From a virus: a DNA stretch of 64,000 bases. The position numbers and the translations under genes are program-made. The DNA lies in IMG/VR virus record IMGVR_UViG_3300047323_000304, positions 32,001 through 96,000 of that record. One strand, given 5' to 3'. Position 1 is the first letter of the stretch. Every line of letters begins with the position of its first letter. The notes under the pieces are model-generated. The model was not told the DNA's origin. It worked only from the letters and a program-made list of their open reading frames with translations, and searched no databases. Of this stretch, positions 1-64,000 are shown piece by piece.

Positions 1-2
1 AA

Positions 3-341
3 ACTACCAATACAGGGAGTTTAGAAGAAGCTACAAGCAAATATAAAGCTTTACAAGAACAGCTAAATACAGTGAAAATAATAAAAGTAGATATAACTAA
101 AGAAAAATATAATAGCAGTTATCATAATGTTGAAGTTACTGTTCAAAATAATGGAAAAGAAAATATAAATTATGTAAAAATAGGATTAGATTTTAAAGAT
201 AAGAATGGGAATATTATTCAAAGTGATTGGACAAATGATAGTTCTGTTATAAAGCCTAATGCTAAACAGACTATTAAAAAGATGGTAAGTAATGATATTA
301 AATATGATACAGTACAGGCAGAAGTACAAGATTTTAGATAA
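3..341 (+). CDS. FxLYD-domain protein, 5'-truncated by window edge
   Basis: Frame is open from nt 3 (TTNTGSLEEA...) into the tracked ORF; VTVQNNGKENINYVKIGLDFKDKNGNIIQSDWT resembles the FxLYD Ig-like domain. Confidence 0.6.
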   Translation, partial: TTNTGSLEEATSKYKALQEQLNTVKIIKVDITKEKYNSSYHNVEVTVQNNGKENINYVKIGLDFKDKNGNIIQSDWTNDSSVIKPNAKQTIKKMVSNDIKYDTVQAEVQDFR

Positions 342-362
342 AATTAAATATATAAAATATGT

Positions 363-391
363 AAGACTAACCGATTTTGGCTAGTCTTTTT
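363..391. terminator. Bidirectional intrinsic terminator
   Basis: AAGACTAACC-gatttt-GGCTAGTCTT stem followed by a T run, between convergent genes. Confidence 0.6.
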
Positions 392-1070
392 TGTATGTGT
401 TTAATAAATTATTGGATTCATTTATAAAATTCATTAACTCATTATCACTTATTTCATATAGACCACCATTATTATAAATTTTAATAATTTTTGATATGAA
501 ATTTATAAGTGGCTTACTATTAGATTGTTTAACAATCAATGTATATAGAGAACGATAGGAAAGTATAAATTTAAATTGAAAAGAAGTTGTATTTTGATCC
601 CGATAAGCTTCTATTTCTTTTCTAATTCTAATTGGTAAAGAAGATAAATCTGCATTAGATATGATACTATTTATAATTAATTCTAAATTTTCTTCAAGAG
701 TATATTCTATATCTAATCTTTCTTGAATTTGTTCTATTTCATATAATTCATCTTCTTCACATAATTCATCATTAGTATAATTATTTCCGTTTTTAATTTT
801 ATCTATTATTTCTAAAGTTTCTGTATTTAATAAATTTTTCTTATTTGTATTATTATAATCAAAAATTGTTAATTGTGGTTCTATTTCAAATATATCATTA
901 GGCGTAATATCTAACATATTACAAAGCTTTTCTAATATATCATATTTAATGGAAGTAGTTTCACCTTTAACAATTTTCCCTAAATTATTTTGTGTAACTC
1001 CTATTTCTTTAGATAATGAGTATACTGATATATTTTTATTATCTAAAATTTCTTGTAATTTAATTTTCAT
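381..1070 (-). CDS. XRE/Cro-C1 family HTH transcriptional regulator
   Basis: N-terminal KLQEILDNKNISVYSLSKEIGVTQNNLGKIVKGETTSIKYDILEKLCNML is a typical XRE HTH. Confidence 0.85.
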   Translation of the reverse strand: MKIKLQEILDNKNISVYSLSKEIGVTQNNLGKIVKGETTSIKYDILEKLCNMLDITPNDIFEIEPQLTIFDYNNTNKKNLLNTETLEIIDKIKNGNNYTNDELCEEDELYEIEQIQERLDIEYTLEENLELIINSIISNADLSSLPIRIRKEIEAYRDQNTTSFQFKFILSYRSLYTLIVKQSNSKPLINFISKIIKIYNNGGLYEISDNELMNFINESNNLLNTYKKD

Positions 1071-1147
1071 TATAATTACCTCCTTTGTTTAAATATATTA
1101 TACCTCAACATATATTATGTTTGCAAATATTTTTTAAAAAATAACTA

Positions 1148-1176
1148 TTGACAGATAGTATGTGAAGAGATATTAT
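1148..1176 (+). promoter_or_regulatory. sigmaA promoter for Bro gene
   Basis: TTGACA-17nt-TATTAT; imperfect inverted repeat AGGTAAGTT/AATTTACCT at 1186-1208 just downstream. Confidence 0.65.
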
Positions 1177-1307
1177 GTATACATAAGGTAAGTTAATCCA
1201 ATTTACCTAAATAAAAATAAGGCAGTAACAATATTGCTACCACCAACTCTCGCAAAGTTAGTATAGCATAAAATTACTCCTTAATCAATAAGGGAGATGT
1301 ATTAATT

Positions 1308-1970
1308 ATGGGAAATCAATTACAAATTTTTAACAATGAGGAATTTGGACAAGTTAGAAGTATAAGATTGAAAGGAAAAGATTATTTTGTAGCCAATGAT
1401 ATAGCAAAGGCATTAGGTTATATTTCGCCAAAGGACGCAATTACAAGACATTGTAAGGGGGCGACAAAAGTAAGCTACCTTACTGAAGGAGGAAATCAAG
1501 AAGTTAAGTTTATTCCAGAAGGGGATATATTTAGATTAGTGTCTAGGTCAAAATTACCTAACGCTGAAAAATTTGAATGTTGGATATTTGATGACTTACT
1601 TCCAACACTAAGACGAACAGGGAAATATGAACTACATAATGAGGAAGATGAAAAATCACAAACAGAATTAGAACAAATAGCAACCAATATATTTGGACAA
1701 TTAGATACTAAAATCACTAAGTTGGATGAGTATTATAGACCTAGACATAAAACCAAACTAGGATTAAATAAATTTATTAAAGATTGTTTAGGTGATAATG
1801 CCACAACAGAGAATTGCAAGAAAGCTAAGAATACATTATTAACTCTTTTAGGTAATTATTCTATATATGAAGAAGTACCTATAGATAGATTACAAGATAC
1901 TAATACTATAGCTAGGTTATACGATATTTGCAAAAATATTAACAATTCTATAGTTGGAGGTATACAATAA
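1308..1970 (+). CDS. BRO-N family phage antirepressor
   Basis: LQIFNNEEFGQVR...YFVANDIAKALGY...AITRHCK...IPEGDIFRL...AEKFECWIFDDLLPTLRRTGKY. Confidence 0.9.
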   Translation: MGNQLQIFNNEEFGQVRSIRLKGKDYFVANDIAKALGYISPKDAITRHCKGATKVSYLTEGGNQEVKFIPEGDIFRLVSRSKLPNAEKFECWIFDDLLPTLRRTGKYELHNEEDEKSQTELEQIATNIFGQLDTKITKLDEYYRPRHKTKLGLNKFIKDCLGDNATTENCKKAKNTLLTLLGNYSIYEEVPIDRLQDTNTIARLYDICKNINNSIVGGIQ

Positions 1971-2719
1971 TGAGTGATTTGACTTATTTTGAAGTATTAG
2001 AATTACAAATGTACAAAGAAAAATGTATAACTCTTGGTATATATTATAAACATAATAATATCCAATACGATAAAGAAAAACTTAATGTAACAGAACTTTT
2101 ATATATAGAATTTGGTAGGTTTTGTGAGTATTATGAATTAGATTCTAGTTTATTTATTAACTATGAGAAGTATTTAGAATGTGGTGGAATTGAATGGAAT
2201 GTTGATAATAAAGAATTTGATTCAATAGAAGAAAATCAACTATATACTTTTATAAGAAGATTAAAAATTGGTGAATATAAAGTTATTTTATTTAATGAAG
2301 AAATTCCGATGGTTAATGATGAACATTATAATTCTATGGTGGGTTATGTATTTGATGAATTAAGAGAAGATAGTGTTATAGAAGTTGGTTTTGATACTCT
2401 AAAAATAATTCAAACCAATGGAGAAGAAATATTTTTAGAAGGACTAGAAGAAATATCAGAAGGAGAAATATTTGCAAGAAGATTTTTAAATAAATGTGAA
2501 TATGACACTTTAATTGTAAAAGACTTTTTGGGACAAGTTGATTTTGAAGATCATAATTATAAAGACATAAAAAAAGATAACTATTATTGCAAATGCAAAG
2601 ATATAACTAATATAAGAACAATGCCTGAAGATAGCGAACACTATAATATGAATTATGGGAATATTATAGTGGGATATGGAGAAGAAGATTTCTTTGAAGA
2701 AATTTGGCAACAAGGTTAA
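1970..2719 (+). CDS. Hypothetical acidic protein
   Basis: 249-aa ORF coupled to the Bro gene; terminator follows. Confidence 0.6.
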   Translation: MSDLTYFEVLELQMYKEKCITLGIYYKHNNIQYDKEKLNVTELLYIEFGRFCEYYELDSSLFINYEKYLECGGIEWNVDNKEFDSIEENQLYTFIRRLKIGEYKVILFNEEIPMVNDEHYNSMVGYVFDELREDSVIEVGFDTLKIIQTNGEEIFLEGLEEISEGEIFARRFLNKCEYDTLIVKDFLGQVDFEDHNYKDIKKDNYYCKCKDITNIRTMPEDSEHYNMNYGNIIVGYGEEDFFEEIWQQG

Positions 2720-2739
2720 TAATAAAATTTTAGATATTT

Positions 2740-2767
2740 AGAACTCATTTAACTATGGGTTCTTTTA
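2740..2767 (+). terminator. Intrinsic terminator
   Basis: AGAACTCAT-ttaact-ATGGGTTCT + TTT. Confidence 0.6.
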
Positions 2768-2802
2768 TTATGTTTAAAAATAAATAATAGGAGGTAAATG
2801 AA

Positions 2803-4815
2803 ATGAATAAAATAGAGTTCATTAAAGATGAATTTCTTAATCCTACACCTATATTATATTTATGTAGGGGAATTATTGAAACATCATTAAAAAGCAGAGA
2901 TTTTAATACAACAGTAAATATAGTTAAATCTGATAAACAAAATGAAGTTTCTACACTTGCTTTTGATATTCCATTTTCAAAAGATAGAAAAATAACTATT
3001 GATGATTGTGATAAACTTGTAAAATTTGAAAATGATTATTATTTAATTAAGGAAATTGAAGTAGAAGATGGAAGTACCCCAAATATAAAAATATCATGTG
3101 AAAGTGAAAATACTGAACTTAAAGGAATTTACTGTGAAACAATCAATGCAATAGGCGTTTCACCTTATGATATGTATTTGGCTATTATGAATTCAGTTAG
3201 ACATCCAATTGATTTAACAAAAAATTATAAATGGGCAGGAACAGATGTTGTCAATAAATTTAGACATTTGCAATGCGAAGAAGAACAATCTGTATTTCAA
3301 AATTTCGTATCTTTAGCAGAAGTCTTTAATGGTTGGCTTGAATTTACTACTGATGAGAGTGGACAAAATTGGATTTTCTTGAGAACCCAAGAAATAGATG
3401 ATGGGAAATTTATTAAAAAAAATCTTGATATGAAAACATTAAATATAACATCTGATAGTAAAGAGATATTTACTCAAGTTGAGTTATTCGGAAAACAAGA
3501 TGAACTAACAGGTCAAGAAATAAATATAATGACAGTTAATCCAAATGGGAAAAGTTGTTTAGAAAATTATAGTTATTATCTTTCAAAAGGAATTCCAACA
3601 AGTAATATAGATAATGAACCTAAATATCAACAATTAAAAGTTATTAGAGACGAAAAGTACACAACACCTCAAGATTTATATGATATGGGAATTGAAGAAT
3701 TAGCAAAATGTTCAATTCCTAAAATAGATGCGTCTCTTACGCTTAGCGATTTATCTATACATATAGATAGTCCAATTATACCTCCAGTAGTTGGTCATAA
3801 GCTTTTATGTATTGACAAAGATATAGATTTTATTTTTACGTGTAAGATTATTGGTGTAGAAAGACCATATAATAATCCTGCTGATGTAAAAATTGAAATC
3901 TCAAATGTAAATAGGTATGATACAGCGTATCAAAACATAAATCATACTGTAGATAATGCAAATAAAGTAATAAGTACAGACCCAACTAATACAGATGGTC
4001 AAAATACAGGAGATTCTAAACCCTACATAAAAATGAGCGATTGTAAAGATGGTGATCACTGGAATGCAACTAAAAGATTTGCTGATACATATTCATTGGC
4101 AACTCAACAAAGTGACCTCATTTCTCTAAGAGTTGATGAACAAAATCAATCATTTGCGGAGCTTCAGGTCACAGCAAATATGATTTCAACTCATGTGGAA
4201 GATATAAGTGATACAAATCATAGAGTATATTCAGAAATACAACAAACAGCTAGAAATATAAAAGCTGTTGTAGTAGAAGATCAAGATAGTGGAAGTGTAG
4301 AATTAAATAAAGATAAATTTGTAGTTGCCTTTAATGGTAGTACAAATAGAAATGCAGTAATAGATAGAAATGTAGGTTTAATACTGGGAAATCCTGACAC
4401 TGGAACGTTTAGCCAAATAGAATATGGTGGTAAATTATCTTTAATGATGCAAGGAGAGAAGCATCCATATCATTGTTTAGTAGATGGAGGAGTTAGAAGT
4501 TTTGAATGTACAGATAGTGGATATACAACATTTTATATTAATCTGCCAAATAAGTTTTCAGGAATAGATGATTCAGAAATAACAGTTATTTCAAGTGTTA
4601 GAAAAGTTTATGATACAAATATTGATTCTACAAACAATATTTGTTTTTGGTTTGGTTGCTATGCCAGTTGTGTAAATGGGAGAATCCAAGTCGATGTGAT
4701 GAGTAAGTGGAGAACTGTACAATATGAAGATGACTCAAATGGAGATAGTTGGGTAAAGGATATTAACGGTGAAAAGAATGGACTGATTGATATTTCATAT
4801 GTTATAATAGCATAA
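2803..4815 (+). CDS. Phage tail endopeptidase/tail-spike (Tal-like) protein
   Basis: 670 aa, GGAGG RBS; KLVKFENDYYLIKEI, IFTQVELFGK, final SLTLSDLS...VGHKLLCIDKDIDF..CKIIGVERPYNNPADVKIEISN architecture typical of prophage tail proteins. Confidence 0.75.
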   Translation: MNKIEFIKDEFLNPTPILYLCRGIIETSLKSRDFNTTVNIVKSDKQNEVSTLAFDIPFSKDRKITIDDCDKLVKFENDYYLIKEIEVEDGSTPNIKISCESENTELKGIYCETINAIGVSPYDMYLAIMNSVRHPIDLTKNYKWAGTDVVNKFRHLQCEEEQSVFQNFVSLAEVFNGWLEFTTDESGQNWIFLRTQEIDDGKFIKKNLDMKTLNITSDSKEIFTQVELFGKQDELTGQEINIMTVNPNGKSCLENYSYYLSKGIPTSNIDNEPKYQQLKVIRDEKYTTPQDLYDMGIEELAKCSIPKIDASLTLSDLSIHIDSPIIPPVVGHKLLCIDKDIDFIFTCKIIGVERPYNNPADVKIEISNVNRYDTAYQNINHTVDNANKVISTDPTNTDGQNTGDSKPYIKMSDCKDGDHWNATKRFADTYSLATQQSDLISLRVDEQNQSFAELQVTANMISTHVEDISDTNHRVYSEIQQTARNIKAVVVEDQDSGSVELNKDKFVVAFNGSTNRNAVIDRNVGLILGNPDTGTFSQIEYGGKLSLMMQGEKHPYHCLVDGGVRSFECTDSGYTTFYINLPNKFSGIDDSEITVISSVRKVYDTNIDSTNNICFWFGCYASCVNGRIQVDVMSKWRTVQYEDDSNGDSWVKDINGEKNGLIDISYVIIA

Positions 4816-4834
4816 TTTAAAGGAGTGAAAACAA

Positions 4835-5092
4835 ATGGAAAATAAAAAAATGACTATATTTTATCGTTTAAGAAATTTAGAAATTAGTGATACTTGTACA
4901 GGAGTACAAAGTTTTAGATATTTTGGAGAAAATATTGAAGATTATGAAATGATATATGGACGTTTAGTTCTAGATTATGACGTTTTTATTTTAAGAAATA
5001 CACAAGATTTTTATCTAGAAAAAAATGAAAATGGAGAAGTACAATTAAAAATGAAACTTGAGTTTCAAGAATCCTTAAAAAAATATTTATAA
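4835..5092 (+). CDS. Small tail-associated protein
   Basis: GGAGTG RBS; directly follows the tail protein. Confidence 0.55.
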   Translation: MENKKMTIFYRLRNLEISDTCTGVQSFRYFGENIEDYEMIYGRLVLDYDVFILRNTQDFYLEKNENGEVQLKMKLEFQESLKKYL

Positions 5093-5225
5093 ATAAATTA
5101 AAAATAATATATTGACAACTTTCTTTATTGGTGTTATTATTTAAATATACCAAGTAACAACAAAAAGTGGTATAATATTCTAAAAGAATATAAAATTTAA
5201 AATAAATATTAATTATGAGAGGAAA

Positions 5226-6020
5226 GTGTTAAATATGAAAAAGTCAATTAAAAAATTAATAACCTTGATTATTGCAACTACTACAATTTTAGGTACATCA
5301 GTTACAGCAAACGCAGAATGGAAACAAGACACTAATGGTTGGTGGAATACAGAAGGAAATTCTTATTCGACTGGTTGGAGAAATATTGACAACAAATGGT
5401 ATTATTTCGATAATAATGGGTATATGAAAACTGGTTGGTATCAAGATGCTGATGGAAAATACTATTATCTACAAACAGATGGAAGTATGGCTACCAATAT
5501 AACTACACCAGATGGATATAAAGTTGACGATAAAGGAGTTTGGGTGAAAACAACTAGTAATGCTATTAGTACAACAAATACAACTCAAAATCAAGTTGCT
5601 ACTAATGCAACAAATAGCACAAATAATCAAACTACATCATCTACTAGTAATGCAAGTTCAAGTTCTTCATCAAGTAGTAGTTCGTCATCAAGTAATTCAA
5701 ATAATAGTTCTAATAAAAATTATGTTTCTATATTTTATTTAAAAAATGATAATAATAAAATTACTGATGCAGGAACAGGTAAACAAACATTAGGATATTT
5801 TGGGCAAGAAAACTTAATAGAAACTGAGAAACAATATGGATTATTATATATAAATGCTAATGACTACGGAAAAACCGCGAAAGATTTTGCTAGAGAAGTA
5901 TTTGATAATTACGAAATAATCAATGATAATGGAATAGCAAAATTAGTAAAGAAATCAATACCCACTACATCCAATGCAACTACTCAAACAACTACATCCT
6001 CAGCAGTAACAGCATTATAG
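5226..6020 (+). CDS. Secreted cell-wall (choline-type) binding-repeat protein with S/T/N-rich linker (moron)
   Basis: Signal peptide ending ANA; WKQDTNGWW, WRNIDNKWYYF, WYQDADGKYYYL repeats; poly-Ser tract; own TTGACA promoter near 5111. Confidence 0.85.
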   Translation: MLNMKKSIKKLITLIIATTTILGTSVTANAEWKQDTNGWWNTEGNSYSTGWRNIDNKWYYFDNNGYMKTGWYQDADGKYYYLQTDGSMATNITTPDGYKVDDKGVWVKTTSNAISTTNTTQNQVATNATNSTNNQTTSSTSNASSSSSSSSSSSSSNSNNSSNKNYVSIFYLKNDNNKITDAGTGKQTLGYFGQENLIETEKQYGLLYINANDYGKTAKDFAREVFDNYEIINDNGIAKLVKKSIPTTSNATTQTTTSSAVTAL

Positions 6021-6050
6021 ATAATTAGTAAAAAAATAACAAAAAACATA

Positions 6051-6079
6051 TTGACATTAATAAACATTAGACATATAAT
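6051..6079 (+). promoter_or_regulatory. Consensus sigmaA promoter driving a short RNA
   Basis: TTGACA(6051-6056)-17nt-TATAAT(6074-6079). Confidence 0.8.
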
Positions 6080-6084
6080 AGTAA

Positions 6085-6166
6085 TTGTAAAGAAGTTATA
6101 TAATAAAATTCTACAAAGCATTTTATTTTAGATAAGACATTGATTGGTACTCAGTGTCTTATTTTT
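6085..6166 (+). ncRNA. Putative ~80-nt antitoxin/small RNA
   Basis: Consensus promoter, no ORF, ends in 12-bp stem ATAAGACATTGA/TCAGTGTCTTAT (G.U on this strand) + U tract; 5' end estimated. Confidence 0.55.
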
Positions 6167-6303
6167 ATGTCCAAAATAAAGGACTTTCTAATTATATTAC
6201 TTACCATCTCACGTAATTGGTACTTACGCTTTTAAAATATATAATTATAGTCATCCTTATATTAATTATCTTATCATCTGTTCATTAAAATGTATTAATG
6301 GGC

Positions 6304-6402
6304 TTAAACAAAGTGTAATACTACAGTTAAAACAATATTAATTATAGCTATAACAATAGTTTCATCTAAATGATTTTTCAAGAAATCCACAAAGCTTTTT
6401 AT
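6304..6402 (-). CDS. Putative type I toxin-like hydrophobic peptide (28-32 aa)
   Basis: GGAGG RBS then ATA (or GTG at 6390): IKSFVDFLKNHLDETIVIAIINIVLTVVLHFV*; promoter TTGTAT-17-TG.TATAAT at 6477-6449. Confidence 0.5.
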   Translation of the reverse strand: MKSFVDFLKNHLDETIVIAIINIVLTVVLHFV

Positions 6403-6629
6403 TTTAATCGCCTCCCTTCCCAATGGGATGTTTCAAGATGGCAATTAAATTATATCACTTATTACTAGAATATACAATTTAATACAAAAAACTATTAATA
6501 ACTTAGTGTAATATTTACTAGGTTGTTTTATTATGTCAAAAATTACTATACTATCAAGAATGTATAAACAAAATAAAAAGAATATATTAAAATAAAAACA
6601 CAATTTTAAAAGAAAGTTGGTGAGTAAAT

Positions 6630-6842
6630 TTGCCAAGTATATTAACAACAAAACATCAAGAAGCACAAGATGCTATTGCTAAAATGAACCAAAAATATAT
6701 AGATTCAAATATACAACTTAATAAAACAAAAGATGAAGGATTCAAAACATTAGAGAATAAATTAAAAGATGAAGCAGATTATCAGAAAAATACATTATTG
6801 AATGCTTATAAAGATATGAATGATTTACCCCCTGATGTATAG
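6630..6842 (+). CDS. Hypothetical protein
   Basis: 70-aa ORF with TTG start, upstream of the BppU-like gene. Confidence 0.45.
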   Translation: MPSILTTKHQEAQDAIAKMNQKYIDSNIQLNKTKDEGFKTLENKLKDEADYQKNTLLNAYKDMNDLPPDV

Positions 6843-6881
6843 TAAATAAAGTATAAATAATGAAAGGAGTTGATTGATTAA

Positions 6882-7892
6882 ATGGCAAATACAAGTATAT
6901 TTCAGATTGATAATATGGATGTTGATTTAAAAACATATGTAAAGCTTAGATGTAAATCATGTTTGGGGGATTCAGTAATATTCAAATTTTTAGTATACAA
7001 TGAATCAAGTCCAGTAAATTTATCTGATTATAAAATAGAATTTCGTGCAAGATTACCAAAATCAGGACAAGTATATTCTGAAACAGATAATATAACAATG
7101 AATGGAAATGAATTAACTGTAACCTGTGATAATGTTCTTACATCTGAAATAGGAGAATGTATAATTACATTGCGTTTGGTTGATATAATTACATATAAAC
7201 AAAAATCAAATTATATTATTATATTAAAGGTAATGTCTACAATAGATGCTGATGAAGAAATACAAACGAGTAGTACACTTAGTGCACTTTCTTCACTTGA
7301 TTATGCAATAGACAGATATTTTGAATTAAAGGTTGATTTATTAGACCAAATAACAATAGGAAATTTATTGCTAAATAATTTAATATCAAATATAGCCACA
7401 GGTAGCACATTAAATACAAGTTTAATAACACAAAATACAAATGCATCTTTAAATATATCTACATTAATAACCCAAAACAATCAAGCAACAAATAATATAT
7501 CAACATTAACAACTAAAAATAACCAAGCTACGAATAATGTTTCAGTATTAACAACTAAAAATAATGAAGCAATAACTAATACAAATAATTTAAATAACTC
7601 GATTAATATAGGGACTTCTTTAAATTCAAGTCTACATACTGAAAATATAATAGGAACAAAACTATTAGTAGATTTAAATAATGCTAATTCATTAATAAAT
7701 AAAAAAATAGATGACCACATTAACGATAATAATAGGCATTTAAGTATTGGAGAAAGAGAGTCATGGAATATGTATGCTACTCAAATAAATGATATAGCAA
7801 AATTAATTGATATTTTAATGGGTACTACTACAATTGTCACTGAAAATGGAGATAATATTATAACAGAAACAGGTGATATTTTAATCCTATAA
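6882..7892 (+). CDS. BppU-family baseplate upper protein with heptad repeats
   Basis: FKFLVYNESSPVNLSDYKIEFRARLPKSG N-terminus; repeated LITQNNQATNNISTL coiled-coil units. Confidence 0.75.
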   Translation: MANTSIFQIDNMDVDLKTYVKLRCKSCLGDSVIFKFLVYNESSPVNLSDYKIEFRARLPKSGQVYSETDNITMNGNELTVTCDNVLTSEIGECIITLRLVDIITYKQKSNYIIILKVMSTIDADEEIQTSSTLSALSSLDYAIDRYFELKVDLLDQITIGNLLLNNLISNIATGSTLNTSLITQNTNASLNISTLITQNNQATNNISTLTTKNNQATNNVSVLTTKNNEAITNTNNLNNSINIGTSLNSSLHTENIIGTKLLVDLNNANSLINKKIDDHINDNNRHLSIGERESWNMYATQINDIAKLIDILMGTTTIVTENGDNIITETGDILIL

Positions 7893-7924
7893 TAAATTAT
7901 AAATAAAGAAAGTGAGGAATTTAA

Positions 7925-9925
7925 ATGGCAAATATAGAAATTAAAAATTTGATATCTGCTACACCTAATACTGCTGATTTTGTACCTATAAGTAATAATG
8001 GAAATACAAGAAAAGCTACAATTGCAGAAATTAGAGGTGTAGTAAATGATTTAACTACAGGTGGTACAGATAAATCTCTATCAGCAGAAATGGGAAAGGA
8101 TATTGGAACGGAAATAATAGATGCTAGAAATGGTGAATCTAATTTAAAAATCAGAATAGATAAAGAAGAAAATGATACATTATTAAGAGAATTGGAGTCA
8201 ACTGGTTATGGAGTAATTAGTGGATTGACAATATCAGCACAAGGCACACCTAACATGACAATAAATGTTGCAACAGGAATAGTACATATGATTGATGGTG
8301 TAAGATTGTCTCCAACTGGAGATAATGCTTTGGTAATAACTACAGCAGATTTAGTTAATCCAAGAAAAGATATAATATATGCAAAAATAGATAATACAAT
8401 TGGATATTTAATAGGAACTCCAGCAAGTTCTCCAATAGCACCAGCTACGCCAGTAGGTGCTATTTTATTGTCTGAAATCAATGTATTAGCAAATGCCACA
8501 AGTATTACAAATGAAAATATAACAGATAAAAGAAAAATGAAAAATACTACAGATGATTTGAAAACTTTAGTAGATTCAAATGTGAGTAAAATTGGAGATT
8601 TAAATGGACTGGCTACTACAGATAAGAATAACTTAGTTAATGCAATTAATGAAAATACTACACAATTGTCAGAAAAAGCGAATAATTGGTTGCAAGGAAA
8701 AATAATTAATTTTATGGGAGATAGTATCACATATGGAGTTAATAGTGCTGATAGTGGGAACAGAATGCCTAGACCTTTCCCAGCAGTAGTCGGAACTATG
8801 CTAAATTGTACTACTAATAATTATGGTGTTAGTGGTAGCACCATTTGTGGAGATGGAGGGATGTGCGACAGAGTACTCACAATGGACACAAACGCAAGCG
8901 TGAATGTAGTTATGGGGGGCGTTAATGATAGATACGGTATATTAGGCACAATAAATGATAACACAAAAACTACTATATTTGGAGCGTTAAATATACTATG
9001 CACTAATTTAATCAATACTTATCCAAATTCAATCAATATATTAATTACCCCATTGAAAATTGATGACGTATATTCTAATCCGAATTTAACATTGAGTAGT
9101 ATATCGGAAGCTATTATTGCAATTGGTAATAAATACAATTTTCCAGTAGTTGATTTATATAATGGTTCTCCAAATTTGGAACCTAATATAGCAACCTTAA
9201 AAACCAGATGGATAAATGATGGAATACATCCAAATCAAGATTATGTCGATAAATTTTTAGCTAGAAAGATAACAAATAGTATACTTAGTTTAGATAGTAT
9301 TGGTTTTAGTAATAATGAAATGGCGTATGAAAAAACAAGTAGAACAATAACAGTCGGAGTTGGTAAAAATTTTACTACTATTCAAAGTGCAATTAATTCT
9401 GTTAAAAAAAATATTTCCAGTGGAGTTATTATAGATATAGTTGTTGATGCAGGAACTTATAATGAAACAGTAGTAATACAAGGATTTTACGGTGGCGGAA
9501 CTTTAAGAATTAACAACGGAAGAACTACAATTAATACTATTGTTAATAATGTCATATTATCAAATTGTTCAATAGTTGTATATATAAATGGTATTAATGC
9601 AATTAGCAGTACTGCTCATGGATTTAGTATATCAAATGCTTTAAATACTATATGCGCTTATATTTCAGCAACAGTAACTACAGCAACATATTGTGGATTA
9701 TTAACATTTTCTTGCCCTTCAATACAAGTTTCAAATTCAAATTTTTCAAATCATAATGCTGGGATTCAAGCAGATGGAAATTCTAAAATTTACTCTAATA
9801 CAAATAGTGGAACTGGCAATACTTACGGCTTGGTTGCTACTTCCAATTCTAGTATTGGGAAAAACGGTACACAACCAAGTGGCACAACAGCGGAGGGCTC
9901 TAATACAGGAGGTGTTATAAGGTAA
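7925..9925 (+). CDS. Tail fibre/receptor-binding protein with SGNH/GDSL hydrolase and C-terminal beta-helix
   Basis: FMGDSIT, NYGVSG, GGVND, DGIHP catalytic blocks; C-terminal TIQSAINS...beta-helix. Confidence 0.8.
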   Translation: MANIEIKNLISATPNTADFVPISNNGNTRKATIAEIRGVVNDLTTGGTDKSLSAEMGKDIGTEIIDARNGESNLKIRIDKEENDTLLRELESTGYGVISGLTISAQGTPNMTINVATGIVHMIDGVRLSPTGDNALVITTADLVNPRKDIIYAKIDNTIGYLIGTPASSPIAPATPVGAILLSEINVLANATSITNENITDKRKMKNTTDDLKTLVDSNVSKIGDLNGLATTDKNNLVNAINENTTQLSEKANNWLQGKIINFMGDSITYGVNSADSGNRMPRPFPAVVGTMLNCTTNNYGVSGSTICGDGGMCDRVLTMDTNASVNVVMGGVNDRYGILGTINDNTKTTIFGALNILCTNLINTYPNSINILITPLKIDDVYSNPNLTLSSISEAIIAIGNKYNFPVVDLYNGSPNLEPNIATLKTRWINDGIHPNQDYVDKFLARKITNSILSLDSIGFSNNEMAYEKTSRTITVGVGKNFTTIQSAINSVKKNISSGVIIDIVVDAGTYNETVVIQGFYGGGTLRINNGRTTINTIVNNVILSNCSIVVYINGINAISSTAHGFSISNALNTICAYISATVTTATYCGLLTFSCPSIQVSNSNFSNHNAGIQADGNSKIYSNTNSGTGNTYGLVATSNSSIGKNGTQPSGTTAEGSNTGGVIR

Positions 9926-10164
9926 TGAAAACATTAAAATTTAATAATGAAGAATTTAAAGCAGATAAAATTATAAAAAATGCTACAGATATCATTGGAC
10001 AAGATTTAGAAGGAAATGAGCTATTTGGATTTAGAGGAATATCTGATCTTAGTCAATTTATATTAGAAGAAGGACAAACTTTTGATATTGAATTAACTAT
10101 AGAAGAAAGAATGTCATTAATGCAAAAGGCAATAGATGACTTAACTTTAGGAGGTGCTTTATAG
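9925..10164 (+). CDS. Small tail-fibre-associated protein
   Basis: Coupled to the fibre gene; ends in ERMSLMQKAIDDLTLGG. Confidence 0.65.
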   Translation: MKTLKFNNEEFKADKIIKNATDIIGQDLEGNELFGFRGISDLSQFILEEGQTFDIELTIEERMSLMQKAIDDLTLGGAL

Positions 10165-10310
10165 TGGGAGATTACTTAGCACAAAGAATTATAGATGGAG
10201 CATTTACTTATAACTTTGTAATAAGCAAAAAAACAAATCTAAAAACTGAAATAGATGCTTATTTAACTGAAATGGAAAGAATTGATTTAATAACAACTGC
10301 TACACCATAG
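10164..10310 (+). CDS. Small phage protein (48 aa), below ORF-track cutoff
   Basis: GGAGG RBS, GTG start overlapping previous stop: MGDYLAQRIIDGAFTYNFVISKKTNLKTEIDAYLTEMERIDLITTATP. Confidence 0.65.
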   Translation: MGDYLAQRIIDGAFTYNFVISKKTNLKTEIDAYLTEMERIDLITTATP

Positions 10311-10400
10311 GATTAGAAGATAGGGCGTAGAAAAATTAAAGATAAAATAAATAATAAACAAAAGATGGACAATATTTAAATACAGAAAGGAATTAAAAAA

Positions 10401-11096
10401 TTGAGAAACATAATAAAAACTTTAGCAATTACTTTTATAATAGTGGGTAGTATAATATTGGTTAAAAGTAGTCCAGTATTTGCGAGTGAAGGCGCATTAA
10501 TCCAAACGGAAGTAAATACAGATTTTCAAAATTCAATCATTTATACAAGTACAACAAGAAGTGCTGTTAATATTGGACAAGTATTTAATGTAGGATTAAA
10601 CATTAATAATGTACAAAATATTTCGGCAGAAGATATAACTGTAAAATATGATAGTGATATATTGAATTTTTTAGGAGTATCAAATGTTAATGATGGATTT
10701 AGTATTATATCACAAACTACTGGAAGTGCAGTAGCTATTACTACACCTAGTTCAATCAGATTTATAATAATAAGTAATGGTTCAGTAATTAATTCACAAC
10801 AAGATATTTTACAATTAAATTTTCAATCAGTTACAACTGGTTGTGGAGTAATATATACTGAGAATGGTAAGATTACTGATGGAACTACTATGGAAAGGAA
10901 ACTAACCGCAAGTGAAATGGGTGGATGTATAATTGCAAAACATTTAGGCGAAAAAGCAGATTGTAACACTGAATATACTATGGATTTGGTCTGTGATGGT
11001 ATAATAGATGAAAAAGATTTAGAAAAAGCAAAAGAATGTTTGTTATGTAATTCAAACTATAATGATTATGAATGTAACAATGCACGAATAAATTAA
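10401..11096 (+). CDS. Secreted cohesin-domain protein with degenerate dockerin-like tail
   Basis: Signal peptide; GQVFNVGLNINNVQNISAEDITVKYDSDIL..F cohesin-like strand pattern; C-terminal DLVCDGIIDEKDL loop. Confidence 0.6.
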   Translation: MRNIIKTLAITFIIVGSIILVKSSPVFASEGALIQTEVNTDFQNSIIYTSTTRSAVNIGQVFNVGLNINNVQNISAEDITVKYDSDILNFLGVSNVNDGFSIISQTTGSAVAITTPSSIRFIIISNGSVINSQQDILQLNFQSVTTGCGVIYTENGKITDGTTMERKLTASEMGGCIIAKHLGEKADCNTEYTMDLVCDGIIDEKDLEKAKECLLCNSNYNDYECNNARIN

Positions 11097-11286
11097 AGAT
11101 AAGTTAAAATGGATTTTTTACTGGAAGTTTGAGAAGTTGACATAATGTTATTAAAGTGGGTTAAACTTAGGTATTACTTTATATGAGACTACTTACCAAA
11201 ATAATTATTATGTCACTCAATCATTGTTTGGAACGTAATTTTGAGTGTAGTAATTAACTCAATAATCAATAGAAACAGTAATTCTA

Positions 11287-11318
11287 AAGGCTTGGTTGAA
11301 ATATATCAAGCCTTTTCT
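11287..11318 (+). terminator. Intrinsic terminator upstream of endolysin
   Basis: AAAGGCTTG...CAAGCCTTTT. Confidence 0.6.
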
Positions 11319-11349
11319 CATGCAAATTTTAAAAATAAATTGAAAGAAG

Positions 11350-12252
11350 ATGATTTATAAAATGGGAAAATATATAATTTCTGTTGGTCATACTGCATCA
11401 GGAAACTTAGGTAGTGGTGCTAGTGACTTACTAGATGAATCAAACTGCACTAGAGAGATTTCTCCATTGGTAGTTAAGTACCTTCAAAAAGAAGGACATG
11501 AAGCATATTTATTAAGAGTTGATAAAAGTAATTCTTATAATTTTGAAGATTGTTATGTCCGTGCAAATCAAGCTAACGATATTGGTGGAGATTTGTTCGT
11601 GGAGATTCACTTAAATAGTGGAAAAGAAAGAACAGGTGACGGTGTTGAAGTATGTGTTAATAGTGCAAGTGGAAATACTTCAAACGTAGCACAAAGAGTT
11701 GTAGATAGATTATCTAATGTATTAAATATTGATAATCGTGGATTAAAAGAAGAAAAGCTTATTGTATTAAGAAAAACTAACATGCCAGCTATATTAGTAG
11801 AGTGTATGTTTGTTGATACAAATAATATTAACAACTATAATGCAGATGTTATAGCTAAAGCAATTGCCGAAGGTATTCTTGATAAAGATATCAATACAAA
11901 ACCAGTTCAAGGTTGGAATAAATCTAAAGATGGTACTAAATGGTGGTATTGTACAGATGTAGATAATGGGTATTACTATAAATCAGAATGGAAATTTATT
12001 AATAGTGAATATTATTCATTTAATGATAAAGGCTATGCGAAACAATCAGAATGGGAACTTTATAAAAGTAAATGGTATTATCTAAAAGATTCATGTAAGA
12101 TGGCTAAAACTGAATGGTTATGGATAGATGGAGAATGCTATTACTTCTTTTCTGATGGTATCATGGCTAGTAATATTTTAACACCTGATGGCTATACTGT
12201 TTGCAGTGATGGTTCATGGGACGAGTCTATTCCAAGAAAAATAATAAAATAA
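11350..12252 (+). CDS. Endolysin: N-acetylmuramoyl-L-alanine amidase (Amidase_3) with wall-binding repeats
   Basis: SVGH..., DES, FVEIHLNS, PAILVECMFVD zinc-amidase motifs; C-terminal W..YY repeats. Confidence 0.92.
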   Translation: MIYKMGKYIISVGHTASGNLGSGASDLLDESNCTREISPLVVKYLQKEGHEAYLLRVDKSNSYNFEDCYVRANQANDIGGDLFVEIHLNSGKERTGDGVEVCVNSASGNTSNVAQRVVDRLSNVLNIDNRGLKEEKLIVLRKTNMPAILVECMFVDTNNINNYNADVIAKAIAEGILDKDINTKPVQGWNKSKDGTKWWYCTDVDNGYYYKSEWKFINSEYYSFNDKGYAKQSEWELYKSKWYYLKDSCKMAKTEWLWIDGECYYFFSDGIMASNILTPDGYTVCSDGSWDESIPRKIIK

Positions 12253-12309
12253 AAATAAAAATAAATAAGTTATGCCTAACCTTAAAGGCAATTTTAGGGA
12301 GGAATTAAC

Positions 12310-13107
12310 ATGGATATTAATCAAACATATCAACAAATTATTGGAGAAATCGGAACACTTATTACTATTTTTGCACCTTTATTAACAGCTTATAAACTTG
12401 CTTTGGCACTTGGATTAGACAACTATATTGAAAGTAAAATAAGTTTAATTAAAGATGATAATTTAAGAAAAATTGCAGAAAACATAAAAATAAGAGTTGA
12501 AAATATAACAGTAAATACTATAACTATGATTGAAGCAGTTGAAAAACCTATTATTATTGAAAGTATTAAAAATGGTTCAATGACCAAGGATGATTTGATA
12601 AGTTTAAAAGCTAAAGCTGTAGAAACTATAAAAAATCAATTAACAACTGAAGGAAAAACTGATTTACAAAATACAGTTGGAGATATTAATTCTTATTTAG
12701 ATACACTTATTGAAGCGAAATTAGCAGATTTAAAAGTTAATGATTCTTCAAGTATATCAAAAACAATTTTACCAGAAATCATTACACCTGTTGTAGATAC
12801 TACAGAATTAACTAATGCTAATGTGCAATTACAAGCAGATAAAGATAATTTAACTGCACAAGTAAATCAAATTGCTAATGATAAAGCGAGTGTTGAACAG
12901 GCTAATCAACAATTATTAGTTGAAAAACAACAACTTGAAGCAGATAAACAAGCTTTACAAAGTAAGTTGGATGTTATAAATAATGCTATAGCTACAGCAA
13001 ATATTAGTAATAATATGTCAGCTGGTGGGATTACAGTTAATAATAATGATGCAACTAATATTATGAATGGTATTACTAATACTGCTAATCAAATAACTAC
13101 AATGTAA
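12310..13107 (+). CDS. Holin-like protein (LL-H-like) with long coiled-coil extension
   Basis: Single N-terminal hydrophobic segment; YLDTLIEAKLADLK motif; adjacent to endolysin. Confidence 0.5.
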   Translation: MDINQTYQQIIGEIGTLITIFAPLLTAYKLALALGLDNYIESKISLIKDDNLRKIAENIKIRVENITVNTITMIEAVEKPIIIESIKNGSMTKDDLISLKAKAVETIKNQLTTEGKTDLQNTVGDINSYLDTLIEAKLADLKVNDSSSISKTILPEIITPVVDTTELTNANVQLQADKDNLTAQVNQIANDKASVEQANQQLLVEKQQLEADKQALQSKLDVINNAIATANISNNMSAGGITVNNNDATNIMNGITNTANQITTM

Positions 13108-13227
13108 TAAAATAAAAAGAATAATATTGCTATAAAATTAAGATTTTAACAACTCTTTATGCTTGAAAATGGAAGTATTTAAGAGTATGAATGAGAATAC
13201 TAGAGTTGAAAAATTGAACATTTTTGA

Positions 13228-13263
13228 AAAGACCGAGGAATTTTATTTCTTTGGTCTTTTTGT
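13228..13263 (+). terminator. Intrinsic terminator after lysis genes
   Basis: AAAGACCGAGGAA...TTCTTTGGTCTTTT. Confidence 0.6.
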
Positions 13264-13383
13264 TATGTGAAAAATTAACCACGCTCCTTCATTTAAAGGA
13301 GTGATACTAAATTTATTTTAATGGAGTTCACCTATATGGTGGATTACTAAAAATAAATTATATGATGAAAGAAGGAATTTATA

Positions 13384-14526
13384 ATGAACAAAGAACAAGA
13401 AATTATTAAAAAAGAATTTGAAGGACAAGAAGTAGCTTTTAGAGAAACTGATGGAGTAAGTGAATGTAGGATTAATGAAGTTGCTAAATTTTGTGGTTGG
13501 ACTACTATTGCGAAAAGTGGAAATGAGGTAATAAGATGGGCAAGAGTTAAGGAAAAACTAGAATTATTAGGCGTTGCCAATGTTGGCAATGGTGATTTTA
13601 TACCTGAAAGTATTATGTATCCACTTATCGGAATGGCAGATTTTAAGAAAAATGAAAAAGCTAGAGAATTTATGATTTGGGTAGGACAAGTATTAGTTGA
13701 AATTAGAAAACATGGTGCTTATATCTCTAATAATGAAGAGATTGTAGATCAAGGATATATAAAATATACATATGGACAATTAAAGAATACATTTGCTAAT
13801 TGTCCTATAGAAAGTTTGTCTGAAACATATGATGAATGTATGGATTGGCATAAGAATAATAAAACAAGAATTCCTTTTGCAAATAATTCTAAACGTAGGA
13901 AAGACGCAACACATTCTCATAGTGATAGTAAAATTATGATTATGCAAAAAGTTATATCTGTATTAGAAGACAGAAACTTATTACTTTGTGAAAATTCTAA
14001 ATTTGGATTAATAAGTGAAGTAGATAACACTATAAAACAAATTAAAGATAATATAAAGAAACAACACAATATTAGTAATAGGGGTGTAATAGCAAATAAA
14101 ACTAAGAAAATAAATAAATTACAAGATGAAGTAAATTATCACAATCCTAACTTAGATGACTTTTTAGAACTTCCTATTCACGGTTTTAGTGTAAATTATA
14201 TGTTTACAAATTATATTTATAATGGTGAATTACGCACAAGAAAATCAGATAGTTACAAGATATGGATAGAAAGATTTCCAAAAGATTTAGTGATAGATGC
14301 TTTTAGTAATATAGATTTAAATAGGCCAACAAAGTTGTGGTTGAAGTTTGATTGTATTGAGTCTATGGATGTAGATAATATGGTAAAAAGTATTCAAGAT
14401 GAAATTTCAAGAGTAATAGGTGATTCTGAAGATAATAACATACAACTTGGTTCAGTTGAAGTGAATAAAAGAGTTAAGAATTATAAAGAAGGAAGAATTT
14501 ATATATTGTTAAAAAATATTGAATAA
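13384..14526 (+). CDS. Antirepressor-like N-domain fused to RusA-like nuclease domain
   Basis: N-term CGWTTIAKSGNEVIRWARV...FIPES...EIRKHGAY; C-term FSVNYM...DVDNMVKSIQD...EDNNI matches RusA DxDNxxKxxxD. Confidence 0.6.
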   Translation: MNKEQEIIKKEFEGQEVAFRETDGVSECRINEVAKFCGWTTIAKSGNEVIRWARVKEKLELLGVANVGNGDFIPESIMYPLIGMADFKKNEKAREFMIWVGQVLVEIRKHGAYISNNEEIVDQGYIKYTYGQLKNTFANCPIESLSETYDECMDWHKNNKTRIPFANNSKRRKDATHSHSDSKIMIMQKVISVLEDRNLLLCENSKFGLISEVDNTIKQIKDNIKKQHNISNRGVIANKTKKINKLQDEVNYHNPNLDDFLELPIHGFSVNYMFTNYIYNGELRTRKSDSYKIWIERFPKDLVIDAFSNIDLNRPTKLWLKFDCIESMDVDNMVKSIQDEISRVIGDSEDNNIQLGSVEVNKRVKNYKEGRIYILLKNIE

Positions 14527-14581
14527 AATAAATTATAAAAATGGAGGATTAATTCCTCCTAATTTTAAGGAGAGATTTATT

Positions 14582-14764
14582 ATGAAAAATGAAGAAAGAA
14601 AAGTAATGTTTATATACAATATCGAACAAGTCTCATTTTATATTAGTCAAGGATGCAGACCAATTGATACGGGAGTTCACCCACAAACTAAAATGGTATG
14701 GAATAAATTCTATAAGGATGAAACAGAACAAGCTTATAACTTATGGATGAATAGAAATAGGTAG
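14582..14764 (+). CDS. Small DUF5659-like protein
   Basis: AAGGAG RBS before ATG 14582; FIYNIEQVSFYISQGCRPIDTGVH...F...TEQAYNLW pattern. Confidence 0.5.
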   Translation: MKNEERKVMFIYNIEQVSFYISQGCRPIDTGVHPQTKMVWNKFYKDETEQAYNLWMNRNR

Positions 14765-14797
14765 ATAGAATATTATGATGAAAGAAGGAATTAATTT

Positions 14798-15694
14798 ATG
14801 ATGAAAGACAAGTTTACTAAATTGCCAAATGACATGATTAAAGGAGATTTTGATTTGAACTCAAAAGAATTAACAATAGCTACAATACTTTTAATGACTA
14901 GGAATGGAAAAGATGTATGTATGTTTACTTTAAAATGGTTGTACGACATATTAAACATAGGTGCTAAAAATACATATAGTCAGAATGAAGTCAAAAAGAC
15001 ATTAAAGATGTTTGCTGATGAAGAGTTATTCTTCTATCATGACAATATATTTTTAGATAATGAGAAAAGTATAGATATTGATTCTATAAGTAAGACAGAT
15101 TTAATATTTGCAGAATTATATCATGATATGCGTGATAGTTTTACTATGTTAATTGATAATGATATAAAACAAATTATAAAACATAGCAATGAAAATAAGA
15201 TTGATACATATTCTCTATTAACTACATACACATATGTCTGTAGTTGTATAAACAATAATGAACAATGTGAAGATTATTTATTATGTTTTCCATCACTACT
15301 TAATATAGCTGATAGTGTAAATATTGCAGAGAAAACAGTATTAAAATACATAAATATACTTAGAGATTTAAACATATTTGTATTTGATTATGCAGGTTAT
15401 AAGGTATTAGCTGATGGAAAAGTAAAGAATGGAAAGATGTTTTATACAAGAGTTGGAAATGAAGAAATATTACTACAAAGACTACAAAAAGAAAGACAAG
15501 AACATGGATATTATAATATAAGTAGAAGACTAAAAGATAAAGGTAATCTTAAAAGATCATTAAAGCAAAAGATAAATGACTTGGAAAAGAAAGCTAGTAT
15601 TAATCCTATAGAGATAGAAGAATTAAAATTAATAAAAGAAGAATATAAAGAACTAAGCTATGAAGAAAAAGAAAAATCCTCCAGTAAGCTTTAG
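14798..15694 (+). CDS. Replication-initiator-like winged-helix protein
   Basis: FTKLPND N-terminus; CFPSLLNIADSVNIAEKTVLKYINILRDLNI wHTH; direct repeats downstream. Confidence 0.5.
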   Translation: MMKDKFTKLPNDMIKGDFDLNSKELTIATILLMTRNGKDVCMFTLKWLYDILNIGAKNTYSQNEVKKTLKMFADEELFFYHDNIFLDNEKSIDIDSISKTDLIFAELYHDMRDSFTMLIDNDIKQIIKHSNENKIDTYSLLTTYTYVCSCINNNEQCEDYLLCFPSLLNIADSVNIAEKTVLKYINILRDLNIFVFDYAGYKVLADGKVKNGKMFYTRVGNEEILLQRLQKERQEHGYYNISRRLKDKGNLKRSLKQKINDLEKKASINPIEIEELKLIKEEYKELSYEEKEKSSSKL

Positions 15695-15778
15695 CGAAAC
15701 TGTAAATTCATCTTCTTATTAGTCTTTCTTCTTCTTAGTATATCTTGTTAGTTAGTCTTATTGTTACACTTTACTGGG

Positions 15779-15863
15779 TTATGCATTTAGTATAACAATT
15801 GAAACGTTGATTTATGAAAATAACTTTATCTTGGAATGTCAGTTTATGCTTTTAGTATAACAA
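15779..15863. repeat. Pair of 20-bp direct repeats (iteron-like)
   Basis: TTATGCATTTAGTATAACAA (15779-15798) and TTATGCTTTTAGTATAACAA (15844-15863), 19/20 identical. Confidence 0.7.
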
Positions 15864-15936
15864 CTCAATTCTCTATTTATACTATTTTCATAAATTGAAG
15901 GTTAAAGACAAAATAAATTAAATAAGGGGCATTAAA

Positions 15937-16239
15937 ATGAGTGGAGTTTATATATTAAATAATATAAGTAAAAACAAGTCTGATAAGCTATATGTAAAAA
16001 TAGGGTGTAGCAAAGATATTTCAAAACGTGTATCTCAAATAAGAAGTTCATTTAGGTTTAATGGTAACTTAGATGAACTTTCTTTATATAAAACTATAGA
16101 ATGTAAAAACTATAAGGGCTTAGAGAAAATTTTACATCAAATAATGAAATCACGAAAAATAACTAATGAGTGGTTTCTTACCGAAGAACAATTTCTAGAA
16201 TGTAGATTAGATATGGTTGATTTATCAAGGTATAACTAA
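15937..16239 (+). CDS. GIY-YIG superfamily (T5orf172-like) protein
   Basis: GVYIL...YVKIGCSKDISKRVSQI...LEKILHQI...RKITNEWF. Confidence 0.8.
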   Translation: MSGVYILNNISKNKSDKLYVKIGCSKDISKRVSQIRSSFRFNGNLDELSLYKTIECKNYKGLEKILHQIMKSRKITNEWFLTEEQFLECRLDMVDLSRYN

Positions 16240-16469
16240 ATAAATTAAAAAGAATATAAAAAGATTGGAAAGTAAAAATCTAGTCTCTTTTTATCAATAA
16301 ATTAAAAATAAAGTTCACGTAAAATAGTTATTTTAAATCGTCTAGTACACAAATTAATAAAGGAAAGGAGAATTATATATAGGTTTAATAAAAAACTCAT
16401 TTTTAACCAAAAACAAATTTAAACAAAAAATAATAATAACTTAAAGCAATATAAGAGGGGGTTTAACAA

Positions 16470-17897
16470 ATGTCAATAAATAAATTAAATTTTAAAGAAG
16501 GAGATGTAGTTACTCAAGAAGTGTTTGATATTATAGATGTAAATATGACTAATGTTCAAGCAGATATTATAAACAATACAAATCAATTGACAGATATAGA
16601 AAATAGAATTACATGGATAAGTGTAAAAGAAAAAGTATATGGAGCAAAAGGTGATAGAACAACAGATGATACAATTGCTATACAAAATGCCTTAGATATG
16701 GCTTCTGTAAGTGGTGGAGGAACTATATATTTTCCACAAGGAGTTTATTTGATTTCAAGTAAATTAATTATAGACGGGAATTGTAGCTTAATTCTAGATA
16801 ATGATGCAGTGATAAGAGCTACTTCGTCTATGGATTGTATGATAGGATACAATCTGAATGGAAGTAATTCACACATATCAAGAAATAGAATAATAAGTGG
16901 GGGAAAACTTGATGGAAACAACTTAGTTAACGATTTATTACAATTAGCATTTTACATAGGTTTAGATTTACATAATGTAATCTTTTATAATTTTAAAAGA
17001 TATGGATTACACACCCAAGCAGTTACAGGTTCGTCTGCCGAATTAATAGGGAACAAACTATATTTTAGAAATCAAAATGTTGCATTAGGTGCTATCGCTA
17101 TTTATAATCTTTCCAATGATAACCATTTTAATGATATTGTTATACTTGATGTAGAAACTGCAATGGTTACAAACTTTGTAAAAGCTAGTAAAATACACAG
17201 TTGGATAAGTCTTGTAAGTTTAATTCCTAATTCTACATTTGTTAGTTTGCTTAGTAATGCTGGTGGTTCTTCATTTACAGATTGCTACTCTGATACTTTG
17301 AGATATACTTTTAAAACCGTTTCAAGTTCAGCGTCAGCCATTTCCATTAGAGGTCTTAATGTATTATGGAATAAAATTATATATACAGATGCTTTAGCAA
17401 CAACGTATTCTCCAATAATTTTTAAAGGAGATACAAATATGGCTTACAATGTATCAGGTTCAACATTTAATATTAGTTTAATAAACACATATTTTTGTGA
17501 AGTTGCACTGTCATCTACAAGAGTAGCAATATTCAGGGATTGCTTTGTTGAAATTAACTCTACTGGAACAATAATAAATTATACTCCAACCAATTATGAA
17601 TTTGAAATTGCAAAAAGTACAACTTTATTAAAGATTGGAACAGCTTTAAGTTTGTATACAGATGCACCATGTGGAGAATATTTAATTGGAGATATTTCAA
17701 TGTATACTGGTGCGCCATCAGGTGCTAGTGGAGTATACATACTTGAAGTTGCAAAGACTCCAACCTTTTATATTCACAAATTATATCCTCAACCATCAAA
17801 TGTTTCTGGAACATCAGGATTTATATATTATAGATTTTGTACTCCATCAAACGGTTGGTTTACTTCATGGAATAAAGTAGCAACTATAACAATATAG
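16470..17897 (+). CDS. Tailspike-like beta-helix protein (pectate-lyase-3/GH28-related)
   Basis: YGAKGDRTTDDTIAIQNALD...GGTIYFPQGVYLIS motif followed by beta-helix repeats. Confidence 0.8.
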   Translation: MSINKLNFKEGDVVTQEVFDIIDVNMTNVQADIINNTNQLTDIENRITWISVKEKVYGAKGDRTTDDTIAIQNALDMASVSGGGTIYFPQGVYLISSKLIIDGNCSLILDNDAVIRATSSMDCMIGYNLNGSNSHISRNRIISGGKLDGNNLVNDLLQLAFYIGLDLHNVIFYNFKRYGLHTQAVTGSSAELIGNKLYFRNQNVALGAIAIYNLSNDNHFNDIVILDVETAMVTNFVKASKIHSWISLVSLIPNSTFVSLLSNAGGSSFTDCYSDTLRYTFKTVSSSASAISIRGLNVLWNKIIYTDALATTYSPIIFKGDTNMAYNVSGSTFNISLINTYFCEVALSSTRVAIFRDCFVEINSTGTIINYTPTNYEFEIAKSTTLLKIGTALSLYTDAPCGEYLIGDISMYTGAPSGASGVYILEVAKTPTFYIHKLYPQPSNVSGTSGFIYYRFCTPSNGWFTSWNKVATITI

Positions 17898-17933
17898 TAT
17901 ATAATAGTATATGATGTAATATATTATAAATTA

Positions 17934-18506
17934 ATGTATGGAGGTTATTGTATGGACAAACATAACTTGGAGGTATATATAAAGATGGATTTACTTAGGT
18001 ATGGGGAAGATACATCAATCAAAAAACTTATTTCTACACTAATAAAGAAATCAGCATTTAGATTTATATATGTGTTTAGAAAGTGCCAATATCATATAAA
18101 TAGGAATAAAATAAGATTTATAATATATAAGTTTTTCTTAATTAGATATAAATCTAAATATGGATATCAAATACCCATAGATGTGAGGATAGGTAAAGGC
18201 ATGTTAATAGACCATCTGGGTAGTGTAATTATTAATAAAGATGTGATAATTGGTGATTTAATAACTATTAATAGTAGTGTGACAATAGGACAAACAAATA
18301 GAGGTTTAAAAAAAGGAAGTCCGACAATAGGTAATAAAGTTTGGATAGGTGCTAATGCAGTTATAGTGGGGAAAATTGTAATAGGCAATAATGTTTTGAT
18401 TGCTCCGAATTCCTATGTAAATACAGATGTTCCAGATAATTCTGTTGTTATAGGAAATCCAGCTAAAATAATTCATAAGGAAAATGCTACTGAAGGATAT
18501 ATTTAA
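17934..18506 (+). CDS. Hexapeptide-repeat O-acetyltransferase (CysE/WcaB-like)
   Basis: IGKGMLIDHLGSVIIN...VTIGQ...PTIGNKVWIGANAVIVG.I.IGNNV.IAPNS.V..DVP..SVV.GNPAKII. Confidence 0.9.
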   Translation: MYGGYCMDKHNLEVYIKMDLLRYGEDTSIKKLISTLIKKSAFRFIYVFRKCQYHINRNKIRFIIYKFFLIRYKSKYGYQIPIDVRIGKGMLIDHLGSVIINKDVIIGDLITINSSVTIGQTNRGLKKGSPTIGNKVWIGANAVIVGKIVIGNNVLIAPNSYVNTDVPDNSVVIGNPAKIIHKENATEGYI

Positions 18507-18527
18507 AATAAGATAATTAATATAAAA

Positions 18528-18562
18528 AAGACTAGATTTAAAATTAAAAATCTAGTCTTTTT
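18528..18562 (+). terminator. Strong intrinsic terminator
   Basis: AAGACTAGATTT/AAATCTAGTCTT 12-bp stem + T run. Confidence 0.75.
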
Positions 18563-18752
18563 ATTAATTGAAAATAAAAGTCAGAATAAATGATTGATTT
18601 TATTCATGCACAACCACTTAAAATTCGTCATTTACTAAACAGTTACCTTCATAAGATTTATTAAATTATAGTAAATCTTTAAAGTGAATTATGTAAATGT
18701 GTTAGCTAGATATTCATAGATTAACAAATTAAAAAAAGAAAGGGGAGATAAT

Positions 18753-19958
18753 ATGACAACAGTAACTACAATTACAGAATGTCAATCAAATACAGGTCTA
18801 AATACTCTCAATAATGGCAATACTTCAATTCAACTTATTTGTACGTATCCAAGTAGTTTTGATGTATCATTTGATTCTACATTATTAGAAGATATGTATA
18901 TAGAAAGTCTTAATGGATTTCAAACCAATGAGGTAATAACTGTTTCTATAAATGGCACTTCAATAGGTGATTTTACAATAAGTACAGATACTAAAGCTAT
19001 TTGGCTATCAGAATTAATTGGATTGGTTACTAGAGAACAATTATCGTTAAAAGTCTCAGAAACTATTCAATTTGATTTCTCAAGTAATAAATTATTAAAA
19101 TTTATATTAGCTTCAGCAACTAGTTCTAACTTTATTTCTACTAGTATAATTCAAACTTCTGGATTAGGTAGTAATATGTATAATTTGGCTGAAAGCGATA
19201 TAGAAAGTCAGGATGAATCATCTGTTGGTGCAATATCTAATGCGATAGCCGAAACTAAAACAGAAATTATAGGAAATAATTCTACTACAATTCAAATAAA
19301 AAATACTTATCCGGTATGGGGAACAGCGCTTCCTAAATCCTTTGTTATGGATAACTTAATTGTATTTTCAAAATTGCTTCCAATGAATACGGAAATATAT
19401 ATTAAAAAAGATGGAATACCAGTAAAAACATATAAAACAACTGCAAATATAAAATGTGTTTATTTAAGTGATATATTAGGTATTTCAAAAGAATTTCTAT
19501 ATACAAAAGTAAGTGAAGAGTATGAATTAAACTTTGTATATCCTCAATTTATTAACAATCAAATTTTAACTGGTGAACTTACTGATTTTTCTATTGCGTC
19601 AGTAATGGCAGTACAATTGCAACAAAATATATTTGAATTAGAAAATTCTCATACAATGGAAGATGCTCCGGTCACAACGAATGATTGCAATTTTGTAGTG
19701 ACTTATAGTAGTTATGATAGAAGTATTGAAAGTGCAGAATTACAAATCAATGCACAACAAACTATTTCATTGTCGTTTCTAACAGATACATCGGGTGATA
19801 TACCTGTACCATTAGTAAAGTTATCAAACATAGATAATTTATATAATACAGAAATTTCTTTAGTTATGGATGGAAATGCCATAATAGATTATTTGACAAT
19901 AATTCGTGATTTTGCGAGACAAAGAAACACATTAGAATACCAATATAAAGCTAAGTAG
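18753..19958 (+). CDS. Hypothetical beta-rich protein with internal duplication
   Basis: 401 aa, GGGGAG RBS; SIQLICTYP..AIWLSELIGL vs TIQIKNTYP..CVYLSDILGI. Confidence 0.7.
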   Translation: MTTVTTITECQSNTGLNTLNNGNTSIQLICTYPSSFDVSFDSTLLEDMYIESLNGFQTNEVITVSINGTSIGDFTISTDTKAIWLSELIGLVTREQLSLKVSETIQFDFSSNKLLKFILASATSSNFISTSIIQTSGLGSNMYNLAESDIESQDESSVGAISNAIAETKTEIIGNNSTTIQIKNTYPVWGTALPKSFVMDNLIVFSKLLPMNTEIYIKKDGIPVKTYKTTANIKCVYLSDILGISKEFLYTKVSEEYELNFVYPQFINNQILTGELTDFSIASVMAVQLQQNIFELENSHTMEDAPVTTNDCNFVVTYSSYDRSIESAELQINAQQTISLSFLTDTSGDIPVPLVKLSNIDNLYNTEISLVMDGNAIIDYLTIIRDFARQRNTLEYQYKAK

Positions 19959-19966
19959 GTGATATT

Positions 19967-20857
19967 ATGGGTTTTAAAATGATGTCATCTGGAGGGATAT
20001 TTAGAACTAATTCATTACCAAAAGAAGGAGATTATCATGGTCAAATTTTTGAATATTTAAAAGATAATATAAGCAACCCTGAACTATATTCATGGAATGA
20101 ATTACAGAAGAAATGGATTCCAATGAGTGGTGGAGGAAATGTAACTTATAAGAATTCAAATCCCATGCCAGTTGCTGTCGGTGGATTTTCAGTAGGAACA
20201 AATTTCACTGAAGAAAAAACAATCCAAGAGATGTTAGATGGTTTATTATATCCATATATACCACCTAGTATAAGTTTAGGAACTACAATTTCAACAATAC
20301 AAGAATTAGGAACAAGTTTACCTAGTATTCAATTAAATGCAACAATGGCTAAAAAATCTAATGATATTACAAAGGTAGAATATTATAAGAATGGAAGTTT
20401 AGTTTATTTAAAAGATAATCCTTCTTTAAGTGAAAGTTATATAGATTCTACAGGAATAAATAGTGATACAACATATTCTGTAAAAGTTTATGATGATAAA
20501 CCTAATTCTGTTTCTAGAAGTTTTAGTTTTAATTATATTTATCCAATGTATATAGGGAATGTTGATGATTTAAATCCTACTGAAACAAATATTAAAGGTA
20601 TAACTAAAAAATTAATTGTAAAAAGTAATCAGACTTTGGATTATACGATTTCAAATAGTAGATTTTGTTTTGCGTGTCCAAGTTCATATGGCAGTTTAAC
20701 ATCTATTAAAGACCCAAACAATTTTGAATTACTTAATACATTTAACATAATAAATATGAACTTTACAATGTTAGACAATAAATCAATTCCATATATAATT
20801 TATATTTCAAGTGTTTTGACAACACAATCAAATTTTACAATTACGTATAACTTTTAA
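19967..20857 (+). CDS. Phage fibre/structural-like protein
   Basis: PVAVGG...TIQEMLDGLLYPY and YP.Y.G / FCFACPSSYG.L.SIKD.NNF motifs recall phage virion fibre proteins. Confidence 0.6.
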   Translation: MGFKMMSSGGIFRTNSLPKEGDYHGQIFEYLKDNISNPELYSWNELQKKWIPMSGGGNVTYKNSNPMPVAVGGFSVGTNFTEEKTIQEMLDGLLYPYIPPSISLGTTISTIQELGTSLPSIQLNATMAKKSNDITKVEYYKNGSLVYLKDNPSLSESYIDSTGINSDTTYSVKVYDDKPNSVSRSFSFNYIYPMYIGNVDDLNPTETNIKGITKKLIVKSNQTLDYTISNSRFCFACPSSYGSLTSIKDPNNFELLNTFNIINMNFTMLDNKSIPYIIYISSVLTTQSNFTITYNF

Positions 20858-20875
20858 CAAAAAGGAGGTGAAGAT

Positions 20876-23800
20876 ATGGCAGGAATACCAATAAGTAATT
20901 CATTTACAATGGGTTCAGCTTTAATGATAGATGATAGAGCGAACAAGAAGACTCTTATAGAACGTGACTCTATTGAAAGTTATAAACGTGTGAAAGGTCT
21001 TCAGGTATTCGTTGAAGAAACAAATACTTGGTATTATCTTAAAACAGGAATTACAAATTCTGATTGGGATATATTAGGAAGTAGTTCATCTAGTGGAACA
21101 AGTGCTGATTCAATTCCCAAGATAGTTAATCCAATAGTAAATGATATTATAGTTGCAAATACAGATGGTACAGTAAAAGATAGTGGATTAAAGACTACAG
21201 ATTTACTTGATAAAGCAACTTATGATCCAACTAATATTGGAATAGTTAAAGATAGTAAAAAATTAAATGGACAAGATGCTTCATATTATGCCAAAGCTAC
21301 AGATATACCAACTAAAGTTAGTCAGTTAACTAATGATAGTGGTTATCTAGCTTCTGTGCCTACAGGATATGCAAAAATTAATGATATTGCGACTACAGGT
21401 AATAAAATAGATACATATAGTGCAGATAAAATAATTAATTTAGTAAATAACTTTACATTGATAGTTGCAGATTGGACTAGTGGTGTTAATTATAAAAAAT
21501 ATCAATTAGTGGATTATTTGGGAACGTTGTATAGATTAAAAAATGATATTACAAATTCCATTTATACACCAGATATTTCACCTACAGATTATGAAGTATA
21601 TTCAAGTGGTAGTGGATCTGGGGGTTCGAGTTTAAAATTTCCAACATTTTCGACTAATCATAGTTACTCATATAGAGAAGGCATTTGGTATAATGGAATA
21701 TTATATTCTGCAAAATCATCATTTACAAGTACTTCAGTGTTTAGTGTAAGTGATTGGGATATTATTTGCGATATGACAAGAAACGTTTATGATACTAATG
21801 GTGATGGAAGAGTAGATATGGCAGAACGTGCTTTAATTTCCGATTTAGCACTTGAAACTCAATTAATGCAATCATGGAGGGCTAGCACGGTATATACAGT
21901 TGGACAAAATTTAATTTTTAACAATTGTATATACACCGTTAATAAAAATTTTACAAGTGGAACAACTTTTATTACAACTAATTTAACATTAACTGCAACT
22001 GGTACTCATAATTCTTTAACTGGATTGCAAGGAGGAAACGCTACAAGTGGTCAATATTATCATTTAGATCAAACACACTATGATATTGTAAATAAATTTA
22101 CAGACGCTTCTGGAAATATTGCTTATAATGGAACAAAACTAGGAGATATGTTTAAAGGAATTTTTGATAAGAATGGAGATAATATAGTTGATGTTGCTAG
22201 TACGCTTGATGGACTTTTATCTTCAATTACTGAACTTAATTCTTTGAAGGGTGTTACAGGAAATATTCAAGATAAATTTAATTCGTTGAGTGGAATAAAT
22301 TTAAAAGATACTCATAAAGCTACATATTCTACCTTAATATCTGCAACAGGAATGTTAAAAGGAGATGCTTATATAGTTGATGCTGATGAATCAAAAAACG
22401 GTGCTCAAACATGGTATACATGGAATGGAACTACATGGGTATTTTTAGGAACAGCTAGTGTCACATCTCGTGATTTTACTGTTAATCCATTAAATGTAAC
22501 AGCTGAGTCAACTGGGCTATATTTAGAACCAAGAATTGACCCTTTAATAGCTAGAAAAAGTGATATACCAACATTTAGCAATTTAACATTATTACAATCA
22601 TATTCAAATACGGATGGAGATATTACCAATGCAGTTAGTCAATCACATCAACATTTAAATAAAACATTATTGGATTCATATACTCAGTCTAATACCGATT
22701 TAGCTGATAGTGTTAATAAAAAACATGTTCATACAAATAAAGTATATTTAGATAAGATAAGTGAAGCTTCCGATGGAACTCCTTTATATAACGGAAGTCC
22801 AATGGGCAGTGGTTCATCTAGTGGAGGTGGAGGAATAACAGATTTATCCAAATTCACTACAGCAGATTTATCACCAAGTACAAATCGAAATTATGTTGCA
22901 GATTCGGAAAAAGCTAATATTCAAAATCTTACTAATATAGTTGCAAATCAATCATCTATGAATACTACACTAACAACAATTTCTTCTGAGATACCTTCAG
23001 ATGTTTCAGCAATAAATAAATTAATATCAACAACTACAATGAATGATAAAATTAGCGCAATGAAATTTGTTCAATTAAAAGATGTTGATCCGGCTATAAA
23101 AGCAAATGGATTTTTAGTAGTTGATTCAACTGGAACAAAGATAACTTATTTACAATCAATAAAAGATTATATTCAAATTAAACAAATTACAGATAAAGAT
23201 GGAAAAATATTTAATAATGTTCCAACATTTAAATTTGATGACCTAGCTGGAACTTTGCTAGGTGATGGAACACTAGAATTAAAATTAAAAAACATATTTA
23301 GTACAGACTTAAAAGATATGCCAACTACATTGGTTAATAATGGAGTATTAGTTGCAAATTCTTCAACGAATAAATATGAATTAAAAGATGTTGCTAATTT
23401 AACTAATTCACATGAAAATCCATCTTATAATGTAAAACAAGTTGATTGGTATTGGGATACAAATAATAATTGTTACCTGTGTGATATCACTCATAATTTA
23501 CAATCAATAAATGTAATTGTTGGAATTTATGATAGTACAAATAATATAATATCAAATGTATTTCCTAAAGTAGTAAATAGTAATTCTATACAGTTAAAAT
23601 GTCAAACCACTCCTGTTTGTAGAGTGGTTATTAATTGTTCACAAGGTACAGTAGGAAGTAGCTCAGGAGGTTCTACAATTGTAACATCTAGTGATTTTAT
23701 TGATGATACAAGAGTGAGGAGTGATAAAACTTATAGTTCGGATTTTATAAATACTACTTTAAAGGGGTATGCACAAACAAATCAAATATATACCCAAACG

Positions 23801-24265
23801 CAATCAAATTTATTATATGCAACAAAAAATAGTGAACATCTGCATAATAATTTTGATTTATTACAACAACTTACAACTGATAGTAGTAATAATTTATATT
23901 TCAGTGGACAAAAATTATTAACTAATTTTCAACCATACACTTATCAATTAAAATGGACAAACGAAAATAAGCCTATTTTAAATACAATAGTAGATGTTAA
24001 TTCGATATTTTTATCAAATAGTATAAATGCTATCATGAACAGTGAATTTACAATAGTTAATAATATAGTAAGTATAGACGATACTACTGATTCTAAGACA
24101 GAAAATTTAGTTCATTTATTAGTTTTGGACAATACAATAAAAATATTAGATGTATATATTAAACCAAGTAGAACTGAAAAATTTATATTAGGAATAAGTC
24201 CAAACATAAGTATAATGGTGCAAGGTAGTAACTTTTCTGGATTATATTATCTAACAGCATATTAA
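20876..24265 (+). CDS. Large mosaic fibre-like protein with CBM5/12-like repeats
   Basis: 1129 aa; W.SG..Y....V.Y.G.LY-type repeats, DxNGDxxVD loops, HxHxNKxxLD repeats, THNL..NVIV.IYD module. Confidence 0.65.
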   Translation: MAGIPISNSFTMGSALMIDDRANKKTLIERDSIESYKRVKGLQVFVEETNTWYYLKTGITNSDWDILGSSSSSGTSADSIPKIVNPIVNDIIVANTDGTVKDSGLKTTDLLDKATYDPTNIGIVKDSKKLNGQDASYYAKATDIPTKVSQLTNDSGYLASVPTGYAKINDIATTGNKIDTYSADKIINLVNNFTLIVADWTSGVNYKKYQLVDYLGTLYRLKNDITNSIYTPDISPTDYEVYSSGSGSGGSSLKFPTFSTNHSYSYREGIWYNGILYSAKSSFTSTSVFSVSDWDIICDMTRNVYDTNGDGRVDMAERALISDLALETQLMQSWRASTVYTVGQNLIFNNCIYTVNKNFTSGTTFITTNLTLTATGTHNSLTGLQGGNATSGQYYHLDQTHYDIVNKFTDASGNIAYNGTKLGDMFKGIFDKNGDNIVDVASTLDGLLSSITELNSLKGVTGNIQDKFNSLSGINLKDTHKATYSTLISATGMLKGDAYIVDADESKNGAQTWYTWNGTTWVFLGTASVTSRDFTVNPLNVTAESTGLYLEPRIDPLIARKSDIPTFSNLTLLQSYSNTDGDITNAVSQSHQHLNKTLLDSYTQSNTDLADSVNKKHVHTNKVYLDKISEASDGTPLYNGSPMGSGSSSGGGGITDLSKFTTADLSPSTNRNYVADSEKANIQNLTNIVANQSSMNTTLTTISSEIPSDVSAINKLISTTTMNDKISAMKFVQLKDVDPAIKANGFLVVDSTGTKITYLQSIKDYIQIKQITDKDGKIFNNVPTFKFDDLAGTLLGDGTLELKLKNIFSTDLKDMPTTLVNNGVLVANSSTNKYELKDVANLTNSHENPSYNVKQVDWYWDTNNNCYLCDITHNLQSINVIVGIYDSTNNIISNVFPKVVNSNSIQLKCQTTPVCRVVINCSQGTVGSSSGGSTIVTSSDFIDDTRVRSDKTYSSDFINTTLKGYAQTNQIYTQTQSNLLYATKNSEHLHNNFDLLQQLTTDSSNNLYFSGQKLLTNFQPYTYQLKWTNENKPILNTIVDVNSIFLSNSINAIMNSEFTIVNNIVSIDDTTDSKTENLVHLLVLDNTIKILDVYIKPSRTEKFILGISPNISIMVQGSNFSGLYYLTAY

Positions 24266-24294
24266 AAAATAAATTATAAAGAAGGTGACAGGAC

Positions 24295-25830
24295 ATGGCG
24301 AAAGTATTAAATTCAACATCATTCAATGGAAATATTTCTAAAATGGTGGAATTGCGTGATGAAATGATAGTTAATGGGATATGTTGTGATAAAGTTACCT
24401 TATCACCTAATCCATTAGATTATTGTCCAGTTTATGTAAGTAACAATAATGAAGTAATAATGAATCAAGTAGCGTATATGAATTCAACATGGTTTAGAAA
24501 TTTTTCTACAAATGGGTTTTTGGTTGATTCAAATGATCCGTATACATATTATGTGGCTACAGAATCAATAAGTGGAAATGGAATAAATCAAATGATTCAG
24601 ATAAAAAGGACATCTAATGGATTAATTACTTCTACACAATGGGGTAATTGGGACATAGGTACATATAGAGGTAATATAGATTTAATAGCCCAAGATAGTA
24701 ATAATATTTATTATACTTTTAATAGAGAATATGGTGGTTATTATAGTTATATTGGATATTACAATAAATTAACAGGTGGAGGAGCAAGTCTAAACATAAA
24801 TAGTGGAACGGTGCAATTGCTAAAAGATGTTGGTATATATTTGTATGTTTATACACCTAGTGTAAGTGCAAATACAATAAATGTAGGTAAATATAATAAA
24901 ACAACTAATACAATGACATGGATATACACTGAATCTGGTGCTAATGGATATTATGGAGATAACTTAATAAGTGATATAGATAATAATGGTGTTTTTTTCT
25001 TAGCTAGAGATGGCTTTAACTTTGGGAAAATAGACCATTATTTTGTTTATAGGAAATATATATTAAATACTAATAACGATTTAGTTACAGCAAGTACAGT
25101 AACAGTAGATATGTCATTATTACCTAATAATAGTATATTTATTAATTCAGGTAATGCTATGGCAACATGTAGTCAATTACTTAAATTTACAGACTCAAAT
25201 ACAGGGAAAAGATATATAACACATTTGTATTATAATAAAGGATTGAGATACACGAATTTAAGTGCATTGGACTCGGCAATGTATACATATGAAATGATAA
25301 GTGACGATAATTGGAAATTAGTATCATATTATTTATTCAATCCGATTATTTATAGAACATGTTTATCTATTAATAATGGTCAGTTTTTGATGTTAGCTTA
25401 TGAAAATGCATGTCATATATATATGTGGGATACAAGTTCAACATCTTATAAAAAGACTTCAGGTTTTGAAAGTCCGATAAATTCTATATCATGTGATATG
25501 AATAACAACATGTATGTTCAATACTCCGATTCTAGTATTGAATTAGTTTCTAAAACAATGCCAACAACTGTTTATGCGGATTTTGACCAAGATATTTATG
25601 CGTTTAGTGGTAGCGAAGTTTCAGCAAATGTGTCTTTATATATTCAAAATTACCAAGGTAAATATATATCAACAAGTGTTCAATTAACTTTATATGGCAA
25701 TGTAAGATTTACAAGCAATAATACTAAAACTTTAACTATTACAAGTTCAAACTCGGGGAAAATAAATATCCCAGTAACTATTTTCGACGAAGGAAATTAT
25801 CAAGTAAAAGCTTCAATAGTTACTAATTAA
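24295..25830 (+). CDS. Tyr/Asn-rich putative beta-propeller + C-terminal Ig-like protein (paralog 1)
   Basis: 511 aa; shares MAK(V/I)L start, LIAQD/YLGQD and C-terminal QLT..G...FTSN..K.L...T..SG...IP.TI with next ORF. Confidence 0.6.
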   Translation: MAKVLNSTSFNGNISKMVELRDEMIVNGICCDKVTLSPNPLDYCPVYVSNNNEVIMNQVAYMNSTWFRNFSTNGFLVDSNDPYTYYVATESISGNGINQMIQIKRTSNGLITSTQWGNWDIGTYRGNIDLIAQDSNNIYYTFNREYGGYYSYIGYYNKLTGGGASLNINSGTVQLLKDVGIYLYVYTPSVSANTINVGKYNKTTNTMTWIYTESGANGYYGDNLISDIDNNGVFFLARDGFNFGKIDHYFVYRKYILNTNNDLVTASTVTVDMSLLPNNSIFINSGNAMATCSQLLKFTDSNTGKRYITHLYYNKGLRYTNLSALDSAMYTYEMISDDNWKLVSYYLFNPIIYRTCLSINNGQFLMLAYENACHIYMWDTSSTSYKKTSGFESPINSISCDMNNNMYVQYSDSSIELVSKTMPTTVYADFDQDIYAFSGSEVSANVSLYIQNYQGKYISTSVQLTLYGNVRFTSNNTKTLTITSSNSGKINIPVTIFDEGNYQVKASIVTN

Positions 25831-25861
25831 TAAATTATAATATAAAGGAGGATATATAACT

Positions 25862-27403
25862 ATGGCGAAAATATTAGACCAAAGTTGTTTCCAAGGTAAT
25901 ATACAAAAATGTGTTGAAACACAATTAGGTTTTATTATGCAAGGAAGTTATTATGATAAAGCACAATGGATTCCTAAAAAACTTCAAATATTTCCTGTAG
26001 CTGGAGATTTAACAGAATTAAGTATGAGTCAAAAATTAATGACAAATCATGCTCAGAATAATCATGGAAAATCATTTGGAGATACAGTTGTTAATGATAG
26101 ATATGATAGTACGATATCCTATTCTTGGGTGATTGGAACTAGGTCATCAAATAAATTAATGCTTTTTAAAATTAGAGAAAATAATGGTACAATTACAACT
26201 TTAAATTCAAATACATTTTCTGCTTTGCCAGCAACTTCACCATTTGTTAGAGCATATCTAGGACAAGATGCAACTTACTTATATTATTTAATAGATTGTA
26301 ATGCTACATGGCGTGAGTATTTTGTTAAAATAGATAAAAACACCTTAACAATGACAACAGTAGAAGATTTTAGTACATATTCTTGGGGAAATCTGATTAA
26401 AGAAACTGATACATATATTTACTATGGCTCAAAAAGAGGATATGGAACAAATTCTATTAAAAGATATAATAAAATGACAACTGTAACTGATACATTTGCA
26501 CCAACTGCGAAGACAAGTACTATTTATTTTAGTACTTGCTATAGTAATTTATTATCTAATTCAAGTACAGATTTTTATAATTATACAGTATTTCATAATA
26601 GTACAACTAATAAATTTGGTATCACAAGATATCATTATGACACAACTCAAACAGTTTTGACGAGTATATTGACTGAAGCAGATTGTAATATAACGTGGGG
26701 AGCAGTAACTCAATTACCTGTATTTGCTTCAAATGGAACAGTTCATTATGAACCATTTATTTCATATGTATCAAGTACAGGAAAGTATTATTTGAATATT
26801 GCAATCTATGAAATAAATGGTTCTACATCAGCAAATTTAGCATCGTACGGTATCTACACATTTTTAATAGACCCAACTACAAAAGATTTAACATTTAAAA
26901 ATTTTACAACAGTAACCTCTGATTATTTCAGGGGTTTTATTGGCGTTCAAAATAATACATTTTTAGCTTGTGTAAGTCCAACATCTACAATATTTGCAAA
27001 TTTTGACCCAACAAATGAAAAATTTATTATAACAAATACAATAGCAAATGCACCTACACATATTGGTGCTGACCAAAGTGATGGTATTTGGGTTGTTAAT
27101 GTACTAACTGAAATAGAATATTATAATACATATGTTCCAATTAATATTTATATTAATTCAGAAATGGATACCTATACTTATAGTGGAACTAATTTAAGTT
27201 CTTATATTACAATTCAAGCAACTAATTGGAATAATACTAATATTGCCTGTAATTTACAATTAACAATTAAAGGCGGTGCTGTATTTACTTCTAATGGCTC
27301 TAAAGTATTAACTGATACAACATTAACAAGTGGATCTAAACAAATTCCAATAACTATAACTAGCGACCAAGGATTTGCTATATTACCTCAATATATTATA
27401 TAA
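25862..27403 (+). CDS. Putative beta-propeller + Ig-like protein (paralog 2)
   Basis: 513 aa; same architecture as 24295..25830. Confidence 0.6.
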   Translation: MAKILDQSCFQGNIQKCVETQLGFIMQGSYYDKAQWIPKKLQIFPVAGDLTELSMSQKLMTNHAQNNHGKSFGDTVVNDRYDSTISYSWVIGTRSSNKLMLFKIRENNGTITTLNSNTFSALPATSPFVRAYLGQDATYLYYLIDCNATWREYFVKIDKNTLTMTTVEDFSTYSWGNLIKETDTYIYYGSKRGYGTNSIKRYNKMTTVTDTFAPTAKTSTIYFSTCYSNLLSNSSTDFYNYTVFHNSTTNKFGITRYHYDTTQTVLTSILTEADCNITWGAVTQLPVFASNGTVHYEPFISYVSSTGKYYLNIAIYEINGSTSANLASYGIYTFLIDPTTKDLTFKNFTTVTSDYFRGFIGVQNNTFLACVSPTSTIFANFDPTNEKFIITNTIANAPTHIGADQSDGIWVVNVLTEIEYYNTYVPINIYINSEMDTYTYSGTNLSSYITIQATNWNNTNIACNLQLTIKGGAVFTSNGSKVLTDTTLTSGSKQIPITITSDQGFAILPQYII

Positions 27404-27424
27404 AATAAAGCGAGGTGAATAATT

Positions 27425-28360
27425 ATGTTTAATGACGGATTAGCAAGGTCTAGTGGAATAGTAGTAGTTGGATTTGATACTCTTATAACTGGAGAAAGCA
27501 GTGCAATATCATCAGAAAATATAACTACATTAATTACGCCAACTCCAATGGACAGTTCAGTATGTAATTTTGATAAAAAAATAATGGTTACAGGTGATGG
27601 AATACAAATTATAAACTTTATTCCTAAGTCTGTAACGGTTCAAAATGGAGTTAAAAAATATACTGGTATAAATTTAAATAGTGATTCTATGAGCAATCTA
27701 GAAAAAACATTTAAAGTTATACATGGACAACCAGTATTTATAAATAAGGCTGATTGCAAAGTTAATAGCGATAGTAATAAAGGCAATTATATAGTACAAT
27801 TTTTAACTTTAGATCAAAATAAGGCGAAACCATTACAGGTAAAAGTTGTATCATTTCAACAAAAAATAAACATAAATGATATAAAAATTCATAGTAGTTA
27901 TAAGCCTGTAAAAACTCCAATTATCACACAAATAAAAGGAATGATTGTTAAAGTTACCAAAATGTCATATAAGGTTTTAAATTTAGTACCTTACAATGTA
28001 AAAGTTCAGAATGGTGTAAAGAAATATACAGTTGCACCTGTAACGAATACTTCAACATTATATGTAAGAGTACAAAGTTATAAAAATGTATTAAATGCAG
28101 GTACTACAACTGGTGGTGGTAGTTTAAACTCATTTGTTTTAACTTTTCAAAAGTTCTCATATTATGAACAATCATTATCGTTTGGCAATAATGTTAAGGT
28201 TATAGGGGCAAGTGGCTTACCTCAAGGGATGATATTTGAATTGGACTGTATCAAAGGAAGTCCATTGTTATCAGGGCAGAGTACAGTAACATTGAAACTT
28301 TCGGACAATAGTACAGTTGTAGGTTTGATTATTGTGCCAGAGTTGCCTCGTATTATGTAA
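27425..28360 (+). CDS. Hypothetical protein with internal repeat and C-terminal putative-Ig motif
   Basis: V.VQNGVKKYT occurs twice; GASGLPQGM...IKGSP...G resembles He_PIG. Confidence 0.55.
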   Translation: MFNDGLARSSGIVVVGFDTLITGESSAISSENITTLITPTPMDSSVCNFDKKIMVTGDGIQIINFIPKSVTVQNGVKKYTGINLNSDSMSNLEKTFKVIHGQPVFINKADCKVNSDSNKGNYIVQFLTLDQNKAKPLQVKVVSFQQKININDIKIHSSYKPVKTPIITQIKGMIVKVTKMSYKVLNLVPYNVKVQNGVKKYTVAPVTNTSTLYVRVQSYKNVLNAGTTTGGGSLNSFVLTFQKFSYYEQSLSFGNNVKVIGASGLPQGMIFELDCIKGSPLLSGQSTVTLKLSDNSTVVGLIIVPELPRIM

Positions 28361-28379
28361 TTTTAAAGGAGGGGAAAAC

Positions 28380-28604
28380 TTGATTAAATATTATTTTAAA
28401 AATGATTCAAATACAGAAATATATCTAACTAATGATATAGATATAAATATATTACAAAGTAAAGACCCATCTACTCAACAATTATTTACTAATAAAGATG
28501 AAGCTATTGTATGGGCAACAGAATTTGTTAAAGTATATTACAATGAAGAACTTGTTGATGGTGAAAGTGTAGTTACTGATACAAATTCAGCAATACCATC
28601 ATAA
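28380..28604 (+). CDS. Small hypothetical protein closing the operon
   Basis: GGAGG RBS, in-frame TTG at 28380 (MIKYYFKNDS...). Confidence 0.6.
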   Translation: MIKYYFKNDSNTEIYLTNDIDINILQSKDPSTQQLFTNKDEAIVWATEFVKVYYNEELVDGESVVTDTNSAIPS

Positions 28605-28620
28605 CATAAATATAATAAAT

Positions 28621-28662
28621 AAAAGTAGGTTGGTAACACGTGGGTATTACTCTCCTACTTTC
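28621..28662 (+). terminator. Putative terminator
   Basis: AAAGTAGG...CCTACTTT inverted repeat. Confidence 0.5.
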
Positions 28663-28980
28663 ATATTATGTACTTATGCAATTTAGTACTAATTATTTAT
28701 TATAACATATATTATTTGTAATTACCATAGCACAGAATATTTAATTTTTACTCAAAATTATATTAAACGTTAATTTACTAGACTAATTTGATTTTAAAAT
28801 TTAAAAAATTGTCAGAATTGAAGTCCCAAGTAGCTTTAAAAAATGAACAAGTAAAATTGCTTCGTTGCATATGGAGTTGCACTTCGTCGGTTTAAATATG
28901 GGTGACTGGAACGAACGATGGCGAACGCAAGATGTAAAAATTACTACTTTACTTTGAGTTAAGGAAATTGTGGATAAATA

Positions 28981-29008
28981 ATCTGACATAAGTAATATTA
29001 TGTGATAT
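28981..29008. other. dif-like tyrosine-recombinase crossover site
   Basis: ATCTGACATAA-GTAATA-TTATGTGATAT: 11-6-11 layout with the CATAA/TTATG core of Xer/dif sites, immediately upstream of a recombinase. Confidence 0.6.
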
Positions 29009-29040
29009 TTATAAATTATATGATATAATATCTATATGAG

Positions 29041-29877
29041 GTGATTTTATTGAATACCATAAAACAATTTCAGGAGTTTTTATTAGAAAAAGATAAGAGT
29101 TCCAAAACAATTGAAGCCTATGTCAGAGATATTTATCAATTTTACAAATATTTAAGAACTAATAATATTAAAGAAATTCATAATGATACTTTGAAAAGCT
29201 ACAAGAACTATTTATTACATGAACGATTTCTTACTGCTACTACTGTTAATAGAAAATTAGTTGCATTACATCAATATTTATCTTTTAATGAAATTTCAGC
29301 CACAACTAATATTGTAAAAATTCAATCTCAAAACTTTTTAGAAAATGTATTAGATAAATCCGAAGTAGATAGAATGGTAGACATAGCTAAAAGTAAAAAA
29401 GATTTAAGAGCAGTTGCTTTATTTAAAACATTATCTAATACAGGAATGAGAATATCTGAAGCACTATCCTTAACTATTAATGATATACATAAAGATTCTG
29501 TAGAAATAATTGGTAAGGGAAATAAAAGAAGAATGGTATTTGTACCAAAATCATTAAATAAGATTTGGTTACAATATTGTAGAACTGGAAGGTATAAAAC
29601 TACATTAGACTATTTATTTGTAACTCAAAAAGGTAAAATGACAAGAGAAACGGCAGATAAAATAGTAAAAAAGTATGGTGATTTGTGTAATATACCTATA
29701 GAAAAATGCCATTGTCACAGTTTTAGACATATGTATTGTAAGCGTCTAGGTGATAATCCCAATATAACAATTGATATTATAGCTGATTTAGCTGGACATC
29801 AAGATATTTCTGTTACACGTAGATATTTAAGAAAGAGTAAAAGTGAATTACTTAGTATTATAGAAGATTTAGATTAA
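29041..29877 (+). CDS. Tyrosine recombinase (XerC/D / TnpI-like resolvase)
   Basis: NTGMRISE, GKGNK, HSFRH, LAGH, TRRY catalytic set intact; likely true start TTG 29050 after GAGGTG. Confidence 0.92.
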   Translation: MILLNTIKQFQEFLLEKDKSSKTIEAYVRDIYQFYKYLRTNNIKEIHNDTLKSYKNYLLHERFLTATTVNRKLVALHQYLSFNEISATTNIVKIQSQNFLENVLDKSEVDRMVDIAKSKKDLRAVALFKTLSNTGMRISEALSLTINDIHKDSVEIIGKGNKRRMVFVPKSLNKIWLQYCRTGRYKTTLDYLFVTQKGKMTRETADKIVKKYGDLCNIPIEKCHCHSFRHMYCKRLGDNPNITIDIIADLAGHQDISVTRRYLRKSKSELLSIIEDLD

Positions 29878-29902
29878 TTAAAATTGAATATATTAATTAC
29901 TG

Positions 29903-29930
29903 AAGGTTTGTAATTGTACAAGCCTTTTTT
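29903..29930 (+). terminator. Intrinsic terminator
   Basis: AAGGTTTGTA/TACAAGCCTT + T run. Confidence 0.6.
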
Positions 29931-29965
29931 GTTGCGTGAAAATATAATTTGAAAGGAATGAAAAA

Positions 29966-30079
29966 ATGGAAGATTTAAGACAAAAGAATGAAATCATAGT
30001 TGAGTTTACTGAAGATAACTTAGATAGATTTTTAAATGAATATTATAAAACTCATAGAAAAGGAGGGATTTATGAATGA
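29966..30079 (+). CDS. 37-aa ORF, possibly truncated remnant
   Basis: GAAAGGA RBS; MEDLRQKNEIIVEFTEDNLDRFLNEYYKTHRKGGIYE*; stop overlaps the HNH start. Confidence 0.45.
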   Translation: MEDLRQKNEIIVEFTEDNLDRFLNEYYKTHRKGGIYE

Positions 30080-31113
30080 CATTGAGAAGTAAATTAGAAG
30101 AAGTAAGAAAAGGATTTAAAAATATGGGATTAACTTTAATTGCTGATGAATATATAAATAATACTCAAAAGCTCTTATGTATTGATAAAGATGGTTATAA
30201 GTTAATATGTACAACAGTGAATTTAAATAGAAATACATATCCTTCACCATTTACTAGTAGCAATCCATATGTAATAAATAATATAAATAATTATTTAAAA
30301 TTATCTGGCAGAAACAAAGTTGTAAAATTACTCAGTGCGAATTATGCAAATGTAAATTCTAAATTGAAATTTATTTGTTTAATAGATGGCTATGAATTTG
30401 AAGCTACATGGAGAAGTTTTTATTATCAAAATAATGGATGCCCTAAATGTGGAACTACCCTAAAATTTACATTAGAATCAATAAAAAATGATATCAAAAA
30501 TATTAATTCACATATAAAAATTATATCAAATGAATATATAAATTCTGAAACAGATTTAGAGTGTTATTGTACTAAGCATGAGTCAATATTTTATAGTAAA
30601 TGGAGAGAACTAAAAAGAGGACATATTGGATGTAAAAAGTGTCAGCATGAAAAATTTAGTGAGAATACATATTTTAGAGGACTTCATCTATGTGGAGAAA
30701 AAAGCCCTTCGTGGAAAGGTGGTATATCGCCATTATCTAGTCACTTAAGAGATAAAATAAAACAATGGAAACAAGCCAGTTTAAAAAAATATGATTATAA
30801 GTGTGATATAACAGGTAGTAATAAAAACTTGATAATTCATCATTTACATAATTTCAGTGATATATTACGAGAAACAATGGAAATTTTAGAATTGCCAATC
30901 TATCAAGAAGTTAATAAATATACTGATGAAGAATTAAAACTAATAGAAGATACATGTTTAGAACTACATTATAAGTATGGATTAGGTGTTTGTTTATGTG
31001 AAGAAATACATAATGAATTTCATAAAATATATGGAAAATATAATAATACAAAAGAACAATATGAGGAATTCAAAAAAGATGAATTAGAAGAAATGGAGGT
31101 AATAATTAAATGA
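30076..31113 (+). CDS. HNH homing-endonuclease-like protein with Zn-ribbon repeats
   Basis: CPKC, CKKC, SWKGG, C-terminal CDITG...IIHHL...GVCLCEEIHNEFHKIYG. Confidence 0.8.
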   Translation: MTLRSKLEEVRKGFKNMGLTLIADEYINNTQKLLCIDKDGYKLICTTVNLNRNTYPSPFTSSNPYVINNINNYLKLSGRNKVVKLLSANYANVNSKLKFICLIDGYEFEATWRSFYYQNNGCPKCGTTLKFTLESIKNDIKNINSHIKIISNEYINSETDLECYCTKHESIFYSKWRELKRGHIGCKKCQHEKFSENTYFRGLHLCGEKSPSWKGGISPLSSHLRDKIKQWKQASLKKYDYKCDITGSNKNLIIHHLHNFSDILRETMEILELPIYQEVNKYTDEELKLIEDTCLELHYKYGLGVCLCEEIHNEFHKIYGKYNNTKEQYEEFKKDELEEMEVIIK

Positions 31114-31694
31114 ATAATAATAAACAATTAAAATTAGTATGTGACGACTTTATATCTGTTAATCACTATATGAGTTATAGAGTGACTGGTAGAATTGTAA
31201 TGGCATATAAACCAAAAGAAACAAAAGACTTTGAAAAGAAGTTTGGTAAATATGTTAAAGAAGAAATGGACAAGCAAGGATGGTCTAAACCACCTTTAGG
31301 TAAATTCGTAAACCTTGATACTATATTTTACTTCCCTAGGATTGATATGGATGCACAGAATTATTTTAAATCTATATGTGACATAATGACTAATGTTGCC
31401 ACATATGAAGATGACAATATAGTTATGGAACGTGTAAATAGAATATATTATGATTCTAAGAAACCTAGAATTGAGTTAGTTTTAACCTTATCAGAATATG
31501 TTGGTATATTTGATAACGATAATGACTACGAAGAATTTAAATCTAAGTGTGATAATTGCTCTAGATTTAAAGAAGGAAAATGTAGTATACATAAAAAAGC
31601 TTTAGAATCAAGAATACAAGATGAAATTGTATTTATTGATAATAAATGGAACTGTGAGAAATTCACTGAAAAGAAGGTGAAGAAATCTAAATAA
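31110..31694 (+). CDS. rusA: RusA-family Holliday junction resolvase
   Basis: ISVNHYM...FYFPRIDMDAQNYFKSICD...EDDN...KPRIEL. Confidence 0.75.
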   Translation: MNNNKQLKLVCDDFISVNHYMSYRVTGRIVMAYKPKETKDFEKKFGKYVKEEMDKQGWSKPPLGKFVNLDTIFYFPRIDMDAQNYFKSICDIMTNVATYEDDNIVMERVNRIYYDSKKPRIELVLTLSEYVGIFDNDNDYEEFKSKCDNCSRFKEGKCSIHKKALESRIQDEIVFIDNKWNCEKFTEKKVKKSK

Positions 31695-31751
31695 TAGATG
31701 AGATCAATAAAAATAAAATAAATTAAAACAACTTAGAAAGGATGCGATTTA

Positions 31752-32768
31752 ATGTCAAGAAAAACATTTAGAAAAGTGATTACTTCAGACGAATATATAG
31801 AGCAAATAAATCCTAAAAATAAAAAACTTATGGAGAGATTTTTAAAAAATAAGAATGCAAAATGTAGTGATTTAACAATTAAAAATTACAAAAGTGATTT
31901 AAATATATTCTTTTGTTATAACCTAGTAAATAATGATAACAAACATTTTATAGACTTAAAGAAAATAGAATTATCAGAGTTTTTCGATTATGGATTACTA
32001 GATTTAAAATGGAGTGGAAATAGATATTCAAGAATGAGGAGTTTAATTTCAAGTTTTTCCGATTTTATAATTGATTTTCTGGACGAAGAATTCCCTGAAT
32101 TTAAAAATCTTGTAAATAAAGCTGTATCAAAAGTACCTAAAGTTCCAGTAAGAAAGAAAACTATTATAACTCCTGAACAAGTGTATGCATTAAAAGATAA
32201 ATTAATATCAGAAGGAAAAATACAACAAGCAACATTTTTAATGATTTTAGCAAGTTCAGGCTCAAGGGTGAGTGAAAGTTTGCGTATAGATGTGAATTTA
32301 ATTGATGAAAATGTAACTGCATTTGGAGATTTGTTTTTAGAAACTACAGAAGAGATTAAAACCAAAGGACATGGGAAAACTGGTTATATGATGACTAGAT
32401 TCTTAATAAAAGATGTATTTTTGCCTATGTACAAACAATGGATACCTATAAGAGAAGAAGTCTTAAAGAAAAATAATAAAGAACATAATTCAATGTTTAT
32501 AAAAAGTAATGGAGACCCTATTACTGTAGCTGGTGTTAATGGTTGGATTAAAAGTTGGGAAAAGTTTTTAGGTGTCAATGCATACGCACATATGTTCAGA
32601 CATTTTGTGGTTTCAGATCTTACGAGAAAAGGGTGTAGTTCCGATTTTGTGGTTGCAGTTATGAAATGGAAGACGGCATCAATGTATTCCGTTTACAATG
32701 ATATTGAAGATAAGGATAGAACATGGAAAGAAGTTGATAAATTAAAAGATGTATTTAAGACTGAATAA
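31752..32768 (+). CDS. Tyrosine recombinase/integrase
   Basis: SSGSRVSE, KTKGHG, HMFRH, MKW, YSVY. Confidence 0.88.
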   Translation: MSRKTFRKVITSDEYIEQINPKNKKLMERFLKNKNAKCSDLTIKNYKSDLNIFFCYNLVNNDNKHFIDLKKIELSEFFDYGLLDLKWSGNRYSRMRSLISSFSDFIIDFLDEEFPEFKNLVNKAVSKVPKVPVRKKTIITPEQVYALKDKLISEGKIQQATFLMILASSGSRVSESLRIDVNLIDENVTAFGDLFLETTEEIKTKGHGKTGYMMTRFLIKDVFLPMYKQWIPIREEVLKKNNKEHNSMFIKSNGDPITVAGVNGWIKSWEKFLGVNAYAHMFRHFVVSDLTRKGCSSDFVVAVMKWKTASMYSVYNDIEDKDRTWKEVDKLKDVFKTE

Positions 32769-33078
32769 AATTGACTTTTTATCAACTTATATTGTATATT
32801 ATTCACTATTTTTTGCATAATATACAACCTAAAAACCCAATCTCATAGTCCAAGTATTCCGTCCAATAATAAAACCTATCCTAAAAAGACTATGAGATTA
32901 ATCCATGAACAGATAATTAAATAAATATAAAGGTAAAATATTGTAGAACAATTACTATCCTAAATAACCAAACTAATATTCAGTATAATAACCATTCTAC
33001 AATTATTATTATGTCTTAAATATCAAAAAAATATGCATAGTTAAAATACTTAAAATTAAAAGAAAGGATGTGCTTTAA

Positions 33079-33285
33079 ATGAATGATTCAACAAGTAAAA
33101 TGATAGAAATGTTACAAGACCAAATAGGAAAAAGAGATGAGGTAATCAAGTCATTAAAGAGAGAAAATGAAGTGCAATCCATTGTAATTAAATCTAACAA
33201 GAAAAAATATAAAGGAATTATATTTGTATTATCTATCTTGACTTTAATATCTTCCGCAATAACTATATATAATATATTACTTTAG
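33079..33285 (+). CDS. Coiled-coil protein with C-terminal membrane anchor
   Basis: AAGGA RBS; terminal hydrophobic GIIFVLSILTLISSAITIYNILL. Confidence 0.6.
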   Translation: MNDSTSKMIEMLQDQIGKRDEVIKSLKRENEVQSIVIKSNKKKYKGIIFVLSILTLISSAITIYNILL

Positions 33286-33355
33286 ATTTTAATTATAAAA
33301 ATTATGAAAGGACAGTGATTATCAAAAATATAAACAAGCGAAAGGAGTTTTTATT

Positions 33356-33670
33356 ATGCCAATATCTACTATGACCGAAGTAATTACAAATTTAGGATTC
33401 CCAATAGGATTAGTATTAATATTCTTAGTATTAATGGTAAGATATATAAATAAAAAAGATAAACTTACAAGAGAAGATACCAAGGAGCAAATAGGTATTT
33501 TAAGACAAGAAAATAAAGAAGATAAAGATATATTTAATAAAACTGTATGTTCTTTTAACAAAGCAATATCTGAATTTCAAGCAGTGAATAATAATATGTC
33601 ATCTATAGAGTGTAAGCTGAATACTATTGAGCAAGACATAACAGTAATTAAAACAAAAATGGACAAATAA
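33356..33670 (+). CDS. Small membrane protein, BhlA/UviB/YvrJ-like holin-type
   Basis: ITNLGFPIGLVLIFL N-terminal TM followed by coiled coil. Confidence 0.55.
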   Translation: MPISTMTEVITNLGFPIGLVLIFLVLMVRYINKKDKLTREDTKEQIGILRQENKEDKDIFNKTVCSFNKAISEFQAVNNNMSSIECKLNTIEQDITVIKTKMDK

Positions 33671-33760
33671 AAAGAATAGTTAATTTTCATAACTACTCTT
33701 TAAGTACCATCAAGAAATAAATAGTTACATATGGTAAAACAATACTGTTTATCTCTTATC
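33671..33760 (-). ncRNA. Putative ~90-nt small RNA convergent on the holin-like gene
   Basis: TTGACA(33792-33787)-16-TATAAT(33770-33765); terminator 33701-33671 has G.U and U tract on this strand. Confidence 0.45.
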
Positions 33761-33797
33761 TATAATTATACACTTTTAAAAATATATGTCAATACTT

Positions 33798-33865
33798 AAA
33801 TGAGGGACTATTAATAAATTTATTACACTATAATGTGTTTTATTTTTATTAATAGTCCCTCATTT
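33798..33865. repeat. Perfect 21-bp inverted repeat (terminator/processing hairpin at end of early operon)
   Basis: AAATGAGGGACTATTAATAAA ... TTTATTAATAGTCCCTCATTT. Confidence 0.8.
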
Positions 33866-33873
33866 TTTCGATT

Positions 33874-34050
33874 TTATTTTTCTAGTAATTCAATTAATTT
33901 CTTATGACATATATCAAATGCTTGCCTTTCTCCTAAATCTACAAGATCATTTGGGTGTTTGTTATAAGATTCATTAGATTTATTTCTTAATTGTTCAATT
34001 TCATCTAATAAATCCCATAAATCACTTCTTAACTGTTGGTAATCATCCAT
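33874..34050 (-). CDS. 58-aa hypothetical protein (below ORF-track cutoff)
   Basis: AAGGAG RBS; MDDYQQLRSDLWDLL...ELLEK*. Confidence 0.55.
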   Translation of the reverse strand: MDDYQQLRSDLWDLLDEIEQLRNKSNESYNKHPNDLVDLGERQAFDICHKKLIELLEK

Positions 34051-34108
34051 AAATTAATCTCCTTTATATTTTATTAATAATTGTTAAACTTATCCTTTTA
34101 CAAAGACT

Positions 34109-34603
34109 TTATTTTTTAACTAGATCCATAAATTCATATTTTCCATAATCTGATTCTAATATTTGACTCCAGTAATCAATATCCCATTCATCTGTATTAA
34201 ATTTAAAATGTGTATCGGCTTCATATTCTTTGAAATTGACAGTTAAATATATCTTTTTGCAATGTGGTAAAAATTGTTGATATATGAATCCTCCACCTAT
34301 AACAAATACTTCTTCTTCAGAATCTTTATACTCATCAATTAATTCCTCTAAGTTATCTTTAAATATTAATGATTGTGTAGGACTAAATGTTTGAATTGTA
34401 TTCGAATTAGTTGTAAGAACTATATTATGCCTATTTGGCAAAGCACCATTCGGTAATGATTCAAAAGTCTTTCTACCCATAATGATTTTATGTCCTGTAG
34501 TCAATTCTTTAAATCGCCTCATATCTTCTTTAATATGAAATAGTAATTTATTATTATATCCTATTCCACCATTTATATCACTTGCTACTATTATTGATAA
34601 CAT
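34109..34603 (-). CDS. dfrA: Dihydrofolate reductase
   Basis: IGYNNKLLFHIKEDMRRFKELT.GH.IIMGRKTFESLP...LPNR.NIVLT; VIGGG.IY. Confidence 0.97.
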   Translation of the reverse strand: MLSIIVASDINGGIGYNNKLLFHIKEDMRRFKELTTGHKIIMGRKTFESLPNGALPNRHNIVLTTNSNTIQTFSPTQSLIFKDNLEELIDEYKDSEEEVFVIGGGFIYQQFLPHCKKIYLTVNFKEYEADTHFKFNTDEWDIDYWSQILESDYGKYEFMDLVKK

Positions 34604-35484
34604 TAAACACTTACCTCCATTTGTAATTTTCCCATATGTTTATAATCTTCTAGTTCGATATCATCTATGGTAAAGTCATAAAAATCTTTTATATTAGAAT
34701 TTAGTTTTAATTTTGGATTAGAAGAACATATATCCTGTATCTTATTATAATCTTCATGTGTAATATTTTTATGGAATTCTTTGAAAGTATCATAATTATA
34801 AATTGAATGAACTAATTTATCGTATCTGTCCAATTGTTCTTTCATTGCATCAAAATGATTTTCATATATATGAGCATTATTTATAATATGAGTTAATCTT
34901 CCTACTTTTAATCCAGTAGCTTGAGCAATCAAATGTGTTAAAACTGCATATTGAGTTGTATTGAATGGAACTCCTAATCCTACATCCCCAGAACGTTGAA
35001 CTAGCATACAATTTAATTCACCATCAGTAACATCCCACATACTAAGAAAGCAACAAGGTGCTAAATTCATTTCAGGTAAGTCTTGCCAATTCCAAAGATT
35101 AATCATCATTCTTCTATCTTGAGGATTTTCTTTAAGCATTTTAATTAAGTTATCAATTTGATGATATTGTTTTACCTGATATCCATAAGCCTTGCCAATT
35201 GTACCATCTTCTCCTTCCCATTCGTTCCAAACATTACAACCAACATCTTTTAAATCTTGCACTACATTAGATTGTTTTTGCATGATCCATAATATTTCTT
35301 TAACTGCCGTTTTAAAAAATACTTGCTTGGTTTTTAAAATTGGGAATTCTCTTTGTAAATCTACTGTTATAGATTGATGTGATAATTTTTTAGTTGGCAT
35401 ACCTGTTCTATTATTATCATAATAACCTACATCCATTATATTTCTAACTAAATTCATATATTGTAATTCATAATTGCTTATCAT
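34603..35484 (-). CDS. thyA: Thymidylate synthase
   Basis: [39 protein letters not shown]. Confidence 0.97.
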
Positions 35485-35513
35485 ATTTTCATTCTCCTTA
35501 TATCCTTTTTATT

Positions 35514-35873
35514 TTATCTTATACTAAATTTTTGTCCAGCAAATTCAAAATCACTTTCTACATTTTTATAAGCTTCAATATAACTATCCATTATTTTATC
35601 ATTATTTAAAAAATCTATATATTCATCAGATGAATTATTATTTATAAATTCTTTTTTATCAGTTTGATTATCTATCATATTATGTAATTCATTTTTGTCA
35701 TTTATTAATTGTTCCTTTTCTATTTGCAATTGCTTATTATCAGCTTTTAGACATATATTTTCCATTCTAAGCTTATTTAATTCTTGTAACATATCCATAA
35801 ATGTTGGTTTTCCACCTTTTGATTGTAGTTCGTCCACTTCTTCTGCCTTTTCTATTTCACATACATTACTCAT
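35514..35873 (-). CDS. Hypothetical coiled-coil protein
   Basis: GGAG RBS; co-oriented in early operon. Confidence 0.55.
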   Translation of the reverse strand: MSNVCEIEKAEEVDELQSKGGKPTFMDMLQELNKLRMENICLKADNKQLQIEKEQLINDKNELHNMIDNQTDKKEFINNNSSDEYIDFLNNDKIMDSYIEAYKNVESDFEFAGQKFSIR

Positions 35874-35973
35874 TTAAATTCTCTCCCTCATATTTATATT
35901 TTGTTTCCCTTGATTACCATAATTTTATTATAGAACATACGTTTTATAGTGTCAAGTATTCTTTTTAATTTAT

Positions 35974-36237
35974 TTATGATTCACTATTTTTTCTATTTGA
36001 ATAACAATTTCTATCTTTTAATAAGCAATACTTATTTCTATAAAGGAAACTACATTTAGTTGGTTGTTGATTACATTTTACGAATCCATATTTTATAGTA
36101 GTAAAAAAATTAACTATGGGATTTCTTATACATCTATACCATAAATTGCTTACTGATGGACATTCTTTATCACACTTATAACAATAATCAAAATCATCGT
36201 GATGTTTGCAAAATACATGATTAAATTTTTGATTCAT
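35974..36237 (-). CDS. Cys-rich hypothetical protein
   Basis: GGAGG RBS; CKHHDDFDYCYKCDKEC. Confidence 0.55.
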   Translation of the reverse strand: MNQKFNHVFCKHHDDFDYCYKCDKECPSVSNLWYRCIRNPIVNFFTTIKYGFVKCNQQPTKCSFLYRNKYCLLKDRNCYSNRKNSES

Positions 36238-36413
36238 AATTTTACCTCCTAATAATGTTTTAAAATTTAAGATTTATTAACTTTTTATCTTTATTTCATC
36301 TATTTGCATCCATTGAAGAATGCTAATATTATTGCAAGAATTAATATATATCCTACTATTATGGCACTCAGAACCATAGACACCACCTCTTTTCTTAGTA
36401 AGATTTTTATATG

Positions 36414-37694
36414 TCAATTATAACTCACTTCCTTTCCTTCTTCTCTAATACAAACAAATGTAGGAAATTGTAATGATATTAATTTAGTTTTCTTATCCAT
36501 AGTTTCTTCTTTGTATTTAACTTCTAAAATTCTATCTATGTATTTATCACGATTTGTCCAATATTCTTGACGTTGTTCATCAGTGTATCCTGAACCAACA
36601 TTAACTTTATTTCCTTTGTAGTCTATTATGAAACTACCCAATACTCCTTTATATTTCCCATCACCCTCCTCGTATCCAATGATACTACAATCGGCAGTCA
36701 TAAATTTTTTAATCTTGAGAATACCATTATGCCTCTTATTTTTCCATTCACAATCTTTTATAGCCATTAAGCCTTCTTTATCTTCTGAAGTTGCTATTTC
36801 TAGGTATTCTGCAATTACATCAATGTTATCACCTTCATAATATATTTTAGGAATATCTAAATTTATCAATCCTTTTTCTAATGCTTCTTGTTTTAATTGT
36901 TTTAATAACTTAAGTCTTTCTTTATATTTTAATTTACTTTTTCCTTGATAAAATTCTTCTATCGGTATTAAATCAAATACTATGAAATCAATCATTGTTT
37001 TATCTTCTGCATCTGAATTTACTATTGAAGTAGTTAATCTAAAGTTCTCACCATTTGATAGATTATCTATATTTTTTCTAACTAATTCACCATTAAAATA
37101 ATATCCTTTGAAACTTAATTGTTCTAGTTGTTGAAGTATATGACCTAGATTTGATAATTCTTTGCCTTGTCTACTAAGCATAATTCCATTTACATCAGAA
37201 CAATTTATACCATTTAATTTATCTTCTAAACAAAACCAAGTACCTTGTTTTAATGGATATTTATGAATTGGATATGCTTGTTGAATATTAAATTCTGGTA
37301 TTAACCCTTTTATAGCTTTATTTATACTTTTTCCAGATATATTACACCTCAAGTCTTTGGTAAGTACATTGATCCATAACTCTTGTTCTTCATAAGATCT
37401 AATGCTCAAAAATATCAATACTCTGTTTCTAAGCACATCATTGATATTGCTTTCTGATAACTTATTCAACATATCAAATCCATTAGTCCAAGTTTTATCG
37501 TTATTGATTATAAAATCATGTAATAAGTTTCTTAATTTATTTTCACTAAATCCATATTGCAAATTATCGTCATATGTATATTTAAGGATATCTGTAAAAA
37601 CTTTATTATCAGCATTCTTTTTAATTATTGTTATCTTATCATTAGTTGATGATGTACCTCTTAAATCTTCAATTATTTTTATTACATTTTCCAT
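36414..37694 (-). CDS. lig: ATP-dependent DNA ligase
   Basis: EDKLNG (motif I Lys), FNGEL, FDLI, EGLM, LKIK, OB-fold VGSGY...LQFPTF..IR. Confidence 0.93.
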   Translation of the reverse strand: MENVIKIIEDLRGTSSTNDKITIIKKNADNKVFTDILKYTYDDNLQYGFSENKLRNLLHDFIINNDKTWTNGFDMLNKLSESNINDVLRNRVLIFLSIRSYEEQELWINVLTKDLRCNISGKSINKAIKGLIPEFNIQQAYPIHKYPLKQGTWFCLEDKLNGINCSDVNGIMLSRQGKELSNLGHILQQLEQLSFKGYYFNGELVRKNIDNLSNGENFRLTTSIVNSDAEDKTMIDFIVFDLIPIEEFYQGKSKLKYKERLKLLKQLKQEALEKGLINLDIPKIYYEGDNIDVIAEYLEIATSEDKEGLMAIKDCEWKNKRHNGILKIKKFMTADCSIIGYEEGDGKYKGVLGSFIIDYKGNKVNVGSGYTDEQRQEYWTNRDKYIDRILEVKYKEETMDKKTKLISLQFPTFVCIREEGKEVSYN

Positions 37695-37843
37695 TCTTCA
37701 TATCTCCTTTATTACTTATATTGTTTTTAATTTATTTACTATGTATATTTGTAATGGTTGTCCTATTCAGTATGACTTCTTCCTTACATCTATAATATTA
37801 CTACTTTTGGATTGATATGTCAATAATATTATCTTTAATTTAT

Positions 37844-39457
37844 TTAATTTAATTGTAATGGAATATATGAGCCAGTATTTGTAGCAACTAATTCATCATA
37901 TTCAAATGGTTTAAATCCAAATTCCATTACTAATTCTTGTTCTTTCTTAGACATATCACTATATCTTTTTGTCATAAAATCATCAGGTAGCCAGTTTTTA
38001 CCTTTACCTGCCAAAATATTCAGTTGTTTTAATAAATTTTCATCTTTATACTTCACATGGATTGTACCTTTATGGTAAACATCAAGATAAAAGAACTCAG
38101 CATCTATATTTTTTTCACAATGTTGTATTTTATTTCTTATTTCATCTGTGTCTAATATGTATTTCTTCCCTGTCAAATTATTAAATATTATAGTTAAATC
38201 TTTTAATACGTCTGGCACACATTGAAAAGAATATTCTAAATAACAAGGTATTATATTTTTGCCTTTTATCATATAAGCATTATTTGTCCTCCACCCAGAA
38301 TACATATGTATGTTTTTGTTCCATGAAGCATCTGTATAACTATATTTACTAGTTAATTTATCAAATACTTCTGCAACAGTGCTTTCGTAAGATTTTGGAA
38401 TAGAACTCATAATTTTCTCATAAAAATATCTACAATTTTCAATTGTAAAAGGTATATCTTCTTGTCTTTCCATATTATAAGAAAAATCATTTCTTAATTT
38501 AGATGGAAGTCTTGACATAAAATCTGTTTCAGTTATAAACTTTTGCCAGTACTCTAGTGTCAATTTTGAGATATAGTCATTAATTTTTATATGTGTCCGA
38601 GATAAGGTTTCACTATCCATTATGCCTATTTCTTGTTTTATATTTAATCCTTTAAATAAATGTTTAATACGTTCTCTCTCTTCATATAGTTTTATTACTG
38701 AATTTTTGCAAATATTATATTCCATTACTAATTGCTGTAATTTACTCATTTTTGGCATAACAGATTTAAAACTGTAATCTGAATTGATATTTATATTCTC
38801 TCTTTTAAAATTCTGTTCAAACATAGTTTCGGTGTTTTTCATTGGTATTTTCAAATATATTATTGCAATTTCAACATCAGTCTTTCTTTCTGAGTATATA
38901 AATGCTTCCTGTATATATTCTATATCTGCATTATATTCATCTAATTTGTTTAGTAATTCTATTCTTTCTTTGGAATAAGGGTTTTTTATTGTTTCTGCAT
39001 TTATTATACAAAGTATCTTACCACCTATTCTTTCTTGAATACATATTGATTTTAGCAAATGTTTTGTTCCATTGCTAAAAGGAACGTTTTGAATTATTAA
39101 GTCATAAAATCTTGGTGCATCAAAAGTTAAATAATCATTCCATATAACATTATAATTTTGTCCTCTTAATAAACTATTCAATGTTTCATCGTATTCTATA
39201 ACATCAAATTTAACATATTTATCTATATCTGTTTCTGGATTACTATATTTTGACTTATATTTGTTCTTTTCTTTTAAATAGTATTCTTTATAGGCTTGTA
39301 TTATATCTCCTTTTCCACACTCAGGTTCTAATATGTACTTACATTTACTAAATCCATAGTTATCTGATTGTAACTTATCCAACATTTTAAAGACAAGTTC
39401 TTTTGGAGTCGGATAGAAGTCTTGGTTGTTATCAAACATTATTATCATTCCTTTCAT
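37844..39457 (-). CDS. Class I SAM-dependent (DNA adenine-type) methyltransferase with DUF4942-like C-terminus
   Basis: FYPTP, ILEPECGKGDI, IIQNVPF; C-terminal YHKGTIHVKY...LNILAGKGKNWLP. Confidence 0.8.
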   Translation of the reverse strand: MKGMIIMFDNNQDFYPTPKELVFKMLDKLQSDNYGFSKCKYILEPECGKGDIIQAYKEYYLKEKNKYKSKYSNPETDIDKYVKFDVIEYDETLNSLLRGQNYNVIWNDYLTFDAPRFYDLIIQNVPFSNGTKHLLKSICIQERIGGKILCIINAETIKNPYSKERIELLNKLDEYNADIEYIQEAFIYSERKTDVEIAIIYLKIPMKNTETMFEQNFKRENININSDYSFKSVMPKMSKLQQLVMEYNICKNSVIKLYEERERIKHLFKGLNIKQEIGIMDSETLSRTHIKINDYISKLTLEYWQKFITETDFMSRLPSKLRNDFSYNMERQEDIPFTIENCRYFYEKIMSSIPKSYESTVAEVFDKLTSKYSYTDASWNKNIHMYSGWRTNNAYMIKGKNIIPCYLEYSFQCVPDVLKDLTIIFNNLTGKKYILDTDEIRNKIQHCEKNIDAEFFYLDVYHKGTIHVKYKDENLLKQLNILAGKGKNWLPDDFMTKRYSDMSKKEQELVMEFGFKPFEYDELVATNTGSYIPLQLN

Positions 39458-39580
39458 TATCTATAATTTATTTAGTTTTCTATATTATAGTAACATATCC
39501 ATTAATTTATTGCAACATTATTTTTAATTTATTTTATAAATTTAGATATAAGAAAAGACGAGTTCCCTCGCCTAATCTAT

Positions 39581-39820
39581 TTATTCTATTAATGCTAATT
39601 CTTCATATATTGCTATATAAGTATGTCCTTGTGGGATATTTAAAGCCTCAGAAGGTGGTAATTCTTCAAAATAATTATCCATATAGATATAATATAAATC
39701 TGTATCGTCAGAATTATGTATTAATTTAACTATACCTTTTTCTCCAATTGCTTCAGGATGAACATTATCTTTATGTGGCATTATTAGAACTTTACTATTT
39801 AGTTTTATATTTTGTATCAT
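39581..39820 (-). CDS. Hypothetical protein
   Basis: AGGTG RBS; co-oriented. Confidence 0.5.
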   Translation of the reverse strand: MIQNIKLNSKVLIMPHKDNVHPEAIGEKGIVKLIHNSDDTDLYYIYMDNYFEELPPSEALNIPQGHTYIAIYEELALIE

Positions 39821-39829
39821 TTAAATCAC

Positions 39830-40054
39830 CTACTTAAAATTAATTTTAAATTTACTAACTAAATAATCAGTAATTATAGAAATAGATGCTCCACCAACAA
39901 TAATTATTCCCATTTGGAAGTTACTACATTGTAAATTTCTATCATAATATAGCAATAATCCTAAAATCATTAACATCATTCCACCAGCATATAAGACTCC
40001 TACATATAGCATACATACTAGCCACTTTACTATTTTATATAAATTAATTTTCAT
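39830..40054 (-). CDS. Small two-TM membrane protein
   Basis: Two hydrophobic segments. Confidence 0.5.
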   Translation of the reverse strand: MKINLYKIVKWLVCMLYVGVLYAGGMMLMILGLLLYYDRNLQCSNFQMGIIIVGGASISIITDYLVSKFKINFK

Positions 40055-40205
40055 AATTAACCTTCTTTCTAACTTTGTATTTAATTTATTAACAAGCTTT
40101 TAAAAGTATGATTTTACAAGGATATTTTTGATTATTTCCCAAAATTAATTTGTAAAGTATTGATATTGCTTATGTGTATAATCAATTTTGGGAAATATAT
40201 TCAAT

Positions 40206-40862
40206 TTATTTAGTTGTAGATCCAAATCCACCTTGCCTAGTTTCTCCCTCATTAAATGAATCCCCATCTGTTAATAAGAATGGCATGAATAACATTTGAC
40301 ACATTCCATCACCTTGTTCAATTATCATTTCTTTGTTACCTTCATTTCTTAGCTTTACAAACATATGTCCTTCGTTTTTAGGGTTGTTATAGTAATCTCC
40401 ATCAATAACTCCTACTGTATTTGCAAGCCTACAATAATATTTAAATCCTAATCCACTTCTAGGAAAAGCCATTAATACTTCACCATCTTGCATATAAGCT
40501 TTTAATCCTGTAGGAACATTTATTTCTTCATTGGGTTGTAATGTAATATTGTAAGGTGCAAATATATCATATCCTGCCGACTTACTTGTACCACGTTTAG
40601 GTAGTTTTAATTCACAATCTAATATACTTTTTTCATCAAAATCTTTTAATCCTTGATCCATTGATACAAATTCAAATCCTCTTAATCTTTTAGGTTTTAT
40701 TACTTCTTTAATTGTTTCTTGCATTATTTTAGCCTCCATATCTATAATTGAATCATAATTGATTTTACTTTGTTGTCCTTGATAGCAATTAAGTCTATCT
40801 TTACAAAATCCACACATTCCTTTACACCTTAATCCATTTTCATACTCTTGTTTGTTTACCAT
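40206..40862 (-). CDS. dut: Trimeric dUTPase with N-terminal Cys-rich extension
   Basis: SAGYDI, PTGLK, RSGLG, VGVIDGDY, RQGGFGST. Confidence 0.93.
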   Translation of the reverse strand: MVNKQEYENGLRCKGMCGFCKDRLNCYQGQQSKINYDSIIDMEAKIMQETIKEVIKPKRLRGFEFVSMDQGLKDFDEKSILDCELKLPKRGTSKSAGYDIFAPYNITLQPNEEINVPTGLKAYMQDGEVLMAFPRSGLGFKYYCRLANTVGVIDGDYYNNPKNEGHMFVKLRNEGNKEMIIEQGDGMCQMLFMPFLLTDGDSFNEGETRQGGFGSTTK

Positions 40863-40913
40863 AATTCTTTCTCTCCTTCAATTCTTATCATATCAGTTTA
40901 ATATATTTTGTTT

Positions 40914-41141
40914 TTAACTATAAAATTCATCTAATAATATATAAATATCTTCTGCCAAAATTTCCATCTCTGATACTAGTTTATTTTCATATTCAGTAAA
41001 TTCATATTCATCGAGATTTCCTACAATACTGACTATTTTTTCCGCTATAGGTTTAATCTCTTTTGTTGTATCTTGAAGCCTAATAAATATATCTTTTAAT
41101 TCTGTAAGTTCTGATAATATTTTTGAATCTTGTTTATCCAT
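40914..41141 (-). CDS. Hypothetical protein
   Basis: Co-oriented ORF in early operon. Confidence 0.5.
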   Translation of the reverse strand: MDKQDSKILSELTELKDIFIRLQDTTKEIKPIAEKIVSIVGNLDEYEFTEYENKLVSEMEILAEDIYILLDEFYS

Positions 41142-41145
41142 TATT

Positions 41146-41538
41146 TTAATTCACATCCTCACTATTTGTTAAGCGTTTATATAATTCATGTCCTTGTCTA
41201 ATTCCAGTTAATTTATTACAAGTATATAGCATTAAAATATTTCTATTTTTTATTTCATCTTCTAGTAAATCTCTTTCATGGCAATATATTTGTTCAATAT
41301 AGTCATCATATTCTTTGATATATTTGTTATGAATTTCTTTATCATCTTGTTTATTTTGAATGTTCATTGACTTAAATTGTTTTAGTACTTCACTTAATAT
41401 ATTATCAATACTTTTACAGTTATTATTTTCATCTTTTATTGTTACATTAATTTGTTTTAATGCTTGTTCAATTGGACTAAAATCCTTATTAATGGACATT
41501 GCTAGAAATCTATGTCCAACAGTTTTTATACAATCCAT
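41146..41538 (-). CDS. Hypothetical protein
   Basis: AAGGAG RBS; co-oriented. Confidence 0.55.
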   Translation of the reverse strand: MDCIKTVGHRFLAMSINKDFSPIEQALKQINVTIKDENNNCKSIDNILSEVLKQFKSMNIQNKQDDKEIHNKYIKEYDDYIEQIYCHERDLLEDEIKNRNILMLYTCNKLTGIRQGHELYKRLTNSEDVN

Positions 41539-41594
41539 ATATTTAATCTCCTTTCATTGTATTTTAAAATGTAGTTTTTGTTGTCTTTTAATAT

Positions 41595-42359
41595 TTAATC
41601 AGTTATATCTATTTTTCTATGAATTAATGCTTGGTATACACTATCTGGTATTTCATTTTTATATTCTTCAGCTACTTCTACAAAAACATTTTCTCTAAAT
41701 TCTTTGTAAGCATTAAATGCTTCTATTTCAGTAGGAAAAGTACCTAAATAACATGATTTTTCATCACTACCTACTGCATTTGCAGAAAATGTTCCACTAT
41801 CCTTACGACTAGTTCCCAATAAGGTTTTCCCACGATAATTCTTTCTATTAATTAATAATAGATTTATTCTTTGAGGGATAAATACACAAATTTCAGGCGA
41901 ATATATTTTATTACCTTTATGTAGTATATCTTTATCAATCTCCATTCTTTCATTTCTAACTTCATAATAATTGTCTTTATACCATTGAGCATAGTTCTGA
42001 AAGTTTAACCATTCATCACATACTATACAACCTTCGTATGCACCTCTTTGTCTTTTAGGAATAAAACATCTTCCAAGCATATTATGCCAAGTTTTATATT
42101 CTATAGTATTTTTATTTGTTCCTAAACTAAGTTTATGTATACCCTCCCCTGTATAAGCGACACCATAAATTGTTTTATCGTATGGGTTCTTAATAACACC
42201 TTTTTTAAAGTTACTATATGTAGTTTGTTTAGTATGTTTGTGTTCATCTTGAAATTGAATGGTTATATTATTTGTATTTTTAAATTCTATTATTTTCATA
42301 ACTGTACCATGTTTATTCTTATTTTCTTCTCCAATATATTTACTATAATCTCTATTCAT
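41595..42359 (-). CDS. Free-standing HNH-type homing endonuclease (AP2-like C-terminus)
   Basis: WHNMLGRC...YEGCIVCDEWLNFQNYAQW...IDKDIL..GNKIYSPEICVFIP..IN; YLGTFPTEIEAFNAY. Confidence 0.85.
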   Translation of the reverse strand: MNRDYSKYIGEENKNKHGTVMKIIEFKNTNNITIQFQDEHKHTKQTTYSNFKKGVIKNPYDKTIYGVAYTGEGIHKLSLGTNKNTIEYKTWHNMLGRCFIPKRQRGAYEGCIVCDEWLNFQNYAQWYKDNYYEVRNERMEIDKDILHKGNKIYSPEICVFIPQRINLLLINRKNYRGKTLLGTSRKDSGTFSANAVGSDEKSCYLGTFPTEIEAFNAYKEFRENVFVEVAEEYKNEIPDSVYQALIHRKIDITD

Positions 42360-42506
42360 TCTATCTCCTTTTTAATTTATTTTATTTGTAAAGTTCCCTT
42401 AAATTATCTGTTTTATGAAAACATTTTGTATATTATGCAATAAAAAGTGAATATTATAACATATTTATACACTAATTTTACATAATATACGTTGTTAGTT
42501 TTTAAT

Positions 42507-45304
42507 TTATTTTGTTAATTCTATAATATACTGATTGCTTGAACCATACATAGGATTATCACATTTTTTATCAAGCTCAAACTTCCCACATATTATTTTA
42601 TCAATATATTTAGTTGCTTCAAAATCTTTAATATCATCATATTCATAGCCAGTCCAAACATAAATACTGCAATCTGGAATTTCATTTCTTACACGTTTAA
42701 CAATATCTAATAATTCGTTTTTGTTATATGGAGCAAATGGTTCTCCTCCAAGAAGGGATAACGCTTTTCTTTCTTTACAAAGATTAACAATTACATCAAT
42801 ATCTAATTTAAAATTATTATCATGTTCCCATAAAGATTCATTATGGCACATATAACATTTATGAGGGCAACCTTTAAACCATGCAGAAACTCTTAATCCA
42901 TCACCATTTAGTATTTCAAAATCATGAATTCCTTCTGAAATCTCTCTACCATAATGTACTTCTCTTTGTTCATCTTCTTGTTTTTTACCATCATTTACTC
43001 TAGTATCTCCATCTATTTCATAATAAGAAAGATAACCACAGACACGATCCACTACTATTAATTTTGTACTACCACATTTATCACAATGAGGATTTGATTT
43101 GTCATATTCTATAACACTTCTGCCACATTCTTTGCATGTTACTGAGTCAAAATTAACTCCTTCATATAATCCCATTTTCATAGCTTGTCTTGTTACTTGT
43201 GATATTGCTTTTAAATTATGGTTAATTGGATATTCACTATAAAAAATATGTCCAGCATTACTTAAATCAAACATTGGTTTTTCAATTCTCATCTTTTCAA
43301 ATGGATCAACTTTAGCAGTAACATTTACATGAAAACTATTCATTATGTATTTTTTATCTGTGACTCCTTTTATAATTCCAAAATGTTCAAACTCTTTATT
43401 TCTACAAGTCTCGGCATAACCTTCTATTGGACTACCATAGATTGCAAACATTAATCCATATTCTTTTATAGCCTCATCTTTCCATTTATTTAGATGCTCT
43501 AAGACTTCTATCGCAAATGAATTATCTTCGTGTATTTCTTTTCCTGTCATTAATAAACTAACTTCATTTAACCCTAGATAACCATATGACCATGTAAAAG
43601 TCTTAATTACTTCTTCTATTGTATCAGTTGGTTTTAATCTCATATGACAACCACCATCACAAAAGAATAATGGATTTGAACTTGCTTCTACATTTTTCAT
43701 TCTGTCAAATTGCCATAAATGACCTTCAGTTGCTAAGTCAAAATATTCTTTTAAAGTTTTAAAATATGCTTCTTTATCTTTTGTGTGTCTGTATAATAAT
43801 GCTGGTCTTACTGTATTAATTGTTATTGCTCCACAGTTTGCACGACCATTAAAAACTGGTTCTCCTTTTTCATTAAACCATACTGACAAATACGCTCTAC
43901 ACATGTTCTCTAATATTACTATTAGCATTGACTATATCATCTCTCCGACTCACCACGTCATCAACAAGCCCTTCGCTTGGAATTGGTGCTTATCTCCAAT
44001 CCTACTCTGCTACACTCATCACAGATAGTCGATACACATTTATCTATATTACTATAGAATTTAGCACGGTCTCAGCTTTAATATGTTATTAAAGTCCTAA
44101 CCGTTAGCATTACAATTAAGTAACACACCCTATAAGCTAGGTTCAAAGGGTTTTACATGGGCTAGTAGTTTTACAGACCCATTGGTGCTAAGGCATAACC
44201 ATACGTTTTCCATATGTATCCACAATAACCTTCATCTAATGAAAGCATATCTGGATATGCACGTTTTGCTCTACATTCAATAGCTAAGTCATATAAATCT
44301 TCATTTATTCCACCTTCACCATGAATTTCATCTCTATAAAAGAAAACTATCTTAGGAAATATTGCAGTTTGTTTTTTCTTTCCACAACCTTTTAATCTAG
44401 TTTCTAAAATAATTCTAGTTACAAATCTTGCCCAAAAGGTTGTTCTATTTCCTAATGCTATTGTTTCAAAAGGTACTTGCATATTAGAATTAGAAATCGA
44501 GTTTAATCTAGTTTCAATACCATTCCATCTTTTTCTAAATGCTCTTTCAACAAATTTCATTGCCATATCTTTTATCTTTTCTTCTGAAATATCCTCATCT
44601 TTTAGTTGATTTGTATAATATGTAATTGATTTATCATAAGCATTTTCTAAAGCCCCTTCTAATACATGATCAATTTCATTGATAGTAAATCCCCCATATT
44701 CTTGTGAACTAGCTTCTAATAGTACATCTGATAATACGCCTAAATAAGCTTCAATACTTTCTGCATCATCATATTCTAATCCATTGATAACAGGGTTGTT
44801 ATCAATAACAGTTTTCATATCAAATAGGCAACAATTTATTCCTCCAAAATATCTATCAGAAACATCATGGAACTTTATTTTATTATCTTTATGTGCATCT
44901 GCTAACTTCTTTGGTAATATACGATTTAACATTTCACTTGTTATATATGTATCTAAAGTTAGTCCTTTTTTAGTAGATACTAATTGTGAATTTTTATTAG
45001 CATTTTCCCTACTAACAGTTGTTAATATTTTATCTGTTTCATGTCTAAGTTCTGTATTTCTTTTATATTCTTGTACACATCTATAATCTTCATAAGATAT
45101 AGCAATATCTTTAAATCCATATTCAATTAATGAATTAACTACTAGTTTTTCAATTTCAGATACTGTTAGTTCTTTATTAATATGTTGTATATCCTCAGCT
45201 ATCATTGTTGCAACTGATTTCTTGCCTCCAGCCTTTACTATTGCACTTTCAATTCTTTTAATGTCAAAATCTTGTTTAACACCTGTTCTTTTTATTACAT
45301 ACAT
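42507..45304 (-). CDS. nrdD: Anaerobic ribonucleoside-triphosphate reductase NrdD (spliced: 45304-44177 + 43901-42507) fused in frame to NrdG-like radical-SAM activase; 840 aa predicted
   Basis: ATP cone (YVIKRTG..FDI.RI..AI); spliced PMG|CR; glycyl motif RVCGYL; then NGDGLRV..WFKGCPHKCYMCHN...LSLLGGEPF in the same frame. Confidence 0.9.
43902..44176 (-). ncRNA. ORF-less group I intron (275 nt) in nrdD
   Basis: 5' exon ends in U, intron ends in G; P1 AUGGGU/GCCCAU with U.G at splice site; P7 GACUAU (44030-44025) / GAUAUAGUC (43938-43930); removal restores M-G-C-R. Confidence 0.92.
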
Positions 45305-45364
45305 TTAACCACTCTCTTTCATTATTTTTAATTTATTATATAAACTATTTTCATAGTTATAAGC

Positions 45365-45559
45365 TTATTCTAATACTAATTTAGTATCATTGACTTCTCC
45401 ACAATGAGAACATGTAACATATGGTCTACCCATTTTTACTGAAATTCTAGCTTCATTATATGAGTCACATTTTCCACAGATATAATGAATTTTAGGTGAT
45501 TTACCAAATAACATTGTTAAACTTAAATTTAACATTTGTAAGCTTTTTACTGTTACCAT
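45365..45559 (-). CDS. Small zinc-ribbon protein
   Basis: CGKC...CSHC. Confidence 0.6.
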   Translation of the reverse strand: MVTVKSLQMLNLSLTMLFGKSPKIHYICGKCDSYNEARISVKMGRPYVTCSHCGEVNDTKLVLE

Positions 45560-45574
45560 TAATTAATCCCCTCC

Positions 45575-45760
45575 TTATGGTTCAAATTTAAATAATTCAT
45601 AATCATTTTCAACTAATCTATAATAGTTATTACTATCTTCACCAGCTTTTTCATTTAAAAATTCGACTATTTGTTTGCCATAATAGTTATTTACATTTTC
45701 ACAAACTAAGACATCGTCATATATTTCTCTATCATAATTATCTACACATATTATTTTCAT
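45575..45760 (-). CDS. Small hypothetical phage protein
   Basis: MKIICVDNYDRE...; GGAGGG RBS. Confidence 0.65.
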   Translation of the reverse strand: MKIICVDNYDREIYDDVLVCENVNNYYGKQIVEFLNEKAGEDSNNYYRLVENDYELFKFEP

Positions 45761-45764
45761 TTAA

Positions 45765-46082
45765 TTAATCCTCCTTAACGAAACTAATATTATCAATATT
45801 TCCAGTTAAAACAAAAATATTGTTAGTTAACATACCTACATCTAAACACATTTTTCCTTCAACTTCTTGCCCTTCTATATCAGTCAATTGCATAGTAATA
45901 GGAGTATTTAAGAATTGTTCTAATTGACCATGCTCCTCATGCCATTTTTTATCTTCTTCTAATGTCTCCATTAAATCTTTAATTGTTGGATAATCTCTAA
46001 ATCCATTATCTTGTATGTATAGTTTTACTTCATTAACCTTATCTGTTTCTGCAATAATCACTTTTGCTTGTTTTGTTTCCAT
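45765..46082 (-). CDS. Hypothetical protein
   Basis: GGAGAG RBS; co-oriented. Confidence 0.55.
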   Translation of the reverse strand: METKQAKVIIAETDKVNEVKLYIQDNGFRDYPTIKDLMETLEEDKKWHEEHGQLEQFLNTPITMQLTDIEGQEVEGKMCLDVGMLTNNIFVLTGNIDNISFVKED

Positions 46083-46196
46083 TTCTCATTCTCTCCTTTT
46101 TATAATTATTTGGTATAATATTACTTTATCATATAATATATAAACCGTCTATCTTTATTTTTAATTTATTTTCTCTTGATAAAATCAGCACTTTAT

Positions 46197-46787
46197 TTAC
46201 AGTAATATCCATTCTTTTGATTCAATATCTTTTATGGTAAATTCACTATCCTTGTCGTAAAAATAACCATCTAATTCACAACCATTATCATTCTTCATAT
46301 GTTCTTTAGCTGTTTTAAAATCAAAATATTCAACCTTGTTCTTTTCTTTTAATTCAGTTACATATTTATAAATGTTTTGTAACCAGTCAATTATTATTGG
46401 TAAATTGTCATATGTAAAATCACAATTATCCTTAACATATATAAGTGAATATTTATTCTTTATTAATTCAGCAAATTCTTCTTCTTCATAAGCATTTAAA
46501 GTTAATCCATCTATAGAATCTTTCAATAGCTCATAAACTGATTTCTCATTATCTTTGTTCATTTTATTATCACGCTCTTTTCTTTCTTCAACTAATTCTA
46601 ACATATCATATGCCCAACGTGTTTCACCATTATCTAATGCTAATCTATAACCATTGTCATATCTTATTATAGTAGTTTCTTGATTAGAATGCTTTAAATG
46701 CATATTAGTAACTTTTATACTTCCATAACAATATCCTCTATTTAAATTATTTTTAATTCTAACTTTGTTCCCTTTTTGATAACTCAT
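46197..46787 (-). CDS. Hypothetical protein (SH3/KOW-like N-terminus)
   Basis: GGAGG RBS; YQKGNKVRIK...WAYDMLELV. Confidence 0.55.
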   Translation of the reverse strand: MSYQKGNKVRIKNNLNRGYCYGSIKVTNMHLKHSNQETTIIRYDNGYRLALDNGETRWAYDMLELVEERKERDNKMNKDNEKSVYELLKDSIDGLTLNAYEEEEFAELIKNKYSLIYVKDNCDFTYDNLPIIIDWLQNIYKYVTELKEKNKVEYFDFKTAKEHMKNDNGCELDGYFYDKDSEFTIKDIESKEWILL

Positions 46788-46839
46788 ATTCGTTTTACCT
46801 CCTAAATTTTAATTCTTAATTTATTATATTCAAGTAAAT

Positions 46840-47106
46840 CTATTCTTTTATTTTATCCTGCTTGTTAACAAATTGCATTAACTCATTATAAATATCTTCA
46901 TATTTTATATCTCCATCTTCCTCATTGTATACTGCACTTTCAAAAATTTCAGAGCCATTATCCCATATTGTTACTTGCAATGTACAATTTATTTCATCGG
47001 ATACTATATTTTTTATTTTTTGTAAAACTAAATTTAAATCTGTAGTTATTAAAGAAGTGTCTTCTCCATAACATTCTAAAACTTGATATACATTCATTTT
47101 ATTCAT
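46840..47106 (-). CDS. Hypothetical protein
   Basis: AAGGA RBS; co-oriented. Confidence 0.5.
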   Translation of the reverse strand: MNKMNVYQVLECYGEDTSLITTDLNLVLQKIKNIVSDEINCTLQVTIWDNGSEIFESAVYNEEDGDIKYEDIYNELMQFVNKQDKIKE

Positions 47107-47273
47107 CCTTTCTTTATAATTTATTTAATAATTTATCACTCATTAACTATACAATTATAACTGTTCCTATCAATCTTAAATACGTAATATCATTTACTAT
47201 AAATATACTGGTTAAAAGTAATATATCTAATGTCAATCCTAATCTTTTTCTTTTGGTCATTCGTTTATTCATA

Positions 47274-47861
47274 CTATTTTACCTCATTTACTATGTACCC
47301 ACGTATCTTTTTAACTCCATAAGAATTTGCTCGTTTCTTCCACTGTTCTCTAGTCTCACCATCTAGTCTGGTAACATATAAATCTATGTGGTTAGAATTA
47401 TTAAAATTATTTCCACCTTTATCTGAAACAATCCTTAAACCATAATCTTTTTCTAAAAATATTTTAGTTCCTAATGGTAATACATTATTTGCAATGACTC
47501 CTCTTTCTAAAGGTTTTCCCTTACAATCTACATTTCCATGTATACTGTTTTCTTCTTCAAGTCCTGTATAAAAACTGACTGTAAACTCTTGCCATTGTGG
47601 TTCATTTATCTTTTGTTCTTCTAACTCTTTCTGATTTCTCAGTCGTTCTTTTTCAGTTTTCTTTTTATCTAGTTCCAATTTGTCTTTTTCAAACTGTTCT
47701 TGTATTGGATTGATTAATAATCCAAATCTATCTTTATGTACCATTCCCTCTGTATCTTTTACAACTACTTGCGTTGTCTGGAACGGTGATATGTTGCTTT
47801 CTGTTGGAAATGTGAAAAGTAAAGTTATAGAAAGCATACATACAATCCTGTTCTTCAACAT
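47274..47861 (-). CDS. 3D-domain (MltA-like) exported protein
   Basis: N-terminal hydrophobic anchor; FTVSFYT...GVIANNVLPLGTKI...VSDKGG...HIDLYV. Confidence 0.8.
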   Translation of the reverse strand: MLKNRIVCMLSITLLFTFPTESNISPFQTTQVVVKDTEGMVHKDRFGLLINPIQEQFEKDKLELDKKKTEKERLRNQKELEEQKINEPQWQEFTVSFYTGLEEENSIHGNVDCKGKPLERGVIANNVLPLGTKIFLEKDYGLRIVSDKGGNNFNNSNHIDLYVTRLDGETREQWKKRANSYGVKKIRGYIVNEVK

Positions 47862-47889
47862 CTAATCATTCCTTCCTAAGTATATTCAA

Positions 47890-48783
47890 TTATTGTTTAA
47901 CATTCATTAATTCAGTAATTTTTTGGGTTTCATTTGCTATCTCAACTATATTCGCAGTTTGTTCTTGAATGGCTGAAGATATTTGTTCCATGCCTGCTGA
48001 TGTTTCACTCATGCTAATATTAATTTCTTCTATATTAGCAATTCTAAATATACTACTTTGTTTTAATTTTGCACTGTCCTCTTTTCCGATTTCAGTTTTA
48101 GTTAAAATTATCCTTGCTTTATCTTGTAACTCTTTTATAATTTGACTTATTGTTACGCTGGAATCTTTAACTCCTTCTGCCAACTTCCTTATTTCACTAG
48201 CAACTACTGCAAAACCTTTACCAGCTTCGCCAGCTCTAGCACTTTCTATACTTGCATTTAGTGATAATAGATTAGTTTGGTCTGCAATTTCTTTAATTGT
48301 TTCTGTTATTTTAGAAATGTCTTGCATTTTCTCATATAAATCATTTGCATTATTATAAATATTTGTGTTCTCTTCATGAAATCTATCCATAATTCCACCA
48401 TTATCTTTAGCACCTTTATATGCACTATTAACTCTTTCGGCAATGCTAAAAAGTGTTGCATTGATTTCTTCAACTGTAGCAGTAAATTCTTCTGATACAC
48501 TCGCAGATGATGTAATAGCATTACTAATTGATTCCATTTCTTTTAGTAATTTTGAATTGGACTTTTCTGCTGACTTCTTATAATCTTTAAATGATTTATC
48601 GTTAACTTCTAGTTCTGTATGTAGTTCTTTATTTTGTGATTCTAATTTTTTAATTTCATTATCTTTTTCAGATTTTAAGGCTTCTAGTTTCTCATTCATT
48701 TCTTTTTCTAAAGTTTCTCTTAATTCTTGTAACCCTTTTTCGTTTTTAAATAATTTTTTCATATTAATACACACTCCATTCAT
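47890..48783 (-). CDS. Soluble methyl-accepting chemotaxis protein (signalling domain only)
   Basis: [38 protein letters not shown] hairpin-tip signature; no TM segment. Confidence 0.93.
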
Positions 48784-48888
48784 TTAATTTATTTTTGTTG
48801 GCTTTCATTACTGTGTCAACTCTAAATTGTCAGGATTAATTGCGTACTATGTTTAGTTTTATGTTTTCTATTTTTTTAGAATTGAGAA

Positions 48889-49086
48889 TTACTTTTCACT
48901 TGGTTCTTTATATAATTCCTCTTTGTGTTCATTAATATAGTCAATTATTTTTGTAGTTTCTCTTGAAGCGTTTAAACATATTTGTAACAGTTCGTTTGGA
49001 ATATGTTCTGTTGTACCTATATCTATCAAAGCATTTTTTGCTCTATAATAATTTTCAACTAGTCTTTGTGCATCTTGTTTCCACAT
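48889..49086 (-). CDS. Hypothetical protein
   Basis: AAAGGG RBS; co-oriented. Confidence 0.5.
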   Translation of the reverse strand: MWKQDAQRLVENYYRAKNALIDIGTTEHIPNELLQICLNASRETTKIIDYINEHKEELYKEPSEK

Positions 49087-49291
49087 ATATATCTACACCC
49101 TTTCTTCACATTTTTCTACAATACACTAAGTGTCCAATTGTCTTTGTTTATGCTGATTAATTTACCATTAAAATAATGGTAATTATAACCATGTATTAAA
49201 CATAAAGTATACATTACATTTCCCCTCCTTTTACTTCTCAATTTTATATATTATACTTTCTATAAAATTTGGTTTTTACTTGCTTTTTAAT

Positions 49292-49489
49292 TTATTTTGA
49301 CTCTATTAATATTTTACATATATTTCTTATTTCTGATTCTAAACCTTTATCATTGTTTATCTTTTCATAGAATTTTTCTTTATTGATTTTTAATTCTTCT
49401 AGCATTCTATTTTCAAAAATTATATGCATATTATTTGTTTTTGTATTTAAAGATACTTCAAATAGCTTTACTGTATTTTCTTGTTTCAC
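49292..49489 (-). CDS. Hypothetical protein
   Basis: GAGGTG RBS; co-oriented. Confidence 0.5.
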   Translation of the reverse strand: MKQENTVKLFEVSLNTKTNNMHIIFENRMLEELKINKEKFYEKINNDKGLESEIRNICKILIESK

Positions 49490-49515
49490 AATATCACCTC
49501 TATATTATTTATATT

Positions 49516-49821
49516 TTATTCTTTTATGTATCCACAATCTTCACAACCATACTTGTACATTATTTCGTAAATTTCTTTACCTTGCATTTCTCCTCTAGGC
49601 TCGTTCCATTTGTCTAATTCAACAATTTTTGAACTACATTTAGGGCATCTGCCTGTTCTATCAGCTAATGAATTTTTATCTTCTTCTAATTTATCAGCAA
49701 GTTCCTTAGGATTGTTACGAATGTCTAAAACTAACATATTAAGGTCTTGTATGGTTTCACTAACTTCATGATTATTTCTATTTATCGTTTGTGTTAACTC
49801 ATATGTATCTGTATCAATCAA
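49516..49821 (-). CDS. Zinc-ribbon hypothetical protein
   Basis: CPKC...CEDC. Confidence 0.6.
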   Translation of the reverse strand: MIDTDTYELTQTINRNNHEVSETIQDLNMLVLDIRNNPKELADKLEEDKNSLADRTGRCPKCSSKIVELDKWNEPRGEMQGKEIYEIMYKYGCEDCGYIKE

Positions 49822-49900
49822 GTTTTCATCACTTCCTTTCCTGTTGGATTAATCTTAGTTTAACATTATTGGATAAGCTTGTCAATATATTCTTTTTATT

Positions 49901-52153
49901 TTATTTATTATTAATATTTAAAGAAATAACTTTATCTTCAGTAGTTCTTGTATTAATCAAGAAAATGCCTTGATTACCACGCTTAGAGTACAAATAAGTA
50001 TACAAATCTCTTTCTTCATTTTTACTATTTGTAGGAGCAATATCATTAAGTATAAATGACTTATTCTTCCCTTTTAAAGTTTCTAATTCAAAATTAAACC
50101 CTTTATTAACATCAATGATAGCACTTATAATCTTGTTATCCTCATTTAACTTCATTCCTACATTCCCTTGGCTATTTGTACTTCCAACAGCGTTAAAATT
50201 ACTACTATTAAAGATTATTCCCTTTCCTTCGTCAGATACCGTTAATACATCTACATCTTTTTCAGAATAATATATGTCTAATACTCTACTTTTATTTGAG
50301 TAACATTTTTCTAGTTTTTTGTAAGATGACAAATACTTATCTATTTTGATCTTAGCCATATTCCCATCTTCATAAGCTACTAAAATAAATCCAGTTGGCT
50401 TTTCTACGGATACTATTTTGATTATTTCTTCATCATCTTCAAAACCTAACAATTTAGGTGAGAATGTACCAAAAGCAGATGGTTGATACTGTTCTAAATC
50501 AGAACATTGTAATCTATATCTTCTTTCTTTATTAGTAAATATTAATAAAGTAGATTTATTTGTAGTTGTGAAATCACCAAGTATAGTATTGCCTTCAACT
50601 ACTTTGTGATTATCAGATTGTTTAAGATGTTTCTTCATGTATTTGTTTGTGTAAAAAATACGGCAGTTGTAGTCTTGTACAAAATCTTCTTTATTAATTT
50701 CTTGTACTGCATCTTCGTGAATTATTTCTGTCTTTCTAGGCTGACTATATTCTTTTTCAACTCTTTCTAAATTTGATATAATTAGATTGATGATATAATT
50801 TTCATCTTGAATGTTTTCTTCCAATGTTTTTACTTCGTTTTGCAACTGTTCAATATCTTTAATTTGTTTAACTATATAATCTTTATTTACATTTTTTAGT
50901 TTAATTTCAACTACATATTCTGATTGTTTTTTATCAATTAAAAAATATTGCATTAAATCATCAATTGAATTTTCACTAAAACGAATAATTTCTATTGCTT
51001 TGTCAATATCTAATAAGACTTGTTTTAAACCTAATAATAGGTGTAAACTCGATTTCTTTTTATCTAAATCATAATTCATTGTATTTATTATACATTCTTC
51101 ACTAAAAGCTATCCAATTATCCAATATAGCTTTAATTCCTAACACTTTTGGAGAATTATTAACTAAACAATTCATATTAAAATTAAAATTAGTTTCTAAT
51201 GACGTATCTTTAAATAATTTTGCCATTAGAAAAGATATGTTAGTATTTTTCTTAACATCTATAGCTATTTTCAATTCTTCAATATTCTTTTCCTTATTAA
51301 ATCCCGTTTCATCTCTGACATCTGTTATATCTTTATACTTATCCATTTTTTCAGTAATTTCTTTAATAATTTTTTGAGCAGTTGTTGAATATGGAATCTC
51401 ATATACTTCAATACAACCTTCACTTTCAACATATTTATATTTACTTCTTAAACAAATACCTCCACGTCCTGTGTTATAGATAGCTTTTAGTTGTTGATTA
51501 TCATATATCAATTGTCCTCCTGTTGAGAAATCAGGCGTTAAATAATCTATAATTTCAATATCCTTATTAATTATATATGCTTTAGTAACTTTGCATACTT
51601 CTGATAAGGGAAAACTTCCCCAATTGCAAGCTTCTCCTACAGCTATTGCACTGTTAGGTTTAACTAATATATTAGGATATGTATTTGGTAAAACTATTGG
51701 TTGGTAATGTCCATCTTCTCCGACAAGTTTTACTGCATTTTGTTTCAACCCATTGAACATTTCTTCACTAAATTTATTTAACCTACAAAAAGTATATCTC
51801 ATATGACTAGGACTATCGGTTGAATAAACTTTTCCAAATGAACCATCACCATCAATAAAAGGATGTAATAAAGTTTCATTTCTATCGGTTAATAATGCTA
51901 GTGATCCATAAGCACTACTATCTCCATGATTATGAATTTTTAATGTTTCTGACACTGGTTCTGAGGATTTTGCATAAGGTTTATCATAAGTTAATCCCCT
52001 ATTGTACATTGCATATAGTATTCTTCTATGTATTGGAAGGCAACCATCACGAACATCTGGAAGTGATCTATCAACTATAGTAGCAATGGCATATGACATG
52101 TAAGATTCCTTCATTCTTTCATGAAGTTCTACGTATTCTATATTATTATTCAT
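49901..52153 (-). CDS. Type IIA topoisomerase subunit A (GyrA/ParC-like)
   Basis: YAIATIVDRSLPDVRDG..PIHRRILYAM, HNHGDSS.YG, MRY catalytic Tyr, PDFSTGG. Confidence 0.95.
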   Translation of the reverse strand: MNNNIEYVELHERMKESYMSYAIATIVDRSLPDVRDGCLPIHRRILYAMYNRGLTYDKPYAKSSEPVSETLKIHNHGDSSAYGSLALLTDRNETLLHPFIDGDGSFGKVYSTDSPSHMRYTFCRLNKFSEEMFNGLKQNAVKLVGEDGHYQPIVLPNTYPNILVKPNSAIAVGEACNWGSFPLSEVCKVTKAYIINKDIEIIDYLTPDFSTGGQLIYDNQQLKAIYNTGRGGICLRSKYKYVESEGCIEVYEIPYSTTAQKIIKEITEKMDKYKDITDVRDETGFNKEKNIEELKIAIDVKKNTNISFLMAKLFKDTSLETNFNFNMNCLVNNSPKVLGIKAILDNWIAFSEECIINTMNYDLDKKKSSLHLLLGLKQVLLDIDKAIEIIRFSENSIDDLMQYFLIDKKQSEYVVEIKLKNVNKDYIVKQIKDIEQLQNEVKTLEENIQDENYIINLIISNLERVEKEYSQPRKTEIIHEDAVQEINKEDFVQDYNCRIFYTNKYMKKHLKQSDNHKVVEGNTILGDFTTTNKSTLLIFTNKERRYRLQCSDLEQYQPSAFGTFSPKLLGFEDDEEIIKIVSVEKPTGFILVAYEDGNMAKIKIDKYLSSYKKLEKCYSNKSRVLDIYYSEKDVDVLTVSDEGKGIIFNSSNFNAVGSTNSQGNVGMKLNEDNKIISAIIDVNKGFNFELETLKGKNKSFILNDIAPTNSKNEERDLYTYLYSKRGNQGIFLINTRTTEDKVISLNINNK

Positions 52154-52163
52154 AAATTACCTC

Positions 52164-54080
52164 CTAATCTTCAATTAAAGAAAAATCAAAATATTTGTGA
52201 CCTTCTAATTCTATTAATTCTTTTCTTTGTGGTAAAGTTTTATCAGACATACATATCTCTACCATCTCTATACCTTTTTCTACTTCTTCCCAAGTCACGC
52301 ATTTCATTTTTCTTTTTTTAATATCCATTGCTGTTTTATTTAGTATTTGTGGTTTTAAACCACCAATTCCTTTGTATCTAGTTTCAGTAAACTTATCTCC
52401 ATTAAATGATTTAACTATTTCGTTTCTCTCTTCTTCACTGTATGCAAATATCTCATCTTTTTTATGATTGATTATATATAGTGGTGTATATAGTATATAA
52501 ATTCTTCTTTGTTTTATTAGTTCTGGTGCAAATGTATAGAATAAGGTCAACAACAAAGTTTCTATATGTTGCCCATCTGTGTCCATATCTCGACATATTA
52601 AGACATTTTTCACATTTAAGCTATCAATATTAAAATTAGGAACTCCTTTTATTTGTTTTCCTTTATATATCATTCCACAACCTAAAATTTTAAATAAATC
52701 TTTTACTTCACTATTATCCAACACCTTGTCCAGTTTATTCTTAATTGAATTTATTATCTTTCCCTTTAATGGATAAATGCACATTGTTTTTGCATCACGG
52801 CTACTCTTTATGGAATTAAGAGCTGAATCTCCCTCTATAACTATAAGTTCAACTTCGTTTGCATATTTACTTCTACAAGGTACAAATTTATCAGGTCTAA
52901 CTTTATTATTTGATATACCTTCTTCTAGTTTTTTTCTTAAATCTTTTCTACTACTTTCGGCTTTCTCATTTGCTCTTTTAGTTAAAAGAATTTGCTCAAC
53001 CATTTTAATAAATTCGTCTTTTCTTTCTATTTGCAATATTTCTAAATATTCTTGGATATATTTTTTGGCTATTTTCCCATATAATTCTTTTTGGCTGGAG
53101 AATTTAGTTTGAGATTGAAATTCTACGTTGCTAGAAAGAACTGACACAACAAAATTAACACTATTTGTTACATCATCTATTGATATAATCTTTTCATTCT
53201 TACTATATAAAGCATTTTCTTTTGCATATTTATGTACAAAAGTTTTTATCCCTTCAAGCACTCCTTTATTAATTATTCCACCTTCAGATAAATAGTTCCT
53301 ATTTAAATATGCTTCTTGTATTGGCTCTATAGAAGTTGAAAACAATAATTCTATTTTTGTAATTTCATTTTCATCATTATAAATCTTTTGATTACATTTA
53401 AAATAATTATTTTCTTGTATGTTTTGATTATAATAGTCTTCTAAAGTATCATAGTGATATGATGATGTTTCTCCATTATATGTAAAATCAATAATAGTCT
53501 TTGGCGATGATGAGCTTGCTTTATTAATTATATCTTTCAAATCTAAGGGGTTATATTTTGTTTTCGTATAACATTCTTTATCTAATTTAAAAGTTATTTC
53601 AGTACCATGTTTATTTGTTTTTCCTATGTAAGTTAAAGGTGTTTTAATATCTCCTCCATTTTCAAATTCAATAATATATTCTTTCCCATCATACCATGAC
53701 CTAACATCATATCTAACACTACTAAATTGTAAACATACACCTCCAACACCATTGACTCCTGAGTTCTCAGCATCTTCTGTATCATATTTTCCCGAAGCAA
53801 AAAGTATTGTAAAAAATAACTCCCAGTTTGGGACATCATCGCTTACTTCTCCTATAGGCATTCCACGACCTGTATCACTAACTGTAATAGTCTCTAAATC
53901 TTCATGCAATAGTATGCTTATAACTCCATTATCAAAATTATTAGTTATTTCATCGATTGTATTATTAATTCCCACTTCTCTAAATCCATGCATGAAATTA
54001 TCTCTACTTCCATAGAAAATGGGAAGTTTTTCTCTAGCTTTTTCTCTATCATTTAATGTTCTTATTTTATCAAATGCCAT
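52164..54080 (-). CDS. Type IIA topoisomerase subunit B (GyrB/ParE-like)
   Basis: GHKL: DTGRGMP, SGKYD, GVNGVG; Toprim: IEGDSA, PLKGKI, DMDTDG; RYKGIG. Confidence 0.95.
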   Translation of the reverse strand: MAFDKIRTLNDREKAREKLPIFYGSRDNFMHGFREVGINNTIDEITNNFDNGVISILLHEDLETITVSDTGRGMPIGEVSDDVPNWELFFTILFASGKYDTEDAENSGVNGVGGVCLQFSSVRYDVRSWYDGKEYIIEFENGGDIKTPLTYIGKTNKHGTEITFKLDKECYTKTKYNPLDLKDIINKASSSSPKTIIDFTYNGETSSYHYDTLEDYYNQNIQENNYFKCNQKIYNDENEITKIELLFSTSIEPIQEAYLNRNYLSEGGIINKGVLEGIKTFVHKYAKENALYSKNEKIISIDDVTNSVNFVVSVLSSNVEFQSQTKFSSQKELYGKIAKKYIQEYLEILQIERKDEFIKMVEQILLTKRANEKAESSRKDLRKKLEEGISNNKVRPDKFVPCRSKYANEVELIVIEGDSALNSIKSSRDAKTMCIYPLKGKIINSIKNKLDKVLDNSEVKDLFKILGCGMIYKGKQIKGVPNFNIDSLNVKNVLICRDMDTDGQHIETLLLTLFYTFAPELIKQRRIYILYTPLYIINHKKDEIFAYSEEERNEIVKSFNGDKFTETRYKGIGGLKPQILNKTAMDIKKRKMKCVTWEEVEKGIEMVEICMSDKTLPQRKELIELEGHKYFDFSLIED

Positions 54081-54100
54081 TATGTATTCCTCCTAATATC

Positions 54101-54367
54101 TTATTCTATGTCATAATCATATCTAGCTTTATCAGCTTCATAAACGTCTTTATATTCAAATCTATAAAGATTATCTCTTTGTGTTAATTCTTCAAATTTA
54201 ACTATTTCTATATTTTCATATTCTAGGTATTCTTTTGCTTTTTCTAATAAGACATCTTCTAATAATTCTTGATCCTCTATGCAACCTTCTTCAATTGTTA
54301 AAACCAATTCTGGAGTCATATGTATATCACCTAACCAAAAATTTATAAATACTCTATAATCAATCAT
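54101..54367 (-). CDS. Acidic hypothetical protein
   Basis: GGAGG RBS; co-oriented. Confidence 0.5.
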   Translation of the reverse strand: MIDYRVFINFWLGDIHMTPELVLTIEEGCIEDQELLEDVLLEKAKEYLEYENIEIVKFEELTQRDNLYRFEYKDVYEADKARYDYDIE

Positions 54368-54781
54368 TTATATTTCCTCCTTAGCTATTTCTAAAGCTAC
54401 TTTCCAATATGCTTCTAATAAAGTACCTTCAAAAACTATATTCCTTTTGTCTGTTCCCTCTTGGAATTCATATAGAGAATATGCAAAAGACTTATCATCA
54501 TAATATTGTAATTCCATTCCATAGCCTTTATCTTCAATAAATTTCCTTAACCGAGTTTCTATAAGAAGTGGAATCATATATGCTATTGACGACATATTAT
54601 CTCTCATAGAATGATATAGAATTCCTTCTTCATCTTCTTTTATGTAATCTAAGCACTCAACTTGACTTAAATCAGCAGAATCAATGTATAAATCATATCG
54701 TCTAGGCTTCCACCAGTTTAAAAATACTTTTTGTATATTTTCTTCTAATCCTTTAAATTGTTCTAATTTTATAAATTCCAT
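54368..54781 (-). CDS. Hypothetical phage protein
   Basis: GGAGAG RBS; VFLNWWKP...LLEAYWKVALEIAKE. Confidence 0.6.
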   Translation of the reverse strand: MEFIKLEQFKGLEENIQKVFLNWWKPRRYDLYIDSADLSQVECLDYIKEDEEGILYHSMRDNMSSIAYMIPLLIETRLRKFIEDKGYGMELQYYDDKSFAYSLYEFQEGTDKRNIVFEGTLLEAYWKVALEIAKEEI

Positions 54782-54947
54782 TTTAATCTCTCCTAACTTA
54801 ATCTATAATTTATTCAACTTTAAATGAAATACAAATTTTACGGGGTTATTCTGCAATTAATGTTCGTATTTCTTGTATAATTTAATCTATTATTCCGTTA
54901 TTTTTATCAATTATGCAATATTTCAATTTGTATTATTCGTGTTTTTA

Positions 54948-55316
54948 TCAAAATCCATTGCAACCTTCATCATAAGGATCTTTTTTAATTTTATCGCCTT
55001 TATCTTTTTTATCTAAGTATTTCATAAATTTACTAAACCAATTTCCTTCATCATAAACTACTTTTATTGGTGGAGGAGTTGGTTTAATTTTAACAGCTTC
55101 ATCTAAATTATTTAAGTGTTTCATAAACTCACTATCAAATAATTCTAATTTTATTTCTCTTAACAACTCATTATCTTCAATATTAAATATATCTCCATCA
55201 GTTCTAACTTTATAAGCTATCTTATGTATAAGTTGTCCAAATCTTAAATCAGGACTTTCTATCCACAATTCTGTTAGTATTTTCATGAATGGTTCTATTC
55301 TATTTACATCTCTCAT
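54948..55316 (-). CDS. Hypothetical phage protein
   Basis: MRDVNRIEPF...W...PDLRFGQLI motif. Confidence 0.65.
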   Translation of the reverse strand: MRDVNRIEPFMKILTELWIESPDLRFGQLIHKIAYKVRTDGDIFNIEDNELLREIKLELFDSEFMKHLNNLDEAVKIKPTPPPIKVVYDEGNWFSKFMKYLDKKDKGDKIKKDPYDEGCNGF

Positions 55317-55332
55317 TTGCTATTCGCCCTTC

Positions 55333-55569
55333 CTATAATTCTATTTTAATAATTTCGTATTTTATACCTATATCATTTAATCCATTAATTAAATTCTCTA
55401 ACCAATCTTCGTTAGTATAATCTTCTTCAAAATCATCAACTATTTGAACCCCATTTGCAAAAGTTCTAATATTATTTATTAGTTTTTCGTATGTAAAAAT
55501 ATCATTTTTTTTAATTCCCTGTTCTGTATTAGCTTCTTGAAATACTATTTCTATTTTCATGATAATCAT
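55333..55569 (-). CDS. Hypothetical protein
   Basis: Co-oriented ORF. Confidence 0.5.
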   Translation of the reverse strand: MIIMKIEIVFQEANTEQGIKKNDIFTYEKLINNIRTFANGVQIVDDFEEDYTNEDWLENLINGLNDIGIKYEIIKIEL

Positions 55570-55620
55570 CTTCCTTCTAATATTATTTTTAATTTATTAA
55601 CAGTTGATAAAACAAGCAAT

Positions 55621-55995
55621 TTATTTTGATTTTAATAAATCTATTGCTATTTTATAAATAGGAACTTCACTATATCTATCAAGTCTTTTAGCACTTGTTG
55701 CACACTCGAATAATCTATATATAAATTTATTATCATTTAATAATTCTTTGGCTAATTTTATTTGTAACTTTTTAAAGAAATCGTTAGCTTCTTTTTCGGT
55801 TCTAAATATGTATTGTTCATATGATCTTGTTAGAACTTCTATTCCACCAGTACACCACACACCTTCATAAGGATTAGGAAATCCATCTATCATAAATAAC
55901 TCTTGTTTTACAATTGACTCAGCATAAACACCTAATCCATCTGAACAAACACCGTATACTTTATCATCTATTTTTAAATCTTCTAGTTTAATCAT
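55621..55995 (-). CDS. Hypothetical protein
   Basis: GGAGG RBS; start overlaps previous stop region. Confidence 0.55.
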   Translation of the reverse strand: MIKLEDLKIDDKVYGVCSDGLGVYAESIVKQELFMIDGFPNPYEGVWCTGGIEVLTRSYEQYIFRTEKEANDFFKKLQIKLAKELLNDNKFIYRLFECATSAKRLDRYSEVPIYKIAIDLLKSK

Positions 55996-56224
55996 CTAAC
56001 TTTACCTCCTTATCGAGTTTTCTAATACCAATATTATTATTTTCTCTAATAAATTCAACTTTACCACCAAATAATATTGCTCCAGTATCTTGTTCAGTAT
56101 TTAATAAGTCATCTATCATATTTTCTATTCTATTAATAACTTCTTTATGTTCTTCATTATTGGTAAATCCAAAATTTAGACTTAAGTTAAATCCTATTAT
56201 TTTGTTATTATCCATTTTTATCAC
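55988..56224 (-). CDS. Hypothetical protein
   Basis: Co-oriented ORF. Confidence 0.5.
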   Translation of the reverse strand: MIKMDNNKIIGFNLSLNFGFTNNEEHKEVINRIENMIDDLLNTEQDTGAILFGGKVEFIRENNNIGIRKLDKEVKLDD

Positions 56225-56371
56225 TCTTCTTTCTAAATCTTTTATAAATTTTATCTATATATTCCAGACACATTCCTATTATTGCATATATCAATATAGT
56301 TCCTACAATCTCCATTAGTGCATTTCCTCTCTCTGTTTATATTTTATTCAAATCACCATCAAATCAAAGTT

Positions 56372-56569
56372 TTAATTGGATTTAATTTCCTCAAAATCTT
56401 CACAAGTAAACCCATATCCACAATTACATTTATGTAATTTACACCAACCACCTTCTATAAAGTATGGATAATTCTTAATATAATTTTTACAACCATATTC
56501 ACATTGCCCTACAAAATCTTGTAATGGTTCTGATACATATAAAAAATCATTTACCTTAATCAAATTCAT
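56372..56569 (-). CDS. Cys-rich hypothetical protein
   Basis: CEYGCKN...WCKLHKCNCGYGFTC. Confidence 0.55.
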   Translation of the reverse strand: MNLIKVNDFLYVSEPLQDFVGQCEYGCKNYIKNYPYFIEGGWCKLHKCNCGYGFTCEDFEEIKSN

Positions 56570-56736
56570 ATCTTTTTTATCAGGTAATGGATGTTGATTA
56601 AGCCATTTAATTTGTTCTTGTATTTCTTCTTGTGTTGGATGAAAACTCTTCCTAAAATTTGCAAATATATCATTTCACTTCCTTTCTAAACTAATACTAC
56701 CATAAGTTACTATTTAATTCAAGTATTCTTTTTATT

Positions 56737-56972
56737 TTATTTATATCTTTTTAAACATTTAATAAATGGTTTAGATACAGTTATATATCCTACATCAATA
56801 GTAGTATCTGTTTCTTTACACTTTCCTTCAATTGTTGTATCTATAAAAGCTACTGTTTCTTGGTTTTGATAAACTTCTATGGCTCAAGAATGCTAATGTC
56901 TATTGTAACTTCTCCATAGTCTGAATTAGCTTTAAATAATCCATATCTCTGTTTGTTTCTTAATTCTAACAT
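56737..56972 (-). pseudogene. Probable frameshifted small gene
   Basis: GGAGGTG RBS + MLELRNKQ...ILEP*, continuing in another frame as AIEVYQNQETVAFIDT...KRYK*. Confidence 0.4.
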
Positions 56973-57017
56973 TTTAACACCTCCTAATATCTGTAAATAA
57001 AATATCTATTTTACAAG

Positions 57018-57476
57018 TTATCTAATATTTATTATTTCATATTCTTTATCAATATAAATGTAATGACCATAATTCATATAATCAAGACTAACGGATGTTT
57101 GTACTATTCTGTGTTGTTTAACATCTAACAATGCAAAAGGATATTCTGGATTTATTTCTGAATTATCTAATACTTGATACTCTTCATTAATACCATCTTT
57201 ATTTACTAATAAGATAGATCCAATATTAATTTGCATATCTTCTGATTTTGATGTACATTTAGCATAATCATCCATTCCAACAAATGATGCTTGAGATAAT
57301 ATTTCCTTATCAAAATTGTCTTCATCATCTCCTAATATCATATTATAAGCATCTAGTCTATCTTGCTTGGTTAATTTAATATTATCTAATTGTTCCTGTC
57401 CTCTTTTACTTCTAGTATTTTCACCTTTATTATATATGGTTTCAATTACTGAACCATTTTCTAATTCTATTCTCAT
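57018..57476 (-). CDS. Hypothetical protein
   Basis: GGAGGAGG RBS. Confidence 0.55.
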   Translation of the reverse strand: MRIELENGSVIETIYNKGENTRSKRGQEQLDNIKLTKQDRLDAYNMILGDDEDNFDKEILSQASFVGMDDYAKCTSKSEDMQINIGSILLVNKDGINEEYQVLDNSEINPEYPFALLDVKQHRIVQTSVSLDYMNYGHYIYIDKEYEIINIR

Positions 57477-57480
57477 CTTA

Positions 57481-57753
57481 TTATTCCTCCTCCTCTATTT
57501 CTATTTTGGTGATATGTAATCTCTTATTCGTATCTGATATTTGTTCTATTACATTACTAACTCCATCTTGGTCATCATTGCCACAGTATTCATCATTACA
57601 TATATAATGATTTACTTGCCATGATACAATTTCTTCTTCCTTAACTAATTGTTCTAATAAACAAGCACTGCAATAATTTTTCCCTTCATATTTGTATTCT
57701 GCAAATTCAGTTTTACATTCGTCACACCAAATATCATTATCTTTGTCTTTCAT
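57481..57753 (-). CDS. Zinc-binding hypothetical protein
   Basis: CDEC...YCSAC. Confidence 0.6.
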   Translation of the reverse strand: MKDKDNDIWCDECKTEFAEYKYEGKNYCSACLLEQLVKEEEIVSWQVNHYICNDEYCGNDDQDGVSNVIEQISDTNKRLHITKIEIEEEE

Positions 57754-57758
57754 TTTAA

Positions 57759-58136
57759 TTAGTCCTCCTTCTTATATTTTAATATTAATTGTAATTTATC
57801 ATCATTATTCCATTCATTGATTTCGTCTAATGTCATGTCTTCTAATACATCATAATCAATATACCAAACATATTGCTCATCTAAAACTTCAACCTTAATT
57901 TCTTTTATATTGCATATTGGAACATAAGTATTATCATCTTTGTTGTATAATATTTTTTCTCCTCTTAAAATCCAGTAATGTACAAAAGAATATTTACTAC
58001 TATATGTATATTTATTATCAGTTATAACTTCCTTTGAGTCATCTTTATAATAAATAGTTGCTTGATATAAATAGTATTTTTGTCTTTTAAACTGTTTAGC
58101 TAAATGTCTATAATATAATTCTTTAAGTTTATTCAT
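57759..58136 (-). CDS. Hypothetical protein
   Basis: AAGGAG RBS. Confidence 0.55.
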   Translation of the reverse strand: MNKLKELYYRHLAKQFKRQKYYLYQATIYYKDDSKEVITDNKYTYSSKYSFVHYWILRGEKILYNKDDNTYVPICNIKEIKVEVLDEQYVWYIDYDVLEDMTLDEINEWNNDDKLQLILKYKKED

Positions 58137-58268
58137 ATTTCATATCTCCTTTATTCATATTCTTTTTATTTTATTAAGTTAGGGTAAAATTGGAATTTTA
58201 ATTGGTTATTATTTAATTTAGTGCTTGAAAATACAAGCATTTAAGAGTATATGTGAGTATGGGAGAGT

Positions 58269-58652
58269 TTAATTTTCCAACTTACTCATTTTATAACCTA
58301 ATTTTGCACATTTGTTTTCTAATTCCTTTTTCTCAATAGTTGTTTTGATTGTATTAATTAAATTATCATCAATAAGTTCTTTATGTACCTCAAACATTGT
58401 GGCTAATAAATATTGATAATCTTTATTTATTATACTTAATACCATATTGTTTAAAAATTGTTCATCTATGTGTTTTATCAAGAACGTTTCTGAAGTATTT
58501 AGTATTTCACATAATTTAGGTAGATACTTTTTGGGAATAGGTCTTGTTCCTTTTGCCCAAATACTTATAAGTTGTTTACTTACATCTAATTTATTAGCCA
58601 ATTCTTTATTTTGCATATTACTATTTTTTAATAAAAATTCTAACCCATTCAT
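58269..58652 (-). CDS. XRE-family HTH regulator
   Basis: MQNKELANKLDVSKQLISIWAKGTRPIPKKYLPKLCEIL. Confidence 0.85.
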   Translation of the reverse strand: MNGLEFLLKNSNMQNKELANKLDVSKQLISIWAKGTRPIPKKYLPKLCEILNTSETFLIKHIDEQFLNNMVLSIINKDYQYLLATMFEVHKELIDDNLINTIKTTIEKKELENKCAKLGYKMSKLEN

Positions 58653-58763
58653 ATGTATTTCCTCCTTAAAATAAAAATAGATACAAGATATTTTCTAAAT
58701 TTATCCTGTATCTATATAATATACCTATTAAGTTTTATTGTCAATAGTATTCTTTTTATTTTA

Positions 58764-61700
58764 TTAATTTAGTTTTTTCCATCCATTTAACCAAATCCAA
58801 GTTCCACCTATTTCTATCCAATCATCTCCTACTTTCTTTGTTTTTGGTTTTTCTGTTGTACTTCCTATTTGAATCATATCATATTGATTTATTATATTTT
58901 TATTGTATGTTTTTTTATATGCCTTATATTTTATTTCTTCACCAGTATCTAATTGATATATCGTAATTAATGGAGCATTTGTTAAATCTACATCTAATAC
59001 TAATCCTTTATCTTTATGTTTAGGATATCTATTGAAGCAGTATCCACATGATTCATGTTGAAATATTAACCTATCTCTTATACTTGTTTTATCTTCTAAT
59101 TTTGAAATAAAATGTTGAACTAATTTGTCTGAATCTAAATCATTAAATTGTTTTTCAGTTGCTCTTCCAAATTGTTCAAATAAATCAATACTATAACCTA
59201 GTTCTTCAATTTGTTCTTTTTTAATAGTCTTTCTACCATTCCATTGATTGTAGATGTCCACTATATTTAATAAATAATTAGGCGAACCAAATTCACTAAA
59301 ATAATCAAGTTTAATTAATAAATCTATCATAGTTTTATTTAATGTTGTAGTTTTTAATTCTTGTAATATATCTATAAATGAATTATATTTATTATTTCTC
59401 ATGTCATATAGTTCTTGTGGTGCATTTTTACCCATGTTTTTTATTGAAGCCAATGAAGGATTTATGCAATTATTTTCTTCATCAATTGCGAAGTTTCTAT
59501 TATCTAATCTAAATTTATACTTTCCTTCTTGAATTCCAAAGGCTTCGCTCATTTCTTTTTTATATGCAGTTACTTTATCTTTTTTACCTTTATCAGTGTA
59601 AGTTTGTAACATAACTGAATAGAAATGATAAGGATAATTTGCTTTTAAATAAGCCCCATATAAACTATCATAAGCATAAGCATATGCATGACTTGCATTG
59701 AAAGCATACTTAGAGAAATCTTCAACGACATGAAAAGATTCTTCAAAACCATCAATATTGCCCGTATTATTAATCCAAGCTTCAGCAAGCCTTCCTTTTA
59801 ATTCTTTTAGTTCCTTATCTTTAAACTTCTTTTTACTTATCTTTTTTATAATTTCATATGTTTCTGTTTGTTCTATTCCTAACCAACCCAAATACGTCAT
59901 AATATTTTCTTGGTACATTATGTAATGAAAACTATCTTCAAGTAAATCGTCTAAAGCTTTAACTCCTGTTGAATATGGATTTCTAGCTAAAAAATTCTGT
60001 AACATAGATTTAAAGCCCGGTCTTAAAGCACTTACTAATGCAGTAACTTCTGCAACATTTTTTGGTTTATATTGTTTACAACATTGTACACCAAAATTAC
60101 TTTCCATTTGATTAACACCTAAAGTATATCCATTAGCATAAATATCCCATGTTTTTCTATCATTTTCTATTATTTTAGTTAATTCTTGAATATCATGTTG
60201 TCCAATACCTATACTATCATAAATCTTTTTAACTGTATTTGCTACATCTACTTTAAGTAAATCATTTTTTACAAACTTATATTCTTCAGCAACATATCCA
60301 TCAACTACTGTTGTAATATATTCTTTTTTTGTACTTTCAGATTTACATTTAATTAATCCTATTTCTCTTCTGATATCACCTTGGTAAAGAAAATATCCAC
60401 AGGGGTGTGGATGTTTATTATCTATAATTCCTTGATATTTTTTACTTTCATCTATATACGATTTATATTTTTCGTCCACATAATCATAAAGATTAATTAA
60501 TTCTTTTTCTTCTTCATTATCAGCATTTTTTAAAGCTTTTTCATATTTTTGAATTTGTTTAGATATTTCATTAGCTAGTTCAAATTCTAATCCTTGAGAT
60601 TTACAATATAATTTAAATGCTGATGAAGTTTTTAATTGACCAAAAGCAATCATTGGATATGCATGATTCTCTCCCAATAAATCTTTTTGAACCTGTGCAA
60701 ATATTTCAACTGTTCCCAAATTCAAATCTAAATCTGGTAGGGACTTTGTAGCAAGAATTCTAGTTTTACTCATAAATCTTTCGGGATATAATTTTACGGG
60801 TGCTTCAAATCTATTTAAATTACTAAATCCTAATAATGTATTAATAAAGAATGATCCACCAGAACCTCTTGCAGTTTTAGATATTATCCCTCCTCGTTCT
60901 TTTCCTTGTTTAACTATCTCATAATCAAGTAAAAAATAATCAGTCATTTTGGTTTCTGTTATTGTTTCAAATTCATTTCTAATACCTTCTAAATATATTT
61001 TCTTTTGTTCTTTTGATAAAAAAGGTAAATAATCTGATTTCCATGATTGATTGATTAATTCCTTTAATTTATTATCTTTCCATTCTTGTGACTTGTCAGG
61101 ATATAAAGTTGGTAGTTTGATGTCCTTATTAAATTCAATATTTTCAAAATTAAGAATTATATTTGTATTATCCATCGCCTTAGTTATTTCTTCTTCTGTC
61201 AATATTCCTTGTGTTTTAAATCTCTCAAAAGCAATGTCATAATTGGGATAATCTAAAAACCATCCTTCTTCGCCTTCATAAAATATACCTTTTGCTTCTA
61301 ATAAATTATCTCTTTCTTTACTATCAGACTCTAATATATAATGGCTATCACACCCCATTATTATATCTATATTATATTTATTTGATAATTTTAATACTTT
61401 TTCATTTAATTTTTTTTGACTATCAGTATTATGAAATTGAACTTCTAAATAGAAATTGTTTTTAAAGTGATTATGTAATTTAATTATAATATCTTCTATA
61501 TCTTTATAATGAAAAAAAGCGACGCAAGCTGACGTTACCATAATATTGTTAGGGTTTAATGATAACAATAATTCTAAATCAACCCTAGGTTTTGCATAGT
61601 ATCCAGTTATGTTAGCTTCTGAAAGAATATCATTAAGTTCTCTTCTTCCCTCCTCATTTTTTGCTAATAATACTATATGTGAATTAGTTCTATCACGTTC

Positions 61701-61994
61701 AAACCTATTTTTAACCCAATAAGCTTCAACACCAAATATAAATTTTAAATCAAGTGGAACATTTGATTCTCCTTCTTCTCGTCTTTTCTTTAACTTTTTA
61801 TTTGTGTTTTTTACTGCTTCATAAACTTTGTAATAGTGAGATTGCCAGCCATGTTCAACACTTGAAATAACTTGATGACCTAATTCTAAAGCCCTATTAA
61901 CATAATCATCAATTGAGGCAGTACTATCAATAGTCATTATATTAGACCAGTATGTATGTTTGTGATAATTTTGAAATGGTTTCATCAACCTCAC
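58764..61994 (-). CDS. dnaE: C-family DNA polymerase (DnaE/Pol III alpha-like) with PHP domain
   Basis: NYHKHTYWS PHP start, ARGSGG, PDLDL, KNDLLKV, MYQE, YAFNASHAYAY, C-terminal OB fold; uninterrupted. Confidence 0.95.
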   Translation of the reverse strand: MRLMKPFQNYHKHTYWSNIMTIDSTASIDDYVNRALELGHQVISSVEHGWQSHYYKVYEAVKNTNKKLKKRREEGESNVPLDLKFIFGVEAYWVKNRFERDRTNSHIVLLAKNEEGRRELNDILSEANITGYYAKPRVDLELLLSLNPNNIMVTSACVAFFHYKDIEDIIIKLHNHFKNNFYLEVQFHNTDSQKKLNEKVLKLSNKYNIDIIMGCDSHYILESDSKERDNLLEAKGIFYEGEEGWFLDYPNYDIAFERFKTQGILTEEEITKAMDNTNIILNFENIEFNKDIKLPTLYPDKSQEWKDNKLKELINQSWKSDYLPFLSKEQKKIYLEGIRNEFETITETKMTDYFLLDYEIVKQGKERGGIISKTARGSGGSFFINTLLGFSNLNRFEAPVKLYPERFMSKTRILATKSLPDLDLNLGTVEIFAQVQKDLLGENHAYPMIAFGQLKTSSAFKLYCKSQGLEFELANEISKQIQKYEKALKNADNEEEKELINLYDYVDEKYKSYIDESKKYQGIIDNKHPHPCGYFLYQGDIRREIGLIKCKSESTKKEYITTVVDGYVAEEYKFVKNDLLKVDVANTVKKIYDSIGIGQHDIQELTKIIENDRKTWDIYANGYTLGVNQMESNFGVQCCKQYKPKNVAEVTALVSALRPGFKSMLQNFLARNPYSTGVKALDDLLEDSFHYIMYQENIMTYLGWLGIEQTETYEIIKKISKKKFKDKELKELKGRLAEAWINNTGNIDGFEESFHVVEDFSKYAFNASHAYAYAYDSLYGAYLKANYPYHFYSVMLQTYTDKGKKDKVTAYKKEMSEAFGIQEGKYKFRLDNRNFAIDEENNCINPSLASIKNMGKNAPQELYDMRNNKYNSFIDILQELKTTTLNKTMIDLLIKLDYFSEFGSPNYLLNIVDIYNQWNGRKTIKKEQIEELGYSIDLFEQFGRATEKQFNDLDSDKLVQHFISKLEDKTSIRDRLIFQHESCGYCFNRYPKHKDKGLVLDVDLTNAPLITIYQLDTGEEIKYKAYKKTYNKNIINQYDMIQIGSTTEKPKTKKVGDDWIEIGGTWIWLNGWKKLN

Positions 61995-62667
61995 CCCTCT
62001 CTACTCTAGTAATTATATTTTCTTTATTTAAATTAAAAATTCTATATAATATATCAATATTTTTATTGTTCTTATAATATTTATTTTGAGTTTTCTCTAG
62101 TGTAACATTATAAAATTCACACCATTCTGTAAAAGTTTTTATAGTATTGTTTATTTTTATATATAAATTATTTCTTCTATTGTTACATTGTTCTTTCATT
62201 GTTGCCCATTTACAGTTATTACATTCATAATTTCCATTAACTTCAATTCTATCAATAGATGTATTGTCTTCTCCAAATTCTTGACAATGTTTTATATAAG
62301 AATTATACATATCTTTTTTGAAATTAATATATTTTTTCCATGAATCACAAACTTTAATATTTCTTCCACCATATCTTTCATAGGAAGTTGCAGTTGGATT
62401 TTCACATCTATTTATAATCCCCTCCCATATTCTATAAAACCTTGTACCTTTATCTCCATGTCTATTTTTTCCAAGAGTATCTGCACAAACTCTACATTGA
62501 TACGATTTACCTGATTTTAAATGACATGATAAAACATCATATTCTCTATCACATTCGCATTTACAATGCCATGCGGTTCTAGTTCCTCTATTTTCTACTT
62601 GATATAATACTCTCCATTTTCCAAACTGTTTGTTTATTAAATTCTCTGCTTTCCCCATATTTTCCAC
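61942..62667 (-). CDS. HNH homing endonuclease
   Basis: WHCKCEC...YRIWEGIINRC...YGGRNIKVC...SIDRIEVNGNYE..NCKWATMKEQ.NNRR. Confidence 0.88.
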   Translation of the reverse strand: MENMGKAENLINKQFGKWRVLYQVENRGTRTAWHCKCECDREYDVLSCHLKSGKSYQCRVCADTLGKNRHGDKGTRFYRIWEGIINRCENPTATSYERYGGRNIKVCDSWKKYINFKKDMYNSYIKHCQEFGEDNTSIDRIEVNGNYECNNCKWATMKEQCNNRRNNLYIKINNTIKTFTEWCEFYNVTLEKTQNKYYKNNKNIDILYRIFNLNKENIITRVERGEVDETISKLSQTYILV

Positions 62668-62688
62668 CTACTTAATATTTTATTTTAT

Positions 62689-63768
62689 TTATAACAAGTC
62701 CTCAAATTCATCTTGTTCTTCAGTATCTTTCTTTTTTCTATTTTTCCAGCTACTATCATTATTTTCTTTATAGTTTTGAAAGTGTTTGCATGGTTTCTTA
62801 CATAACATATTACAAAAGAATTCACTACCTTTATTTAATTCTATACAAGGATAATTTTCTTCAACATCTCCATTTATCTTTATTTCATCAATTATACTAT
62901 CTATCCAATCATCCATTTCTTTTAATGAATCTTCATTTAATTCAACATCTACTTCATGATCTGAAATTGTAAATCTGTCCTTTATTAAATCATCAATTTC
63001 ATTCATATCTATCATTCTTTGAACTCTAATATCTATTTCATTTTCATCTAATCCTTCTTTTTTTAATAATCTCTTTGCAACTGATTTTAATTTATCTCCA
63101 ATAGCATTTCTTTCACATTTTGTTGATTTGTCTACCAGCTTCTTTTTACTATCAATTTCTTGCCAAGTTATATTACAATATTTTAACATATTAAAATATA
63201 ATCTATTTATTTTATAACCTTCTTCCATTAGAGCCTTAGCATATAATAACAATTGCATTCTTTTCTTTTTAAAATCTTGCTTAGTAAAATCAGAACTTGT
63301 CTTATAATCCACTATATCTAAAGTATTGTTTTCATTATGTATAATTAAATCTATAAAACCATATACTAATGTTTTATTTCTGCCTACTAAAGTATCAAAT
63401 CCTTTTTCTATATCATATATTTTATGTTTTGGTTGGTATCGTTCTAAGAAATGAGTTACGCATTCTTTATATGTAATTCCACTTTTTTCAGTTGGGAACT
63501 TTAATCCAAGAACCGTTTCTGCATCTTCTAATGATGTTAAAAATCTTTCAACTGCTATATCATTATTTATTTTATTTTCAACTAAATCTTGACTACATTC
63601 ATGTGCCTCAGTGCCTAAAGAACTATATATACTTTCTGCTCCTCTAATATGTCTTATATATGTAAGAAAATAGTTGTATTTACAATGTGAATATGTACTT
63701 AATTTACTAAAACTGAATTTTTCTTTACCTTTTATGTTATTTTTAAATGTATAATCTCTATTACTCAT
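62689..63768 (-). CDS. PD-(D/E)XK (RecB-like) nuclease
   Basis: FSFSKLSTY..C, GTEAHE, YDIEK, GFIDLI...IVDYKTS, QLLLY, C-terminal C..LC...C. Confidence 0.85.
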   Translation of the reverse strand: MSNRDYTFKNNIKGKEKFSFSKLSTYSHCKYNYFLTYIRHIRGAESIYSSLGTEAHECSQDLVENKINNDIAVERFLTSLEDAETVLGLKFPTEKSGITYKECVTHFLERYQPKHKIYDIEKGFDTLVGRNKTLVYGFIDLIIHNENNTLDIVDYKTSSDFTKQDFKKKRMQLLLYAKALMEEGYKINRLYFNMLKYCNITWQEIDSKKKLVDKSTKCERNAIGDKLKSVAKRLLKKEGLDENEIDIRVQRMIDMNEIDDLIKDRFTISDHEVDVELNEDSLKEMDDWIDSIIDEIKINGDVEENYPCIELNKGSEFFCNMLCKKPCKHFQNYKENNDSSWKNRKKKDTEEQDEFEDLL

Positions 63769-63772
63769 TAAA

Positions 63773-63979
63773 TTACTCCTTAATCCATTTTATATATTCT
63801 TTAACACATTTTTTCATATCTTCTTTTTCTAGATCACATATGCTGTCTTTACTTCCACTTTTTAAATACTTATTATCTTTATCATATATATACCCTACTT
63901 TATAGGTCATAAACGATGATTTTGGTTTTAATTGTTCACATAACTTTATCATTTCTTGTTCAGATATGCCCTCATCCAA
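63773..63979 (-). CDS. Hypothetical protein
   Basis: Co-oriented ORF at window end. Confidence 0.45.
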   Translation of the reverse strand: MDEGISEQEMIKLCEQLKPKSSFMTYKVGYIYDKDNKYLKSGSKDSICDLEKEDMKKCVKEYIKWIKE

Positions 63980-64000
63980 TGTAACAATTATTTTTTTGGG

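Follow-up and report, generated by a model that had tools for sequence, protein, structure and literature searches.

The gap between two genes of the tail module of a large phage appears to hold a previously uncatalogued toxin-antitoxin-style switch, composed of a predicted antisense small RNA (sRNA) and a convergently oriented gene for a 32-residue membrane peptide. Comparison of three phage lineages shows two predicted transcription units, a peptide reading frame, and two complementarities between the putative RNAs, together with the co-variation of the latter. Antisense control of a real peptide is very likely on these grounds, and we consider it probable that the locus is a type I toxin-antitoxin-style module that would work in a par-like manner and encode a new peptide family within a region of tail genes. 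All of the sequence features named in an initial annotation of this DNA were confirmed to be present.

The window analyzed here, 64,000 nucleotides long, spans bases 32001-96000 of an IMG/VR virus record of 193,897 bp (G+C content 26%, CheckV completeness 78%). All of the large genes around the locus lie on the plus strand and form a tail module (Table 1). Relatives of the tail protein were found in Firmicutes phages only distantly (~23% identity), and five tyrosine recombinase genes are present in the record, which makes a temperate lifestyle likely. The phage that hosts the locus is large, of the Firmicutes type, and probably temperate. An independent run (Logan SRR26075501) yielded a 62.5-kb contig that contains the segment from 5730 to 7742 of the window (2013 bp) at 100% identity, and the sequence is therefore not an assembly artifact.

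Table 1. Features of the locus and its neighborhood, in coordinates of the 64,000-nt window.
Feature	Position	Strand	Remarks
Prophage_tail protein gene	2803-4815	+	
Choline-binding-repeat protein gene	5226-6020	+	Secreted product
Gap holding the locus	Between the choline-binding-repeat gene and the 70-aa gene		609 bp
sRNA promoter	6051-6079	+	TTGACA-17-TATAAT, 12/12 consensus match
Predicted antisense sRNA, antitoxin candidate	6086-6167	+	~80 nt; ends inferred from promoter and terminator
Anti-start-site segment of the sRNA	6107-6130	+	Direct-repeat copy 1
Terminator T1	6132-6167	+	Arms 6132-6143 and 6151-6162, 12-bp stem, then U-tract
T1 loop, proposed kissing loop	6144-6150	+	TTGGTAC
3' partner of the mRNA 5' end	6203-6210	-	GAGAUGGU
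3'UTR hairpin 2	6211-6229	-	Loop GUACCAA (6223-6217), complementary to the sRNA terminator loop
Conserved 3'UTR block	6263-6303	-	Just past the stop codon; 90% identical to L006, core kept in L045
32-codon ORF	6304-6402	-	ATA start 6402-6400, stop TAA 6306-6304
Predicted sRNA target	6383-6406	-	Start codon and codons 2-7; direct-repeat copy 2
Shine-Dalgarno sequence	6411-6416	-	GGGAGG, 8 nt before ATA
Predicted mRNA 5' end	6435-6442	-	GCCAUCUU; predicted start G6442
Peptide-mRNA promoter	6449-6477	-	Extended -10 TGnTATAAT 6457-6449, weak -35 TTGTAT 6477-6472
Second terminator T2	6497-6535	+	Just past the peptide promoter; found by terminator scan
70-aa gene	From 6630	+	Fibre-like genes also in the tail module

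The comparison rests on the window and two relatives, L006 and L045, two of the three lineages being close to each other. L006 is an 85-kb IMG/VR contig reached via the tail protein (78% protein identity); it holds the same gap, with a mean column identity of 86% (alignment A1). L045 is a 6.9-kb contig with the same gene order, and its type is contained in ERR14653894. It was reached via P0024, the one 32-aa protein (E 1.5e-5) that a two-peptide profile picked out among 1.84 billion representative proteins; the top match of the profile search, P0023, is a repetitive 2448-aa protein and was discarded as spurious.

The sRNA would be transcribed from the consensus promoter that the initial annotation had placed on the plus strand and that is indeed found there, matching at every position. 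Only five perfect consensus promoter sites occur in the 193,897-bp record, and this is the sole one on the plus strand. Both hexamers are invariant in L006 and L045, the spacer in the latter being 16 nt plus TG. The claim of an RNA of ~80 nt with a UUGGUAC terminator loop is consistent with the 12-bp stem, the loop, and the T-run of T1. The predicted sRNA folds at -17.7 kcal/mol (z -3.3), and the terminator alone is retained in its consensus fold across the lineages. Over its 5' part, 45/46 positions agree between the window and L006 (98% identity), against ~68-72% in the flanking coding DNA; for the invariant 5' end itself, no conserved target was found.

Several observations assign T1 to the plus strand. 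Since its wobble pairs become mismatches on the minus strand, T1 is weaker there in all three lineages (-14.4, -15.6, and -13.9 kcal/mol on the plus strand versus -10.1, -12.1, and -7.8 kcal/mol on the minus strand). Apart from the innermost pair, which switches from A-U to U-A, all changes within T1 are compatible with wobble pairing on the plus RNA, and an invariant 19-mer lies at its 3' arm. A bidirectional role of T1 was rejected because the U-tract is present on the plus side only, and an extended palindrome around T1 was likewise rejected as the mRNA terminator, its minus side carrying no U-tract. The terminator scan found no minus-strand terminator for the peptide mRNA. T2, the second plus-strand terminator, is only 39% identical to its L006 counterpart; nevertheless, a 12-bp plus-strand hairpin is kept in all three lineages, with energies of -10.7, -10.4, and -12.7 kcal/mol on the plus strand and -1.7, -2.3, and -5.8 kcal/mol on the minus strand. 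This conservation of structure implies plus-strand read-through across the peptide gene, which could possibly yield a longer antisense RNA or, alternatively, make T2 an insulator of the downstream fibre genes. Two other candidate plus-strand signals were dismissed: a second promoter inside the locus (TTGGTA-17-TATAAT, 6217-6245), whose -35 element is not conserved, and a match at 136764-136836 of the record, which shares promoter similarity only and lies ahead of an ordinary operon.

Given that the sRNA promoter points in the same direction as the tail genes and that T1 and T2 are successive conserved terminators on that strand, the plus RNA might be the terminated leader of a read-through system, of the type of the lambda PR'-tR' 6S RNA, or a part of the promoter and terminator insulation around an inserted gene cassette, with its complementarity to the minus-strand transcript being incidental. 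We regard this as improbable, since it would leave unexplained the co-variation between the sRNA and the start site and between the two loops, as well as the conservation of a promoter, a Shine-Dalgarno (SD) sequence, and an ORF on the minus strand.

The opposing transcription unit would be driven by the convergent minus-strand promoter TTGTAT-17-TG.TATAAT of the initial annotation. The window reads TGaTATAAT, with a 17-nt spacer to TTGTAT, and the extended -10 element TGnTATAAT is retained in all three lineages at -35 spacers of 17, 19, and 17 nt. A G, the predicted mRNA start, sits 7 nt past the -10 element in each of them. The GGAGG ribosome-binding site proposed earlier corresponds to the SD sequence GGGAGG, which is invariant across the lineages and always lies 8 nt ahead of the start triplet, be it ATA or ATG. 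The GGGA of this SD can pair with an upstream UCCC (6428-6425) in the consensus fold of the three lineages, and the 5'UTR fold is no better than those of shuffled sequences. The SD-masking stem is thus a possible one, and its lack of energetic significance counts against a toxin-antitoxin reading of the locus.

The mRNA may also fold back over a long distance. Pairing of the 5' end, GCCAUCUU (6442-6435), with GAGAUGGU (6210-6203) is predicted at -11.2 kcal/mol. The resulting 8-bp helix (GCCAUCUY with GAGAUGGU) is found in all three lineages with one U.G-to-C-G change, and it contains the CCAUCU-AGAUGG pairing already proposed in the initial annotation. Within the 3' strand of the helix, ACCATCTCA is unchanged throughout, L045 included, although its flanks differ there. 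Other foldings fared less well. RNAalifold suggested that the conserved block past the stop codon pairs with the early coding region, but this pairing was no better than in shuffles, and a helix between the 3'UTR block 6168-6204 and the start site was rejected, as 344 and 595 of 1000 shuffles were as good.

For the peptide, a length of 28-32 aa had been claimed, together with a non-canonical ATA as the best-spaced start codon. The 32-codon frame is the only one open in both the window and L006, and its ATA column aligns with the initiating ATG, the M of P0024, in L045, at the same 8-nt distance from the SD. The 28-aa version falls away, because the GTG at 6390 is GTA in L006 and ATT in L045. 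A TTG start at 6423 (39 aa, the mechanical ORF) was also rejected, being out of frame in L006 and containing the SD. With these two ruled out, the predicted product is a peptide of 32 aa starting at ATA. In all three peptides, the N-terminal half is polar, with the common pattern K-x-F-V/I-D/E-F-L-K/R-x-H-x-D, and is more conserved than the hydrophobic membrane helix, which is C-terminal and terminates in H-F-V/C.

The reading frame also behaves as a coding sequence. The window and L045 ORFs differ at 31 nt with no indel, and random sets of 31 substitutions left an open frame with a BLOSUM score of at least 85 in only 5e-5 of simulations, indicating constraint on the peptide at the protein level (p about 5e-5). 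The coding evidence is weak for the window and L006 alone (p about 0.16); this pair is uninformative by itself on coding, and L045 is thus needed. Initiation at AUA reaches ~1-2% of that at AUG in E. coli (bioRxiv 10.1101/063800), and such a weak start would suit a toxic product. Furthermore, the same cassette of SD, spacer, and ATA heads an unrelated ORF of ~194 aa in other phage contigs. Since this ORF has no canonical start nearby and its homologs carry ATG at the ATA column, it lends independent support to AUA as a start codon, which suggests that AUA serves for initiation in low-GC phages.

The main complementarity between the two RNAs, which had escaped the initial annotation, lies in a 24-nt direct repeat (6107-6130 and 6383-6406, 21/24 matches), the longest in the gap. 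Since its copies are transcribed in one direction into the sRNA and in the other into the mRNA, the body of the sRNA is complementary to the start region of the mRNA, over a stretch that opens 5 nt past the SD and takes in the ATA together with the six codons after it. Of 500 dinucleotide-shuffled versions of the gap, 1 contained a repeat of this quality, and not one of 2000 shuffles attained the duplex energy calculated for the window, -22.6 kcal/mol. When 5116 windows across the 64 kb were ranked as targets of the 5' part of the sRNA, the start site came out as the best non-self one.

The duplex has been maintained while its sequence changed. Cognate pairs give -22.6 (window), -20.8 (L006), and -21.3 (L045) kcal/mol, each equaled by at most 1 of 1000 shuffles. 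The 5' parts of the window and L006 sRNAs yield identical values against the start sites of the window, L006, and L045 (-22.6, -20.8, and -8.7 kcal/mol in either case), whereas that of the L045 sRNA yields -12.4, -13.9, and -21.3 kcal/mol; the mean for shuffled sequences is about -9.5 kcal/mol. In L045, the two copies of the long repeat have both taken on new sequence and still match each other. Even the start codon takes part: where ATA in the window and L006 becomes ATG in L045, the opposing sRNA base changes from U to C. These duplex comparisons support a par-type translation block, in which the sRNA would pair over the start codon.

AT-rich intergenic DNA may of course bring such elements together by chance. 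The DNA is rich in promoter-like sites (19, against an expectation of 12.9), and the whole-length duplex energy of the two AT-rich RNAs is not special (p 0.07). Such an accident is nonetheless extremely unlikely in view of the shuffle tests, the rank of the start site among targets, and the co-variation in three lineages.

The second complementarity involves two hairpin loops. The initial annotation had described a direct repeat read in opposite directions, and the 9-nt ATTGGTACT is found at both positions, 6143 and 6216. The second copy lies in the hairpin CGTAA-TTGGTAC-TTACG at 6212-6228, present as claimed and with a loop exactly complementary to that of the sRNA; because hairpin 2 contains the plus-strand loop word of T1, the loops of the two RNAs are complementary. 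The words themselves vary: TTGGTAC occupies both loops in the window and GTGCAAA both loops in L006, and in L045, GTGGTG in T1 faces GTGGTG(A) in hairpin 2. T1 and hairpin 2 therefore have the same word within each phage and different words between phages, in three lineages, and this co-variation supports the proposal of kissing loops. Under independent change, the loop identity within the window and L006 has a chance of 3.5e-4, a value that refers to this comparison alone.

The stems indicate the strand on which each hairpin operates. In hairpin 2, two stem pairs have changed on both sides, and L006 has one pair that would be a G.U wobble in the minus RNA and an A.C mismatch on the opposite strand. 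The minus-strand form of hairpin 2 is the more stable one in the window and in L006, with no clear preference in L045. Together, the wobbles and the compensatory pairs imply that T1 is a structure of the sRNA and hairpin 2 one of the mRNA. This bears on the idea that the repeated 7-9-mers, which on DNA are direct repeats, are sites for a phage DNA-binding protein instead of RNA loops. We find it very improbable: each repeat is located in a hairpin loop, above a stem that has undergone compensatory or wobble changes, the spacing of the repeats differs by lineage (73, 78, and ~84 bp), and the protein would need three changes of specificity.

Neither the peptide nor the RNAs fall into described families. 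A cmscan of positions 5800-6900 against Rfam at E up to 10 returned three chance-level hits only, the best of which, ctRNA_pT181, scored 21.7 bits versus a gathering score of 56. No match to the peptide was obtained in Pfam or NCBIfam at E up to 10, in PHROGs, by word-based protein search, or by tblastn against 50,697 phage records at E up to 10, and the ESM Atlas offered weak leads only, below 0.8. The DNA of the locus had no match in the phage collection. Exact-pattern scans of viral, metagenome, and genome collections led only to the L006 phage again (L018 and L023) or to unrelated chance matches (L019-L022 and L032-L044). As probes, the 70-aa and 336-aa flanking proteins found nothing in viral contigs, the tail protein found nothing in genome contigs, and the C-terminal domain of the choline-binding protein gave no match. 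The DNA and covariance searches for homologous loci suggested in the initial annotation thus drew a blank in the phage collection and in Rfam, and the two syntenic relatives came by other routes. Such modules escape gene callers as well as Rfam and Pfam, even in the middle of a tail operon.

Taken together, the locus combines a gene for a small (<60 aa) hydrophobic peptide with an RNA predicted to base-pair with its mRNA, in keeping with type I systems. We propose that a strong, host-type promoter produces the ~80-nt sRNA, while a weaker, convergent promoter would produce the mRNA for the 32-residue membrane peptide, whose translation would already be throttled by the AUA start and possibly by the SD-masking stem. 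The terminator loop of the sRNA would dock on the complementary loop of the mRNA 3'UTR to form a kissing complex, after which the sRNA would pair over ~22 nt across the start codon and the first codons, blocking ribosomes. Were the supply of sRNA to stop, through loss of the prophage or transcriptional shut-off, the peptide would be made and might damage the membrane. We infer the RNA ends, the order of binding, the relative stabilities of the RNAs, the toxicity, and the biological role in this scheme; the architecture suggests that the peptide is toxic and that the sRNA neutralizes it.

Some features count against a toxin-antitoxin reading. In the peptide, the polar half is N-terminal and the hydrophobic one C-terminal, with no charged tail, which is the reverse of the usual type I layout (PMC7699646, PMC7472228). 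No match to a toxin family and no mRNA terminator were found, T1 is not bidirectional, and the two conserved 3'UTR blocks (6168-6204 and 6263-6303) gained no supported pairing partner. The reversed layout and the missing family match would fit with a small membrane protein that is not a toxin and that serves the phage in a dedicated way under the same antisense-RNA control, for instance in superinfection exclusion, in lysis timing, or as a regulator of a membrane partner, its dose being set by the sRNA. The stronger conservation of the N-terminal half relative to the helix also hints at a specific partner over plain membrane damage. We hold such a role to be rather unlikely. A weak start and layered repression are typical of addiction modules (PMC7472228, PMC5416894), as are a consensus sRNA promoter facing a weak mRNA promoter and fast-changing specificity loops, although these resemblances are suggestive only.

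If the type I toxin-antitoxin-style module that we favor is real, it may, as a tentative proposal, represent a new family of phage-borne type I systems in which specificity is set by fast-evolving kissing loops, one in the antitoxin terminator and the other in a dedicated 3'UTR hairpin, and by a co-evolving start-site duplex. Related prophages would then carry mutually non-neutralizing versions, and these would define "specificity classes" of addiction or competition, comparable to plasmid incompatibility groups. The dose of toxin would be tuned by natural switching of the start codon between AUA and AUG. The three natural variants are in effect ready-made compensatory mutants for loop recognition, for start-codon pairing, and for start-codon strength, so that the specificity and mechanism of a type I system become directly testable by swapping natural parts. 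With its reversed layout, the peptide family would be new, outside both Fst/Ldr and the C. difficile toxins.

The closest parallel is par of the Enterococcus faecalis plasmid pAD1, which encodes Fst. The conserved features of par include convergent promoters, direct repeats that are read in opposite directions and cover the start codon, a first contact between loops, a helix that hides the 5' end, an SD-masking stem (5'-SL), and a shared bidirectional terminator (PMC7472228). In common with par, the present locus has convergent promoters (6051-6079 on the plus and 6449-6477 on the minus strand) in three lineages and a predicted short antitoxin RNA whose terminator loop would make the first contact. 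Direct repeats read in opposite directions would pair over the toxin start codon, a helix may hide the mRNA 5' end, an SD-masking stem is possible, and the start codon is not AUG (GUG in fst, AUA here). The differences are as follows. The terminator is neither shared nor bidirectional; the kissing partner is a separate 3'UTR hairpin instead of a terminator; one long repeat, with a short second one in two lineages, replaces DRa and DRb; and the 5' end pairs with the 3'UTR and not with a nearby upstream helix, making this pairing an analog of the par helix rather than the same helix. The three peptides also contain no Pro and no PXXXG, whereas Fst/Ldr toxins have PXXXG(C), a conserved Trp, and a charged C-terminal tail; their hydrophobic part is C-terminal (N-terminal in Fst/Ldr), with at most one terminal Lys. 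The Fst/par logic proposed in the initial annotation, that of oppositely read direct repeats, stands. Because the terminator and peptide features fail, the locus does not belong to the par/Fst family, although it would work in the same manner. It suggests that par-style logic can dispense with a shared terminator, as oppositely read direct repeats would still provide the pairing.

Other type I systems share single elements with the locus. In hok/sok of plasmid R1, the toxin mRNA has a 5'-3' fold-back, the logic is post-segregational, and Sok overlaps the 5' region. The present locus differs in having no mok-like leader ORF, and of two candidate partners tested for a hok-like fold-back of the start site, neither beat shuffles. 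In the SPbeta prophage of Bacillus subtilis, SR4 overlaps the 3' end of the bsrG mRNA. The antitoxin of bsrG/SR4 is reported to act on decay as well as translation of the toxin mRNA (PMC3834814), and the likeness lies in the prophage location and in an antitoxin that would act on translation. Here, by contrast, the translation block would result from direct pairing over the start codon.

The toxin of aapA1/IsoA1 of Helicobacter pylori, AapA1, is a peptide of ~30 aa with a polar N-terminal and a hydrophobic C-terminal half. The peptide described here has the same layout, and a 5'-3' helix and specificity loops are further points of likeness. Indeed, kissing loops set the specificity between antitoxin and mRNA in that system, where the AapA1 mRNA has a long-distance 5'-3' helix and activation by 3' processing has been demonstrated (PMC5416894). 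IsoA1, however, is a true overlapping antisense RNA of the 5'UTR, and the sequences and the host phylum are unrelated. Finally, type I systems of Clostridioides difficile prophages (CD0977.1/RCd11 and others) stabilize the prophage (PMC7699646). They resemble the present locus in that prophages of low-GC Firmicutes carry small membrane peptides together with antisense RNAs; they differ in that their antitoxins overlap the toxin transcript and in that their toxins have ATG starts, a hydrophobic N terminus, and a Lys-rich tail, a layout that is reversed here. By analogy with these systems, prophage stabilization would be the most likely role of the module.

The SD-spacer-ATA segment at the head of the peptide gene is not confined to this locus. 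The 19-nt cassette GGGAGGCGATTAAA-ATA-AA (window 6398-6416) is shared with contig L019 (7775-8370), and it also occurs in contigs L020-L022 and L031. In L019, the gene behind it is a phage ORF of ~194 aa, unrelated to the window peptide, with neither ATG, GTG nor TTG close to its SD; the start assigned by gene callers is a GTG lying within the SD rather than the ATA. The ATA column corresponds exactly to the M of the protein homologs P0002 and P0012, and the L029 counterpart begins AAAGGA-9nt-ATG AAT CAA. This pattern suggests that AUA initiation is recurrent in these phages.

Both genes have sequences that could occlude their SD. At the peptide gene (6411-6428), a GGGA word directly precedes the SD GGGAGG, and a lone UCCC farther 5′ can pair with either of them. 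This arrangement, retained in all three lineages (the window and the syntenic relatives L006 and L045), could act as a decoy or switch for SD masking. In the ~194-aa ORF, a CUCCC located 5′ of the SD is able to mask it.

Several other features lie around the peptide gene (see the table). The second + strand terminator, T2, is only 39% identical in sequence to its L006 counterpart; its 12-bp + strand hairpin and T-run are retained in 3/3 lineages, and when read from the minus strand the hairpin is very weak. The retention of T2 at this position implies that + strand transcription would run across the peptide gene. Upstream, the choline-binding-repeat gene (signal peptide and three choline-binding Pfam families) is linked to the sRNA/peptide module in every lineage. 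No terminator was found between this gene and the sRNA terminator T1 (5226-6167); therefore, the 3′UTR of its mRNA would include the entire sRNA sequence. For neither 3′UTR block of the peptide mRNA was a pairing partner with statistical support found; block 6263-6303 is partly retained in L045.

Features flanking and within the sRNA/peptide module (window coordinates)
Feature	Position	Strand	Remarks
Secreted choline-binding-repeat protein gene	5226-6020 (region to 6167)		Within tail module
3′UTR block, peptide mRNA	6176-6211		97% identity to L006, well over background
3′UTR block, peptide mRNA	6263-6303		90% identity to L006, well over background
T2 terminator	6497-6535	+	Just past peptide promoter in + direction

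Elsewhere in the viral record (G000:C1), a perfect consensus promoter on the minus strand (136764-136836) drives an ordinary operon and shows 78% identity over 75 nt to the sRNA promoter region, first transcribed bases included. This single phage record also holds five tyrosine-recombinase (Phage_integrase) genes (61347-64711, 150354-150860 and 180629-182868). Finally, window 5730-7742 is also found, at 100% identity, on a 62.5-kb Logan contig from an independent sequencing run (SRR26075501); the phage therefore recurs in another sample.

Follow-up and report, generated by a model that had tools for sequence, protein, structure and literature searches.

Analysis of the window, that is, the whole 64,000-nucleotide stretch of DNA formed by bases 32001–96000 of a 193,897-bp IMG/VR record, revealed that a phage gene on its minus strand encodes a bona fide MCP signalling domain in the form of a soluble, sensor-less protein of 290 aa (Table 1). 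Chemoreceptor arrays are among the best-understood bacterial signalling machines, and we know of no virus that targets them. What is new here is a soluble sensor-less MCP that is restricted to phages and possesses its own N-terminal motif and a shortened C-terminal arm. The protein is stripped to the parts facing the kinase and the adaptation enzymes and is kept under selection by a clade of large phages, by which viral control of host swimming becomes directly testable with one small gene.

The preliminary description assigned the receptor to a 297-aa ORF (47890..48783, minus strand). This ORF is indeed present, while its start had to be revised. A GGAG sequence precedes the second in-frame ATG, no similar purine run was found before the first one (48783), every homologue has its start at the second Met, and a length of 290 aa is also given by the public gene call. 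The position of GGAG, the starts of the homologues and the choice of the gene callers together indicate that the product is 290 aa long and starts at 48762 rather than at 48783. A match to the sigma-70-like promoter consensus is located upstream of the gene; however, the promoter/terminator scan found no more promoter-type sites in the region than in shuffles. The same scan detected no terminator between the stop codon of the receptor and the following 3D-domain gene. The G+C content and GC3 of the receptor gene are those of the neighbouring phage genes.

Table 1. Positions of the receptor gene, its parts and adjoining features in the window
Feature	Position	Strand	Remarks
Sensor-less soluble MCP gene, 290 aa	47890..48762	(-)	Stop codon 47890-47892; start is the second in-frame ATG
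Ribosome-binding site GGAG	48774..48777	(-)	11 nt 5′ of the ATG at 48762
Sigma-70-like promoter consensus match	48791..48819	(-)	TTGACA, 17 nt, AAAAAT; consensus match only
Family-specific N-terminal motif, residues 1-14	48721..48762	(-)	F5, N7, K9 invariant; low pLDDT
Charged helical extension, residues 15-67	48562..48720	(-)	No partner on C-terminal arm
Two overlapping methylation-consensus sites, residues 88-102	48457..48501	(-)	S-V-S-E-E-F-T-A, A-T-V-E-E-I-N-A
Hairpin tip, CheA/CheW-binding and trimer-forming region, residues 141-217	48112..48342	(-)	U-turn E179
Two C-arm methylation-consensus sites, residues 256-270	47953..47997	(-)	A-G-M-E-Q-I-S-S, S-A-I-Q-E-Q-T-A
3D-domain protein, 195 aa, exported	47274..47861	(-)	Sps/Rpf-like muralytic type; starts 28 nt past the MCP stop

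The Pfam profile MCPsignal (PF00015) matched residues 130–285 of the 290-aa product (137–292 of the 297-aa ORF) with an E value of 6.6e-30 and 104.6 bits against a cut-off of 34.6, and the match extended over positions 16–171 of the 172 in the profile. No Pfam domain besides MCPsignal was found in the receptor, ligand-binding domain and HAMP included, and no transmembrane segment could be detected (the maximum Kyte–Doolittle mean over 19 residues is 0.57). Pro, Trp and Cys are all missing from the protein, and its layout is not that of the classical transmembrane chemoreceptors (sensor, TM2, HAMP, signalling domain). These data bear out the preliminary description of a soluble phage chemoreceptor without transmembrane or sensory parts and with an intact tip. 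The receptor was also matched at E 1e-32 by PHROG 8572, a family of phage proteins without an assigned function.

The tip is the best-conserved part of the receptor, having 32 positions that are at least 95% conserved, and its motif Q-T-N-L-L-x-L-N-A-x-I-E-x-A-R-A-G-E-x-G-x-G-F-x-V-V-A-x-E is intact. All tip positions that are invariant in a set of 71 cellular MCPs, which is biased to sequences sharing words with the query, were retained in the 46 phage members. Phage-specific substitutions in the tip, as part of a dominant-negative design, were also considered and the idea was dropped, since Ser167, Ser171 and Ser174 are common in the nearest cellular MCPs, too. By phmmer, residues 70–268 aligned with residues 282–480 of E. 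coli Tsr without a single gap over 199 residues, which placed E179 on Tsr E391, and the Tsr-type models of NCBIfam aligned residues 30–268 to their positions 242–480, likewise gapless. The AlphaFold2 model, computed from a 23-sequence alignment, is all-helical with one continuous helical assignment (hairpin) and a pLDDT of 90.6. The top 16 PDB matches of this model in Foldseek were all cytoplasmic domains of chemoreceptors, 2CH7, 3ZX6, 3G6B and 1QU7 each being matched at a probability of 1.00.

The two arms of the hairpin differ in length, the C-terminal one having 111 and the N-terminal one 178 residues, thus a four-helix bundle would cover approximately residues 68–290 and leave residues 1–67 unpaired. 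A dimer is expected to form the four-helix bundle over about this part. Residues 1–67 are helical and rich in Glu and Lys (17 K/R and 17 D/E), in agreement with the charged coiled coil outside the tip that had been noted previously; residues 15–67, with an omega of 0.34 the most variable part of the receptor, presumably pair in the dimer as a two-stranded coiled coil. Among the nearest cellular receptors, the C-terminal arms consist of ~150–155 (44H type) or 123–128 residues (36H type). The alignments required no net gaps against cellular matches with arms of 123–128 residues, while heptad-size gaps were needed against the 44H-type receptors. Since only the 36H type could be aligned free of net gaps, the phage receptor appears to have a 36H-like register with a C-terminus trimmed by about two heptads, although the 36H class has 18 heptads per arm and the C-terminal arm of the phage protein is only 111 residues long in spite of the gap-free Tsr-type alignments.

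Besides the features listed in the preliminary description, the receptor carries four methylation-consensus sites and a conserved N-terminal motif. The consensus [ASTG]-x-x-[EQ]-[EQ]-x-x-[ASTG] predicted methylation sites starting at residues 88, 95, 256 and 263. In the N-terminal arm, conservation reaches at least 95% at E91, E92, A95, T96 and E99, of which E92 and E99 correspond to E304 and Q311 of Tsr (its methylation sites 2 and 3); Q266 in the C-terminal arm is invariant. On either arm, the sites are found at distances of 80 and 87 residues from the tip, and these equal distances indicate that the methylation sites of the N- and C-terminal arms face each other. A tether for CheR or CheB was not found: the protein ends in E-L-M-N-V-K-Q, with no pentapeptide of the N-W-E-T-F type and no Trp. 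The F-K-N-x-K motif at the N-terminus was found in none of the 71 cellular MCP matches (0/71), and its F5, N7 and K9 residues may constitute a docking peptide. Given four conserved consensus sites per monomer in a cytoplasmic protein that could be abundant from a phage promoter, the receptor could also be seen as a sink for adaptation enzymes, in which the Glu/Gln pairs of the bundle would occupy host CheR, CheB or CheD so that the host receptors lose adaptation, the tip being of minor importance. This appears very unlikely, as a pure sink would not need the tip, which is the best-conserved region, and the C-terminal tethering pentapeptide is missing.

The distribution of the family was surveyed in a search of 5.8 billion clustered proteins, which yielded ~46 clusters of 287–292 aa with 46–72% identity. 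Their sources were metagenomic and viral contigs only, several of them 100–283 kb in size; none of the 49 family clusters listed had an NCBI source, all being metagenomic, and one family member recurred in 92 blocks of the protein collection. Next in score were three paralogue clusters of ~425 aa with 37–41% identity, followed by cellular receptors matching only around the tip. Among the matches listed from a pattern scan of 185,579 species genomes, the best had 33–44% identity, confined to part of the length and mostly from Bacillota; the plasmid and isolate-phage collections contained no close relative of the receptor. No cellular protein among the matches listed exceeded ~45% identity beyond part of the length, and a search for longer fused relatives found none at E 1e-20, a negative result of little weight.

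In an ML tree based on 210 columns around the tip and obtained by a quick search rather than a full one, the 290-aa and 425-aa forms were joined in one clade (SH-aLRT 100), the stem of which has a length of 1.28 changes per site; the tree gave this clade no defined sister group. A TlpD-like ancestry was considered because several long-coverage cellular matches were soluble MCP-CZB proteins, and it was rejected, as the 425-aa paralogues are without the CZB motif and the tree did not supply a sister group. The 425-aa paralogues keep a version of the N-terminal F-K-N motif and have a C-terminal domain of ~130 aa with a beta-beta-alpha-beta-alpha-beta-alpha-beta order (STAS-like). For this domain nothing was found in Pfam or NCBIfam, ESM Atlas gave no usable match, and the AlphaFold2 model, made with three sequences, was poor (pLDDT 54). 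Paralogues of 422–428 aa occur in related phages (L117:6001-7287 in the 107,893-bp contig from Logan SRR13961593; P0047-P0049), where an alpha-amylase-family gene and a KAS III-like gene are their neighbours. One paralogue-bearing phage also has a 290-aa member (P0034).

Ten distinct copies of the gene were available from viral contigs, all intact and of near-constant length, and the receptor family is under purifying selection. Nei–Gojobori dN/dS was 0.19–0.26 in the closest pairs, and the pooled values were 0.15 for residues 218–247, 0.16 for the tip, 0.20 for the methylation helices (residues 68–110 and 248–290) and 0.34–0.38 for residues 1–67, all regional values being under 0.4, with the reservation that the pairs are non-independent and the AT-rich composition inflates the uncertainty of dS. 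The positions conserved in at least 95% of the members form three islands: the tip, the methylation helices (A87, E91, E92, A95, T96 and E99 with Q266 and E274) and F5/N7/K9 at the N-terminus. A recent, decaying capture from a host, which the preliminary description had set against its own reading, is refuted by the dN/dS of ~0.2 and by the ten intact copies, and no close cellular homologue that could have been its source was found among the matches listed. The gene is truncated compared with cellular receptors and one close relative of the phage is without it, as would be expected from a functionless passenger derived from a host receptor fragment; nevertheless, considering also the neighbour-like GC3, the monophyletic long-stem clade and the cellular identities that, among the matches listed, reach only ~45% over part of the length, such a passenger is extremely improbable.

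Several cellular chemoreceptors resemble the phage protein, which belongs with the Tm14/YfmS/McpS type by being soluble, ~210–300 aa in size and composed of the signalling domain only, a likeness of type rather than of proven descent, since the tree supplied no sister group. Tm14 (TM0014, PDB 3G67/3G6B) is likewise a soluble helical hairpin consisting essentially of the signalling domain, and it gave the best superposition on the model (3g6b, TMt 0.81, rmsd 3.0 Å, 209 columns) and a phmmer E value of 2e-12. It differs in being a cellular protein that works with the che genes of its own organism, shows 21–22% identity, and has neither the N-terminal motif of the phage family nor the 67-residue unpaired N-terminal helix. 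YfmS of B. subtilis is close in size (286 vs 290 aa), originates from Bacillota, has no transmembrane segment and is essentially a signalling domain only, and the integrative YfmS–CheW model 9A72 was matched by Foldseek with 31% identity over 177 columns; in contrast to the phage receptor it is encoded by a chromosomal gene of a motile bacterium, and its own function is poorly defined. It is called “another soluble chemoreceptor” in PMC7542364.

McpS of P. aeruginosa (PA1930) is also short and soluble, but cellular and proteobacterial. Its overexpression was reportedly found by Bardy and Maddock in 2005 to disturb chemotaxis, and this effect is the behaviour we propose for the phage receptor. 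A table entry in PMC9864684 states that McpS “modulates chemotaxis and chemoreceptor clustering”. The E. coli receptors Tsr and Tar (36H; PDB 1QU7, 3ZX6, 6S1K and 8C5V) are transmembrane proteins with a sensor, HAMP and a C-terminal pentapeptide, unlike the phage receptor, the C-terminal arm of which is ~15 residues (2 heptads) shorter than that of Tsr. Soluble fragments of Tsr were reported by Ames and Parkinson in 1994 to lock signalling in E. coli. Cytoplasmic receptors and receptor fragments form sandwiched, double-baseplate cytoplasmic arrays with CheA and CheW (PMC3964821).

No match to the Pfam families of CheW, receiver domains, CheR or GGDEF was found in the 194-kb record, which is ~78% complete, and these searches brought up no other chemotaxis or motility genes. 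A flagellin-N match (E 4e-4, below the cut-off) inside the tape measure protein was discarded as coiled-coil noise. The lack of CheW, receiver, CheR and GGDEF matches implies that the receptor must use host partners if it acts with any Che proteins. On balance, we lean towards the view that the receptor docks by its tip on host CheW/CheA as an input-less element and jams or clamps signalling. It would be produced during infection from the arm of replication genes, the timing being deduced from this position, and its tip would bind host CheW and CheA, as its conservation suggests, either by intercalation into the polar arrays or in separate cytoplasmic complexes. Having no input domain, the receptor would act as a constitutive element. 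Jamming would mean that CheW and CheA are titrated away from the sensing receptors, clamping that the kinase is held at a fixed level; in both cases infected cells would no longer track their own gradients, and the bias of their flagella would be set anew. A pure decoy would need neither the methylation helices nor the N-terminal motif, and the conservation of both hints at more than titration. Co-assembly with the receptors of a Bacillota host in one lattice is not guaranteed, judging from the 36H-like register and the C-terminal arm of 111 residues as against the mostly 150–155 of the nearest Bacillota receptors. If docking and jamming occur as proposed, the phage gene would yield a dominant chemotaxis modulator of natural origin for Bacillota, shed light on the repeated uptake of chemoreceptor genes by large phages, and offer an entry to how infection changes bacterial movement in sediments, peat and guts.

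It is also possible, if rather unlikely, that the phage mini-receptors build cytoplasmic arrays of their own with host CheA and CheW, clamp the phosphorylation of CheY and so control flagellar rotation. Head-to-head contacts, in place of which the membrane normally serves, might then be made by the F-K-N-x-K motif and the unpaired coils at the N-terminus, and the phage might benefit by stopping flagellum-dependent superinfection, holding the cell in a favourable place or dispersing it before lysis. Should such arrays exist, they would represent a new class of viral takeover of host behaviour.

Full-length receptors are carried by other large phages, namely by IMG/VR contigs of 190–394 kb (loci L020-L035) and by two cultured jumbo phages. 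These receptors have dCache, sCache or protoglobin sensors, usually two transmembrane helices with HAMP, and mostly C-terminal arms of 140–156 residues, and look like acquisitions separate from the stripped family. Their presence in several large phages indicates that such phages acquire receptors repeatedly. The receptor of Vibrio phage vB_VmeM-Yong XC31 (QAX96201.1; L134:1412-3244, MK308674.1 207397-209229) comprises two transmembrane helices, dCache_1, HAMP and MCPsignal, while that of phage MaAM05 (WMU93215.1; L135:1622-3148, MW495066.1 19362-20888) is a soluble, HemAT-like protein of protoglobin and MCPsignal; both are annotated merely as “hypothetical protein”. Functional studies of chemoreceptors encoded by phages were not found in a full-text literature search, the sole match of which was a passing chemoreceptor annotation in Nitrosospira phages (bioRxiv 10.64898/2026.05.02.722434). 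With mentions at the level of annotation only, the earlier remark that no characterised example is known holds for the literature searched.

The sensors of these large-phage receptors argue that phages supply sensing as well, which raises the question whether the stripped protein itself could be a working receptor that senses a cytoplasmic cue (a metabolite, pH, redox or a phage protein), adapts by methylation and guides the infected host (virocell taxis). Such a cue would be received either by the bundle or by the N-terminal motif together with the coil. The methylation-consensus sites are conserved and omega is ~0.2 in the two helices bearing them, the invariance of the N-terminal motif is suggestive of a binding partner, and the globular C-terminal domain of the 425-aa paralogues could be an input. 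A precedent may be McpB of B. subtilis, which, according to PMC7542364, senses ethanol via its cytoplasmic signalling domain. However, the phage receptor has no recognisable ligand-binding domain, its residues 15–67 are the least conserved ones and a consistently linked partner gene is missing, thus we consider a sensing function unlikely.

The record that contains the window is a real phage with a CheckV completeness of ~78%. Genes for the large terminase subunit, the portal (E 2e-88), virion structural proteins and a tape measure protein of 1875 aa are located just upstream of the window, the terminase and the portal being identified with PHROGs, while the Pfam Terminase_6N and HK97 capsid models gave no match. 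In the window itself tail, tail-fibre and tailspike genes were found together with those of DNA polymerase (E 1e-196), both topoisomerase II subunits and the anaerobic ribonucleotide reductase. The strand bias flips near 33–34 kb, separating a plus arm of tail genes from a minus arm of replication and nucleotide metabolism. The receptor gene lies on the minus arm with DNA polymerase, topoisomerase II and NrdD, which supports its previous placement among early genes as regards the position, though “early” is deduced from gene position only. The G+C content of the window is 26–27%. From this low G+C, the anaerobic ribonucleotide reductase, the Bacillota-type nearest receptors and the Sps-type 3D protein, the host is probably an anaerobic, clostridial member of Bacillota.

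In the 195-aa protein encoded next to the receptor, a hydrophobic leader is found at the N-terminus, and a coiled coil and a 3D domain are also present; the protein matches weakly the stationary-phase-survival (Sps) muralytic family of Bacillota. In most relatives its gene immediately follows that of the receptor. The order topoisomerase II B, topoisomerase II A, a 101-aa protein, small ORFs, the receptor and the 3D-domain gene was observed in at least six related phages, while in the more distant relatives reached through the topoisomerase no receptor was found near it. A close relative (L125:5283-6252 and L126, from IMGVR_UViG_3300028676_000016 and 3300030838_000014, respectively) retains the flanking 101-aa and 3D-domain genes, the latter with 79% protein and 84% DNA identity, and in the place of the receptor it has three unrelated small ORFs, one of them lipoprotein-like, with no receptor remnant in the slot. 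The receptor gene is thus accessory, as a close relative exists without it, and its slot looks like a swappable accessory position. Since the 3D-domain gene is kept in the relative lacking the receptor, it is not an obligate partner of it.

The location among replication and accessory genes and beside an exported muralytic-type protein, along with the marked divergence from cellular receptors indicated by the stem of the clade and by the family-specific N-terminal motif, could also reflect a coiled coil repurposed outside flagellar chemotaxis, either in a Che-like pathway (pili, biofilm, development) or as a scaffold or an anti-defence factor with some other host or phage protein as its target. 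This is quite unlikely, because all universal tip residues are kept, which is hard to explain without partners of the CheA/CheW type; moreover, the defence-system libraries, PADLOC included, gave no match to the receptor and no structural-module context was seen. If the receptor does not bind CheA or CheW, its fully conserved tip must serve another role, which would be equally informative.

Some further observations concern the genes of the minus arm. NrdD is split in the window into two parts at 42507-43928 (-) and 44171-45304 (-), ~240 nt apart, and it is split in the related contig L017, too, while in L010 it is a single ORF of 709 aa; such an arrangement points to a split gene or to an element lying in between. 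In one relative (L003:2819-6865), both topoisomerase II subunits form a single fused ORF of 1348 aa. In L017, two copies of a 254-aa protein (1442-2206 and 4223-5002), homologous to the product of 41595-42359 (-) in the window, flank topoisomerase II B, one of them lying between B and A, and these copies may represent a mobile element.
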